Below, in pieces: positions 1-48,363 of a DNA stretch of 48,363 nt. Under the pieces are notes generated by a model, which did no database searches, was not told where the DNA came from, and saw nothing but the letters and a program-made list of their open reading frames with translations. The DNA lies in the NCBI GenBank assembly GCA_947626515.1, contig CANQSL010000005.1, positions 1 through 48,363 of the forward strand. The letters are read 5' to 3'. The DNA comes from an uncultured Bacilli bacterium (GTDB lineage Bacteria; Bacillota_I; Bacilli_A; RF39; UBA660). Every line of letters starts with the position of its first letter. The stretch's first letter is position 1. The position numbers were made by a program, and so were the translations under genes.

Positions 1-69
<69 letters not shown>

Positions 70-125
70 AATTTATTAATTTATTTTTTGTTTAATACTA
101 GCTACATAACTCAAATTTTTTACTT

Positions 126-139
126 AGTTTTCAAAGATC
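126..139 (-). promoter_or_regulatory. rRNA leader boxA antitermination site
   Basis: GATCTTTGAAAACT on the minus strand, between the promoters and 16S; matches the Bacillota rrn boxA pattern. Confidence 0.7.
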
Positions 140-175
140 ATTTCTGCACCAATTCTTTTTGTTAAGTGCATTTGT

Positions 176-204
176 AATATACCAAATATAAATTTTAGTG
201 TCAA
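176..204 (-). promoter_or_regulatory. rrn promoter P2 (sigmaA)
   Basis: TTGACA-17 bp-TATATT with a TGn extended -10. Confidence 0.75.
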
Positions 205-268
205 TACTTTTCTAGCCTTTTTTCGATATTTTACATCTTTGTCATGTCTTTTCTGCACAACGTGTTTA

Positions 269-297
269 ATATTACTACACTTTTTTCTTTTTTGCAA
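269..297 (-). promoter_or_regulatory. rrn promoter P1 (sigmaA), putative
   Basis: TTGCAA-17 bp-TAATAT with an A-rich UP-like region upstream; tandem with P2. Confidence 0.5.
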
Positions 298-331
298 GTA
301 TTTTTTTTATTTTTTCTTATTTTTATAAAAA

Positions 332-688
332 TTACTCCTCATAACCATTAGTTTCATAATTATCACATTTTATAAAAGCTTCATATTTAAATGAATTTGT
401 TAATCCTGTTATTTTTACATATCCATCGCATTCTTCATTTCCTATTTTATTATTTATTTCTAATCCTAATTTTTTTAATTCATCAAGTGTTATTTTTATA
501 TATTTTTTGTTTTGAGGCAATTTTTTAGAGTTAGCATCTTGGCCAAAATATACTTGAGAAATTTCTTTCAAATCATTTTCCAATGCAACATAATTTTTAT
601 TTTTATTTTTAATATTAACACCAATAAATAAAAGTAATGTTAATAATAGCATTAGCATTAACATCCAAGTAATAGTCATTTTTTTCAT
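332..688 (-). CDS. hypothetical protein with N-terminal membrane anchor
   Basis: 118 aa ORF with a hydrophobic N-terminus and a C-terminal Cys pair (ECDGYV...IKCDNY). Confidence 0.7.
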   Translation of the reverse strand: MKKMTITWMLMLMLLLTLLLFIGVNIKNKNKNYVALENDLKEISQVYFGQDANSKKLPQNKKYIKITLDELKKLGLEINNKIGNEECDGYVKITGLTNSFKYEAFIKCDNYETNGYEE

Positions 689-690
689 AT

Positions 691-810
691 CTAAACTCCG
701 ATTAATCTTAACAACATTTCCATGTAATAAAATGCTATATACAAAAATATCATAAAAATTATTACTACTGTAAATACAAATCCATAGCCATATTTTTTAT
801 TTGACTTCAT
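691..810 (-). CDS. small membrane protein (39 aa), not in ORF track
   Basis: MKSNKKYGYGFVFTVVIIFMIFLYIAFYYMEMLLRLIGV*; SD-like GAGTGG upstream; stop 2 bp before the next start. Confidence 0.55.
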   Translation of the reverse strand: MKSNKKYGYGFVFTVVIIFMIFLYIAFYYMEMLLRLIGV

Positions 811-877
811 AATACCACTCTTTACTACTATTATATTAACACACTTTTATTTTATGTTAAAGATTAAAATTAATTCC

Positions 878-904
878 AAAAAAAAAGACATGTATGTCTT
901 TTTT
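878..904 (-). terminator. intrinsic terminator after rplL
   Basis: AAGACA-tgta-TGTCTT hairpin flanked by A and T runs. Confidence 0.7.
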
Positions 905-1271
905 AAGCTAATTCTACAGTAGCTCCAGCTTCTTCTAATTTAGCTTTAATTTCATTTGCTTCTTCAGCAGGAATATTTTCTTTAATATTTCCACCTTTAT
1001 CAGCTATTCCTTTAGCTTCAACTAATCCTAATCCAGTAATTTCTCTTATAACTTTAATTACTGCAATCTTAGCTGCTCCAGCATCTTTCAAAACAACTGT
1101 TTTAGTAGAAGCTTCTGCTTCTTCGCTAGCAGCAACTGGAGCTGCAGCTACAGCTACAGCACTTGGATCTACTCCAAATTCTTCTTTCATTGCATCAACT
1201 AATTCTTTAACTTCAAGAATAGTCATTTCTTTTAAACCATTAATAAATTCATCTTTTGTAAATTTTGCCAT
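903..1271 (-). CDS. rplL: 50S ribosomal protein L7/L12
   Basis: KIAVIKVIREITGLGLVEAK and KLEEAGATVEL signatures. Confidence 0.98.
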   Translation of the reverse strand: MAKFTKDEFINGLKEMTILEVKELVDAMKEEFGVDPSAVAVAAAPVAASEEAEASTKTVVLKDAGAAKIAVIKVIREITGLGLVEAKGIADKGGNIKENIPAEEANEIKAKLEEAGATVELA

Positions 1272-1290
1272 TTCAAATCATTCCTTTCAA

Positions 1291-1788
1291 TTATTTATTT
1301 TCACCTAATTTTTCGGCATATAAATTAAGTCCTATTGATAGATTTTTTACGTGTTCTATCATACCACCTGCAAGCATAGTAAGCAAGCCTTCCATTGATG
1401 GAATTGATGCATATTCTTTAATTACGTCAAGAGTAGCAACTTCACCATCGATAATACCCGTTAAAATTTTAACATTTTCATTTTCTTTTGCAAATTTAGT
1501 CAATATTTTAATTGGTTCAAGTATTTCTTTGCCAAAAACAACTGCATTAGGTCCTTTTAAATAAGAATCAATATCAATATTTTTATTGCTTAGTGCTCTT
1601 TTAAGTAACCTATTTTTATATATCTTTACTTCACTATCATCTTGTTTTAGTTGTTTTCTCAATTCAGAAATTTTTTCAACAGTTGATCCTTGATAACTAA
1701 ATACTAAAATACTTTTAGAACTATCTAATTTATCAACGATTTCATCGACGATATTTTGCTTTTCTTCTAATATTTTTGCACTTGCCAT
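1291..1788 (-). CDS. rplJ: 50S ribosomal protein L10
   Basis: VKIYKNRLLKRAL and LKGPNAV motifs; true start MASAK at 1788 after the AAGGAGG SD; upstream of rplL. Confidence 0.96.
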   Translation of the reverse strand: MASAKILEEKQNIVDEIVDKLDSSKSILVFSYQGSTVEKISELRKQLKQDDSEVKIYKNRLLKRALSNKNIDIDSYLKGPNAVVFGKEILEPIKILTKFAKENENVKILTGIIDGEVATLDVIKEYASIPSMEGLLTMLAGGMIEHVKNLSIGLNLYAEKLGENK

Positions 1789-1854
1789 TTTATATCCTCC
1801 TTTATTTATATAAAAAAACTTTCCAAAAGGAAAGTACAAAGCTCTATATACTCT

Positions 1855-1905
1855 ATAACTTCCCTCGGTAGGATTATTAAGAAAAATCCCCTACTGTCTT
1901 CGGTA
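1855..1905 (-). ncRNA. L10 leader autoregulatory RNA
   Basis: ACCGAAGACAGTAGGGG...TAATAATCCTACCGAGG, the typical L10-leader pattern, directly upstream of rplJ. Confidence 0.85.
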
Positions 1906-1945
1906 AAAAGTTCTTTTATTTCAATTTATTATATTATATTTTCTT

Positions 1946-2644
1946 TTACTTGTCAAAAGAATTTTTGTCAATCTTAATTCCAGGACCCATAGTTGTACTA
2001 ATTGATATATTTGTAACATAAGTTCCTTTAACTGTAGAAGGTTTCAATTTTTGAATAGTATTCATTAAATGTTGAATATTTTCTATTAAAGATTTTTCTT
2101 CAAAAGAAACTTTTCCTATAATTGAATGAACATTTCCATATGTATCTGCTCTAAATTCAATCATTCCTTTTTTAACATCTTCAACAACTTTTTCTGGAGT
2201 AGTTGTTACTGTTCCAGTTTTTGGATTAGGCATTAATCCTTTAGGCCCTAGTAACTTACCAATTTTACCTAAAGCAGGCATCATTTCTGGTGTAGCTATA
2301 ATAATGTCGAAATCAAACCAATTTTCTTTTTGAATCTTATCTATTAAGTCAACATCTCCAACATAATCTGCACCAGCAGACTTAGCTGCTTCAGCTTGTG
2401 CTCCTTTAGCTAAAACTAATGTTTTTTTAGTTTTACCAGTACCATTTGGCAATACTAGTGATCCACGAATTTGTTGATCAGATTTTTTAGTATCAATATT
2501 TAATTTAATAGCAACTTCAACAGTACTATCAAATTTAGTAGTACTAGTTTCTTTTACCAATTTGATTGCTTCTTCAACAGAATATAATTTGTTTTTGTCT
2601 ACTTTTTTTGAAGCTTCCACGTATTTCTTTCCAAATTTCTTCAC
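1946..2644 (-). CDS. rplA: 50S ribosomal protein L1
   Basis: [24 protein letters not shown] and STTMGPG motifs; GTG start. Confidence 0.98.
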
Positions 2645-2682
2645 TTTTTTCCCTCCAATCGTGGTTTATTAGCGGATATTCA

Positions 2683-3285
2683 TTAATTTTCTTCTTTATT
2701 TTCGTTTTCTTCGTTATCTTTTTCAGTTATTACTTCTACTTCTACATTACTATTAGATTTCATTTCTTCTTCTAATGCTTCTAATTTAGCTTCTCTTTTT
2801 GCTTCTTCAATCTCAGCTTGATGAGCTTCTTCAGCTTGATGAGCTAATTCAACATCATTTACACCTTTAACAGCAACGCCCATATTTCTTGCAGTACCTT
2901 CAATAATTTTCATAGCTGCATCCACATCATATGCATTAAGGTCAGGTAATTTAGCTTCAGCAATATTTTTTAAATCGTCCTTAGTAATTGTAGCAACAAC
3001 TTCATTAGCACCCTTCTTGCTTCCAGATTTAATCTTAGCTGCTTTCTTAATCATAAATGCTGCAGGAGCTGTTTTTAATACAAAATCAAATGTTCTATCT
3101 TCATATATAGAAATTTCAACAGGAATTATATCTCCCATTTTATCCCTAGAAGCTTCATTAAATTTTGTACAAAATTCTTGTAAATTGATTCCAGCAGGAC
3201 CTAAAACTGTTCCAACAGGTGGAGCTGGTGTTGCTTTACCGGCTTCAATTTGTAATTTAATTTTCTTTACGACTTCTTTTGCCAC
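2683..3285 (-). CDS. rplK: 50S ribosomal protein L11 with ~60 aa acidic C-terminal extension
   Basis: [16 protein letters not shown] and [10 protein letters not shown] motifs; GTG start at 3285 after SD AAGGATG. Confidence 0.96.
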
Positions 3286-3314
3286 GAAAAACACATCCTT
3301 TCATATTTTCGCTG

Positions 3315-3350
3315 TTGTGGTTTGGGCAAATCCGCTATTCCCTTCCACAA
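3315..3350 (-). promoter_or_regulatory. putative L1-binding leader of rplK-rplA
   Basis: TTGTGGAAGGG...CCCAAACCACAA hairpin with an internal loop resembling the L1 rRNA-mimic site. Confidence 0.65.
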
Positions 3351-3427
3351 AGCATTATATAATAAAATATATAAATGCATAATTGATAATAACACACAAA
3401 TTAAATTTATGTCAATATTTTTATGCT

Positions 3428-4528
3428 TTAGACATTAAATCTAAAATAACAGATATCGCCATCTTGCATTATATAATCCTTTCCCTCTAAACGCATTTTA
3501 CCCGCTTCTTTAACTTTTAATTCAGTTCCATAAGTTTCTAAATCATTAAAGCTCATAGTTTCACATCTAATAAATCCTCTTTCAAAATCCGAATGAATTA
3601 TACCTGCACAAGCTGGTGCTTTCATTCCTTTTTTAAATGTCCACGCTCTACATTCTTTAGGTCCAGCTGTAAAAAACGTTGCCAATCCTAATAAATTATA
3701 TGTTTCAAATATTAATTTATCTAAACCACTTGAAGATAATCCAATTTCTTCCATAAAATTCTTTTTATCGCTCTCTTCTAATTCTGATAATTCACTTTCT
3801 AATTTAGCACATAATACGACAACTCCAGAAGATTCTTTACTTGCATAATCACGAACTAATTCAACATATTTGTTTGTGCCAACTATCGCATCTTCTTCAT
3901 TAACATTTGCAGCATAGATTATTTTTTTTAGTGTTATGAAACTAAAGTTTTTAAGTAACTCTAATTCTTCTTCAGTAAATACCACATTCCTTAAAGCTAT
4001 ATTTTTTTCTAGATTTTCTTTGCATTTTTTTAAAGTATTTATCTCTAACAGTTCTTTTTTATCTTTTGTCATATCAGCTTTTTTCCCAATTTTAGAAATT
4101 CTATTTTGAACTATCTCTAAATCAGACATAATAAGTTCAACATTAATTATTTCTATATCTCTTATCGGATCAACATTTCCTTCGACATGTGTTATATCCG
4201 CATTTTCAAAACATCTTACAACTTCAACAATAGCATCAACTTCTCTAATATGAGATAAAAATTTATTGCCCAAGCCTTCTCCATTTGATGCACCTTTAAC
4301 TAATCCAGCTATATCTATAAATTCATAAGTTGTAGGTACTAAACTATCAGGTGTATATAAATTTTCTAAAAATTCTAATCTAGTATCTGGAACTGTAACA
4401 ACCCCAACATTTGGTTCAATAGTTGCAAATGGATAATTTGCTGCTAATATATTTTTTTTAGTAATAGCATTAAATAAAGTACTTTTACCGACATTAGGTA
4501 ATCCTACTATTCCCGCTTTTAATGACAT
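3428..4528 (-). CDS. ychF: redox-regulated ATPase YchF
   Basis: GIVGLPNVGKST, NYPFATIEPN, DIAGLVKGAS and C-terminal FRFNV. Confidence 0.98.
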   Translation of the reverse strand: MSLKAGIVGLPNVGKSTLFNAITKKNILAANYPFATIEPNVGVVTVPDTRLEFLENLYTPDSLVPTTYEFIDIAGLVKGASNGEGLGNKFLSHIREVDAIVEVVRCFENADITHVEGNVDPIRDIEIINVELIMSDLEIVQNRISKIGKKADMTKDKKELLEINTLKKCKENLEKNIALRNVVFTEEELELLKNFSFITLKKIIYAANVNEEDAIVGTNKYVELVRDYASKESSGVVVLCAKLESELSELEESDKKNFMEEIGLSSSGLDKLIFETYNLLGLATFFTAGPKECRAWTFKKGMKAPACAGIIHSDFERGFIRCETMSFNDLETYGTELKVKEAGKMRLEGKDYIMQDGDICYFRFNV

Positions 4529-4620
4529 ATAAATCCCTCATTTCTCTTGTATTATATCACAGTAAATTAATGAATTTACAATTAATTTTTATAATAAACT
4601 AAAAAAAGTTAAAATGCTAT

Positions 4621-4869
4621 TTAACTCTCAATATTTACTTTGCTTAATAATTCTTTATTATGATCTTTAAGTAATGAAAGAGCAGAAAAATATTCATTTT
4701 TATCCTTAAGACCATATAGTGTATCACCATTTATTTTTCGTATACAAAAATCATTTTCATTCTCTTTATTAGAAAGATATACATATTCATCTTTATCTTT
4801 TTTTATTCTTTCTAGAATCATATATTCTTTGCCATTTTCTAGTGTAACTATTTCCATTTCTTTATCCAT
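4621..4869 (-). CDS. DUF1292-like small protein
   Basis: 82 aa with an IVTLENGKEY...EYVYL pattern resembling DUF1292. Confidence 0.5.
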   Translation of the reverse strand: MDKEMEIVTLENGKEYMILERIKKDKDEYVYLSNKENENDFCIRKINGDTLYGLKDKNEYFSALSLLKDHNKELLSKVNIES

Positions 4870-5597
4870 TACAAACTATAGCCTCTTTCTACTTCATTGC
4901 TTTTTTCTTCAATCATTTGTTTAAATTCATTTCTAATAATTGGAGCATATAATTTAGCTTTTTCTTTTGATAATTTCAAATATTCTTCTTTAGATAATTC
5001 TCCAAATAAATCTTCAAATTCGTATACATCCTTTAATTTATGAGCTAATTCTATATTTCTTTCTGGATCACCATTTAAAATTGAATTTAAATCAATTAAA
5101 ATATCTGAAACAAATTTATTAGCATGCTCTTCATTATTTTCATTTAAATCAGTTATATATATACTATAGATAACAGCATCAAAATATTCAGCTTTCGTTC
5201 TTGAAAGATATTTATTTATTTCTTGAATACTATAATACATATAATGAGTAATCGCATCATCCCCATTTGGAACTTCTACAATATTTCTTCGTTTAGCAAT
5301 CTCTAATATCGATTGATTATTTTTATCTGATATTTCATCATTTAATCCCACAATATCATCGGCATATTTTAATATTGTTTGTGTAGAACTATAATTTTCT
5401 ATTTTATCCTTTGCTACTCCATATAAATTTACTGATAAGTATGTTGAACCTATAAGTGCTGCTGCCATAAACATAGAAATAGCTTTGGCAATTTTTCTTT
5501 TTCTAATTTTTTCTTTTCTAATTCTTAACTTTTCTGCTTTTACGCCTACACTATTATTGTAAGACTCTTCAAAATCAATATTTTTATAATCTGACAT
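4869..5597 (-). CDS. hypothetical membrane-anchored protein
   Basis: 242 aa; basic patch followed by one hydrophobic helix; SD AGGTGA. Confidence 0.7.
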   Translation of the reverse strand: MSDYKNIDFEESYNNSVGVKAEKLRIRKEKIRKRKIAKAISMFMAAALIGSTYLSVNLYGVAKDKIENYSSTQTILKYADDIVGLNDEISDKNNQSILEIAKRRNIVEVPNGDDAITHYMYYSIQEINKYLSRTKAEYFDAVIYSIYITDLNENNEEHANKFVSDILIDLNSILNGDPERNIELAHKLKDVYEFEDLFGELSKEEYLKLSKEKAKLYAPIIRNEFKQMIEEKSNEVERGYSL

Positions 5598-5689
5598 ATT
5601 ATCACCTAATTATATTTTAAATATATATATTTTTTTTTGCAAGAATTTCAAATAAAAAAACTAATATTTTACATAAAAAAAGTGAATCG

Positions 5690-6787
5690 CTATTCACTTT
5701 TTGCCAACTTTAATTTAGCAGTTTCTGTCTTGCCATCTCTTACATATTTTAATGTTACTTCATCATTTGGATTAAATTTATATAGATAATATTTTAATTT
5801 TGCTACTGAAGTAACTTCATAATCACCTATTGCCGTTACGACATCACCAATTTTCAAACCAGCTTTATCAGCAGGAGATGAAGCTTCTACACTCATTACA
5901 ACTGCGCCAGTAACATCATTAGGAACTGAAATTCGATATTGAGCTAAAGCATAAGTATCAGTTGAATTTAACATAGATATTCCGATAAAAGGTCTATCTA
6001 TCTTTCCTTTTTCTCTTAATTGAGTAGCATAATTAATAGCATCTTCTATTGGAATAGCAAATCCAATTCCTTCAACACCACTACTTATAAGTTTCATATT
6101 AGTTATACCTATTACTTCACCATTTGAATTAGCTAGTGGTCCACCACTATTACCACTATTTATAGCAGCATCTGTTTGTAAAACATTTATTACCCAATCA
6201 CTGGCACTGCTTGTATTAACTTCTATTAACCTATCCTTATTCGATAATATTCCTCTTGTAACTGTCCAAGAATATTCATCAGATATAGGAGCACCTATTG
6301 TAAATACAGTATCTCCTAGCCTACTATTATCATTATTGCCTAACGTAGCAACTTTAATAACTTTTTCTTTTTCTATTTTTAATACAGCTATATCTGAATA
6401 AGAATCATTACCTACTAATTCAACTGTCTCAACAGAATCATTTGTAAATTTTACTTTAATAGAAGTTGAATCTTCTACTACATGAGAGTTTGTCAATATA
6501 TATGCATATTTATCATCTTCATCATAAACAAAACCTGTACCACTACTAAATAGTCTTCCGTTTTGATATGCTCCAACAACTACAACAGCATCATATAATT
6601 TTTCAACAGAATCTGCAATACCTTTATCTGTTACTGTTACCTCTTTCTCACTTTTATTAATTACTGTTTGTGCTCCATCTTTTTTAGCAAATACAGGTAT
6701 ATATTGAACTGCGGCATACATGCCTATCGCTCCTATAAAAAATGCAAAGAGAAGTATAATTACATTCAATAAAGTATTTTTTTTCAT
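5690..6787 (-). CDS. htrA: HtrA/DegP family serine protease with PDZ domain
   Basis: GTGF, TNSHVV, SDIAVLK and QTDAAINSGNSGGPL; N-terminal TM helix; C-terminal PDZ. Confidence 0.95.
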   Translation of the reverse strand: MKKNTLLNVIILLFAFFIGAIGMYAAVQYIPVFAKKDGAQTVINKSEKEVTVTDKGIADSVEKLYDAVVVVGAYQNGRLFSSGTGFVYDEDDKYAYILTNSHVVEDSTSIKVKFTNDSVETVELVGNDSYSDIAVLKIEKEKVIKVATLGNNDNSRLGDTVFTIGAPISDEYSWTVTRGILSNKDRLIEVNTSSASDWVINVLQTDAAINSGNSGGPLANSNGEVIGITNMKLISSGVEGIGFAIPIEDAINYATQLREKGKIDRPFIGISMLNSTDTYALAQYRISVPNDVTGAVVMSVEASSPADKAGLKIGDVVTAIGDYEVTSVAKLKYYLYKFNPNDEVTLKYVRDGKTETAKLKLAKSE

Positions 6788-6788
6788 T

Positions 6789-7751
6789 TTATAACTCCTT
6801 ATCTAAATAGCTTATTTCTTTAAAGTTAGTTGGGAATCCTATTACATTTAATACTTTTTCTATTTTTATTGTTTTTAACTTTCCTTCTAAAACATCTATT
6901 TCGTAAGTTATTTCATTTATAAACAATTTAAATTCTTCTGTAGATAACATCTTTTTAAGTATTATTGTCAATGCAAATAAATCATCTTTTCCATAAATAT
7001 ATTCCCCATCAAGCTTAGAAATATTCAATAAATTGTGATAAGTTGTATCTGGTATAGGTCTATTAGTTTTATAATCATATAAGATATCTTCATGTGCACA
7101 CAAATTTCTATAATTAGCTAAAATAGGTAAATATATACTTAAAGTTTCTGAAGGTATGTTATATATTTCGGAAATTTCTATTTGATCCTCTTTCTTCATA
7201 ATAGTATATAATTCACATACTATTCCAAAAGATAGTACTTTTACAACAATCCATAAAGGAATATAACCATAATTTGTTTGATAGTGTTTTGTTGCTGAAT
7301 GTTGACTTCCATTTATTCTAATTTGTCTTTTCATTTTCTTTATCAAATCATTAACTTGTCTAAATTTTTCTGGATTATTTGTAAAGTTAGAAGGTTTCAA
7401 ATAATCTTTTTCTTTAAAACCATATTTTTTAGATAATTGATAAGAAAAAATACTTTTTATATTATTTTCTATTATTAACAAATTTTTAAAAATAACATTT
7501 CTTATTTGTCTATCAAAATTAAATAGAGCATACAATTCCCTGAAGTTTGCTCCAGGCAAATAATTTTTATCTTCTTTTGATTTTAACAATAGATGTCTAT
7601 AGCCACTTAAAAAGAAATAGTTTTCTCTCAATAATATTTGTTTAGCAGCATCTACATCTTCTATAATTAGCCCTCTTTTTTTTAGTATGTCTATTTGTTC
7701 ATCTAAGGTTTTAAATATTTTACTATTTGAGTCACTATTATTTCTAGTCAT
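6789..7751 (-). CDS. Abi_2 (AbiD/AbiF-like) HEPN protein
   Basis: FKTLDEQIDILKKRGLII N-terminus, LFNFDRQIR, IPLWIVVKVLSFG and the HEPN motif RNLCAH; start at 7751 after AGGTGA. Confidence 0.88.
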   Translation of the reverse strand: MTRNNSDSNSKIFKTLDEQIDILKKRGLIIEDVDAAKQILLRENYFFLSGYRHLLLKSKEDKNYLPGANFRELYALFNFDRQIRNVIFKNLLIIENNIKSIFSYQLSKKYGFKEKDYLKPSNFTNNPEKFRQVNDLIKKMKRQIRINGSQHSATKHYQTNYGYIPLWIVVKVLSFGIVCELYTIMKKEDQIEISEIYNIPSETLSIYLPILANYRNLCAHEDILYDYKTNRPIPDTTYHNLLNISKLDGEYIYGKDDLFALTIILKKMLSTEEFKLFINEITYEIDVLEGKLKTIKIEKVLNVIGFPTNFKEISYLDKEL

Positions 7752-7833
7752 ACTATCACCTATTATAAATTTTATCACAACTCACATAAAAATAATATAT
7801 AATTATTATGAAATTTTTATGAATTTTACATTA

Positions 7834-8469
7834 TTATTTTGTGAAATATTTAATTATTGATTTTTTTATTTTAACAGCTATTTCTCTTTGATATTTTTCA
7901 TTTACCAATTTTTTTCTATCATTTGCATTTGATAAAAAGCCACACTCTATTAATATACCATTACTATTTAATTTATTAAACATATACAAACTATTATCAA
8001 TAGCTTTAATATCTCTCTTTTTATTTAAGCTATTTTGTATTATCTCAGCTAATTTTTTATCACCTTTATAAAAAACTTGTGCTCCACTATATAATGAATC
8101 TTGATAAAAGTTTTGATGTATAGAAATAAATAAAGTAGGATTACTTTCATTTATTATTTTTATTCTATTATCAAAATCACTTCTTTTTCTCAAAGTAGCA
8201 TTTGGAGTTGATAGATCATAGTCTCCCTCTCTAGTTAAAATTATATTAGCTCCAACACTTTCTAATTCTTCTTTTAATTTTAACGATATACTTAAATTTA
8301 TATCTTTTTCATAAATATTTTGGTATGATGTCCCTTTATCTACTGATCCATGTCCGGGGTCAATTGCAATAACTACACCATCTAATACCATGCTTTTTTC
8401 TTTAGCAATAGTAGGTACATATAATATTAAATTTAAAATAATTAAAAAAAATAAAACAAATTTTTTCAT
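7834..8469 (-). CDS. N-acetylmuramoyl-L-alanine amidase (Amidase_3, CwlD-like)
   Basis: IDPGHG, EKDINL, SIHQN and LIECGFLSN. TATAAT lies 5 nt before the ATG with no SD, so possibly leaderless. Confidence 0.9.
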   Translation of the reverse strand: MKKFVLFFLIILNLILYVPTIAKEKSMVLDGVVIAIDPGHGSVDKGTSYQNIYEKDINLSISLKLKEELESVGANIILTREGDYDLSTPNATLRKRSDFDNRIKIINESNPTLFISIHQNFYQDSLYSGAQVFYKGDKKLAEIIQNSLNKKRDIKAIDNSLYMFNKLNSNGILIECGFLSNANDRKKLVNEKYQREIAVKIKKSIIKYFTK

Positions 8470-8528
8470 ATAATATTATATTAAAAAAGAGTTATTAAAA
8501 TTCATTAATAACCTTAATTAAATTTTAT

Positions 8529-9374
8529 TTAATTTTCTTTTTCAAATTCATTATTTTTATTTATTACTTCATAGTTATCTGTTATTGATATAAATGCATT
8601 TTTATCAATTAATTTTATTCCCTCTTTAAGTCTAAAATAATCTTTTGTCGGTATAACTGACATAATTATCTTATTTTGATTTTTAGAGTAACCACCTTCT
8701 ACATCAAAAACTGTAAAATCATATTTTAATTCATCCATTATAAATTTTCTTACTTCTTTTTCTTTTTCAGTTATAATATAAAAAGCCTTTGAATCGCTTA
8801 TTCCAATAGAAGCTTTTGTAGTAAGATATCTTATAATTACTATTACAATAAGAGAATAAAGTATTTGTTCTAATCCATAACTTGTAAATGACAAAAATAT
8901 TAAAAATATATCAAATCCTCTTGAAATCCACCTAGTGTTTTTATCATTTAAATCATTGAATACATCTTCGATAATATTAATTGCTCCAACTTTATATCCT
9001 TCTTTATATAGAAATGCATAACCATAACCTATAATCATTCCACCAAATATAGCTAAAAGTAACTTTTCAACTTCATTTATTAAACTTAGATGAATAAATG
9101 AAGTTAAATATATAAAAATAGGTATTAAAATAGATGGTAAAAAATATTTTTTTAAACCTTTTGTATCATATATCATATATATTAACCATAAAGTCCAAAA
9201 ATTAATAATCGCTAATAATATTGGAATATTTAAATTATAGTCATAATAAAGTAAATTAGCTATTCCCATTGTTCCACTTGCAATTAATCTAGAAGGAACT
9301 ATAAAAAAATTTACTCCAACACTAATTAATAAACATCCAAATATTATTTTTATATATTTTTTTACCTGATTCAT
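8529..9374 (-). CDS. YitT family membrane protein (DUF2179 C-terminus)
   Basis: Multiple TM segments; C-terminal GGYS...IKLIDKNAFI. Confidence 0.85.
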   Translation of the reverse strand: MNQVKKYIKIIFGCLLISVGVNFFIVPSRLIASGTMGIANLLYYDYNLNIPILLAIINFWTLWLIYMIYDTKGLKKYFLPSILIPIFIYLTSFIHLSLINEVEKLLLAIFGGMIIGYGYAFLYKEGYKVGAINIIEDVFNDLNDKNTRWISRGFDIFLIFLSFTSYGLEQILYSLIVIVIIRYLTTKASIGISDSKAFYIITEKEKEVRKFIMDELKYDFTVFDVEGGYSKNQNKIIMSVIPTKDYFRLKEGIKLIDKNAFISITDNYEVINKNNEFEKEN

Positions 9375-9378
9375 AATC

Positions 9379-10474
9379 TTACCTCTTTATTCTTAAAAAC
9401 GCCCTCATAAATTCTATAATATCTCCATCTAACACTTTAGATGCATTATTTGTTTCATAACCAGTTCTAACATCTTTTACTAATTTATAAGGTTCTAGCG
9501 TATAATTTCTTATTTGACTTCCAAAATCAATATTGAGCATATCACCTTTTAAATTATTTATTTCTTTTTCCTTGTTCTTTTCTTCTATTTGAAATAATTT
9601 ACTTTTTAATAAATTCATTGCAGTAGCCTTATTTTTTATTTGACTTCTTTCGTTTTGACAAGTTACAACTATTCCAGTTGGTATATGTGTAATTCTAACT
9701 GCCGAATCAGTTGTATTCACTCCTTGACCACCGCAACCACTACTTCTATATACATCTATTTTTAAATCTTCTTCCTTTATATCTACTTTTATTTCGTCAT
9801 CTATTTCAGGAATAACAGAAACTGAAGCAAATGAAGTTTGCCTTTTACCAGCTGCATTAAAGGGACTTATCCTAACAAGCCTATGAACTCCTATTTCTCC
9901 TTTGAAATATCCGTATGGAAAATTTCCTTTTATCTTTAAAGTAACACTCTTTATTCCCGCTGTATCTCCTTTTAATTTGTCGATTACTTCATAAGTATAT
10001 CCATTTTTTTCACAAAACATTGTATACATTCTAAGAAGCATATCTGCCCAATCTTGAGCTTCGGTTCCACCAGCACCAGGATGTATTTCTAAAAAACAAT
10101 TATATTTATCATATTTACCATTTAATAAAGTTTCTATTTCTAAATCATTAGTTTCTTTTTTTATCGAATCAAGTTCATTATATAATTCATTGATTTCTTC
10201 AGTATTACTATCATTTAAAATATCGCATAAAGATATAGCTGCATCAACATTATTAATTAGGTCTTCTATTTTTCCAATATTCTTTTCTAAAGTTGAAACT
10301 TTATTATTTAATTCATTAGCATAATTAATATCATTCCATATATTTTCTTTTTCGAGTTCTTTTTTTAAATTATTTAAAGTCTCTTTTTTATTTTCTACTT
10401 CAAAGAGACCTCCAAAGTATTTCTATTTTCTCTCTAATATTTAAATATTCGTTTTTTATAGTTTTTAAATCCAT
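9379..10474 (-). CDS. prfB: peptide chain release factor 2, with +1 programmed frameshift at 10400-10405
   Basis: ATG at 10474 gives MDLK...WRSL, then CTT TGA A with an upstream GGAGG. The +1 frame continues to GAGGTEAQDW, SPF and GGQ motifs; about 364 aa. Confidence 0.96.
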
Positions 10475-10497
10475 TTAATCACATCCTACTAGAGTAA

Positions 10498-10506
10498 AGT
10501 ATATCA
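10498..10506 (-). promoter_or_regulatory. extended -10 promoter for prfB
   Basis: TGaTATACT about 25 nt upstream of the prfB ATG. Confidence 0.5.
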
Positions 10507-10530
10507 AAATATTGTATTTTTTCATAGTAT

Positions 10531-11298
10531 TTATTTTATATTTTTATATTCATAAAGATTAGACGGCCTATGTCCACCAGTTTTTATAATTTCTTTACTT
10601 TTCTTAATTTTAGGAGCAATAACTCTTCTAAATGCAGAATTAACTAACGATTTACCTAAAATTATTTCATATACTTGTTTTAATTCTCCAATAGTAAATA
10701 ATTTTGGCATTAAATTAAAAATAATATCTGTTGTATTAGCTTTATTTCTTAATTCTAAAATTCCTTTATTAATTATAAGTCCATGATCAAATGCAATATT
10801 ATTACTATACTTAAGTATATATTCATATTGTTCAGCTTGTTTATTAATATAAGTTCTTAATATATTGATATCTATAACATCTTCATTTTCTAAATGTATT
10901 TTAATTAAATCATCATCTTCATCAATATAAATATCAAACCATTTAGCATATTCATTTAAATCTTCTTTTAATTTAGTTTTATCAATTAAAGAAATATAAG
11001 TTGTAGAAATAGTCCTACATCTCGGATCTCTTTTCACATCATCAAAAACAGACAACTGCTCCATATAGCAAGCTGATATATTAGTTTCTTTTTTTAAAAT
11101 TCTTTTTGTCGCCTCATATGATGTCTCATCTTCTAAAACATAACCACCAGGCAAACACCACATATCTTTAAATGGTTCTTTTGTCCTTTTTACCAAAAGA
11201 ATACTAAAATATTTTTTAGGTAATCCTCTACAATTTTCATTCTTTCGACTATCAATTGAATAAATTAGTATGTCTGTTGCATAATCAACTTTACTCAT
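10531..11298 (-). CDS. nrtR: NrtR family regulator (Nudix + wHTH)
   Basis: WCLPGGYV with a degenerate Nudix box, RDPR, AFDH, FTIGELKQVYE and FRR...GGHRPSNLY. Confidence 0.88.
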   Translation of the reverse strand: MSKVDYATDILIYSIDSRKNENCRGLPKKYFSILLVKRTKEPFKDMWCLPGGYVLEDETSYEATKRILKKETNISACYMEQLSVFDDVKRDPRCRTISTTYISLIDKTKLKEDLNEYAKWFDIYIDEDDDLIKIHLENEDVIDINILRTYINKQAEQYEYILKYSNNIAFDHGLIINKGILELRNKANTTDIIFNLMPKLFTIGELKQVYEIILGKSLVNSAFRRVIAPKIKKSKEIIKTGGHRPSNLYEYKNIK

Positions 11299-11301
11299 AG
11301 C

Positions 11302-11847
11302 CTATTTATAAACTTTCTTTAGAACAAGTTCATCACTAGTCATAAGAAAATTTACTTTATCATCAGTTAATAATACATTTAAAACAACATAAGCCCCTTC
11401 TAAAATACCATTATTTTCTTCTATTAATTTTTTGCACGCTTTATAAGTACCACCTGTTGCATACACATCGTCGACAAATACACAAACTTTTCCAGACAAA
11501 TCAACAATTGGTAAATCGAGCTCAATATTAGAATATTCCGTAGTATCTTTTGTAGAAGACATTACACAGCTTTCTGGAAGTTTCCCATGTTTACGTACTG
11601 GTATTAAAGGTTTTTCCATCAATGCAGCTATATAGCTTCCCCATAAAAATCCTCTAGCATCTGGTGATACTATATAATCTATTTGTTCACAGTTTTCGAT
11701 AATTTTGTTTTTTAATAACTCAGCTACTCTTTTAAAATTTTTAGCATTAATAAGTGTTGGAGTTAAATCGACAAAATTAACTCCTTTTATAGGAAAATCT
11801 TCCTGCACTCTATATAAAATATCTTTATTTTCAATTACATCTTTCAT
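11302..11847 (-). CDS. apt: adenine phosphoribosyltransferase-like
   Basis: DFPIKGVNFVD, DARGF, VRKHGKLP and the PRPP loop VFVDDVYATGGT; start MKDV after GGAGG. Confidence 0.85.
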   Translation of the reverse strand: MKDVIENKDILYRVQEDFPIKGVNFVDLTPTLINAKNFKRVAELLKNKIIENCEQIDYIVSPDARGFLWGSYIAALMEKPLIPVRKHGKLPESCVMSSTKDTTEYSNIELDLPIVDLSGKVCVFVDDVYATGGTYKACKKLIEENNGILEGAYVVLNVLLTDDKVNFLMTSDELVLKKVYK

Positions 11848-11896
11848 ATTATCCTCCACATATTTACATTTTAATACTAAGTAATTAAAAAATCAA

Positions 11897-11923
11897 TACT
11901 TTGTATTAAAAAAATACAAAGTA
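11897..11923. repeat. perfect 11-bp inverted repeat (terminator or operator) between mtnN and apt
   Basis: TACTTTGTATT-AAAAA-AATACAAAGTA. Confidence 0.6.
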
Positions 11924-11932
11924 AAACACAAA

Positions 11933-12637
11933 TTAATTTGTGTTACTTATTTCTAATAATATTTCATTTAATGCTTTAGATATAATTTCACAACTACTTT
12001 CAAGAAAAGTTTCATAAGTTACTACATTATGATTATTAGGTACATCTGATATACTTCGTAAAATTAAAAAAGGTATATGACTCAAATAACACACTTGTGC
12101 TATACTTGCACCTTCCATTTCTACGCATAGTGCATTAAATTTTTTATTTATCTTTTCACTCATTTTTAATTCTGTACAAAATATATCTCCAGAAGCTATT
12201 ACCCCTCTAAAAACATTTATATTATCAATTTTTTTTAATACTGCATCAGCTATTGTTTGTAAATAAATATCTGTATCAATATAAATTCCTACGTTTGGTA
12301 TATAACCTTTTTCATGATTAAATGATGTTATATCAAAATCGTGTTGCACCAGTTTTTCGCCTATGACAATATCTCCAACTGACAATTTATCACTTACTCC
12401 TCCTGCTACCCCTACATTCAATATATAATCTACTTTCATATTATCAATTAGAATTTGCGTAGTCCTTGCAGCATTTACTTTACCTACGCCACATTGTACC
12501 ATTACACATTCTAAATTATTAGATATTCCCTCATAAAATTTTAAATCAAAAATACTATATTCATTATTTATTTTAATATATTTCTTAAAAGCATTTATTT
12601 CTTCTTCCATAGGAAATATCAAGCCTATTCTTTTCAT
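11933..12637 (-). CDS. mtnN: 5'-methylthioadenosine/S-adenosylhomocysteine nucleosidase
   Basis: MEEE, GVGKVNAA, GVAGG, SGDIF, VEMEGASIAQVC and RSISD. Confidence 0.95.
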   Translation of the reverse strand: MKRIGLIFPMEEEINAFKKYIKINNEYSIFDLKFYEGISNNLECVMVQCGVGKVNAARTTQILIDNMKVDYILNVGVAGGVSDKLSVGDIVIGEKLVQHDFDITSFNHEKGYIPNVGIYIDTDIYLQTIADAVLKKIDNINVFRGVIASGDIFCTELKMSEKINKKFNALCVEMEGASIAQVCYLSHIPFLILRSISDVPNNHNVVTYETFLESSCEIISKALNEILLEISNTN

Positions 12638-12672
12638 ACAATCACTTAATCAATTTTTTAATTGATTCCCTT

Positions 12673-13227
12673 CTATTTTGTTCTATTAATTTCATTTACA
12701 AAATCTATCCAATTTAGCAAAGTCTTTTCTTTCAATCTAATTCTAGCTTTAATTATATTATTGTTTTTAGATTCAAAATAATATATTTTTTTTCTTTGAT
12801 TTATTGTTTTTATAGAAAAAGTTCCATGAGCAAAAGCATTTCTAATTGCATAAAATATACTCATAGTTTTATTGTTAGGAATTAAAGATTTATATATTAT
12901 GAAATCATATTCAGGATCTTTTAATTTAATATTATTTACAATAATATTGAATTCACTTTCTAAATTCTTATCATTTTCTAAAAAATAATATTCCATATAA
13001 GACTTAATTGGCTTTCTTATTTTATTTAGCAATTTTTTAAAGTCTTGTTGTTTATAATTCAAATCATAAAATGATTTATTATGTTTTGATACATTATTAA
13101 TTACTTTATGATTATTAGAGCCTTTAATAGTATAAACAGGACAATTAAACAAATAAAAATCTATTATTTTTAAAAAATTTTTATTATTATAAGGAATATT
13201 TAAATTTCCATTTTTCCACCAATTCAT
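12673..13227 (-). CDS. putative HEPN-domain protein
   Basis: FYAIRNAFAHGTF, an RxxxxH motif, in a 184 aa very AT-rich ORF. Confidence 0.6.
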   Translation of the reverse strand: MNWWKNGNLNIPYNNKNFLKIIDFYLFNCPVYTIKGSNNHKVINNVSKHNKSFYDLNYKQQDFKKLLNKIRKPIKSYMEYYFLENDKNLESEFNIIVNNIKLKDPEYDFIIYKSLIPNNKTMSIFYAIRNAFAHGTFSIKTINQRKKIYYFESKNNNIIKARIRLKEKTLLNWIDFVNEINRTK

Positions 13228-13263
13228 TACATATCTCTTGCAATTTTATTGCAACCTTTCTTA

Positions 13264-13665
13264 TCACTTACATTCTTCAAATAATTTTATCCATCCAAGT
13301 TTTAACCACAAATTAATTTCGTCATAGCATCCCACATCAGTACTTGGCATTTTTAAAATTATTAATTCGGTATCTTTGTTATAAATCAATTTTTGAGAAA
13401 TTCCGAAAAGCAACTCAGCATAAGTTTCATAGCCAATATATCCTGATATCCCATTTTTATCTTCATTCATTATAAATAAAATATCTGTATTCGTAATATT
13501 TTTAAGAAATTGAACATGTATATTTGGATATACTTCCAAAAAATTTTTTTCATCAATTAATTTTGGATAATCTAATATTTCATAATTTTTTCTTTTATAA
13601 TAATTTAGCCAAATATTTACTTCTTTTTGTAATTTTGAGCTTCCGGCAATAACTACTTTCGTCAT
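13264..13665 (-). CDS. nucleoside 2-deoxyribosyltransferase/NMP hydrolase-like protein
   Basis: VVIAGS N-terminal strand; I..TDILFIMN...GYIGYETYAE pattern of the NDT-like fold. Confidence 0.6.
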   Translation of the reverse strand: MTKVVIAGSSKLQKEVNIWLNYYKRKNYEILDYPKLIDEKNFLEVYPNIHVQFLKNITNTDILFIMNEDKNGISGYIGYETYAELLFGISQKLIYNKDTELIILKMPSTDVGCYDEINLWLKLGWIKLFEECK

Positions 13666-13790
13666 ACTTTCTTATTCCACCATTTCATTACTAAAATAAT
13701 AACTTAATTATATCTTAAATAAAAAACATTGTTTCATCTATTTGCTAAGCAAATTATATCAAATAAGTATTATGATGTAAATTTAAGAAA

Positions 13791-14366
13791 CTATTTTCTA
13801 ACTTTTGATAATTTACTTTTTAAGTCTTTAAGAGCTAGAGATCTTGCACTAACTTCATTTTTTTCTTCAGAAGTTAATTCAGCTAAAGTTTTTCCATTTT
13901 GAAGCTCAAATATTTCATCAAATCCAAAACCATTTACTCCTCTTCTATTTTTTGAAATATAACCATTTAAAATACCTTCTCCAACTACAATTTCTCTTCC
14001 ATTATAATAAACAATATAACAAACTACTTTTGCACTTCTATCAGCACATTGATTTGTCTTTTCAATAAGATAATCATTTCTCATTTCATCTGTAGCGTTT
14101 TCTCCTAAAAAACGATGTGTTAAAACCCCAGGGAATCCATCCAAAGCATTTATACAAAGTCCAGAATCATCAGCAATTACTTCTTCATGAGCAATATTAT
14201 AAATTTCTTGAGCCTTCTTTTTAGCATTTTCTAAAAATGTATCTTGATCTTCCTCTACATCTATATCAATATTTTTATCCTTTAAAGAATCTATTTTATA
14301 ATCGCTTAATATTTCTCTAATCTCTTTTAATTTTCCTTTATTATTTGTTGCAGCTATCATAACCAT
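13791..14366 (-). CDS. rdgB: RdgB/HAM1 non-canonical purine NTP pyrophosphatase (dITP/XTP)
   Basis: ATNNKGKLKE, ENAKKKA, ADDSGL, GFPGV and GFGFD; the usual SHR reads SAR. Confidence 0.93.
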   Translation of the reverse strand: MVMIAATNNKGKLKEIREILSDYKIDSLKDKNIDIDVEEDQDTFLENAKKKAQEIYNIAHEEVIADDSGLCINALDGFPGVLTHRFLGENATDEMRNDYLIEKTNQCADRSAKVVCYIVYYNGREIVVGEGILNGYISKNRRGVNGFGFDEIFELQNGKTLAELTSEEKNEVSARSLALKDLKSKLSKVRK

Positions 14367-15070
14367 ATGTCTCCTTTTAATGGTTTAAATTTATATTTTT
14401 GAGTTGGTCTATAACCTTTTTTTACTAAATCATCGGTATCTATTTTTTCACAATACTTAGCTATCTTTTTTCTAAAATTAGATTTATCAACACTTTTATC
14501 TTTTATCAATTCATATACTATTCTTGCATCTTCTAAAGTAAAAGTTTTTCCTAAAAATTTAAATAATATATCTGTATTATCGATATTACTTCTTATTTTC
14601 TTATAACTAATCAATAAACTTAAAAGATTTCTTTTTAATTTAATATCTTTTGTATTAATTTCATGTATATATTCAATATTATTGTTTTCTTCTATTTCTT
14701 TAGTTTTATATTTATAATTATTTTTACCAAAAGTTATCCATTCATTATTTTCTATTTTAAAATCTCTCAATTCGTATTTTGAATCTAATTTTTGTACATT
14801 TTCCATGTTGGTTATTGCAAGGTAAATAATATCAATACAATTGTCATAATCTATAGTATATACTTGTTCTAAATGAAAGATATTAGATCCAATTATATTC
14901 TCTAATTGTTTTTTTAATATTTTCTTTATATCTCCATTTTTAAAAGAAAGATTTAAAAGCATTCCAGAATGATCTGTTAAGACTTTTATATTTTTTATAT
15001 CATTTTTTCTTATATTTTCATTTTTTTCACTGTTTAAAATATATAAACAACATACTATATTAACTTGCAT
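14357..15070 (-). CDS. NrtR-like wHTH regulator with eroded Nudix domain
   Basis: HLEQVYT, FTLEDARIVYE and DKSNFRKK...GYRPTQKY; no recognisable Nudix box. Confidence 0.75.
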   Translation of the reverse strand: MQVNIVCCLYILNSEKNENIRKNDIKNIKVLTDHSGMLLNLSFKNGDIKKILKKQLENIIGSNIFHLEQVYTIDYDNCIDIIYLAITNMENVQKLDSKYELRDFKIENNEWITFGKNNYKYKTKEIEENNNIEYIHEINTKDIKLKRNLLSLLISYKKIRSNIDNTDILFKFLGKTFTLEDARIVYELIKDKSVDKSNFRKKIAKYCEKIDTDDLVKKGYRPTQKYKFKPLKGDIWL

Positions 15071-15608
15071 AATCTCTTATTTCCTCACTTATTTTTTGAG
15101 ATATATTGTAAAGAAAATTAGAAAATTTATCAAGATTTAAATATTTTGTCTCTCCTGTTTCTTTATTCAATAAACTTTTTAAATTTTTTAATAATTTTTC
15201 CTTATCTATATCACCATTTATTTCACTTAATATTTTTTGTAAATACAAAACATCTAAATTAAATTCTTTTACAAGTTGATAATTAATCAAATCGTATTCT
15301 TTATAAATTTTTTTATTTTCAAATATTTTTAAATCATTAATATTAGAAGGTATATATTCTTCTAAAAAATATTTGTCTAAAAGTAAATGAGTAAAATATC
15401 CTAATTCTAACTTTTTATTAAGATTTAGCTTTTGTTTAAAATAATTTATATCTGGTATTAAATAATATTTTCCTTGTATTTTATGATGACTTTGATCATT
15501 ATTAATAATATCCGGCAACAAATTTCCTTTTATAAAATCTACATCATTTATTTTTAGTTTTTCTTTTATTAATTTTGCAACTGCCATATGACTTGCTATA
15601 CTTGGCAT
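15060..15608 (-). CDS. zinc-dependent phospholipase C/P1 nuclease-like metallohydrolase
   Basis: MPS...H, GNLLPD, SHH and LGYFTHLLLD metal-ligand pattern. Confidence 0.7.
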   Translation of the reverse strand: MPSIASHMAVAKLIKEKLKINDVDFIKGNLLPDIINNDQSHHKIQGKYYLIPDINYFKQKLNLNKKLELGYFTHLLLDKYFLEEYIPSNINDLKIFENKKIYKEYDLINYQLVKEFNLDVLYLQKILSEINGDIDKEKLLKNLKSLLNKETGETKYLNLDKFSNFLYNISQKISEEIRDYAS

Positions 15609-16015
15609 TTTATTACCTTCTTCACTTTATCTACTTGTTCTTTTAAACTTAAATTTGTTACATCTACTAAAAACAATTTATTTAAAAGCATATCATGCTC
15701 CTTCATATAATAGTAAGTTTCTTTATAAAGATTATTATACAAACCAGCCTGCAAATCAAATTCACCAATTTTTTCTCTACTTAATACTCTTCTTCTTAAT
15801 TCTTTTTCGTCATTATTTATTAAAAATATTATTGTATTATTTGTATTTTTTAAATATTCATAATATTTTTGAGCCCTAAATTCTGTAGTATAATCAAATA
15901 ACATATATTTAGATATCATATCTTTACTACGATCACTACATATAATATTTTCTTGTTTTAATTCATTAATTGTAGATGTTTTACCAACTGCATCAGTTCC
16001 TTCAATTATTATCAT
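15596..16015 (-). CDS. (deoxy)nucleoside/nucleotide kinase, P-loop
   Basis: IIIEGTDAVGKTS Walker A, DRS motif and LRRRVLSR lid. Confidence 0.8.
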   Translation of the reverse strand: MIIIEGTDAVGKTSTINELKQENIICSDRSKDMISKYMLFDYTTEFRAQKYYEYLKNTNNTIIFLINNDEKELRRRVLSREKIGEFDLQAGLYNNLYKETYYYMKEHDMLLNKLFLVDVTNLSLKEQVDKVKKVIKCQV

Positions 16016-16026
16016 TACACACAACC

Positions 16027-17803
<1,777 letters not shown>

Positions 17804-17804
<1 letters not shown>

Positions 17805-18364
17805 TATTTGCCTTCTTTCATTAATTTTCTCCAATTAATATAAGAGCCAACAGCCATAATTGTCCAAATTAAATTAAGAGCAAATAAGTATAGTGCTTGA
17901 TCTGGCAAAATAAAATATTCTATAGCATAAAATATATCGTTTATAAACCAAATTATCCATGTATCTATTTTTTTCTTCATCATATAATATGTAGCTACTA
18001 AACTAGATACAGTAGTAAAGGCATCTAATATTGGAAGTGGATCATCAGTTTTATTTAACACTGCTGAAAGACCAATAGTTCCTATAATAATTAAAAGTAC
18101 ATATATAATTTTTTCCTTAATACTTGCTCTTTTAATTTTATTAGAACCTTCTTTATTCCAAAGAATAAAACCGACTACTCCCATGACTAAATAAATGCTA
18201 TTATTGGCAACATCTCCATATAAATGATTAATTACAGAAAAGGCAATTAAGAAAGCCATTTGCAAAATATAAAATATCCAATTACTCCTCTTATTAAGCA
18301 TTACTAATACTCCCTGTATTAGTCCCAAAATTGTTGCTCCAATCTCTAAAATTATATCAATCAT
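17804..18364 (-). CDS. pnuC: PnuC family nucleoside/vitamin transporter
   Basis: Multi-TM protein; LDAFTTVSSLVATY and WIIWFIND signatures. Confidence 0.88.
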
Positions 18365-18372
18365 CTCCTTAC

Positions 18373-18434
18373 ATATAGTATGTTACACCATATGTATTAA
18401 ATTGTCAATATATTTATGGTATTCTTTACTATAA
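18373..18434. promoter_or_regulatory. two NrtR-type operators flanking the pnuC promoter
   Basis: ATATAGT-N7-ACCATAT (18373-18393) and TTATGGT-N7-ACTATAA (18414-18434), both 21-bp GT-N7-AC palindromes. The minus-strand TTGACA lies at 18403-18408 with a TAACAT -10 inside box 1. Confidence 0.8.
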
Positions 18435-18445
18435 GTTATAAAATT

Positions 18446-18476
18446 AAAAAATTCACCAGTCAAATTAGTGAATTTT
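18446..18476 (-). terminator. intrinsic terminator after the RyR-repeat gene
   Basis: AAAATTCACTA...TGGTGAATTTT stem followed by a T run. Confidence 0.65.
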
Positions 18477-18489
18477 ATGTTTACTATAA

Positions 18490-19032
18490 TTATAATTTTT
18501 TTCCAACCGAATGAATTCCATATTGTTCACAAATTGCATCAACATCTATCAAACCATTCAAATACGCTTGTATCTTTGCTTGAGCTGGGCCAATTTGTGC
18601 TTTATCTTTATCTTGTTCTTCTTTTGATAATTGTTCATAAGGTAATGCTAAATTGGGATTACCATAGTTTGGATCATAAACCCAAGAATTTCTTTTTAAC
18701 CATTCTTCGTGAATATTCGCTCCCATACGTTCCAATTCTTCAGGCATAATAGTTTCTCCAGCAATAATTTTGTCATAAACCTGTTCAATAGCAACTTTGG
18801 CAGCTTCTAAATTTTCATATTGCCAATTTGATGGTAATTGTTCAAAAGAACAATTAGCAATATCTACTTCATCAGTTCCATGACTTTCATTCCAAGCTTT
18901 ATCTTTAGATTTTTTTATTCTTGGCTCAAAAGTACCGTCTTCTAACTTTCTAGGAGCTCTCCAAGCTTCATGTAAATCAGCTCCTAAAGAATAAGCTAAT
19001 GCAATTTTTATAGTTTTATCGTCTATATTCAT
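18490..19032 (-). CDS. RyR-repeat domain protein
   Basis: Two repeats: LHEAW...FEQLP...EN and IHEEW...NPNLALPYEQLSKEEQDKD. Confidence 0.7.
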   Translation of the reverse strand: MNIDDKTIKIALAYSLGADLHEAWRAPRKLEDGTFEPRIKKSKDKAWNESHGTDEVDIANCSFEQLPSNWQYENLEAAKVAIEQVYDKIIAGETIMPEELERMGANIHEEWLKRNSWVYDPNYGNPNLALPYEQLSKEEQDKDKAQIGPAQAKIQAYLNGLIDVDAICEQYGIHSVGKKL

Positions 19033-19072
19033 TACTCCTCCTTAAATAAATAATAACATATAAATACTATTT

Positions 19073-19638
19073 TTATTTAAATCTTAATTTTCTTTCCAAT
19101 TTTTCATATGATGTCTTGCAATTTTTCATAAACTCATAAGCACTTATTATAGATGTTGAATCAAAGACACTTCTATAATAATAACCATTGGTTAAATACC
19201 CACTTATTCCATTATTTTTTTATTTTCTTTTTTATCTAGCATTTCTTCAATAACTTTATTTAAAGATTGCCCACTTTTTATCCATTCAAACATATTTTTA
19301 GTAATTTGCAATCCTTGTGATTTACCTATAAATTCGCATCCCTCTTTATCTAAAATTGAAGCATAAGTAACTATAAAATAATAGTCTTCTACTTGCTCAT
19401 AACCACCTTCTATACTTATTAATAAGTCATAAGCAATATTATTTTTTAAGCAATATTTCATTACTTCTTGATTTCTATTATGTGCTCCAAGTAATATTTC
19501 ACCATTTATAGGTTTTGAACTAACATGAGAAGGAACTTCTAAAGATTCAATCTCATAATCACTAATATTTAATACATTTAATGCCAACTCAATTGCAACC
19601 TTTTTAGATTTATTTTTAGAACCAAGAATAATTTTCAT
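19073..19638 (-). pseudogene. yjjX: YjjX/DUF84 inosine/xanthosine triphosphatase, frameshifted in an A7 tract
   Basis: LGSKNKSK, VPSHVSSKP, GAHNR and SIEGG. Adding one A at 19215-19221 restores NKKNNGISGYLTNG...R to a stop at 19073. Confidence 0.8.
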
Positions 19639-19753
19639 AAGTGTCCCCCTAATTTTTAATTTATAATTTTCACCTTACCACAAAAGATAAAAGAATATTT
19701 TTGTCTCTTTTGTTTAACAAAGGTATTATATCTAAATTTTAAATATTAAGCAA

Positions 19754-20767
19754 CTACATAAAACTACATATATTTATTCTTGTCTCTTTTTCATGACCAT
19801 TTTCAATATAATAATTATTACCAGATTCAAAGATATTTGTATCTACTTCTTCATTAAATTTAACTAGATAAAATATGCCTCCTTTAGTATTAGTGTAACT
19901 AATTATTTTATCTTTATATTCATCTTTTAAATATTTAAGACTTTTACTTAATAGTTCTTTATATTTATCTATTTTTTTATTGATTAATTCTTTTAAATCA
20001 TAATTACTTAAATAATCTAAAATAATATATTGGAGAAAAGCTGATGTGGATAAATCATAACTTTTTTTGTATAAATAAATTTTATCTATTATATTTTTTT
20101 CAGCAATTATATACCCAACATTAATTGCTGGACTAATCAATTTGGAAAAAGTTCCTAAATAAATAATATTTTTTTGATTGTTTAATTCTGTTAAACTATA
20201 ATATTTTTTATTAGTAAAATTAATATAACTATAAGGATCATCTTCTATTACAAAAACATTATATTTATTAATTATTTTTAAAAATTCTGTTCTTTTTTGA
20301 TTAGACCAAGAATACCCCGTTGGATTATTAAAAGTTGGTGTTACATAAATCATCTTAGGGTTGTATATCTTTATATATTTTTCTAGTTCACCTAAATTAA
20401 ATCCATCTTTTTCTATGTTTAGACCAACTATATTTATCTTCCTTTTTTTTAATACATCCAATGCTCCAAAATAAGTTGGTTGTTCTACTAAAATAGTATC
20501 ATTTTCTTCTAGAAGAGCATCGGCAATTAAATTAATAGATTGTTGGGATGAAGTAGTTATTAAAATATTTTTATAATCAATTTTTTGATTCCATAAATCA
20601 TTTAAAATATTAATTATTTTAAGCCTAAGTTCTTTTAAACCTTTTGGAGTTAAATAAGTATTAAAGTTTATATTACTTTTTATTACTCTTTTTATACTTG
20701 CTTTTATTTCTTTTTCATTAATTAAATTATATATTCCACTAGATCTATTCATTATTTTCTCCTGCAA
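19754..20767 (-). CDS. PLP-dependent aminotransferase class I/II (MocR-like effector domain, no HTH)
   Basis: EQPTY, PTFNNPTG, IEDDPY and GTFSK (PLP lysine). Confidence 0.88.
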   Translation of the reverse strand: MQEKIMNRSSGIYNLINEKEIKASIKRVIKSNINFNTYLTPKGLKELRLKIINILNDLWNQKIDYKNILITTSSQQSINLIADALLEENDTILVEQPTYFGALDVLKKRKINIVGLNIEKDGFNLGELEKYIKIYNPKMIYVTPTFNNPTGYSWSNQKRTEFLKIINKYNVFVIEDDPYSYINFTNKKYYSLTELNNQKNIIYLGTFSKLISPAINVGYIIAEKNIIDKIYLYKKSYDLSTSAFLQYIILDYLSNYDLKELINKKIDKYKELLSKSLKYLKDEYKDKIISYTNTKGGIFYLVKFNEEVDTNIFESGNNYYIENGHEKETRINICSFM

Positions 20768-21387
20768 ACATATAAAGAACTTTTTTCATCTTCGATTACT
20801 TGAATATCAAAATATGGAGAAAGTATTTTTAAATACTCTTCCTTACTTATCCAATCAAAGACAGTAAAATGAGGTTCATAACCTTCCCTTATTTGAATAT
20901 GATTTACTTTTTTCCCTATTAGATATGATATTTCTATATAGTTTATATTATCAATAGAATATTCTTTTACTAAAGGTTTAATAGAAGGTTTTTGATTGAA
21001 AGTATTAAAAATAAAAAGCCCATTCTTATTAAAAATATTACTAAGTTTTTCAGGATTAATATCTAATAGCCAATAATTAATAGCTTGTTCACAAAAAACT
21101 TTATCATATTTCTTAGTATTAGTATCTAAAAAATCTTTAATACTTTTATTTATTACTTTTATTCCCATACTTTCTAAATTATCTGGAATCATATCTTTTT
21201 CTTGATCAACATAAGTTACATCATTAGCAAGATTTATTAGTTTTATAGTAAGTCGACCATTACCACCACATAAGTCTAAAACTTTATCTTTCTTATTAAT
21301 ATTTGCATGTTCTATTAGGTAAAAAACCCCTTTTTTAAAATATCTTTTATATAATTCTTCATAAATTTCATGTTTAGGATATTTCAC
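20752..21387 (-). CDS. class I SAM-dependent methyltransferase
   Basis: VLDLCGGNG motif I; GLFIFN. Confidence 0.88.
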   Translation of the reverse strand: MKYPKHEIYEELYKRYFKKGVFYLIEHANINKKDKVLDLCGGNGRLTIKLINLANDVTYVDQEKDMIPDNLESMGIKVINKSIKDFLDTNTKKYDKVFCEQAINYWLLDINPEKLSNIFNKNGLFIFNTFNQKPSIKPLVKEYSIDNINYIEISYLIGKKVNHIQIREGYEPHFTVFDWISKEEYLKILSPYFDIQVIEDEKSSLYVCRRK

Positions 21388-21401
21388 ATTATCACTTCTT
21401 T

Positions 21402-22082
21402 CTATAAAATATTATCATCTTTATCAAATAAATAGATAACACCATGATATCTAATATTAAATGATGTATTATTGCTTCTAAATGAATCGCGAACAGTTCC
21501 AGGAAAAGCATATTCATAAAATGGTAATTTATCATCAAAATAATTATTGATATGAACTATTACTTTTACTTTTTTATTTTCAAACAGTTTCGCAAGAAGA
21601 GGAGCATTCAAAGTAGCCTTTTTACCAATAACTTTAACAAAATGATTTTTATGATCAACATTACTTATAGTGGTATACTCTTTAAAGTCTTCTTTACCAC
21701 GAATGGTTGTTATAAAACTATTATTATCTGTTCGAACAGCAATACTTCCAAATAAATATTTTTCACCATAAACTTGTTTTGTCATTAAAGATTTGTATTT
21801 ATCAATATAATTATAATAAATAATTAAATCTTTAGGTGACACCTTATCTTTTATATTATTTGAAATAATAACAGTTTGATAAAAGATATCGTTTTCAGCA
21901 TTTTTTATAAATTTTGTTTCATCATTAATTAAGAAAAAACTTTTTTCTTTAGTAAGAACATACTCTTTGTCATTATTCTTTATTAACAAAAATGACCTTT
22001 TATTATTAAGCAATTCTTGATATTTTTCATCAATAATTTTGTCATTTAATTCATTAAGTTCTATCTTTTTATAATTTATCAT
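21402..22082 (-). CDS. class II aldolase/adducin-like domain protein (degenerate)
   Basis: GSIAVR...FITT, IVHIN, PGT and YHGV in the C-terminal half. Confidence 0.55.
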   Translation of the reverse strand: MINYKKIELNELNDKIIDEKYQELLNNKRSFLLIKNNDKEYVLTKEKSFFLINDETKFIKNAENDIFYQTVIISNNIKDKVSPKDLIIYYNYIDKYKSLMTKQVYGEKYLFGSIAVRTDNNSFITTIRGKEDFKEYTTISNVDHKNHFVKVIGKKATLNAPLLAKLFENKKVKVIVHINNYFDDKLPFYEYAFPGTVRDSFRSNNTSFNIRYHGVIYLFDKDDNIL

Positions 22083-22812
22083 TTTTAAACATCTCTCTTA
22101 TTAATTTTAATGCTATATCTAATTTATCTTTAGCAGTTATATATTCATTATTTTTATTGATAATAAAGGCAAGATGGTTACCATTTCGAATATTAGATAA
22201 ATCATTAGCTACTACTAAATCACACTTATTTTTATCGCGAAGATTTCTTGCGATTTGGATTAATTCATCTTTAGATACTCCATCTAAAAGTTTGAATCCA
22301 ATTAAATGAGTATCAGGGCTTAATTTTTTAATTATAGAAATTATCTTCGGAGTTCTTTTTAATTTAATTATTAGATCATCTTCATATGAGGATATTTTAT
22401 TAGCTTTAATATTGTCTTTACTATGACAAATTAAATCATAAATATCACCATTTGGATTATTTTTAATATTTTCACTTATCTTAGTAGCTGTTGTAACAAA
22501 GTCAACAGTATAGTCAGAAACAGCCATAGAATGAACAAAATAATCTATTTTTTCACTTTTTAGTAATTTTTCAACAATATTTTTTAAGTCATTAGTATCT
22601 ACTACTTCTATTATTTCAATTTTAGAATTAGTTGGCCTAACTGCATTTTTAGAACAAATATAATAGATTTTTTCAATCTTAGAATCATTTAATTCAATTA
22701 ATTTGCTAGCAATTAAAGACCCTAATTTCCCTGAACTACTATTAGTAATTTTTCGAACATTATCGATTTTTTCACTAGTACCCCCAGCTGTTACAATAAT
22801 TTTATATTTCAT
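22069..22812 (-). CDS. coaB: phosphopantothenate-cysteine ligase (monofunctional)
   Basis: VTAGGTSEKIDNVRKITNSSSGKLG, MAVSDY, KISS, GFKL and VVAND. Confidence 0.92.
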   Translation of the reverse strand: MKYKIIVTAGGTSEKIDNVRKITNSSSGKLGSLIASKLIELNDSKIEKIYYICSKNAVRPTNSKIEIIEVVDTNDLKNIVEKLLKSEKIDYFVHSMAVSDYTVDFVTTATKISENIKNNPNGDIYDLICHSKDNIKANKISSYEDDLIIKLKRTPKIISIIKKLSPDTHLIGFKLLDGVSKDELIQIARNLRDKNKCDLVVANDLSNIRNGNHLAFIINKNNEYITAKDKLDIALKLIREMFKNDKL

Positions 22813-23392
22813 TATGATTACCTCTTTTTCTAGATAAAATTAAATCTTTGTTTTCAAAAAACTGTTTTATATAATTGATAATTGTTTCTTTTTTAGCCAA
22901 TTTGCCAATTGCTTTGTATCCACAAGCCAAATTGCCTTCAATAGGATCAATAAATTTATATCCATAGCTTCTTAATTTTTTTATATTATTTTGAACAATA
23001 CGATTTGTATACATAGCATTATTCATCGCTGGAGCAAACACAACAGAATTTAAAGTTGCCATAATAGTTGTTGATAACATATCATCAGCAATACCATTGG
23101 CAACTTTGCCAATAATATTAGCACTGGCTGGTATAATTATAGTTAAATCAGCTTTTTGAGCAAGACTAATATGTTTTACTTCAACATATTCTTTTTCTTG
23201 AAACATATCAACTACTACTTTATTTTTAGATAAAGTTTCCAATGTTAATGGAGTAATAAAATTAGTAGCGTTTTTTGTCATAATAACATTGACATTTGCC
23301 CCTTCACTTTTTAATATTGAGATTACTTCACAAACTTTATAACAAGCAATTCCTCCTGTTATTCCAATTAAAATATTTTTATCTTTTAACAT
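22802..23392 (-). CDS. coaC: phosphopantothenoylcysteine decarboxylase (HFCD flavoprotein)
   Basis: GITGGIACYK, HISL, PASANIIGK, PAMN and LACG; start at 23392 after the SD. Confidence 0.92.
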   Translation of the reverse strand: MLKDKNILIGITGGIACYKVCEVISILKSEGANVNVIMTKNATNFITPLTLETLSKNKVVVDMFQEKEYVEVKHISLAQKADLTIIIPASANIIGKVANGIADDMLSTTIMATLNSVVFAPAMNNAMYTNRIVQNNIKKLRSYGYKFIDPIEGNLACGYKAIGKLAKKETIINYIKQFFENKDLILSRKRGNHNEI

Positions 23393-23435
23393 ATTATTTC
23401 TTCCTTTCACTTTTCATTTTATTGCAAATTTATTG

Positions 23436-23481
23436 ATAAGTGAAATATATATATGTTATAATGTTCATAAGGAGAGCTTAT
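23436..23481. promoter_or_regulatory. two LysR-type (T-N11-A) boxes in the divergent coaC/lysR region
   Basis: ATAAG-gagag-CTTAT (23467-23481) and ATA-N9-TAT (23436-23450). Confidence 0.6.
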
Positions 23482-23482
23482 A

Positions 23483-24355
23483 ATGAATATAGATTTAGAA
23501 TTATATAGAATTTTTTATGTAGTTGCAAAACATAAACATATGACAAGAGCTAGTGAAGAATTACATATCTCACAACCTGCTATATCTCAGTCAATAAAAA
23601 AATTAGAAGAACAATTAGATGGAACTTTATTTTTAAGAAGTAACAAAGGAATGGAACTTACCGAAGAAGGTAAAATGTTTTATGAATATGTCAAAGGAGC
23701 TTTAGAACTAATTAATAATGCTGAAAATGAATTTACCTCTTTTAAAGATTTAAATAAAGGAGAAATAAAAATTGGTTGTTCAACTACATTAACTAAACTT
23801 GTGTTATTAGATGCAATTGAAAAATTTCATATTGATTATCCAAATATAAATATTAGTATTAATAATGATTTAACTTGTAATTTAATTAATGATTTAAAGC
23901 TTGGTAAATTAGACTTTGTCATATTTAATGAGAGTAATATAAAAGAATCTAATGTAACTTTAAAAAAAATAAAAGAATTAAAACAAGGTTTTATTTATAA
24001 TCCAAAGTTTTTTCAAGATAATATAAAACATTTTAATGATTTAAATAAATATCCATTAATATTACAAAAAGTTGAATCTAATAGTCGTAAATTACTCGAT
24101 GATATTGCTTTAAATAAAAACGTAAAACTAATTCCTAAAATGGAAGTTGTAAGTCAAGAATTAATAACAGAATTTACTAATATTGGTTTAGGAATTGGTT
24201 TTGTAATTATTGATTTAGCTAAAAGAAATTTTACATATCTAAAGGAACTAGAAATAAATAAGGAAATTCCTAATATCAATGTCTATTTAGCTACGAATAA
24301 AAATATATATCTAACTTTTGCTAGCAAAACTTTTATAAATTATTTAAAAATCTAA
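23483..24355 (+). CDS. LysR family transcriptional regulator
   Basis: ASEELHISQPAISQSIKKLE...LTEEG HTH; divergent from coaC. Confidence 0.95.
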   Translation: MNIDLELYRIFYVVAKHKHMTRASEELHISQPAISQSIKKLEEQLDGTLFLRSNKGMELTEEGKMFYEYVKGALELINNAENEFTSFKDLNKGEIKIGCSTTLTKLVLLDAIEKFHIDYPNINISINNDLTCNLINDLKLGKLDFVIFNESNIKESNVTLKKIKELKQGFIYNPKFFQDNIKHFNDLNKYPLILQKVESNSRKLLDDIALNKNVKLIPKMEVVSQELITEFTNIGLGIGFVIIDLAKRNFTYLKELEINKEIPNINVYLATNKNIYLTFASKTFINYLKI

Positions 24356-24495
24356 CATTATCATTAATATATTTCTTAAAATACAAAAGTTCTTTACACA
24401 AATTTGACATTATGACCTATTTATGATACAATTTGACTAATAACGAGGAAGATTATAAATCAAATAGTTTTTATTAGTTTAAGGGGGAAATATAA

Positions 24496-25392
24496 ATGAA
24501 ACTTATAGAAAATGATTATAAAATAAAAAATCCTAAAATTACTGATAATATTAAATTAATTTCTATTACTGATATCCATAGTAATTATTATATCTTAGAT
24601 ATAATAAAAGAATTAATAAGTATAAATCCTGATTTAGTAATTGTTTCTGGAGATACAATAGATTCTATAGATAATCTTAATAATGATTTAATATTAGAAG
24701 CTTTTAAATATTTATCAAGTAATATTCCTACTTTCATATCATATGGTAATCATGATACAATAACATTTATCAATCATAAAGAAATTGATACACATAATGA
24801 AGAATTTTTTGATAAATTAAAAATACAAACTAATAGTATTATTCTTAATAATAGTTCTGAGCAATTTAAAAATTTAATTATAAAATCTTTTAATTTGCCT
24901 ACCGATAGTTGGTATGAAATTGGCGAGCCAAAAAACATGTTTATTGAAGAATTTACTAAAAATTATAAACCAGATAATTCTAAATATACAATATTATCAA
25001 GTCATTCTCCAAATGGATATTTAAATAAAAAAGGTAAAATAAATGAAGAATTACGTAAATTATTATCAGATACATTAATATTATCTGGTCATAATCATGG
25101 AGGATTAGTACCTAAACAAATTCAAAATTTGTTAAAAAATACTCCTATCAATGGTATAAGTTTAATTGGTCCATATTATAAATTATTTTTTAAAAATGCA
25201 TATGGATATTATAATACAGATAATACAAACTTAATTATATCTAATGGTATAACAAAATGGGCTGATCGTTATGGTGTTTTAGGAAAATTAGTAAATAAAA
25301 TTTTAATTCCAGAAATAGAAATTATAAATTTAGAAAATGGAGAAAATGACTTAAAATATAATGGATATAAAGTTAAAAAATTAATGAAATAA
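24496..25392 (+). CDS. calcineurin-like metallophosphoesterase
   Basis: TDIH, GDTID, GNHD, SHSP and SGHNHGG. Confidence 0.92.
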   Translation: MKLIENDYKIKNPKITDNIKLISITDIHSNYYILDIIKELISINPDLVIVSGDTIDSIDNLNNDLILEAFKYLSSNIPTFISYGNHDTITFINHKEIDTHNEEFFDKLKIQTNSIILNNSSEQFKNLIIKSFNLPTDSWYEIGEPKNMFIEEFTKNYKPDNSKYTILSSHSPNGYLNKKGKINEELRKLLSDTLILSGHNHGGLVPKQIQNLLKNTPINGISLIGPYYKLFFKNAYGYYNTDNTNLIISNGITKWADRYGVLGKLVNKILIPEIEIINLENGENDLKYNGYKVKKLMK

Positions 25393-25423
25393 ATTATCAT
25401 TATTAAAAAATATAGGGAAAAAG

Positions 25424-26080
25424 ATGCTTATGAAAAAACAAGTCAAAAATGCAAAAGTATATCATCCTAAGTGGAGTGATGATGGTCAAGAATGTAATTT
25501 TATCCCCCCAAAAATGAAAAAAATAATTATAGGTACAATGCCTCCTAAAAAGCTTTGCGTTAATAAAAAAGGAATAAAAATTTATAGTAATACTCATAAA
25601 AAGAATAATGTTGATTTTTTCTATGGTTCTACAAAAAATAAATTATGGAAAAAATTAAGTGAAATTTCTGGCAATGATAACATTGTTGATAATACAAAAA
25701 ACTTAGTCGATATAAGAAAAAATTTTTCCAAAAAATATCATATAGGATTTGCTGATGTTATTCAAAGTTGTATTCATAATAATAATTCATCATATGATTT
25801 AAACTTATTGAGTATTGAGCCTAATAAAACATTAATAAAAATATTAAAAGAATATCCAGATGTTAAAATTTTTTGTACTAGCAAAAATACTTTAAATTTA
25901 TTAAAAATATATTTTGTCAAAGAAATAAAAGAAAAAGAAAAAGATATTTATGAAGTTAAATTTAGAGGAATTAATCATTATTTTGAGATTTATACAATGA
26001 TAGCAGCAAGTGGAAGAGCAAAAAAAGATGATAAATACAACAATAAATTAAAAAAATTGTTATTAAATAAAGGAGAATAA
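25424..26080 (+). CDS. uracil-DNA glycosylase superfamily protein (MUG/HDG-like)
   Basis: IIGTMPP, FFYGSTKNKLW, IGFADVI...SSYD and AASG (usually PSPS). Confidence 0.7.
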   Translation: MLMKKQVKNAKVYHPKWSDDGQECNFIPPKMKKIIIGTMPPKKLCVNKKGIKIYSNTHKKNNVDFFYGSTKNKLWKKLSEISGNDNIVDNTKNLVDIRKNFSKKYHIGFADVIQSCIHNNNSSYDLNLLSIEPNKTLIKILKEYPDVKIFCTSKNTLNLLKIYFVKEIKEKEKDIYEVKFRGINHYFEIYTMIAASGRAKKDDKYNNKLKKLLLNKGE

Positions 26081-26137
26081 TTATGGAAAAAGAAAAATTA
26101 ATAATCATCTACTTTCATTAATAAAATTGGTAAAAAA

Positions 26138-26335
26138 TCAAAATTTCTTTTCATATATAAACGCTTGCTCTTTTGTAATATTTCCAAATTTTCTATACTA
26201 TTTATTTTCTACAATAGTTTCAAAAATTTTTTTACAGTTAACACTTTCGTATACCTTATAACTACAAGATTCATCGGTTAAGATTTGTAAATTTTTTATT
26301 TTATCATTTTTAGCTAATTCAAATATTTCTTCCAC
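26138..26335 (-). pseudogene. 3' fragment of a GNAT acetyltransferase paralogous to 36886-37488
   Basis: Translates EEIFELAKNDKIKNLQILTDESCSYKVYESVNCKKIFETIVENK*YRKFGNITKEQAFIYEKKF*, with an internal TAG at 26198-26200. Confidence 0.85.
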
Positions 26336-26360
26336 TTAAATCTTACTATTTTAATTTCTT

Positions 26361-29300
26361 TTAATTGTTTTTGAAATCTATTAATTCAAAATCATTTTTA
26401 CTTATACTATAAGCAGATTTATCTGTTATAATTGTTGAATCTAAGAAGAATTTTACATCTACAGAGTATTTTTTGTTTAACTCGTCGATATAGTCTGTTA
26501 ATGGTTTGCTTGCTTCTGGAATAGATATTTTTATTTTTTGAAGCAAAGGATATTTTTTTTGAAGATTTTTTAAATCATTTTTTGTATTAGGACCTTGAAC
26601 ATAATAGTAATAAAATTTTAGTAACTCTTCACTTGTTTTTCTATGATCATCATTTGTATACCCTATAATCGTCCAAAAATGAATTTTATCAATCTCTTTA
26701 ATCTTCTTAGGATCCGTTTCTTCATCAAGGGCACAACGTCGATAATTTAGGTATTCTCGAAGAGACTTTAAGAATTCTTTTTTTGTCTTTCCTTGGCTTA
26801 ATAATTCGTGAATATCAGATAAGTGCTTATGTACGCCATTGTCACCACCTATCACGGATTCATTTACTTTTAATTCGATTAAGTATAAATCGGCTGTCTT
26901 CTCTTTTATACCAAAAAATATAGCATCAATTCTTCCTTTTTTATTTAAAATAAAATACTCTTGTTCAAAAGGATAAATTATTTGATTTTTAGATTCTTCG
27001 TTAGCTTTTTGTATTTTAAATTTAATTTCATCTTGAATCATAAATTGAAATTGATATATTTTTTCAACTTCTTCTTTGACAAGCTCAGTATATTTATCGA
27101 CTTTATCTTTCATTTTTGTAGTTATATTGTCTATATCATTAAAGCTTTCAAAATCTTTTATAGCGAATGATTTACCCTTTACAGTTTTAAAATCGGGTTT
27201 TGATATTTGATGAGCATTTAAATCTTTATCATATATTCTACTTCGAATTATTTCATACTCAATATTAGCAAGAGCTTGGATTTCAGTTTCAGTAAGCTTT
27301 TCTTTTTTACTTGAGTCAAAATTTATATGGTATATAATATAATCCTTAATTTCAATATATTCTTCTTTAAATTCTTCTGGATATTTATCTTTAATTGCCT
27401 TATTATCAACAAAATTTTCATCATCGCACAAGATATTTTGAATAGTTTCCTTTATTTCAGGTTGTTCACTAGATAATAAAGTATAAGAAAGAATATATTC
27501 TTTATTCCCATAATTTCTTCTTTTTTCTTGTTCTTCTTGTAAACGTTTCGTTAAGTTTTCTTCACTTAATTCTCCATAGTATGTATTGATATGTAATTTA
27601 GCATTTAGGTTCTTATCTCTTAAATTTTTTTCTAATGTTTCTTTTCGAGCTTGGGCAAAATTAAATAACATATTATCTAATTCTTTTTTTAAATCAGAAG
27701 ATAATTTATCACGTTTTTTTAACTTATACTCTTTACGATATTCAATATCGACTTTAAGAATTTGATGATTTTCCAAATGATTTAATATTTTATTAAGTCC
27801 AGCATGCTCTAGTTTAGATAAGTTTTCCTTGTATTTTCTTTCAATTTTAATACTACAATCTTCTTTATTGACTTTTAAAAGACCCTCTTCAAACATTTCT
27901 TGACGCATTTCTTTTATGTTATTTAAAATTTTTTCTTTTACTTCTTCTTCAAGATTCTTATTTAAGGAAGCGTCTTCTTCAACTGATTTAATCACCTTAT
28001 CTATAGAAGCTTTATTAAACTGAACAACATCATCGCTTACTTTTAAAGATTCCGGTTTTATTTCTAATACTTTTATTCCTTTGTAGTAAAGAATATCTCC
28101 TTTTTCACGAATTCTAATGACAAATTCTCTGTTTCCTTCTTCATCTTTTTTATTGGCAAAATATTTTCTTATTCCTTTTTGATTTTTCCATTCTAAATTT
28201 TCTTCCATACTTTTTTGTTTCCTTTCTACTACTAAAGTTTCACCATCGTCTATAGTGCATAAATTTTTCCCAAAAATCTTTTTTGCAATCTTATGGGATT
28301 CTTCTTTATTTTCTGTATGAATTACAATTACTTTATCAGGTTTTGTTATTTCACTTAATTTTTGCATCGCTTCTATGTCAGCATGACCAGAAGTATGAAT
28401 GAAGTAAGGTTTCATTTTCAATTCTTTCGTTAGATAATTATAAAAATCACGTAATTTAGAATCTTTCCAATCATCTTCTATATATCCGTCCCACATAGAG
28501 TATACTAAACAAGCATTCTTTATATGCTCACTATTTTTTCTAATATAACTTTCTGATGATTGTTTTAAGGATATAGCAAACTTTTGGTCCCATGGTAAAT
28601 CATAAATTATATTTTTAGCGTGATTAATATATCTTTGATGGGGTTCTTTTTTATTCTGATGGGGATTTACAAAAGTTTTAATATCAAGAAAAGTATTAGA
28701 GTTAGGAATATTTGGTAACTTTGATGTAATAGCATTCATGCATAAGTCTTCAATTAAGACATGACTATCTTTGACGGCTTTATAAATAGTAACAATTCTA
28801 TCAATGTTAGTACTAGAACACATAAAATATATTTGGTCATATTTTAAAGTTTCCTTAAAATCTTCTATTAAATATTTTTCGAACTTAGATTTACCTTTTT
28901 TTCTCGTTAATGTAGTTCCTTCTGTTATCAACAAATCAATTTTACCAATCTTTTTTAAGACTTGTTCAAAAAGAATTCCTTTTCTTCCATGATTACGATA
29001 ATCACCAGTATGTAAGACTTTTAAGTTATCTACTTCAATTAAAAACATAGCGGAATTATAACAAGAGTGATCAACAATATAAGGAGTAATAGTAATATCT
29101 TTTACATAGTATTTTTTTTCAAACTCAAAGAAATGAATATCAGGATTTTTTTCAGGTCGAATTTTTTTCTCATATTCATCGATAAATTCGCAGAGAACGT
29201 TATGAATCTCCATTCCCTTTTCTTCTAAATAAATAGGAACTCCCTTTTTTATTTTACTGACACAACCGATATGGTCACCATGAGAATGGGTAATGAAAAC

Positions 29301-29471
29301 CCCATCATAAGTAATATTTGGAGAATCATCTGTAAGTCCTTCAATTGACGTTTGCTCAGTATTATCGAGATTTTCTCCATAATCAATAATAATTTTTGTG
29401 CCCTTACTACTTTTTATTTCGGTAATACAGCCACCTATTTGGTTCGTTCCTTTTATAATCCTTACTTCCAC
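26361..29471 (-). CDS. RNase J-like MBL/beta-CASP hydrolase fused to a C-terminal PD-(D/E)XK nuclease-like domain
   Basis: THSHGDH, VDHS, HTGD, LITEGT, HTSGHA and VIH in aa 1-420; EQEY...RIDAIF...LIELK near the C-terminus; GTG start after AAGGAGG. Confidence 0.85.
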   Translation of the reverse strand: MEVRIIKGTNQIGGCITEIKSSKGTKIIIDYGENLDNTEQTSIEGLTDDSPNITYDGVFITHSHGDHIGCVSKIKKGVPIYLEEKGMEIHNVLCEFIDEYEKKIRPEKNPDIHFFEFEKKYYVKDITITPYIVDHSCYNSAMFLIEVDNLKVLHTGDYRNHGRKGILFEQVLKKIGKIDLLITEGTTLTRKKGKSKFEKYLIEDFKETLKYDQIYFMCSSTNIDRIVTIYKAVKDSHVLIEDLCMNAITSKLPNIPNSNTFLDIKTFVNPHQNKKEPHQRYINHAKNIIYDLPWDQKFAISLKQSSESYIRKNSEHIKNACLVYSMWDGYIEDDWKDSKLRDFYNYLTKELKMKPYFIHTSGHADIEAMQKLSEITKPDKVIVIHTENKEESHKIAKKIFGKNLCTIDDGETLVVERKQKSMEENLEWKNQKGIRKYFANKKDEEGNREFVIRIREKGDILYYKGIKVLEIKPESLKVSDDVVQFNKASIDKVIKSVEEDASLNKNLEEEVKEKILNNIKEMRQEMFEEGLLKVNKEDCSIKIERKYKENLSKLEHAGLNKILNHLENHQILKVDIEYRKEYKLKKRDKLSSDLKKELDNMLFNFAQARKETLEKNLRDKNLNAKLHINTYYGELSEENLTKRLQEEQEKRRNYGNKEYILSYTLLSSEQPEIKETIQNILCDDENFVDNKAIKDKYPEEFKEEYIEIKDYIIYHINFDSSKKEKLTETEIQALANIEYEIIRSRIYDKDLNAHQISKPDFKTVKGKSFAIKDFESFNDIDNITTKMKDKVDKYTELVKEEVEKIYQFQFMIQDEIKFKIQKANEESKNQIIYPFEQEYFILNKKGRIDAIFFGIKEKTADLYLIELKVNESVIGGDNGVHKHLSDIHELLSQGKTKKEFLKSLREYLNYRRCALDEETDPKKIKEIDKIHFWTIIGYTNDDHRKTSEELLKFYYYYVQGPNTKNDLKNLQKKYPLLQKIKISIPEASKPLTDYIDELNKKYSVDVKFFLDSTIITDKSAYSISKNDFELIDFKNN

Positions 29472-29473
29472 TT

Positions 29474-30208
29474 TTATATTTCCTCCTTAATAGAATGACT
29501 ATCGTAATTTACTTTATAACTCTTTATTGAAGTTACACCATTTTCAGCATTGTGTTCTAAAATAGTTAATATATTTTTATCTTCTCTTTTAGATAATAAA
29601 TATTTATTAGTATATTTACAAATTGTTTCATATTCCACAATGTCATTTAATTCAAGATTTTGAGTATTTGTATATTTAGCTTCTGCAATTAAAATTATTT
29701 GAACTTTACTTTTTTTCGCAAAATTAAAAAGTTTTTTAAGTACTATTTTTTTATTATAATTAGTCTTCTTTAAAAGAGCATCCAAAGTATTTATAATATA
29801 AATATCTCTTGCTTTTTTATTAACATCCTGATGATAGTCTAGCAAATAGTCTAAATAATCTTTAGAAATTATTTGTTTAATAAAATCCACCATTATTATA
29901 TCATGTTCCTGTAATAATTTTATAGCATAATCCAATCGTTTTATATCTAAGGAATCTTTATAAAGCTTACCTACTACTTCACAAGGATTAAAATAAGCTT
30001 CGACTTCATATTTATCAATTTGAGATATACTAGCGATTAAATTTTCTGTGAACCAATGGTTATTTCCATCAAAGTTAAAAATTTGTATACTTTTTTTATC
30101 ATTTATTCCATAATCACTAATAATTTTATAAATTAATTCCATTTTACCATTTAAAGGTTCTGATGCAACGACTGTTAAAGGTGTATAAATTTCTTTTAAT
30201 TCATTCAT
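29474..30208 (-). CDS. degenerate DnaB-like helicase C-terminal (RecA-fold) domain protein
   Basis: VVASEPLNGKM corresponds to IVAARPSMGKT; LFNFAKKSKVQIILIAE to LKxLARELxVPVIALSQ; LNDIVEYETICKYTNKYLLSKRE to LSDLRESGSIEQDADxVxFLYRD. Confidence 0.7.
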   Translation of the reverse strand: MNELKEIYTPLTVVASEPLNGKMELIYKIISDYGINDKKSIQIFNFDGNNHWFTENLIASISQIDKYEVEAYFNPCEVVGKLYKDSLDIKRLDYAIKLLQEHDIIMVDFIKQIISKDYLDYLLDYHQDVNKKARDIYIINTLDALLKKTNYNKKIVLKKLFNFAKKSKVQIILIAEAKYTNTQNLELNDIVEYETICKYTNKYLLSKREDKNILTILEHNAENGVTSIKSYKVNYDSHSIKEEI

Positions 30209-30210
30209 TT

Positions 30211-30900
30211 TTAAAACTCCTTTGCATTTTTATCAATTAAATCAAAAATTTCAGCATCATTAATAGTATCATCATTATATTCTGTTATTACTTTATAATA
30301 TTTCTTTATAAATTTTTTTAAAAGCATCATATCTTCTTCTTTTATATTAATTTTTCTATTCACTAATACTTGAGGATTATCTTTATCAACACTCATCATA
30401 ATCATATTATTATAATTAAGTTTCCCACAATCATTTTGAAAAAATAATATATTATCTCTATCAAGTGTATAGGAACAATAGAAAACTAAATTCATGGGTA
30501 AACCTGATTTTCTTTTACTTAAACTAGTACAGCCAAAATGATCATTTGTTTCATCAAAAAATATTTGTTTTGCTTCAAATTCTGGTATATCAGCATTCCA
30601 ATAATCTAATAATAATTTTTGATGTATTTTTACATATTCAATCACATTTTTAATATACAATTTATCATTTTTATTAATTTTTTTTAATTCTTCTAAAATT
30701 TTAATACTTTCTATATCAACTGTTAGAAATTTTTCTTGTTCCCAAATTTTAAATTTTATTTGTGGAATAAATCCTTTTAATTTTTCTTTTCCATTATAAA
30801 CTAAATATAAAACTATATTCATATATCTATCATTCTCAAACGATATGGTGGCTTTAAATAATTTGTTTGTCTTTTCTTCTTTTAATTTCATTTTTATCAT
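30211..30900 (-). CDS. hypothetical protein with two DUF4160-like repeats
   Basis: Two units, each ending in a helix of the type V..YVK.H..LL.DYWN / LKKFIKKY...I..Y; the second begins LSKRKSGLPMNL. Confidence 0.5.
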   Translation of the reverse strand: MIKMKLKEEKTNKLFKATISFENDRYMNIVLYLVYNGKEKLKGFIPQIKFKIWEQEKFLTVDIESIKILEELKKINKNDKLYIKNVIEYVKIHQKLLLDYWNADIPEFEAKQIFFDETNDHFGCTSLSKRKSGLPMNLVFYCSYTLDRDNILFFQNDCGKLNYNNMIMMSVDKDNPQVLVNRKINIKEEDMMLLKKFIKKYYKVITEYNDDTINDAEIFDLIDKNAKEF

Positions 30901-30907
30901 CCCATAA

Positions 30908-32959
30908 CTATTCTTGATATTTTCGCATTATCTCACTAAAAATTGTTGGGAATTTAGCTTTATACCAAGAAAATTTATATGTGATTAAAGTATAAGAAAT
31001 AATATGAGATTTTAAAGGTACATAACCTATATTTTCTAAGTTAGAAATATCTTCTCGGTAGACTTTTAAGTCTTTAATTAGTTCTTTATTTTTTGATAAA
31101 TCTTTAATTTTATCTGTTATACCATTACTATGTAAAAGACCAACTATATTAATTAGATCATCAAAGTTATGAGGTTTTATAATATTTATTATAGATTTAG
31201 CAAAATCATAGTCTAACTCAAACAAATCTTCTGTATCACCCTTATTTATTAAATCAAAAACATCTTTATCATTTAACGGTATATCAGATAATTTAACTTT
31301 AGTTAAATCTTCTAATTCTTTTATTATTGTAGGTAATCTATGTCCTAATATATCACATTTAATAATATTTGAATCAAGATCATGATAATCAAAATGTGTA
31401 CTTAAATAATTATATTTATTATCGTTATTGGGATAGTTACAAGGAGTAAAATCATATACTTCTTTGTCCTTAGGTATTAAAAATACTCCCCCAGGATGTT
31501 GACCAGTATGTTTTAATTTGCCTTCTAGTTTTTTTATTAATCGAGATTTTTCTTGTTTACTTATATCTAAATTCTTTTGAATAATCTTTTCTTCAGCACT
31601 AATAGCCTGCGTTAAGGCAATAGCTCCCGCTCTAATCGCATAATCTTTTCCCCAAAAATCAATTAAATAATTGATTAAATCTTTTTGAATACAATTAGCA
31701 AAATTAATATCAATATCTGGAATTTTTTCGACATTTGACCCAAGAAAATTATAATAAGGAATATTAAAGCCATCTTTTTTTAGTTCATTATGACATTTTG
31801 GACAATCTTTATTAGGCATATCTAATCCATAACTATAAATTAAAGTATTATCAAAATAAAATTTTTTACACTTTGTGCAATAATAATGAGGAGGAAGAGG
31901 ATTTATATTGGTAATACCAATTAAATAAGCAATAAATGATGAAGCAACACCACCGCGAACAAATGAAGGGTATCCCATATCATAAGACTTATCAACAAGT
32001 TTTTTAGATATTAAAAATAAAGATTCTGTATTAGTATTAATTATTCCATATTTATTAGAACTATCTTTACCATATAATTCTTCATGTATTCTATTTGTGA
32101 TAATATTCGGAACGTTTTCACCACATAATTCATTTATTTTTTTATTGATTATTCTTAATATTTTATTTTTACTATCTTTTATTTGAGGCAAATAACATTT
32201 ATCACTAAGTATTTTTATATCATTAATTAAACTTGCGAGTTTATTTGTGTTTTTAACAACTATGTCATAAGCTAAATCTTTATCTAAAAAGTTAAAGTCA
32301 TTTAACATTTCCTTAGTTGTCTTTAAATAACTAGCTAGTTTATTATCTTTAAAAAGCATTTTATAGTCGTCTTGTTCTTCTTTCTTTAAATAACAAACAT
32401 TACCTGTTGCTATAACAATTTTACGAACTTCTTTAGCAATATTTATTATTCTTTTCAAATAATTCTTATCTAAAGCTGAATTTACCTCAATAAAATCCCA
32501 CCATATTAAATCATCTTTAATTTGATAATCTTCTAAATTATCATATATATCTTCCATATAAGATAAATCTAAACCATATAATAATCCTTCACTTAAAAGA
32601 CCTAATTCATCTTTAGTTATAACTTGTTTTCCATATTTATCTAAATAAGTAGTTTTAATTTTAGTAATTATTCTATATAAGTTTTTTAATCCTTCTTGGG
32701 TTCTTACTAATATTGTAATTGGAATAATAGTATCAAATACAAGCATTTTTACAACAGTTCCATAAATAATCTTAAAATCAGTAATATTGTTAGTCTTTAG
32801 ATATTTCTCTATTTTAGGAAAATTATAAACATTATTAAAATCAGTAATAGCGACTCTATTTAAGCCTATACTTTTTGCATAGTTAATTAACTCTTTAAAA
32901 TTAATAATACTATCTTTAGTCATTTTAGTAAAAACTTTAAATTCTACTCTTTCTAACAT
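30908..32959 (-). CDS. minimal PolC-type family C DNA polymerase (degenerate PHP + palm/thumb + partial fingers)
   Basis: RGGVASS, PLPPHYYC..C, C..C..LKKDGFNIP, PDIDINF, GQHPGG, THFDYH and KCDILGH; 683 aa versus about 1430 for PolC. Confidence 0.9.
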   Translation of the reverse strand: MLERVEFKVFTKMTKDSIINFKELINYAKSIGLNRVAITDFNNVYNFPKIEKYLKTNNITDFKIIYGTVVKMLVFDTIIPITILVRTQEGLKNLYRIITKIKTTYLDKYGKQVITKDELGLLSEGLLYGLDLSYMEDIYDNLEDYQIKDDLIWWDFIEVNSALDKNYLKRIINIAKEVRKIVIATGNVCYLKKEEQDDYKMLFKDNKLASYLKTTKEMLNDFNFLDKDLAYDIVVKNTNKLASLINDIKILSDKCYLPQIKDSKNKILRIINKKINELCGENVPNIITNRIHEELYGKDSSNKYGIINTNTESLFLISKKLVDKSYDMGYPSFVRGGVASSFIAYLIGITNINPLPPHYYCTKCKKFYFDNTLIYSYGLDMPNKDCPKCHNELKKDGFNIPYYNFLGSNVEKIPDIDINFANCIQKDLINYLIDFWGKDYAIRAGAIALTQAISAEEKIIQKNLDISKQEKSRLIKKLEGKLKHTGQHPGGVFLIPKDKEVYDFTPCNYPNNDNKYNYLSTHFDYHDLDSNIIKCDILGHRLPTIIKELEDLTKVKLSDIPLNDKDVFDLINKGDTEDLFELDYDFAKSIINIIKPHNFDDLINIVGLLHSNGITDKIKDLSKNKELIKDLKVYREDISNLENIGYVPLKSHIISYTLITYKFSWYKAKFPTIFSEIMRKYQE

Positions 32960-32974
32960 TTTAATATCAACTCC

Positions 32975-33580
32975 TTAACATATATCTATAATATTATAGT
33001 TTTTATCATCAAATACAAATTTTAATGAATCATTTACTTTAGCGATTTTCCAATCTAAGAATTTATTTTTTAATTTACTATCCTCAGTAAATAAAATTAC
33101 ATAAGTATTATTTTTTTTACTATACTCTTCTATAGTTTTTTTAATCATTTTAATATCTTTATTTGATTCTTTTAAAAGTTTGTCAAAATCATCAATTATA
33201 ATGACATCATAAGATTCAATTGTATTTTTATCAAATATATAATCTAGCCAATCTTCATCAAAAACTTTATTGTTACTTATTACAATGTAAGATTTACGTA
33301 TCTTTTCTATAGCTAATACAAATTTATTATAATCAATTTTCTCTTTTGTTACTGCCTTTGTTTTTGCTCCTACTGGAAACATATAACTTTCTACAAGTTT
33401 AAAGTCTATTTTTGAAATTAAAGAGATTAAACGATTTACATAATAAGAAGAATTAAATATAAATGATTGCAAATAAATCTTTTTTTGTTCTCTTATTCCA
33501 TATACTTCTAGAATATTAATTAACAAAGGAATATGGTTGTTTAAGTTATCACTAAGGATAACAGAAATATTATCATTCAT
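32975..33580 (-). CDS. degenerate DnaB-like (RecA-fold) domain protein, Walker A lost
   Basis: NRLISLISKID, LAIEKIRKSYIVI, DVIIIDDFDKL and EYSKKNNTYVILFTE follow the DnaB C-terminal layout; paralog of 29474-30208. Confidence 0.65.
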   Translation of the reverse strand: MNDNISVILSDNLNNHIPLLINILEVYGIREQKKIYLQSFIFNSSYYVNRLISLISKIDFKLVESYMFPVGAKTKAVTKEKIDYNKFVLAIEKIRKSYIVISNNKVFDEDWLDYIFDKNTIESYDVIIIDDFDKLLKESNKDIKMIKKTIEEYSKKNNTYVILFTEDSKLKNKFLDWKIAKVNDSLKFVFDDKNYNIIDIC

Positions 33581-34352
33581 GAGTTTCTTCCTCTTTCAAT
33601 ATTCTGTCATCCTCAGCAAATTCAATAGGACAATCTTCATTAAAAAGATTAACAGTAGCTCCAATATGATTGTTATCTAAATCAATATTCGTAATAATAG
33701 CTTGAAGATTTTTAAAAGGACCAGTTAAAATCTTTACTTTATCTCCTTTCTTTACATCTTCAAACGGAGTATATACATCAATTGTTTCTTCTTGGCTATT
33801 ATTTCTAGTCTTTCTTATATTTGGCCAAACACCTAATCTAACATGATTAGATTTTACTAATGGAACATCATACCCATAAAAATACTTATTAATGCAATAC
33901 ATTTCGTATTCCGTAGATAAGCCATAAAGTACTGGAGCATCATAGCCAAAATAAGTTGTAGCACAAGATATATATTTTTGAACATCAGTAGAATCTTGAT
34001 GTTCTTTTAATAATTTACATTGATCAATAATATTATCTTTAGAATCTAGAAGCTCTGCAATAAAATCCATATCATAATCGGCAGGTGTAATAATGCCAAG
34101 AGACTCAGGAATAATTAAAGGTTCCTCACTATCTCGTACTTCTAAACCATAATAATACTTAACAATACAATATAAAATATACTTGGCATCTAAATCATAA
34201 TCACGACATGTATTAGCAAAAATAAGTCTATCGATATATTGTCTTACCCCCTTTCGATACTTAAACTTGCTTAATTCCTTTAATTGATCAACAATATTAT
34301 CCTTGCTATCAACTATTTTTTGAACATACTTAGATGAGCGTGCATAATTCAT
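33573..34352 (-). CDS. tandem-repeat protein with C-terminal NusG-type KOW domain
   Basis: KKGDKVKILTGPFKNLQAIITNID...VNLFNEDCPIEF; two DSKDNI.DQ...YCI.KY.YG repeats; start at 34352 after AAGGGAGG. Confidence 0.8.
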   Translation of the reverse strand: MNYARSSKYVQKIVDSKDNIVDQLKELSKFKYRKGVRQYIDRLIFANTCRDYDLDAKYILYCIVKYYYGLEVRDSEEPLIIPESLGIITPADYDMDFIAELLDSKDNIIDQCKLLKEHQDSTDVQKYISCATTYFGYDAPVLYGLSTEYEMYCINKYFYGYDVPLVKSNHVRLGVWPNIRKTRNNSQEETIDVYTPFEDVKKGDKVKILTGPFKNLQAIITNIDLDNNHIGATVNLFNEDCPIEFAEDDRILKEEETHE

Positions 34353-34475
34353 TAAAATTTTTCCTCCCTTCATTATATCAAGTATATCACTCTTTTTTTT
34401 ACACTTTTTAGGCGACAATAAAAAAAATATTATTTCCTTGTTTTTAAGAAAATAATATAGTTTTTGTAATTGCAT

Positions 34476-35504
34476 TTAATGAATAATATACCATTCATTT
34501 TTACTATAATCATAACCAATATTGCGATATAATTTATTGTAATCTATCATATATCTTTCAGCTTGTCTTATTGAAATATTAAATTCATTTGCTAAATTAC
34601 TAGTTTTTATAGTTTTTTTATTCTTCAAAAATTTATTTATAGCAGAAAGAATTTTAATTTTAGATGAAGAAAAATTTATTCTTTCAGTATTTAAAATATA
34701 ATCATAATACAATTCTGTTATTTCATAATCGTCAAGTATTTCACTAGCAAAATTAATATTAGTATATTTAATATAACTTTGCTTAATCTTTTCTTCATCC
34801 TCAGTAATAATATAAACTAAATTAAAATGATTAAATAATTTCCGATATTTTTTATCTATACTAAGACAATCTTTTACTTCTAAAAAATTATCATAAATCA
34901 ATAATAGAAAACCTTGCTTTCTTTGAAGATCAATAATATTTTTTACAGATTTAATATAAGGAAAATGAAAAAAGGTATGATTTTCATCTTCATATTTAGC
35001 AATATCTCTTTTATCAGTAAGAGAACCATTATAATTACCACATATGTAAACATTTCTACCTACATGGTCTAAGCCAATACTATTTTTATAGGGTTCTATT
35101 TTAATAAATGGATACTTATCCATATTTAATTTTTTTAATAATTCATTTTGTAATTTTAAAGCTTCATCATAAGATGCATTTTCTTTAGTACATAATATTC
35201 TTAATATTTTAGGATTTACATAAATAAATATTATTAAATCACATGGAACAATTTTATTACTAAATAAAGGGATTCCATTTTTTATTTCAATTAATTTTTC
35301 AAGAGATTTAACATCATTTTGATTCACATTAATATAACCATACTTAGCTATAAATAAATCATCTAATACTTTTTGATATAATTCGCCTGTTTTTAATTGA
35401 TATTTTAAACTATTAAAATCTATTCCAATAGTACCTAATATTAAAATACTTTTATCTGTATTTTTATTTAATACTTTTTTGATTTCTTTATACTCTTTAT
35501 TCAT
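34476..35504 (-). CDS. putative regulator: degenerate P-loop-like regions plus C-terminal winged HTH
   Basis: C-terminal LKNKKTIKTSNLANEFNISIRQAERYM...IGYDYSKNEWYI resembles HTH_11/WYL-type wHTH; SILILGTIG and LLLIYDN resemble eroded Walker motifs. Confidence 0.6.
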   Translation of the reverse strand: MNKEYKEIKKVLNKNTDKSILILGTIGIDFNSLKYQLKTGELYQKVLDDLFIAKYGYINVNQNDVKSLEKLIEIKNGIPLFSNKIVPCDLIIFIYVNPKILRILCTKENASYDEALKLQNELLKKLNMDKYPFIKIEPYKNSIGLDHVGRNVYICGNYNGSLTDKRDIAKYEDENHTFFHFPYIKSVKNIIDLQRKQGFLLLIYDNFLEVKDCLSIDKKYRKLFNHFNLVYIITEDEEKIKQSYIKYTNINFASEILDDYEITELYYDYILNTERINFSSSKIKILSAINKFLKNKKTIKTSNLANEFNISIRQAERYMIDYNKLYRNIGYDYSKNEWYIIH

Positions 35505-35757
35505 ATTATTTTCCTTTGTATATTTATTATATCATCATTTGTATTATTAATTTAAATAGTTACTATATTTCTCTCTTTTGTAGGTGTCTATTAAATATTA
35601 GAATAAATAGCAATATTCCTAAAGAACCGCCCAATAATGAAAAAACTATTAAAACATTATCCTTTTGTCCTTTTTCTGTATTTGTAGAAATATTTATTGC
35701 TATTAAGTAATATTAAAATAATTGCAGCTTCATAAAATCGACCTAAGATAATAATTA

Positions 35758-35979
35758 TCAATTTATGTATTTTTTTAGCCATTCTGGCATATTGGAATCT
35801 TTAATTTTCCAAGATTCTTCCATTTGCTCTTCTTCTGTCCAGTCATTTTCCTTTCCATCAAAAAATTTTTGTCTATGGCATTTATATTTAACAACAGTAT
35901 TTCCTTCTAATCTATACTCATTCCAATAATAATTTTGTTTTCCATATCCTTTCCATTCTTTAGTTCTATATATTACCAT
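35758..35979 (-). CDS. small Trp/Tyr-rich hypothetical protein (73 aa)
   Basis: [11 protein letters not shown]...PEWLKKYIN; SD AAGGAG. Confidence 0.7.
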
Positions 35980-36450
35980 ATATTCTCCTTTATATCCTAT
36001 TGATAAACTGACGTTTTCATAAAAAAATATTAACATATGTTTATAATTTTATCAATAAAGTTTTATCATAGATTATTTCCCATAAAATTAATGTGTTTTA
36101 GTCCATTTTTTATTATTGAAAATTGAACTCAAAGTTAAAATTTACTAATATATTAAAGAATTTTCAAAATTATAATCCTGATATCTATTATATAATGACT
36201 TAAGAATAATTAATCTATAAATAAGTGTGATAATGTTATTTTATTGTAGTACTAAAAATCTTGGTAAGTATATATCTATTTTAGATAATAAATAAGATTT
36301 TTTTGTATGTTTCAATAGCACGATATTTCAAATACATATTAATAAACCTTACCTCTCTTTTTAATTTGCAATTGTGCCATGATAAACTACTTCTTTACTA
36401 ATTTTGATTAGTAAACGAAAAATGCCAACATTCAGTTGACATATATCATT

Positions 36451-36530
36451 TTCCTCATATTATATTGATGTTGAGAAAATTACGAGGCATTTTTCCTCAT
36501 TTTTTGATAAAATGAGGTATAAATGAGGAA
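36451..36530. repeat. ATGAGG(A/T)A repeat cluster, integrase arm-like
   Basis: TTCCTCAT twice (36451, 36493) and ATGAGGTA/ATGAGGAA (36512, 36523), next to the secA-tail copy. Confidence 0.55.
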
Positions 36531-36567
36531 ATTTTTATTATTTTTTACTTGTAAGCAATTTATAATT

Positions 36568-36625
36568 CCTTATAAAACCTACTATTTACCACAGCAATTC
36601 TTATACTTCTTGCCTGAGCCGCAAG
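36568..36625 (-). repeat. second copy of the secA 3' end (att-like), synonymously diverged
   Basis: 48/58 nt identical to 37836-37893; both encode CGSGKKYKNCCGK* followed by TAGGTTTTATAAGG. Confidence 0.92.
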
Positions 36626-36644
36626 TTCCTTATAATCTAGTACA

Positions 36645-36778
36645 TATAGTATTTATAGTATTACCGGTATTATCGGTATTCTAAAGAATTTTAGGTCTGG
36701 TAACAAATAGTATTTATGTTATTTATAGTATTATGTTTACTATAAATATCTCATAAAATGGGAACAAATTGGGAACAT
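36645..36778. repeat. AGTATT(T)A periodic repeats and tandem TGGGAACA repeats, att-arm-like
   Basis: About 9-10 bp periodic (A/G)GTATT units at 36645-36745; TGGGAACA at 36759 and 36770. Confidence 0.55.
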
Positions 36779-36885
36779 TGTTATCATTCGCCTACAAGTA
36801 TATTTTAGCACAAATAATTAGTTAATAACAACTTTTTTATTTAGCTTATTACACAATTGTAGTTTTATATTATAAAGTAGTTAAT

Positions 36886-37488
36886 TTAAAATTTTTTTTC
36901 GTATATAAATGCTAGTTCTTTATTAACTTTTCCTAATTTTCCATATTCTTTATTTTCAATAATAGTTTGATAAACTTTTTTGCATCCAACGCTTTCATAT
37001 ACTCCATAACTACATGATTCATCAGTTAATATTTGAAGATTTTTCATATTGTCTTTTTTTGCTAAATCAAATACATCTAACAATAATTTTTTGCCTATGC
37101 CTCTTCCCCTATATGATTTATCCAAAATCAACATTGATAATTCACCATCAAAATAATCTCTCATATTATCAGGAACATAATCATAATTTTTTTCATATTC
37201 CTTTAAAGCATTAACATCTTTTATTTCTTTACTTTTATATAATAGCTTTTTAACAAAAGCATAAAATTTTTTCTTTAATATATGCTTTTTTGAGTTCCAT
37301 TTTGAATAACCTGCAAACCCCAACAATTTATTATTTTCCTTATAATAAACAAATTGTTCTGATTCTTCTAATATTTCTAATAGATAAATCCATGCACATA
37401 ATCTTCGACTGGCACCACTTTCAACTTCGCCTAAATCCCACTCATTTTCTAATAATTCTACAGCTCTCTTCATATCATTAAGTTTCAT
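36886..37488 (-). CDS. GNAT family N-acetyltransferase
   Basis: LDKSYRGRGIGKKLL acetyl-CoA motif; YESVG. Confidence 0.9.
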   Translation of the reverse strand: MKLNDMKRAVELLENEWDLGEVESGASRRLCAWIYLLEILEESEQFVYYKENNKLLGFAGYSKWNSKKHILKKKFYAFVKKLLYKSKEIKDVNALKEYEKNYDYVPDNMRDYFDGELSMLILDKSYRGRGIGKKLLLDVFDLAKKDNMKNLQILTDESCSYGVYESVGCKKVYQTIIENKEYGKLGKVNKELAFIYEKKF

Positions 37489-37689
37489 TTTTATCACCAA
37501 TTTTAATATTTACTTTTTTAATATTATATCATGAAAAAACAATGCTATAAATTTTTTTGTTAAATTTTATTGTCTTTTATAACTTTATTTCTTATTTATA
37601 CTTAATGAATCAAAAAACTTTACGGTAACACAAAAATATTCTTAATTACATAAAAAATCAGCACAATGCTGATTTACAATGTTATCATA

Positions 37690-37835
37690 AAATGTTCCCA
37701 TTGGGAAACCCTTGATTTTACGGGGTTTTTGGGCATTTTTGGGAACAAAATGAATTTTTTGTGCACATTTTGAGCACATTTTTCAATTTTTTGGGGTTTT
37801 TTTATGATTTTTTCAAAACCAAATGCCTCGTAAAC
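37690..37835. repeat. att-arm-like repeats downstream of secA
   Basis: TGTTCCCA/TGGGAAAC, TGGGAACA (37740), TGTGCACA/TGAGCACA and the AAACCCTTGATTTTACGGGGTTT inverted repeat. Confidence 0.6.
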
Positions 37836-37849
37836 CCTTATAAAACCTA

Positions 37850-40348
37850 CTACTTTCCACAACAATTTTTATACTTTTTACCACTGCCACAAGGGCATTT
37901 ATCATTTCTACCTATTTTTTTATCATTTCTTTTAGGACTACTTTTTAATGCTTCTTTAGTATCATTAGTACGTCCTTCTTTTCTAGTTTTATTAGAGATA
38001 CTTTGTTTTATTTGCATATGCAATAAGAAATTTGCTATTTGTTCATCTATTCCATCTTCCATCATTTCAAACATCTTAAAGCCTTCTAACGAATAAGCTT
38101 GTAAAGGGTTTGTTTGAGCATAACCTCTTAAACCAATTCCTTCTCTTAATTGTTCCATTGAACTAATTTGTTTTACCCATGCTTGATCTATAACTTTAAG
38201 AGAAATATGTCTTTCAAAATCATTTATAATTGCTTGAGGTATTTCCTTTACTTTTTTGTCTAATTCGTCAATTATAACATCTGATATTTTATCTGAAACT
38301 TCTTCTACAGTTTTGGATTTAATATCTTCAACAGTAATTTTTCTATTTCTAAGCATATTAGCATTTACATGAGCAACAATATCCTCATAATCTTTTTCTG
38401 TTAAATAATTCTCAGGAGGTATATGATTTTCTACTAATCTATCAATAAAATCCCTAATTATATCCAAAGATATTTCATGAACATTATCTGAATCAATTAA
38501 TTCATTTCTTCTTTCATAAATAATCTTTCTTTGTTGACTGACAACATTATCATAATCAAGTAAGTTTTTACGCATGTCATAGTTATTTCCTTCTACCTTT
38601 TTCTGAGCACTTTCAATTTGTTTTGAAAGAATTTTATTAGTAATTTCTTGATCTTCTGGATATCCTAATCTCTGTATAATATCTCTTACTTTTTCAGCTC
38701 CAAAACGTCTCATCAATTCATCTTCAAAAGAAATAAAGAATTGAGAATATCCTGGATCTCCTTGACGTCCAGCACGACCACGCAACTGATTATCGATACG
38801 ACGAGACTCATGTCTTTCCGTTCCAATTACACAAAGTCCTCCTAATTCGACAACACCTTCACCTAATTTAATATCAGTTCCACGTCCTGCCATATTAGTT
38901 GCTATAGTTATTGCTCCCTTTACACCAGCTTTGGCAATAATCTCTGCTTCTCTTGCATGGTTTTTTGCGTTCAATACTTCATGAGGTAATTTTTCTTTTT
39001 GTAACATTTTACTTAAACGTTCATTAGCTTCAACAGAAATAGTACCAACTAATATTGGTTGTCCAGTTTCATGAACCTTTTTAATAAACTCAACAATAGC
39101 TTTATATTTACCTTTTTCAGTTGAATACATTTTATCAACCATATCAATTCTTATACAAGGCTTATTTGTAGGAATTTCAATAACATACATATTATAAATA
39201 TCTCTAAATTCCTCTTCTTCTGTTTTAGCAGTACCCGTCATACCAGCAATCTTTTTATACATTCTAAATAAATTTTGAAATGTAATATTTGCTAAAGTCT
39301 GTGTTTCTTCATTTATTTTTACGCCCTCTTTAGCTTCTATAGCTTGATGTAATCCATCACTAAATTGTCTACCCTGCATTAATCTTCCTGTAAATTGATC
39401 TACAATTACTATTTCGCCTTCACTTGATACAACATAATCAACGTCAATTTTCATTCCATAATTTGCTTTTAATGCTTGATTTATATGATGAACTAATGCA
39501 GCATTTTCTATATCATATAAATTGCTTAATTTAAAATGCTTTTCTAATTTTTCTGATCCTTCTTCAGTTAAAAGTACAGATTTAGTTTTTTCATCTATTG
39601 TATAATCTTCTTCTTCTTTTAATGTTTTTACTGCTTTATCAGCATCTCTATATAAATTAGCTGAATTAAATTTTCCACCAGAAATAATTAATGGTGTTCT
39701 TGCTTCATCAATTAAAATTGAGTCAACTTCATCAATTATTACAAAATTTAATGGTCTTTGACATCTGTCCTCTTTTTTTACAACCATATTATCTCTTAAA
39801 TAATCAAATCCGACTTCATTATTTGTAGAATAAGTTATATCACAATTATAAACTTTTTGTTTTTCTTGTGGAGATAATTCTCTTAAATTGACACCAACAC
39901 TTATTCCTAAAAAATCAAAAATTGGACCCATCCACTCAGCATTACGGGCAGTTAAGTATTCATTAACTGTAACAACATGTACTCCTTCTCCAGTAAGTGC
40001 ATTTAAATAAGCTGGCAAAACAGTAGTTAAAGTTTTTCCTTCTCCTGTTTTCATTTCTGCAATATTACCATAATGTATTGCTAAACCTCCTAATAATTGA
40101 ACATAAAAAGGTTTTTCTCCAATCATTCTATATGCTGCTTCCCTAGCAGTTGCAAATGCAGGAACAATAATATCATCTAATGTTTTACCATTTTTTAATT
40201 CTTCTTTTAAAACATTAGTCATATTTGCTAAATCTTTATCACTTTTTTTAGAATATTCTTCATCTAAAGCTTCTATTTGATCTGCTATTTTTCTAAATCT
40301 TTTCAATTCTTTATATTCAGTATCTACTAATCTTTTTATAATTCCCAT
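37850..40348 (-). CDS. secA: preprotein translocase subunit SecA
   Basis: AEMKTGEGKT, IDEVDSILIDEARTP, ATNMAGRGTDI and SEC-C CPCGSGKKYKNCC. Confidence 0.99.
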   Translation of the reverse strand: MGIIKRLVDTEYKELKRFRKIADQIEALDEEYSKKSDKDLANMTNVLKEELKNGKTLDDIIVPAFATAREAAYRMIGEKPFYVQLLGGLAIHYGNIAEMKTGEGKTLTTVLPAYLNALTGEGVHVVTVNEYLTARNAEWMGPIFDFLGISVGVNLRELSPQEKQKVYNCDITYSTNNEVGFDYLRDNMVVKKEDRCQRPLNFVIIDEVDSILIDEARTPLIISGGKFNSANLYRDADKAVKTLKEEEDYTIDEKTKSVLLTEEGSEKLEKHFKLSNLYDIENAALVHHINQALKANYGMKIDVDYVVSSEGEIVIVDQFTGRLMQGRQFSDGLHQAIEAKEGVKINEETQTLANITFQNLFRMYKKIAGMTGTAKTEEEEFRDIYNMYVIEIPTNKPCIRIDMVDKMYSTEKGKYKAIVEFIKKVHETGQPILVGTISVEANERLSKMLQKEKLPHEVLNAKNHAREAEIIAKAGVKGAITIATNMAGRGTDIKLGEGVVELGGLCVIGTERHESRRIDNQLRGRAGRQGDPGYSQFFISFEDELMRRFGAEKVRDIIQRLGYPEDQEITNKILSKQIESAQKKVEGNNYDMRKNLLDYDNVVSQQRKIIYERRNELIDSDNVHEISLDIIRDFIDRLVENHIPPENYLTEKDYEDIVAHVNANMLRNRKITVEDIKSKTVEEVSDKISDVIIDELDKKVKEIPQAIINDFERHISLKVIDQAWVKQISSMEQLREGIGLRGYAQTNPLQAYSLEGFKMFEMMEDGIDEQIANFLLHMQIKQSISNKTRKEGRTNDTKEALKSSPKRNDKKIGRNDKCPCGSGKKYKNCCGK

Positions 40349-40400
40349 AATTAATCCTCCATTAACATATATTTTAACATAAAAAATAGAGTTTTACACT

Positions 40401-40937
40401 CTATTTTGCATTTATTATACCAAATTTTCCGTCTTTTCTTTTATATATTATTGAAATACAATCTTCATTAGCATTTTTAAATATATAAAAATCATGGTTT
40501 AATAATTCAATTTGTAATAAAGCTTCATCTTCATCCATTAAATTAAGTTCTATATTTTTTCTTTTAACTATTAAATCTTCTTCTTCATCTTCATTTTCAA
40601 AACTTTCAATAAAATCAAAATTAAAATCCATAAAGTTTTCTTTTTTATATCTTTCATTTAATTTTGTTTTATTTTTTCTTATTTGTCTTTCAAGTTTATC
40701 AATAACTAAATCTATTGCTGCATATAAATCTTCATTTTGTTCTTCAGCTCTTAATGTATACTTATTAGTAGGTATTGTAACTTCTATTATCTGTCTATTA
40801 TTTGCAACTCTAACAACAATTTTAGCTTCAATATCTTTTCTATCAAAATACTTTTCTAATTTACTTATTTTCTCTTCTATATAGCTTTTTATAGAATCCG
40901 TAACTAAAAGTTTATCTCCTCTTATATTTAATTTCAT
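40401..40937 (-). CDS. hpf: ribosome hibernation promoting factor (long HPF)
   Basis: DLYAAIDLVIDKLERQIRKNKTK; C-terminal domain ending YKRKDGKFGII. Confidence 0.95.
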   Translation of the reverse strand: MKLNIRGDKLLVTDSIKSYIEEKISKLEKYFDRKDIEAKIVVRVANNRQIIEVTIPTNKYTLRAEEQNEDLYAAIDLVIDKLERQIRKNKTKLNERYKKENFMDFNFDFIESFENEDEEEDLIVKRKNIELNLMDEDEALLQIELLNHDFYIFKNANEDCISIIYKRKDGKFGIINAK

Positions 40938-41047
40938 AAAATCATCTCCTTAATATTATTTTATCAAAATGATTTTAAAATGTCTACTTCTATAAATAGA
41001 CAAAAAAACTTACAAAATTTGTATTTGCAAGTTATTTAATATACTTA

Positions 41048-41263
41048 TTACAACACTGTAGTTGTTTCAACTTCTACAACGTCGATAGCTTGTAGTCCTT
41101 TACCAGTTTCGATTAATTTAAAATCTACTATATCTCCTTCTTTTAAGGTTTTATAGCCATCTTTTCTAATTGCAGAATAATGTACAAAGATATCTTCTAA
41201 GTCATTATATTCTATGAAACCGTATCCTTTCTCATTATTAAACCACTTAACTTTACCTCTCAA
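41048..41263 (-). CDS. cold-shock protein
   Basis: GKVKWFNNEKGYGFI and DIFVHYSAI; TTG start; extended -10 TGaTATAAT at 41374-41382 gives a long 5' UTR. Confidence 0.95.
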   Translation of the reverse strand: MRGKVKWFNNEKGYGFIEYNDLEDIFVHYSAIRKDGYKTLKEGDIVDFKLIETGKGLQAIDVVEVETTTVL

Positions 41264-41557
41264 ATAAAATCATCCCTTTTCCTTAAAATTTTTTACTACA
41301 GCTACTACATTTCACAGCTTGATACTAATATTGTTGTCGACAATTACTAACTTTCTCTTACAGTGACTATTTGATTATATCAAAAAATAAATAAAATGCA
41401 TTCATCCGTGCTATAAGCACTACTTTTATGTTCATTTTTTAATTTTATTCATTAATTTATATTTATTTCTATCACTTCAACATATTTTTAACACATTTAG
41501 ACTTATTTCATAATTTTTTTAATTAAATAATATAGTATAAAAATACTAGGAGTAGTA

Positions 41558-42175
41558 ATGAAAAAAAAAGTAATAAATTATTTAATGTCATGTATAACTA
41601 AAGAAAAGAAATATGACAAAGATAAATTAGAACAAATTCAATATGGTCTTGAAGGTTTATATACTATAATAACAAAATCTATTGGAATTATTATTTTAGC
41701 GATAATATTGAATTTTTTCAAAGAATTAATATATTTTCTACTATTATATATTCCTTTAAGAAGTGTAGGTTTTGGAACACATGCTAAATCTAATTTACAA
41801 TGTTGGATATATAGCATAATTCTTATTGTAGGTTTACCATATTTATTTCATTATTTAGACTTATCAAAAAGTTTAATAATAATAATTTGGACAATATGTT
41901 TTATAAACTATTTTATATTCTGTCCTGCTGATACAGAAAAAAGACCTATGATTAGCAATAAAAGAAAATTAAAATTTAAAATTGCTATATTTATAATAAG
42001 TTTTGTTTATTTAATTTTATTAATGAATTTTAATTATATATATAAATTTGTTTTACCGGCCATGATATTAGAAATGATATTAACAAATCCAATAGGATAT
42101 ATAATCATGGGCCAAAAAGTTAGATTTCGTTTAAATTATATAAATTTAAGCAAAATTAGAATGGAGGTAAAGTAG
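41558..42175 (+). CDS. agrB: accessory gene regulator B (AIP maturation protease)
   Basis: YGLE, LRSVGFGTHA...QC (His/Cys dyad) and PADTEKRP; multiple TM segments. Confidence 0.93.
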   Translation: MKKKVINYLMSCITKEKKYDKDKLEQIQYGLEGLYTIITKSIGIIILAIILNFFKELIYFLLLYIPLRSVGFGTHAKSNLQCWIYSIILIVGLPYLFHYLDLSKSLIIIIWTICFINYFIFCPADTEKRPMISNKRKLKFKIAIFIISFVYLILLMNFNYIYKFVLPAMILEMILTNPIGYIIMGQKVRFRLNYINLSKIRMEVK

Positions 42176-42176
42176 T

Positions 42177-42281
42177 ATGGCAGATGTTTTAGCTAAAATT
42201 GGTGCTGTAGTTGGTGCTGCATCATTTACATTATTATTCTTCTTTGATGAACCAGAATGTCCAAAATCTTTAATTAAATAA
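42177..42281 (+). CDS. agrD: AgrD cyclic peptide precursor (34 aa), not in ORF track
   Basis: MADVLAKIGAVVGAASFTLLFFFDEPECPKSLIK*; GGAGG SD; starts 1 bp after agrB; DEPxxPKSL tail. Confidence 0.9.
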   Translation: MADVLAKIGAVVGAASFTLLFFFDEPECPKSLIK

Positions 42282-42306
42282 AAAGAATTAATTACTAATT
42301 CTTTTT
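42281..42306. terminator. bidirectional terminator between agrD and agrC
   Basis: AAAAGAATTA-attac-TAATTCTTTT. Confidence 0.65.
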
Positions 42307-43554
42307 TTATTTTTTACATAAAATATTAGTTATAAATAAATCATTAACTATATTAAAATTAACTTTTAAATTATTAGATTTTAATTTTTTTAAAGAATTT
42401 AATCCCAACCCTGATTTGTAAACTTTAGTACTATAATTTTTCTTACCTATTTGATTTAAATCTATAGAATTTATAAATTTATTTATCATTTTTATATTAA
42501 TAAAACTTTTAGTTTCTTCAATATTCACTACAATTATTTTATTTTTAGTCAATGAACTCGCATCAATTGCATTATCAATCAAAATACCAATAACATTACT
42601 TAAATCTAAAAAATTATTATTCTCAAACTTTGTAAAAATTTTAGTATTAACGATAATTTTTACTTTTTTATTTTCTGCTTCATGAATTTTTAAATAAAGT
42701 ATCCCTTGTATACCTTGAGGCATTTTATCAATTCTATTAATCCAATCTGTTTCTTTATTATATTTTAATATAATTTTATTAACAATAGGTTGATATTCTT
42801 CTGGTAATGCTACTTTTAAACTATATAATTCATTTTTTAAATTATGTTTAAACTCTTTATATTCATCAATAGTATTAGAATATGCATCGTAAGTTTCTTT
42901 CAAATGTTTATTTTTATCTTCTAAAATCCTAATATTATATTTATCATTAATAATTACTTTAAAGGTTATTATAATAAATATTATACATACAATAGATAAT
43001 ATTATTAGTGTTTTATTCTCAAATGAAACTCCTCTATAAACAACAATTAAATTTAAGAATAATATAATTGACATTGATACTGAATAAAAATTTATATTCC
43101 TTTTTATTTTATTAATAAAATTTACTGTATATCTATATTTAAATATAAATATAAGAAATATACAATCGATAACAGTAAACAAAAATTTTACAATCACACT
43201 ATTATTCAATTCTCCAATATTTTTGAACTTATATAAAAGAGCATATGATAAAGCTAATTCTACTATTATAGTTATTATCGAGCATATTATTGTATATGAT
43301 AAAGTATATTTGACATTATTTTTAAACCAAATTTTATTTAAAGCAAAATAAATTATTAATGAGCATAAATATCTTAACGAAACTAAGTTATATAAATTAT
43401 TAATCAAAAAAATAATCGCAAATACTATAAGACTTATTAAATTTTTTAAATTAAAATATATTTTTTGGGAAGTTAATTTTGCATAACAAAATATTACTGT
43501 AAAAGTCATAAATAACTCACCAATATAATATATTAAAAAGTTCCCAATTCCCAT
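42307..43554 (-). CDS. agrC: AgrC-like GHKL sensor histidine kinase
   Basis: Multi-TM N-terminus; FKHNLKN H-box, ILIDNAIDAS, YSTK and GLGL. Confidence 0.9.
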   Translation of the reverse strand: MGIGNFLIYYIGELFMTFTVIFCYAKLTSQKIYFNLKNLISLIVFAIIFLINNLYNLVSLRYLCSLIIYFALNKIWFKNNVKYTLSYTIICSIITIIVELALSYALLYKFKNIGELNNSVIVKFLFTVIDCIFLIFIFKYRYTVNFINKIKRNINFYSVSMSIILFLNLIVVYRGVSFENKTLIILSIVCIIFIIITFKVIINDKYNIRILEDKNKHLKETYDAYSNTIDEYKEFKHNLKNELYSLKVALPEEYQPIVNKIILKYNKETDWINRIDKMPQGIQGILYLKIHEAENKKVKIIVNTKIFTKFENNNFLDLSNVIGILIDNAIDASSLTKNKIIVVNIEETKSFINIKMINKFINSIDLNQIGKKNYSTKVYKSGLGLNSLKKLKSNNLKVNFNIVNDLFITNILCKK

Positions 43555-43555
43555 T

Positions 43556-44254
43556 TTATTCACCCTTAAAGTTCTTAGATAACATGTTTACTTTTTCACC
43601 ATTATCAGTTATAAAATATCCTTTAACATAGTTTTTCTTAGAAACTCTTTCTTCATTTATAATACAACTTCTATGACATTGTTTAAATCTTTTATCAAGA
43701 TGTTTTAGTATTTCATTTATAGACATATTTATAATAAATTCATTATTAGTAGTTTTAATTACCAATTTTCTATCAACAGTATCTCTATAGATATACATAA
43801 TATCTTTAAAATATATTTGCAAACTTATTTTTCTATTTTCATAAATAAATTTTCCATAATCATGTTTCTTATTTACTATTATTTTAATATCCTTTTTTAA
43901 TCTAACTTCAAAATCATGAAATTTTTCTATAAAATCAAATGTTTTATAAATTTCTTTATGAACAGTTTCAAACATTCTATCATGATTAGTTACTACAATT
44001 ATTTCACTATCCCAATCATCTTCTCTTATTTTTCTTAAAATATCCATACCAGTAAACTTTGTATCTAGTTGTAAATCTACAATATAAATTTTAGATTCAC
44101 TATTATCATTAATTAAAAGTTCTAACTCATTAGTATATTTTTTGAATTTATGAACTATATATTCTTTATTAGAATCAAATAATAATTCATTTACTATTTT
44201 TTCATATTCATTCAACCACTTTTCTTCATCATCTATTAGTATAAACTTTATCAT
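43556..44254 (-). CDS. agrA: AgrA-like LytTR response regulator
   Basis: Receiver domain (IDDE, IVDLQL, GMD) plus LytTR FKQCHRSCIIN. Confidence 0.92.
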   Translation of the reverse strand: MIKFILIDDEEKWLNEYEKIVNELLFDSNKEYIVHKFKKYTNELELLINDNSESKIYIVDLQLDTKFTGMDILRKIREDDWDSEIIVVTNHDRMFETVHKEIYKTFDFIEKFHDFEVRLKKDIKIIVNKKHDYGKFIYENRKISLQIYFKDIMYIYRDTVDRKLVIKTTNNEFIINMSINEILKHLDKRFKQCHRSCIINEERVSKKNYVKGYFITDNGEKVNMLSKNFKGE

Positions 44255-44258
44255 TTTA

Positions 44259-46484
44259 CTACCATTCCTTTATAAATTTTTTTATTATATTTTTATCTTC
44301 AATATCCATTAAAGATATATAATAATTAAGCCCTTCTATTTTTTTTATTTCGTCTATATTATCGCTAATTTTATAATTTAATATTGTATTTAAGCATTTA
44401 TTTGTTTTAATTCTATATAATTTGTCATTTCTATCTTTTAAATAATATTTTTTATTATTCATACAAATTGAACATTTATAACTATCATTTAAATTCGAAT
44501 TTATAATACAATGTTTTAAAATCATTAATTCAATTTTGCCATAGATAAATATATCTATATTTGGAGTAATACCAAATTTATTTCTAAAATTATTATACAA
44601 TTTATATGATTCTTTTGTTGAAAACTCGGGTGAAATACCCACTTTTTTTGCACCTAATTCATATAAATAAGCTAAAGTATATATATTAGTAACATTTCCA
44701 TATATATCTATAATCATATTATTATTTGAATTTTTATATAAAGTGCCTATATCGCTTAATATAATGTTATCATTTTTATATGAGATATTCCCTTTTACAA
44801 CTCTAGGTAATCTAAAATATATATTTTTATTTGTTTTATATTTTTCATATATATTTATATCTTCTGTATAATAATTAACACTTTGTTTAAAACTATAATC
44901 TTCCTCTTTATCAATTAAAACATTTAGTTTATTTGATGTATTTATTTTTTTTATGTTAAAAACTGGTTCTTTTTTAACATAATTAATTTTTTTATTAGAT
45001 CTTAAATTATTTAATTGTTCTATTAACTTTCTTCTAATATTATTTATTTCTTTTAACGGAATAAATATATTTTTATCTATTTCATATGTTTCATTTTCTA
45101 TTTCATATATAGTATCCCGTAGTTTGTTAATCTTACTTTTTATATCATTTATAGTTGTAGGATTATTTTTAGCTTCTTGAACAATTAAGCCTTTTTCAGT
45201 TATTGTATTTTTTCCATCACTAAGTATTATTTCTATAGGTTTACTTAGTTTACAAATTATACGTATATCTATTGGAATTCTCTTTTTGTCATAATTATGT
45301 ATTTCATTAATTAACTTTGTATCTATTGTTTTTAATACTATGCATTTGTTCTTTAGGTTTATTTTATTATCTAAATAAATAATTTCTTTTGGTTTACCAG
45401 AACTTATAAAATTTTCATTTTTATTATAAATAAAATTAACATACATTCCTTTATTTTCTTCTTTAAATTTAATTGCATCTCCTTGATTCAAATAAGAAGA
45501 CAACTCTATTTTGATTTTTTTAGAGTTAACTTCTAAAACCTTACCAACTTCTATACCTATATGATTAGAAGTAGTTTGATTTATAAAATCATCATTAAAT
45601 TTATTAAATAAATAACCTTCTGTAAATCCTCTATTATATAATACTTTTAAATTATCAATTTCATTTTTATTGATAATTAATTTTTTATTAGAATAATAAT
45701 CATTGATTAATCTTCTATAAAGTTTAGTAACATAGCCTACGTACTCAATACTTTTCATTCTTCCTTCTATTTTTATCGAGTCTACTCCAGCTTCTATAAT
45801 TTCTTTTAATCTATTAATGGAACATAACTCTTTGGGGCTTAATAAATATTCTCCTTTTGTATCTATTATTGAATCATCTTGAACTAGTTTATAGGGTAAT
45901 CTACACATTCCAGCACAAGCTCCTTCATTACCACTTCTTTTCATAACTATACTAGACATCAAGCATTCGCCAGAATAACAAATACAAAGAGCTCCATGAA
46001 CAAATACTTCTTTTTCAATGTCAACATTCATATTTTTTATTTCTTCTAAGGAAAGTTCTCTAGCTAAAACCGCTCTTTTTATACCCATATTCTTTAAAAA
46101 TTCTAAATCTGAATTATTATGATTATGGAATTGTGTAGATGCATGTATTTCTAAATTAGGAAAAGTTCTTCTAACAAGAGCCATCATTCCTAAATCTTGC
46201 ATTAATACAGCATCTACACCATTAATATAGATAAATTCAATAAAATGCATAAAATCGTTTACTTCATCATCTTTAACTAAAGTATTGGCAGTTACATAAA
46301 CTTTAACGCCATATAGATGCGCATACTTTATGGCTTCAACAATTTCTTCATCATTAAAATTTTGAGCAAATTTTCTTGCTCCAAATTTTTCCCCAGCTAA
46401 ATAAACAGCATCAGCGCCACAATTAATAGCTACTTTTAACATATCAAAATTACCAGCAGGCGACAATAATTCTATTCGTTTCAT
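44259..46484 (-). CDS. U32 peptidase family protein with DUF3656 (RlhA-like RNA hydroxylation)
   Basis: ELLSPAG, GADAVY, HASTQ, HGALCICYSGEC...C...CR and KIEGRMK; start MKRIE at 46484. Confidence 0.9.
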   Translation of the reverse strand: MKRIELLSPAGNFDMLKVAINCGADAVYLAGEKFGARKFAQNFNDEEIVEAIKYAHLYGVKVYVTANTLVKDDEVNDFMHFIEFIYINGVDAVLMQDLGMMALVRRTFPNLEIHASTQFHNHNNSDLEFLKNMGIKRAVLARELSLEEIKNMNVDIEKEVFVHGALCICYSGECLMSSIVMKRSGNEGACAGMCRLPYKLVQDDSIIDTKGEYLLSPKELCSINRLKEIIEAGVDSIKIEGRMKSIEYVGYVTKLYRRLINDYYSNKKLIINKNEIDNLKVLYNRGFTEGYLFNKFNDDFINQTTSNHIGIEVGKVLEVNSKKIKIELSSYLNQGDAIKFKEENKGMYVNFIYNKNENFISSGKPKEIIYLDNKINLKNKCIVLKTIDTKLINEIHNYDKKRIPIDIRIICKLSKPIEIILSDGKNTITEKGLIVQEAKNNPTTINDIKSKINKLRDTIYEIENETYEIDKNIFIPLKEINNIRRKLIEQLNNLRSNKKINYVKKEPVFNIKKINTSNKLNVLIDKEEDYSFKQSVNYYTEDINIYEKYKTNKNIYFRLPRVVKGNISYKNDNIILSDIGTLYKNSNNNMIIDIYGNVTNIYTLAYLYELGAKKVGISPEFSTKESYKLYNNFRNKFGITPNIDIFIYGKIELMILKHCIINSNLNDSYKCSICMNNKKYYLKDRNDKLYRIKTNKCLNTILNYKISDNIDEIKKIEGLNYYISLMDIEDKNIIKKFIKEW

Positions 46485-46516
46485 AAAACACCTCAAAAAA
46501 AGTGGAAAAGTATACA

Positions 46517-48178
46517 CTAATCCACATTAAATATCAAAAAACGTTCTGAAACTTTTTCAGGACCTAACAATTTCATTATTTCATATAAATCTGGAGTCAT
46601 AGCTTTTGTTGTCAAGGATACTCTTATAACAGTAGTAATATCTGTTATATTTCCTTTATAATTAGACGGATTTTCTTTGTAATCTTTCATATTGCTAGCA
46701 TATCCCAATTCGTCACACATATCTTTAATTTTATTAAACCAAGTATCTTTATCATCATTAAAGTCATAGTATTTATTTAAATATAAATTTAATATCTTAT
46801 TAATTTCATTAAAATCTTTAATATTTTGAAAATCATAATCTTCTTTATCAGGTTTAAATAATTCATCATACATATACCAAATATGATTTTTTATATCACT
46901 ATAAGATGCATAATCTTTTCTTGGTTTTTTTTGAACTCTCTCAATATTTAAAATATTAGTAGTGTAATCTTTATAATTTTTTATTAACTTATTAAAATCT
47001 TTATCATATATAGCAGTAAATTTTTCTAAGTTAGCGTAAACTTCCTCTGCAGTTAATTTACTTATATAATTTTTAGAAATATTTAAAAGTTTTTCCACAT
47101 CAAATAATGAACCACTTTCACTCATCTTTTTAAAATCAAATTTAAATTCATTATAAGATTTATCTGGATTTGAGCTCAACCATGATTCAAAATTTGAATT
47201 CGCAATTGTTAATAAATATAATTTTACAGCATCAATAGGAATTCCTTTTTCATGATAGTAACTTACAGCAGCTTCTGGATCCTTTCTTTTGCTTAACTTT
47301 CTTCTAGCACCAGTTTCATCAACTTTCATAACTACTCCTAGATGGCCATATTTCGGTTCTTCAAATCTTAATAATTTGAATAATTGTGTGTGTATAGGAT
47401 ATGAAGAGATCCATTCATCTCCTCTTAATACATGAGTAGTTCTCATCAAATGATCATCAATTACATGTGCAAAATGATAAAGTGGTAAACCATCGCTTTT
47501 AATTAAAACAACATCCAAATCATTTTCAGGCATTTCTATTTTTCCACGAACTAAATCATTAAGTACTACTTTTCTTTCAAAATTTCCAGGTGATTTTAAT
47601 CTTATTATATATTTTTCACCATTTTTAATACGTTCTATACGTTCTTCATTTGATAAATCTCTACATTTAGTCCATGCACCATAATAACCAATACGTGTTT
47701 TTTTATGTTCTTGTTTTTCTCTTATAGAATCTATTTCTTCTTCTGTACAAAAGCAAGGATAAGCTAAGCCCTCTTCAATAAGTTTTTTTGCATAAGCTTG
47801 ATAAATACTTTTACGCTCACTTTGGATATAAGGACCATAATTGCCAATACTTTTAGTTTCAGACAATGCACCTTCATCAATAGTTATATCAAAATCATTT
47901 AAATCTTTAATTATACCTTCAATACCATTTTCTATGCTTCTTTTACCATCGGTATCTTCTATTCTTAAATAAAAAACACCACCAGAATTTTTTGAAACAA
48001 ATTGTGATACAAAAGCTGTACGTAAACTTCCCATATGCACAAAACCAGTAGGACTAGGTGCAAAACGAGTAACTATAGCCCCTTCTTTTAAATTGCGTTC
48101 AGGATATTTTTTTTCATAAATACTAGTATCACTAGAAACATTTGGAAAAATTACATTAGCTAAATCTTCGTTAGTCAT
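46517..48178 (-). CDS. gltX: glutamate--tRNA ligase
   Basis: TRFAPSPTGFVHMG, LRIEDTD, THVLRGDEW and KLSKR. Confidence 0.97.
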   Translation of the reverse strand: MTNEDLANVIFPNVSSDTSIYEKKYPERNLKEGAIVTRFAPSPTGFVHMGSLRTAFVSQFVSKNSGGVFYLRIEDTDGKRSIENGIEGIIKDLNDFDITIDEGALSETKSIGNYGPYIQSERKSIYQAYAKKLIEEGLAYPCFCTEEEIDSIREKQEHKKTRIGYYGAWTKCRDLSNEERIERIKNGEKYIIRLKSPGNFERKVVLNDLVRGKIEMPENDLDVVLIKSDGLPLYHFAHVIDDHLMRTTHVLRGDEWISSYPIHTQLFKLLRFEEPKYGHLGVVMKVDETGARRKLSKRKDPEAAVSYYHEKGIPIDAVKLYLLTIANSNFESWLSSNPDKSYNEFKFDFKKMSESGSLFDVEKLLNISKNYISKLTAEEVYANLEKFTAIYDKDFNKLIKNYKDYTTNILNIERVQKKPRKDYASYSDIKNHIWYMYDELFKPDKEDYDFQNIKDFNEINKILNLYLNKYYDFNDDKDTWFNKIKDMCDELGYASNMKDYKENPSNYKGNITDITTVIRVSLTTKAMTPDLYEIMKLLGPEKVSERFLIFNVD

Positions 48179-48293
48179 TATTATCATTCCTTTTCTCGAT
48201 AAAACTTGATATTTTCAATAATTATTATAATATAATTCAATATTATATTCAATAAAAAAAAGGGCTATACCCCCAAAAAAAAGGCAAAAAAAA

Positions 48294-48363
48294 AGGCGAC
48301 TTCCTATTTTCGCTTTTCAACTATTTTCGGCGTTTTAGTGCTTAACTTCCTTGTTCGGGATGG
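48294..48363 (-). rRNA. rrf: 5S rRNA, 3' part (runs off window)
   Basis: Reverse complement CCATCCCGAACAAGGAAGTTAAGCAC...CGCCGA...AATAGGAAGTCGCC followed by T runs. Confidence 0.93.

What the first reader, a model, noticed from the sequence alone, without database searches (positions are those of the whole stretch)
30908..32959. Half-size PolC keeps all three catalytic aspartates but lacks proofreading, OB and clamp-binding parts
Seen: the 683 aa ORF starts directly at the PHP domain, so the N-terminal and OB domains are missing. The DEDDh exonuclease insert is cleanly absent. PHP metal ligands are substituted (RVEFKVFT for RVELHxHT, TDF for TDH, GNVCY for GNVHY). The palm motifs PDID and KCDILG, both CxxC pairs and GQHPGG are intact. 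The protein ends just after the KSH..SY..YK fingers motif, with no HhH domain or QLSLF-type clamp motif. Several clean in-frame domain deletions with an intact active site suggest repurposing rather than decay. Inference: a non-processive, error-prone or template-independent nucleotidyltransferase.
Basis: partly seen in the sequence, partly recalled or inferred. Interest (0 to 1): 0.82.

Follow-up and report, generated by a model that had tools for sequence, protein, structure and literature searches.

The report
Half-size PolC inside a nuclease operon
This is a real, conserved gene for a stripped-down copy of the bacterial replicative DNA polymerase PolC, and it belongs to a rare, previously undescribed operon in uncultured gut bacteria in which the nuclease always keeps its active site but the polymerase-like protein often does not.

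Summary
The ORF lies on the minus strand (30908-32959) and encodes a 683-aa PolC relative. It has a PHP domain with lost metal ligands, a palm, a thumb and part of the fingers. It lacks the N-terminal domain, OB fold, DnaQ exonuclease, duplex-binding domain and clamp motif. The genome also has a full-length PolC (ending QLSLF) and a DnaE.

The gene is not decaying: dN/dS is 0.19-0.20, it has a strong ribosome-binding site, and the family forms one clade.

It sits in a compact operon: HTH protein, KOW protein, DnaB-like RecA-fold protein without a Walker A motif, mini-PolC, a 229-aa protein, a second RecA-fold protein, and a beta-CASP metallo-beta-lactamase nuclease fused to a PD-(D/E)xK-like domain. 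I found the operon in 19 species-level genomes of uncultured gut Bacilli, mostly with different flanks.

In 8 of 18 of those operons the mini-PolC has lost catalytic aspartates. The nuclease motif HxHxDH is intact in 24 of 24 nuclease ORFs.

So polymerase chemistry is dispensable for the family. The conserved role is more likely DNA binding or scaffolding for the nuclease. This window's protein keeps its aspartate triad, so weak distributive synthesis remains possible.

The parts
30908..32959 (-). Mini-PolC, 683 aa. It has a degenerate PHP domain, palm with Zn-finger cysteines, thumb and truncated fingers. Aspartate triad: D415, D417, D536. The fingers deletion junction R635|E636 lies at about 31055/31054.
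32971..32976 (-). AAGGAG ribosome-binding site. It overlaps the stop codon of the upstream gene and lies 11 nt before the mini-PolC ATG.
32975..33580 (-). 201-aa RecA-fold protein. It resembles the C-terminal domain of DnaB-family helicases but has no Walker A motif (pseudo-ATPase).
   Evidence: AF2 pLDDT 83.7. Foldseek top hit 3bgw_A, E 3.5e-7, TMq 0.59. No Walker A in 0 of 51 clusters or 0 of 27 ORFs.
33573..34475 (-). KOW-domain protein. The ORF is 300 aa, but orthologues are 253-273 aa, so the true start is probably a later Met. Two internal ~75-aa repeats precede the KOW domain.
   Evidence: Pfam KOW 28.2 bits against a cut-off of 22.3. NusG-family C-terminal hits below cut-off. Sequence read. 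Orthologues.
34476..35504 (-). 342-aa three-domain protein: a kinase-like P-loop fold with no lysine in the loop, a receiver-like alpha/beta domain, and a C-terminal winged HTH resembling that of CapW/BrxR. Probably the operon's DNA-binding regulator or sensor.
   Evidence: AF2 pLDDT 90.2. Foldseek partial matches 1y63, 7tb6, 7qfz. Weak PADLOC WYL-regulator hit at residues 282-339.
30211..30900 (-). 229-aa protein of unknown fold. Present in this subclade only (4 of 19 loci).
29474..30208 (-). 244-aa paralogue of the RecA-fold pseudo-ATPase (26-30% identical to the 201-aa protein).
   Evidence: Weak DnaB_C hit.
26361..29471 (-). 1036-aa double nuclease. The N-terminal part is a beta-CASP metallo-beta-lactamase with HSHGDH at residue 62. 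The C-terminal domain has an invariant D...ExK pattern (GRID...IELK). In other genomes it is split into two genes.
   Evidence: The PD-(D/E)xK assignment is by motif only; there is no Pfam or PDB hit.

Best explanation
The gene encodes a PolC-derived accessory protein (mini-PolC). It is one subunit of a compact, translationally coupled operon whose constant enzymatic part is a beta-CASP metallo-beta-lactamase nuclease.

Mini-PolC keeps the PolC core that grips a primer-template: palm, Zn finger, thumb, and the invariant R335, N419, K650 and H652. It has shed everything that makes PolC a replicase: the N-terminal domain, OB fold, proofreading exonuclease, duplex-binding domain and clamp motif. 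In this lineage it has also lost a central piece of the fingers.

Across the family the catalytic aspartates are repeatedly lost, while the gene, the operon and the nuclease motif persist. I infer that the conserved job of mini-PolC is non-catalytic. It recognises or holds a DNA structure, probably a 3' end or primer-template junction. Together with the helicase-like RecA-fold pseudo-ATPase, it would position or license the nuclease on that DNA. The HTH protein would regulate the operon.

The system would act on foreign or damaged DNA. It is an accessory conflict or repair module, not part of chromosome replication. In this window's protein the triad is intact, so slow, distributive, clamp-independent addition of a few nucleotides is possible but not required by the model.

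Shown: the anatomy, the family, the operon, purifying selection, loss of aspartates in relatives, and conservation of the nuclease motif. Inferred: DNA-end binding, partnership with the nuclease, and the biological role.
For: **Anatomy:**

**A separate replicative set exists:** full-length PolC and DnaE in the same genome and in four other module-bearing genomes.

**Selection:** dN/dS is 0.19-0.20 in three pairwise comparisons, against 0.075-0.16 for flanking genes.

**Family:** one clade of 21 rows, SH-aLRT 99, outside the clade of the host family's PolC.

**Operon:** found in G008, G145, G179 and G339 and in 19 species-level loci. Of the 19 loci:
- mini-PolC in 18
- beta-CASP nuclease in 17
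- a RecA-fold protein in 17
- a KOW protein in 14

**Catalytic contrast:** the triad is intact in 10 of 18 and lost in 8 of 18 operons, and lost in 7 of 20 clusters. HxHxDH is intact in 24 of 24 nuclease ORFs, including every operon with a dead triad.

**Subdomain loss:** fingers or thumb deletions occur in several lineages.

**Accessory status:**
- Different flanks in most genomes.
- Absent from 14 of 15 same-genus genomes.
- The HTH protein occurs full-length in 3 of 400 other genomes of the order.
Against: - No binding, DNA-recognition or nuclease activity was tested.
- The three most distant lineages with an intact triad (P0013, P0014, P0016; 44-49% identical) all keep all three aspartates. 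This hints that metal binding is selected in part of the family, including this one.
- No PADLOC defence model matches.
- The flanks are mostly housekeeping genes rather than a defence island.
- The roles I assign to R335, K650 and H652 rest on motif conservation and recalled knowledge of C-family polymerases, not on a structure examined here.
- L053 has the operon without mini-PolC. L046 and L057 lack the RecA-fold protein. The parts are therefore not strictly interdependent.
Confidence: 0.5

Rival explanations
1. In this organism the protein is an active, non-processive, low-fidelity or template-independent nucleotidyltransferase, and that catalysis is what the operon needs. One example would be gap filling after resection by the beta-CASP nuclease. 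Another would be translesion synthesis resembling the ImuA-ImuB-DnaE2 mutasome, with the RecA-fold pseudo-ATPase in the place of ImuA.
For: - The triad D415/D417/D536, N419, GQHPGG and the Zn-finger cysteines are intact.
- The triad is kept in 10 of 18 operons, including distant ones.
- The degenerate PHP domain and absent exonuclease match the pattern described for the error-prone DnaE2 (PMC12926913, passages read).
- ImuA1 and ImuA2 are RecA relatives without Walker motifs (same paper, section 20).
- Another short exo-less PolC-like gene (L073/L074) lies beside IMS_C-domain and AAA_25/DnaB_C proteins.
Against: - About 50 residues of the fingers are deleted.
- Pro replaces the nucleotide-positioning Phe, and RGG replaces RGS.
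- There is no duplex-binding domain. PMC8373059 counts that domain as part of the C-family catalytic core.
- There is no clamp motif and no Y-family or ImuB-like gene in the operon.
- Eight of 18 sister operons work without the aspartates.
- The NCBIfam error-prone polymerase model scores 83 bits against a cut-off of 939.
Confidence: 0.3
2. The operon is the replication module of a cryptic integrated mobile element (satellite, integrative plasmid or prophage remnant). Mini-PolC and the DnaB-like proteins would be its degenerate polymerase and helicase or helicase loader.
For: - Sporadic distribution and varying chromosomal sites.
- A large serine recombinase and a collagen-repeat protein lie 1-3 kb downstream in G179.
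- Phage C-family polymerases also conserve PHP through fingers, with a divergent C-terminus (PMC3201878, passages read).
Against: - No integrase, att repeats or tRNA bound the operon in the window.
- There are no structural or transfer genes.
- No relatives were found in the viral contig scan for the polymerase or in phage records for the HTH or RecA-fold proteins. Phage hits to the polymerase are only ~30% identical, the level of ordinary PolC.
- A replicon cannot run on a helicase without a P-loop and, in half the cases, a polymerase without its aspartates.
- The composition matches the host.
Confidence: 0.08
3. The gene is a decaying duplicate of polC with no function.
For: Many domains are lost, the PHP ligands are lost, and the aspartates are lost in relatives.
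Against: - dN/dS is about 0.2.
- Intact frames of 632-748 aa in 20 of 20 aligned clusters and 18 loci.
- 74 invariant columns across the family.
- A strong ribosome-binding site.
- A conserved operon position.
Confidence: 0.03

Closest known systems
Replicative PolC (PolC-type DNA polymerase III alpha; G. kaustophilus 3F2B, and this genome's own 1511-aa PolC)
   Same: - Clear homology over PHP, palm, thumb and fingers (E 2.8e-95; 32-39% identity to the genome's own PolC).
- Aspartate triad, PolC-type Asn after DxD, four Zn-finger cysteines and GQHPGG.
   Different: - Lacks the N-terminal domain, OB fold, DnaQ exonuclease insert, duplex-binding domain and clamp motif.
- At least five PHP metal ligands are replaced.
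- About 50 residues of the fingers are missing.
- Scores 491.6 bits against the 873-bit cut-off of NF001688.
- It is an extra copy beside PolC and DnaE.
Exonuclease-less PolC of Clostridia and Negativicutes (about 6% of PolC sequences in Timinskas et al. 2014, PMC3919608; passages read)
   Same: PolC lineage without the DnaQ insert. Such ~1040-1170-aa proteins are the next-best hits after the mini family.
   Different: - Those keep the OB and HhH domains (Pfam columns).
- They group with canonical PolC in the trees.
- The same paper states that PHP, Pol3 and (HhH)2 are nearly universal and the aspartates absolutely conserved in the C family. Neither holds for the mini family.
DnaE2 (ImuC) in the ImuA-ImuB-DnaE2 mutasome
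   Same: An accessory C-family polymerase with a degenerate PHP domain and no proofreader, encoded next to a RecA-fold protein that lacks ATPase motifs (PMC12926913).
   Different: - This one is PolC-derived, not DnaE-derived.
- There is no ImuB or Y-family gene.
- No ImuA or DnaE2 model reaches its cut-off.
- The RecA-fold protein looks like a DnaB C-terminal domain.
- A nuclease is the constant partner.
- The aspartates are often lost, which I have not seen reported for DnaE2.
Phage C-family polymerases with a divergent C-terminal region (Kazlauskas and Venclovas 2011, PMC3201878; passages read)
   Same: Conservation runs from PHP through the fingers and stops there.
   Different: - Those are replicases of phage genomes, and about 1000 aa or longer (length recalled, not checked here).
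- No close phage relative of this family was found.
Inactivated polymerase paralogues (ImuB and inactivated Y-family proteins; PolX proteins with a dead polymerase site)
   Same: A polymerase fold kept as a non-catalytic subunit while a partner or a second domain does the chemistry (PMC12926913, passages).
   Different: A different polymerase family. I found no report of inactivated C-family members in the passages read or in the listings of four searches.

Membership tests
PolC-type DNA polymerase III alpha (NCBIfam NF001688 / TIGR01405) | Whole-protein score at or above the curated cut-off | tested here: not met
   491.6 bits against 873, and 450.8 against 1043.45
PolC-type DNA polymerase III alpha | DnaQ-type DEDDh exonuclease inserted in the PHP domain | tested here: not met
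   No PF00929 hit. Aligns without a break to the exonuclease-deleted 3F2B construct. Gap opposite host residues ~395-575.
PolC-type DNA polymerase III alpha | N-terminal domain and OB fold before the PHP domain | tested here: not met
   The protein starts at host residue ~303 and the frame is closed 5 codons upstream.
PolC-type DNA polymerase III alpha | C-terminal duplex-binding (HhH)2 domain and clamp-binding motif | tested here: not met
   Ends ~140 aa before the host C-terminus, which carries QLSLF. No PF14579 hit.
PolC-type DNA polymerase III alpha | Catalytic aspartate triad, with Asn rather than Asp two residues after DxD | tested here: met
   D415, D417, D536 and N419. The PolC-specific Asn is described in PMC3919608.
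C-family DNA polymerase core (PHP + Pol3 palm/thumb/fingers + duplex-binding domain) | PHP and Pol3 domains above the Pfam gathering scores | tested here: met
   PHP 48.5 against 26.4; DNA_pol3_alpha 126.9 against 23.9; finger 57.3 against 22, but only profile positions 2-105 of 166.
C-family DNA polymerase core | Complete fingers and duplex-binding domain, counted as part of the catalytic core in PMC8373059 | tested here: not met
   ~50-residue fingers deletion and no duplex-binding domain.
DnaE2 / ImuA-ImuB-DnaE2 mutasome | DnaE2-type polymerase with ImuA and ImuB (Y-family-like) genes alongside | tested here: not met
   NF004225 scores 83.3 bits against 939. No ImuA, ImuB or IMS hit in seven operon proteins.
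Known anti-phage defence systems (PADLOC-DB 2.0) | Any operon protein matching a defence-system model | tested here: not met
   Of 10 proteins, only a weak WYL-regulator hit (E 8.3e-4) to the HTH protein.
DnaB-family replicative helicase (for the 201-aa neighbour) | RecA-fold C-terminal domain with Walker A and B motifs, plus an N-terminal domain | tested here: not met
   The fold matches. There is no Walker A in 0 of 51 clusters, and at 201 aa there is no N-terminal domain.
beta-CASP metallo-beta-lactamase nucleases (RNase J / CPSF73 / Artemis class; for the 1036-aa neighbour) | HxHxDH motif and MBL plus RMMBL domains | tested here: met
   Lactamase_B_2 33.8 against 27; RMMBL 24.4 against 21.6. 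HSHGDH at residue 62. RNase J, Integrator 11 and CPSF73 hits in the PDB. The DNA or RNA substrate was not tested.

The most novel reading that the evidence does not exclude
The operon is a new kind of conflict system built from disabled replisome parts. A PolC-shaped protein and a DnaB-shaped protein have both lost their chemistry in many lineages. They would act as sensors or baits that recognise foreign replication intermediates, or phage proteins that hijack PolC or DnaB. They would then release a beta-CASP / PD-(D/E)xK double nuclease. A KOW protein and a CapW/BrxR-like HTH protein would couple the system to transcription.
Probability: 0.2. Interest if true: 0.88.

Novelty: new variant of a known kind. 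Interest (0 to 1): 0.72.

Why it matters
C-family polymerases are treated as four groups (PolC, DnaE1-3) in which the PHP, polymerase and (HhH)2 domains and the catalytic aspartates are essentially universal. Surveys discarded truncated or active-site-less sequences by design (PMC3919608, PMC12926913).

This finding shows a selected, monophyletic lineage of half-size PolC proteins that breaks those rules. It sits in a conserved operon with a nuclease. In about half of the operons examined it has become a pseudo-polymerase.

The profile search also turned up about two dozen further short, exonuclease-less PolC-like proteins from other lineages. The phenomenon may therefore be wider than this family.

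It gives a concrete, testable case of a replicative polymerase fold recruited to a non-replicative, possibly non-catalytic role. It also defines an uncharacterised multi-gene system in the reduced genomes of uncultured gut Bacilli.

Tried and rejected
**Split replicative PolC.** Rejected. No exonuclease, OB or HhH domain is found in seven neighbouring proteins, and a complete PolC lies elsewhere in the genome.

**Recent duplicate of the host polC.** Rejected. The mini clade lies outside the clade of the host family's PolC.

**Prophage or plasmid origin.**
- PHROGs gives only generic polymerase and antiterminator hits.
- The viral contig scan found nothing.
- Phage tblastn hits are ~30% identical, like ordinary PolC.
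- Plasmid hits are full-length PolC genes, for example the 1339-aa gene of pJM1A.
- The HTH and RecA-fold proteins have no phage match.

**Searches that returned nothing useful.**
- Profile searches of the RecA-fold, HTH and nuclease C-terminal alignments against PDB sequences gave nothing significant.
- The ESM Atlas look-up of the 229-aa protein gave only sub-threshold hits to unnamed viral clusters.
- My by-eye guess that the 218-aa protein at 25424-26080 is a uracil-DNA-glycosylase relative got no Pfam support. I drop it.

**Complex prediction of mini-PolC with the 201-aa protein.** Verdict 'no answer' (score 0.00). This is not evidence either way.

**The look-up of sequencing runs.** No RNA holder is listed. 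DNA holders are rabbit-gut and gut metagenomes from 3 studies. It says nothing about expression.

**Context of other short PolC-like proteins.**
- Three viral scans and one metagenome scan found nothing.
- The second metagenome scan returned mostly ordinary PolC, plus L073/L074.

**Tree caveats.**
- The tree is FastTree with long branches. I use it only to say that the window's family is a separate clade.
- I did not run an AU test on whether the fingers deletion arose once.

**Rows left out.**
- P0005, P0012 and P0020 (partial or near-duplicate) were left out of alignment A1.
- G035 and G040, which show 'short' frames, are full-length PolC genes read through TGA codons. I did not count them as short forms.

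- Evans et al. 2008 (the PolC structure paper, PMC2634937) is not held. The role of the deleted fingers segment is therefore inferred.
- Supplementary files of papers were not opened. Supplementary tables of PMC3919608 and PMC12926913 could list short PolC-like sequences that I did not see.
Full report
**What is there.** The window is one whole contig (C5) of a 1.37-Mb, 24% G+C metagenome-assembled genome read with the standard bacterial code. The ORF at 30908-32959 lies on the minus strand and encodes 683 residues. Its frame is closed five codons upstream. An AAGGAG site lies 11 nt before the ATG and overlaps the stop of the preceding gene. Pfam finds a PHP domain, the Pol III alpha palm domain and the first 105 of 166 positions of the finger domain, and nothing else. 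The NCBIfam PolC models are the best hits but reach only about half their cut-offs.

**Comparison with PolC.** The closest solved structure is G. kaustophilus PolC (E 2.8e-95). The protein aligns to that exonuclease-deleted crystal construct without a break. The same genome holds a 1511-aa PolC ending in QLSLF and a ~950-aa DnaE. Against its own PolC, the short protein:
- starts at residue ~303;
- lacks the ~180-residue exonuclease insert;
- ends ~140 residues early, so the duplex-binding domain and clamp motif are gone.

The triad D415/D417/D536, the PolC-type N419, four cysteines and GQHPGG are present.

- The fingers carry an in-frame deletion of about 50 residues at R635|E636. Relatives P0006 and P0007 (77% identical), and all more distant members except one group, still have this segment. 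The G008/P0017/P0018 group has an even larger gap.
- I mapped the residues that PMC12592400 names as shaping the nucleotide pocket (Y1274, F1276, Y1284; passages read) through the PDB alignment. The two tyrosines are kept, but the phenylalanine is Pro648.
- The RGS of PolC is RGG here.
- Five of 20 family members also lack about 35 residues of the thumb region.

**It is a family under selection.**
- A length-restricted search gave 23 clusters of 547-748 aa at 40-87% identity, followed by ordinary or exonuclease-less PolC at about 30%.
- In a maximum-likelihood tree of 51 rows, the short proteins form one clade (21 rows, SH-aLRT 99). It lies outside the clade that holds the PolC of the host's own family.
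- Pairwise dN/dS between the window, G145 and G179 is 0.19-0.20. Every operon gene scores 0.14-0.43 and three flanking genes score 0.075-0.16.
- A profile search of 1.84 billion representatives found four representatives of this family at 864-1014 bits, then a drop to 592 bits or less.
- Among the best 150 hits there are also about two dozen other proteins of 700-930 aa. They begin at the PHP domain, lack the exonuclease, and end at or soon after the fingers. Several have degenerate catalytic motifs.
- In a FastTree these other proteins are separate long branches, not members of the window's clade.

**The operon.** The gene is the fourth of seven tightly packed minus-strand genes.
1. A 342-aa protein. 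Its confident model (pLDDT 90.2) shows a kinase-like P-loop fold, a receiver-like domain and a C-terminal winged HTH. The HTH superposes on those of CapW and BrxR at 2.1 Å over 65 residues.
2. A KOW-domain protein.
3. A 201-aa protein. Its model (pLDDT 83.7) matches the RecA-fold domain of DnaB-family helicases (3bgw, E 3.5e-7). It has no Walker A motif in any of 51 clusters or 27 ORFs.
4. Mini-PolC.
5. A 229-aa protein of unknown fold.
6. A 244-aa paralogue of the RecA-fold protein.
7. A 1036-aa protein with an N-terminal beta-CASP metallo-beta-lactamase domain. Its C-terminal domain has invariant GRID...IELK residues that fit a PD-(D/E)xK nuclease by motif only.

The HTH and RecA-fold families are small (37 and 51 clusters). 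They carry no Pfam domain, and many members sit on contigs of the same lengths as the mini-PolC contigs.

**Distribution.**
- Among 40 relatives only G008 has a short form.
- The segment from about 24.4 to 37.8 kb has no counterpart in 14 of 15 same-genus genomes.
- The HTH protein is found full-length in 3 of 400 other genomes of the order.
- A pattern scan of 185,579 species representatives gave 25 loci. Nineteen have a full-length HTH gene, and all nineteen come from uncultured gut Bacilli or Tenericutes-labelled MAGs.
- Composition of those 19 loci: mini-PolC in 18; the beta-CASP nuclease in 17 (one locus is cut by a contig end); a RecA-fold protein in 17; the KOW protein in 14; the PD-(D/E)xK-like domain in 6; the 229-aa protein in 4.
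- Flanking genes are shared only within four small groups of loci. Where identified, they are housekeeping or unrelated genes.
- No integrase, tRNA or bounding repeat marks the operon in the window.

**The decisive contrast.** Ten of the 18 operons have the full aspartate triad and eight have lost one to three aspartates. Among protein clusters, 7 of 20 have lost them. G008, with NIN...N, has the complete operon. The nuclease motif HxHxDH is intact in 24 of 24 nuclease ORFs, including all operons with a dead polymerase site. In the dead-triad members the residues next to the lost aspartates (P414, I416, N419) persist. So do R335, the four cysteines, K650 and H652. The family therefore conserves the PolC scaffold, and probably its nucleic-acid-binding surface, but not polymerase chemistry. 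The nuclease is the constant enzyme.

**Interpretation.** I read mini-PolC as a PolC-derived DNA-binding or scaffold subunit of a nuclease-centred accessory system. Polymerase activity is optional across the family. The window's lineage keeps the triad, and so do three distant lineages. This argues that metal binding still matters in part of the family. However, the lost fingers segment, Pro648, and the missing duplex-binding and clamp elements would make any synthesis slow and distributive.

The closest functional parallel is the ImuA-ImuB-DnaE2 mutasome, which also pairs an accessory C-family polymerase with a RecA relative lacking ATPase motifs (PMC12926913). Another short PolC-like gene (L073/L074) does lie beside IMS_C and AAA_25 proteins. 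This operon, however, has no Y-family component and centres on a nuclease. A defence role is suggested by the sporadic, relocating distribution, the nuclease effectors and the CapW/BrxR-like HTH. It has no direct support.

**Literature.**
- Timinskas et al. 2014 report exonuclease-less PolC (6%) in Clostridia and Negativicutes. They state that PHP, Pol3 and (HhH)2 are nearly universal and the aspartates absolutely conserved. They removed fragments lacking an intact active site (passages).
- The 2026 survey keeps four C-family groups and discarded truncated sequences before building trees (passages).
- Four full-text searches gave no listing that describes a half-size or inactivated PolC.
- Supplements were not seen.

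**Verdict.** The protein is a new architectural variant of the C family, inside an undescribed operon.

Noticed in passing
window 36563-36625 and 37831-37893: A 63-nt direct repeat (81% identical) duplicates the 3' end of secA, covering the SEC-C motif codons, the stop codon and bases beyond it. The two copies flank the GNAT acetyltransferase gene at 36886-37500. This looks like the scar of a small insertion at the secA 3' end. In many same-genus assemblies the contig breaks right beside secA.
   Followed up: partly
L065:9836-18685 (genome G432): A reduced version of the operon (229-aa HTH protein, KOW protein, beta-CASP nuclease, PD-(D/E)xK-like protein) has no mini-PolC or RecA-fold gene. 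It lies directly upstream of that genome's only full-length PolC, 1542 aa.
   Followed up: partly
proteins P0224, P0288, P0298, P0338, P0341, P0344, P0353, P0295, P0246, P0268 and others: These are other lineages of 700-930-aa exonuclease-less PolC-like proteins. They start at the PHP domain and end at or soon after the fingers. Several have degenerate DxD or third-Asp motifs. They are not in the window's clade. Their gene contexts could not be fetched.
   Followed up: partly
L073:684-14362 and L074 (metagenome contigs, 48-50% G+C): An exonuclease-less PolC-like ORF of up to 937 aa lies next to three kinds of DNA-repair-type genes: a divergent IMS_C (Y-family little-finger) protein, an AAA_25/DnaB_C RecA-fold protein, and AddAB-like helicase-nuclease genes. 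This is a possible PolC-based analogue of the Imu mutasome.
   Followed up: partly
L058-L060, L064, L061: Divergent operon versions replace the KOW gene with a 438-457-aa protein whose C-terminal part matches the RecA-fold family. In L061 the mini-PolC ORF (881 aa) also matches the RecA-fold profile, which looks like a fusion.
   Followed up: no
window 33573-34475 (-): The KOW protein has two internal ~75-residue repeats before the KOW domain, each beginning SKDNI(V/I)DQ. It has no recognisable NGN domain, so it is not an ordinary NusG paralogue.
   Followed up: no
G008:C1:55223-55874: G008 carries the divergent operon on contig C22. It also has an 82%-identical DNA match to the 229-aa gene on another contig. 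G008 is listed with 10% contamination, so this may come from a second organism.
   Followed up: no
window 24496-26080 (+): Two plus-strand genes sit between the operon and the conserved LysR gene: a calcineurin-like metallophosphoesterase and a 218-aa protein with no family hit. They are absent from the otherwise syntenic G145 locus.
   Followed up: no
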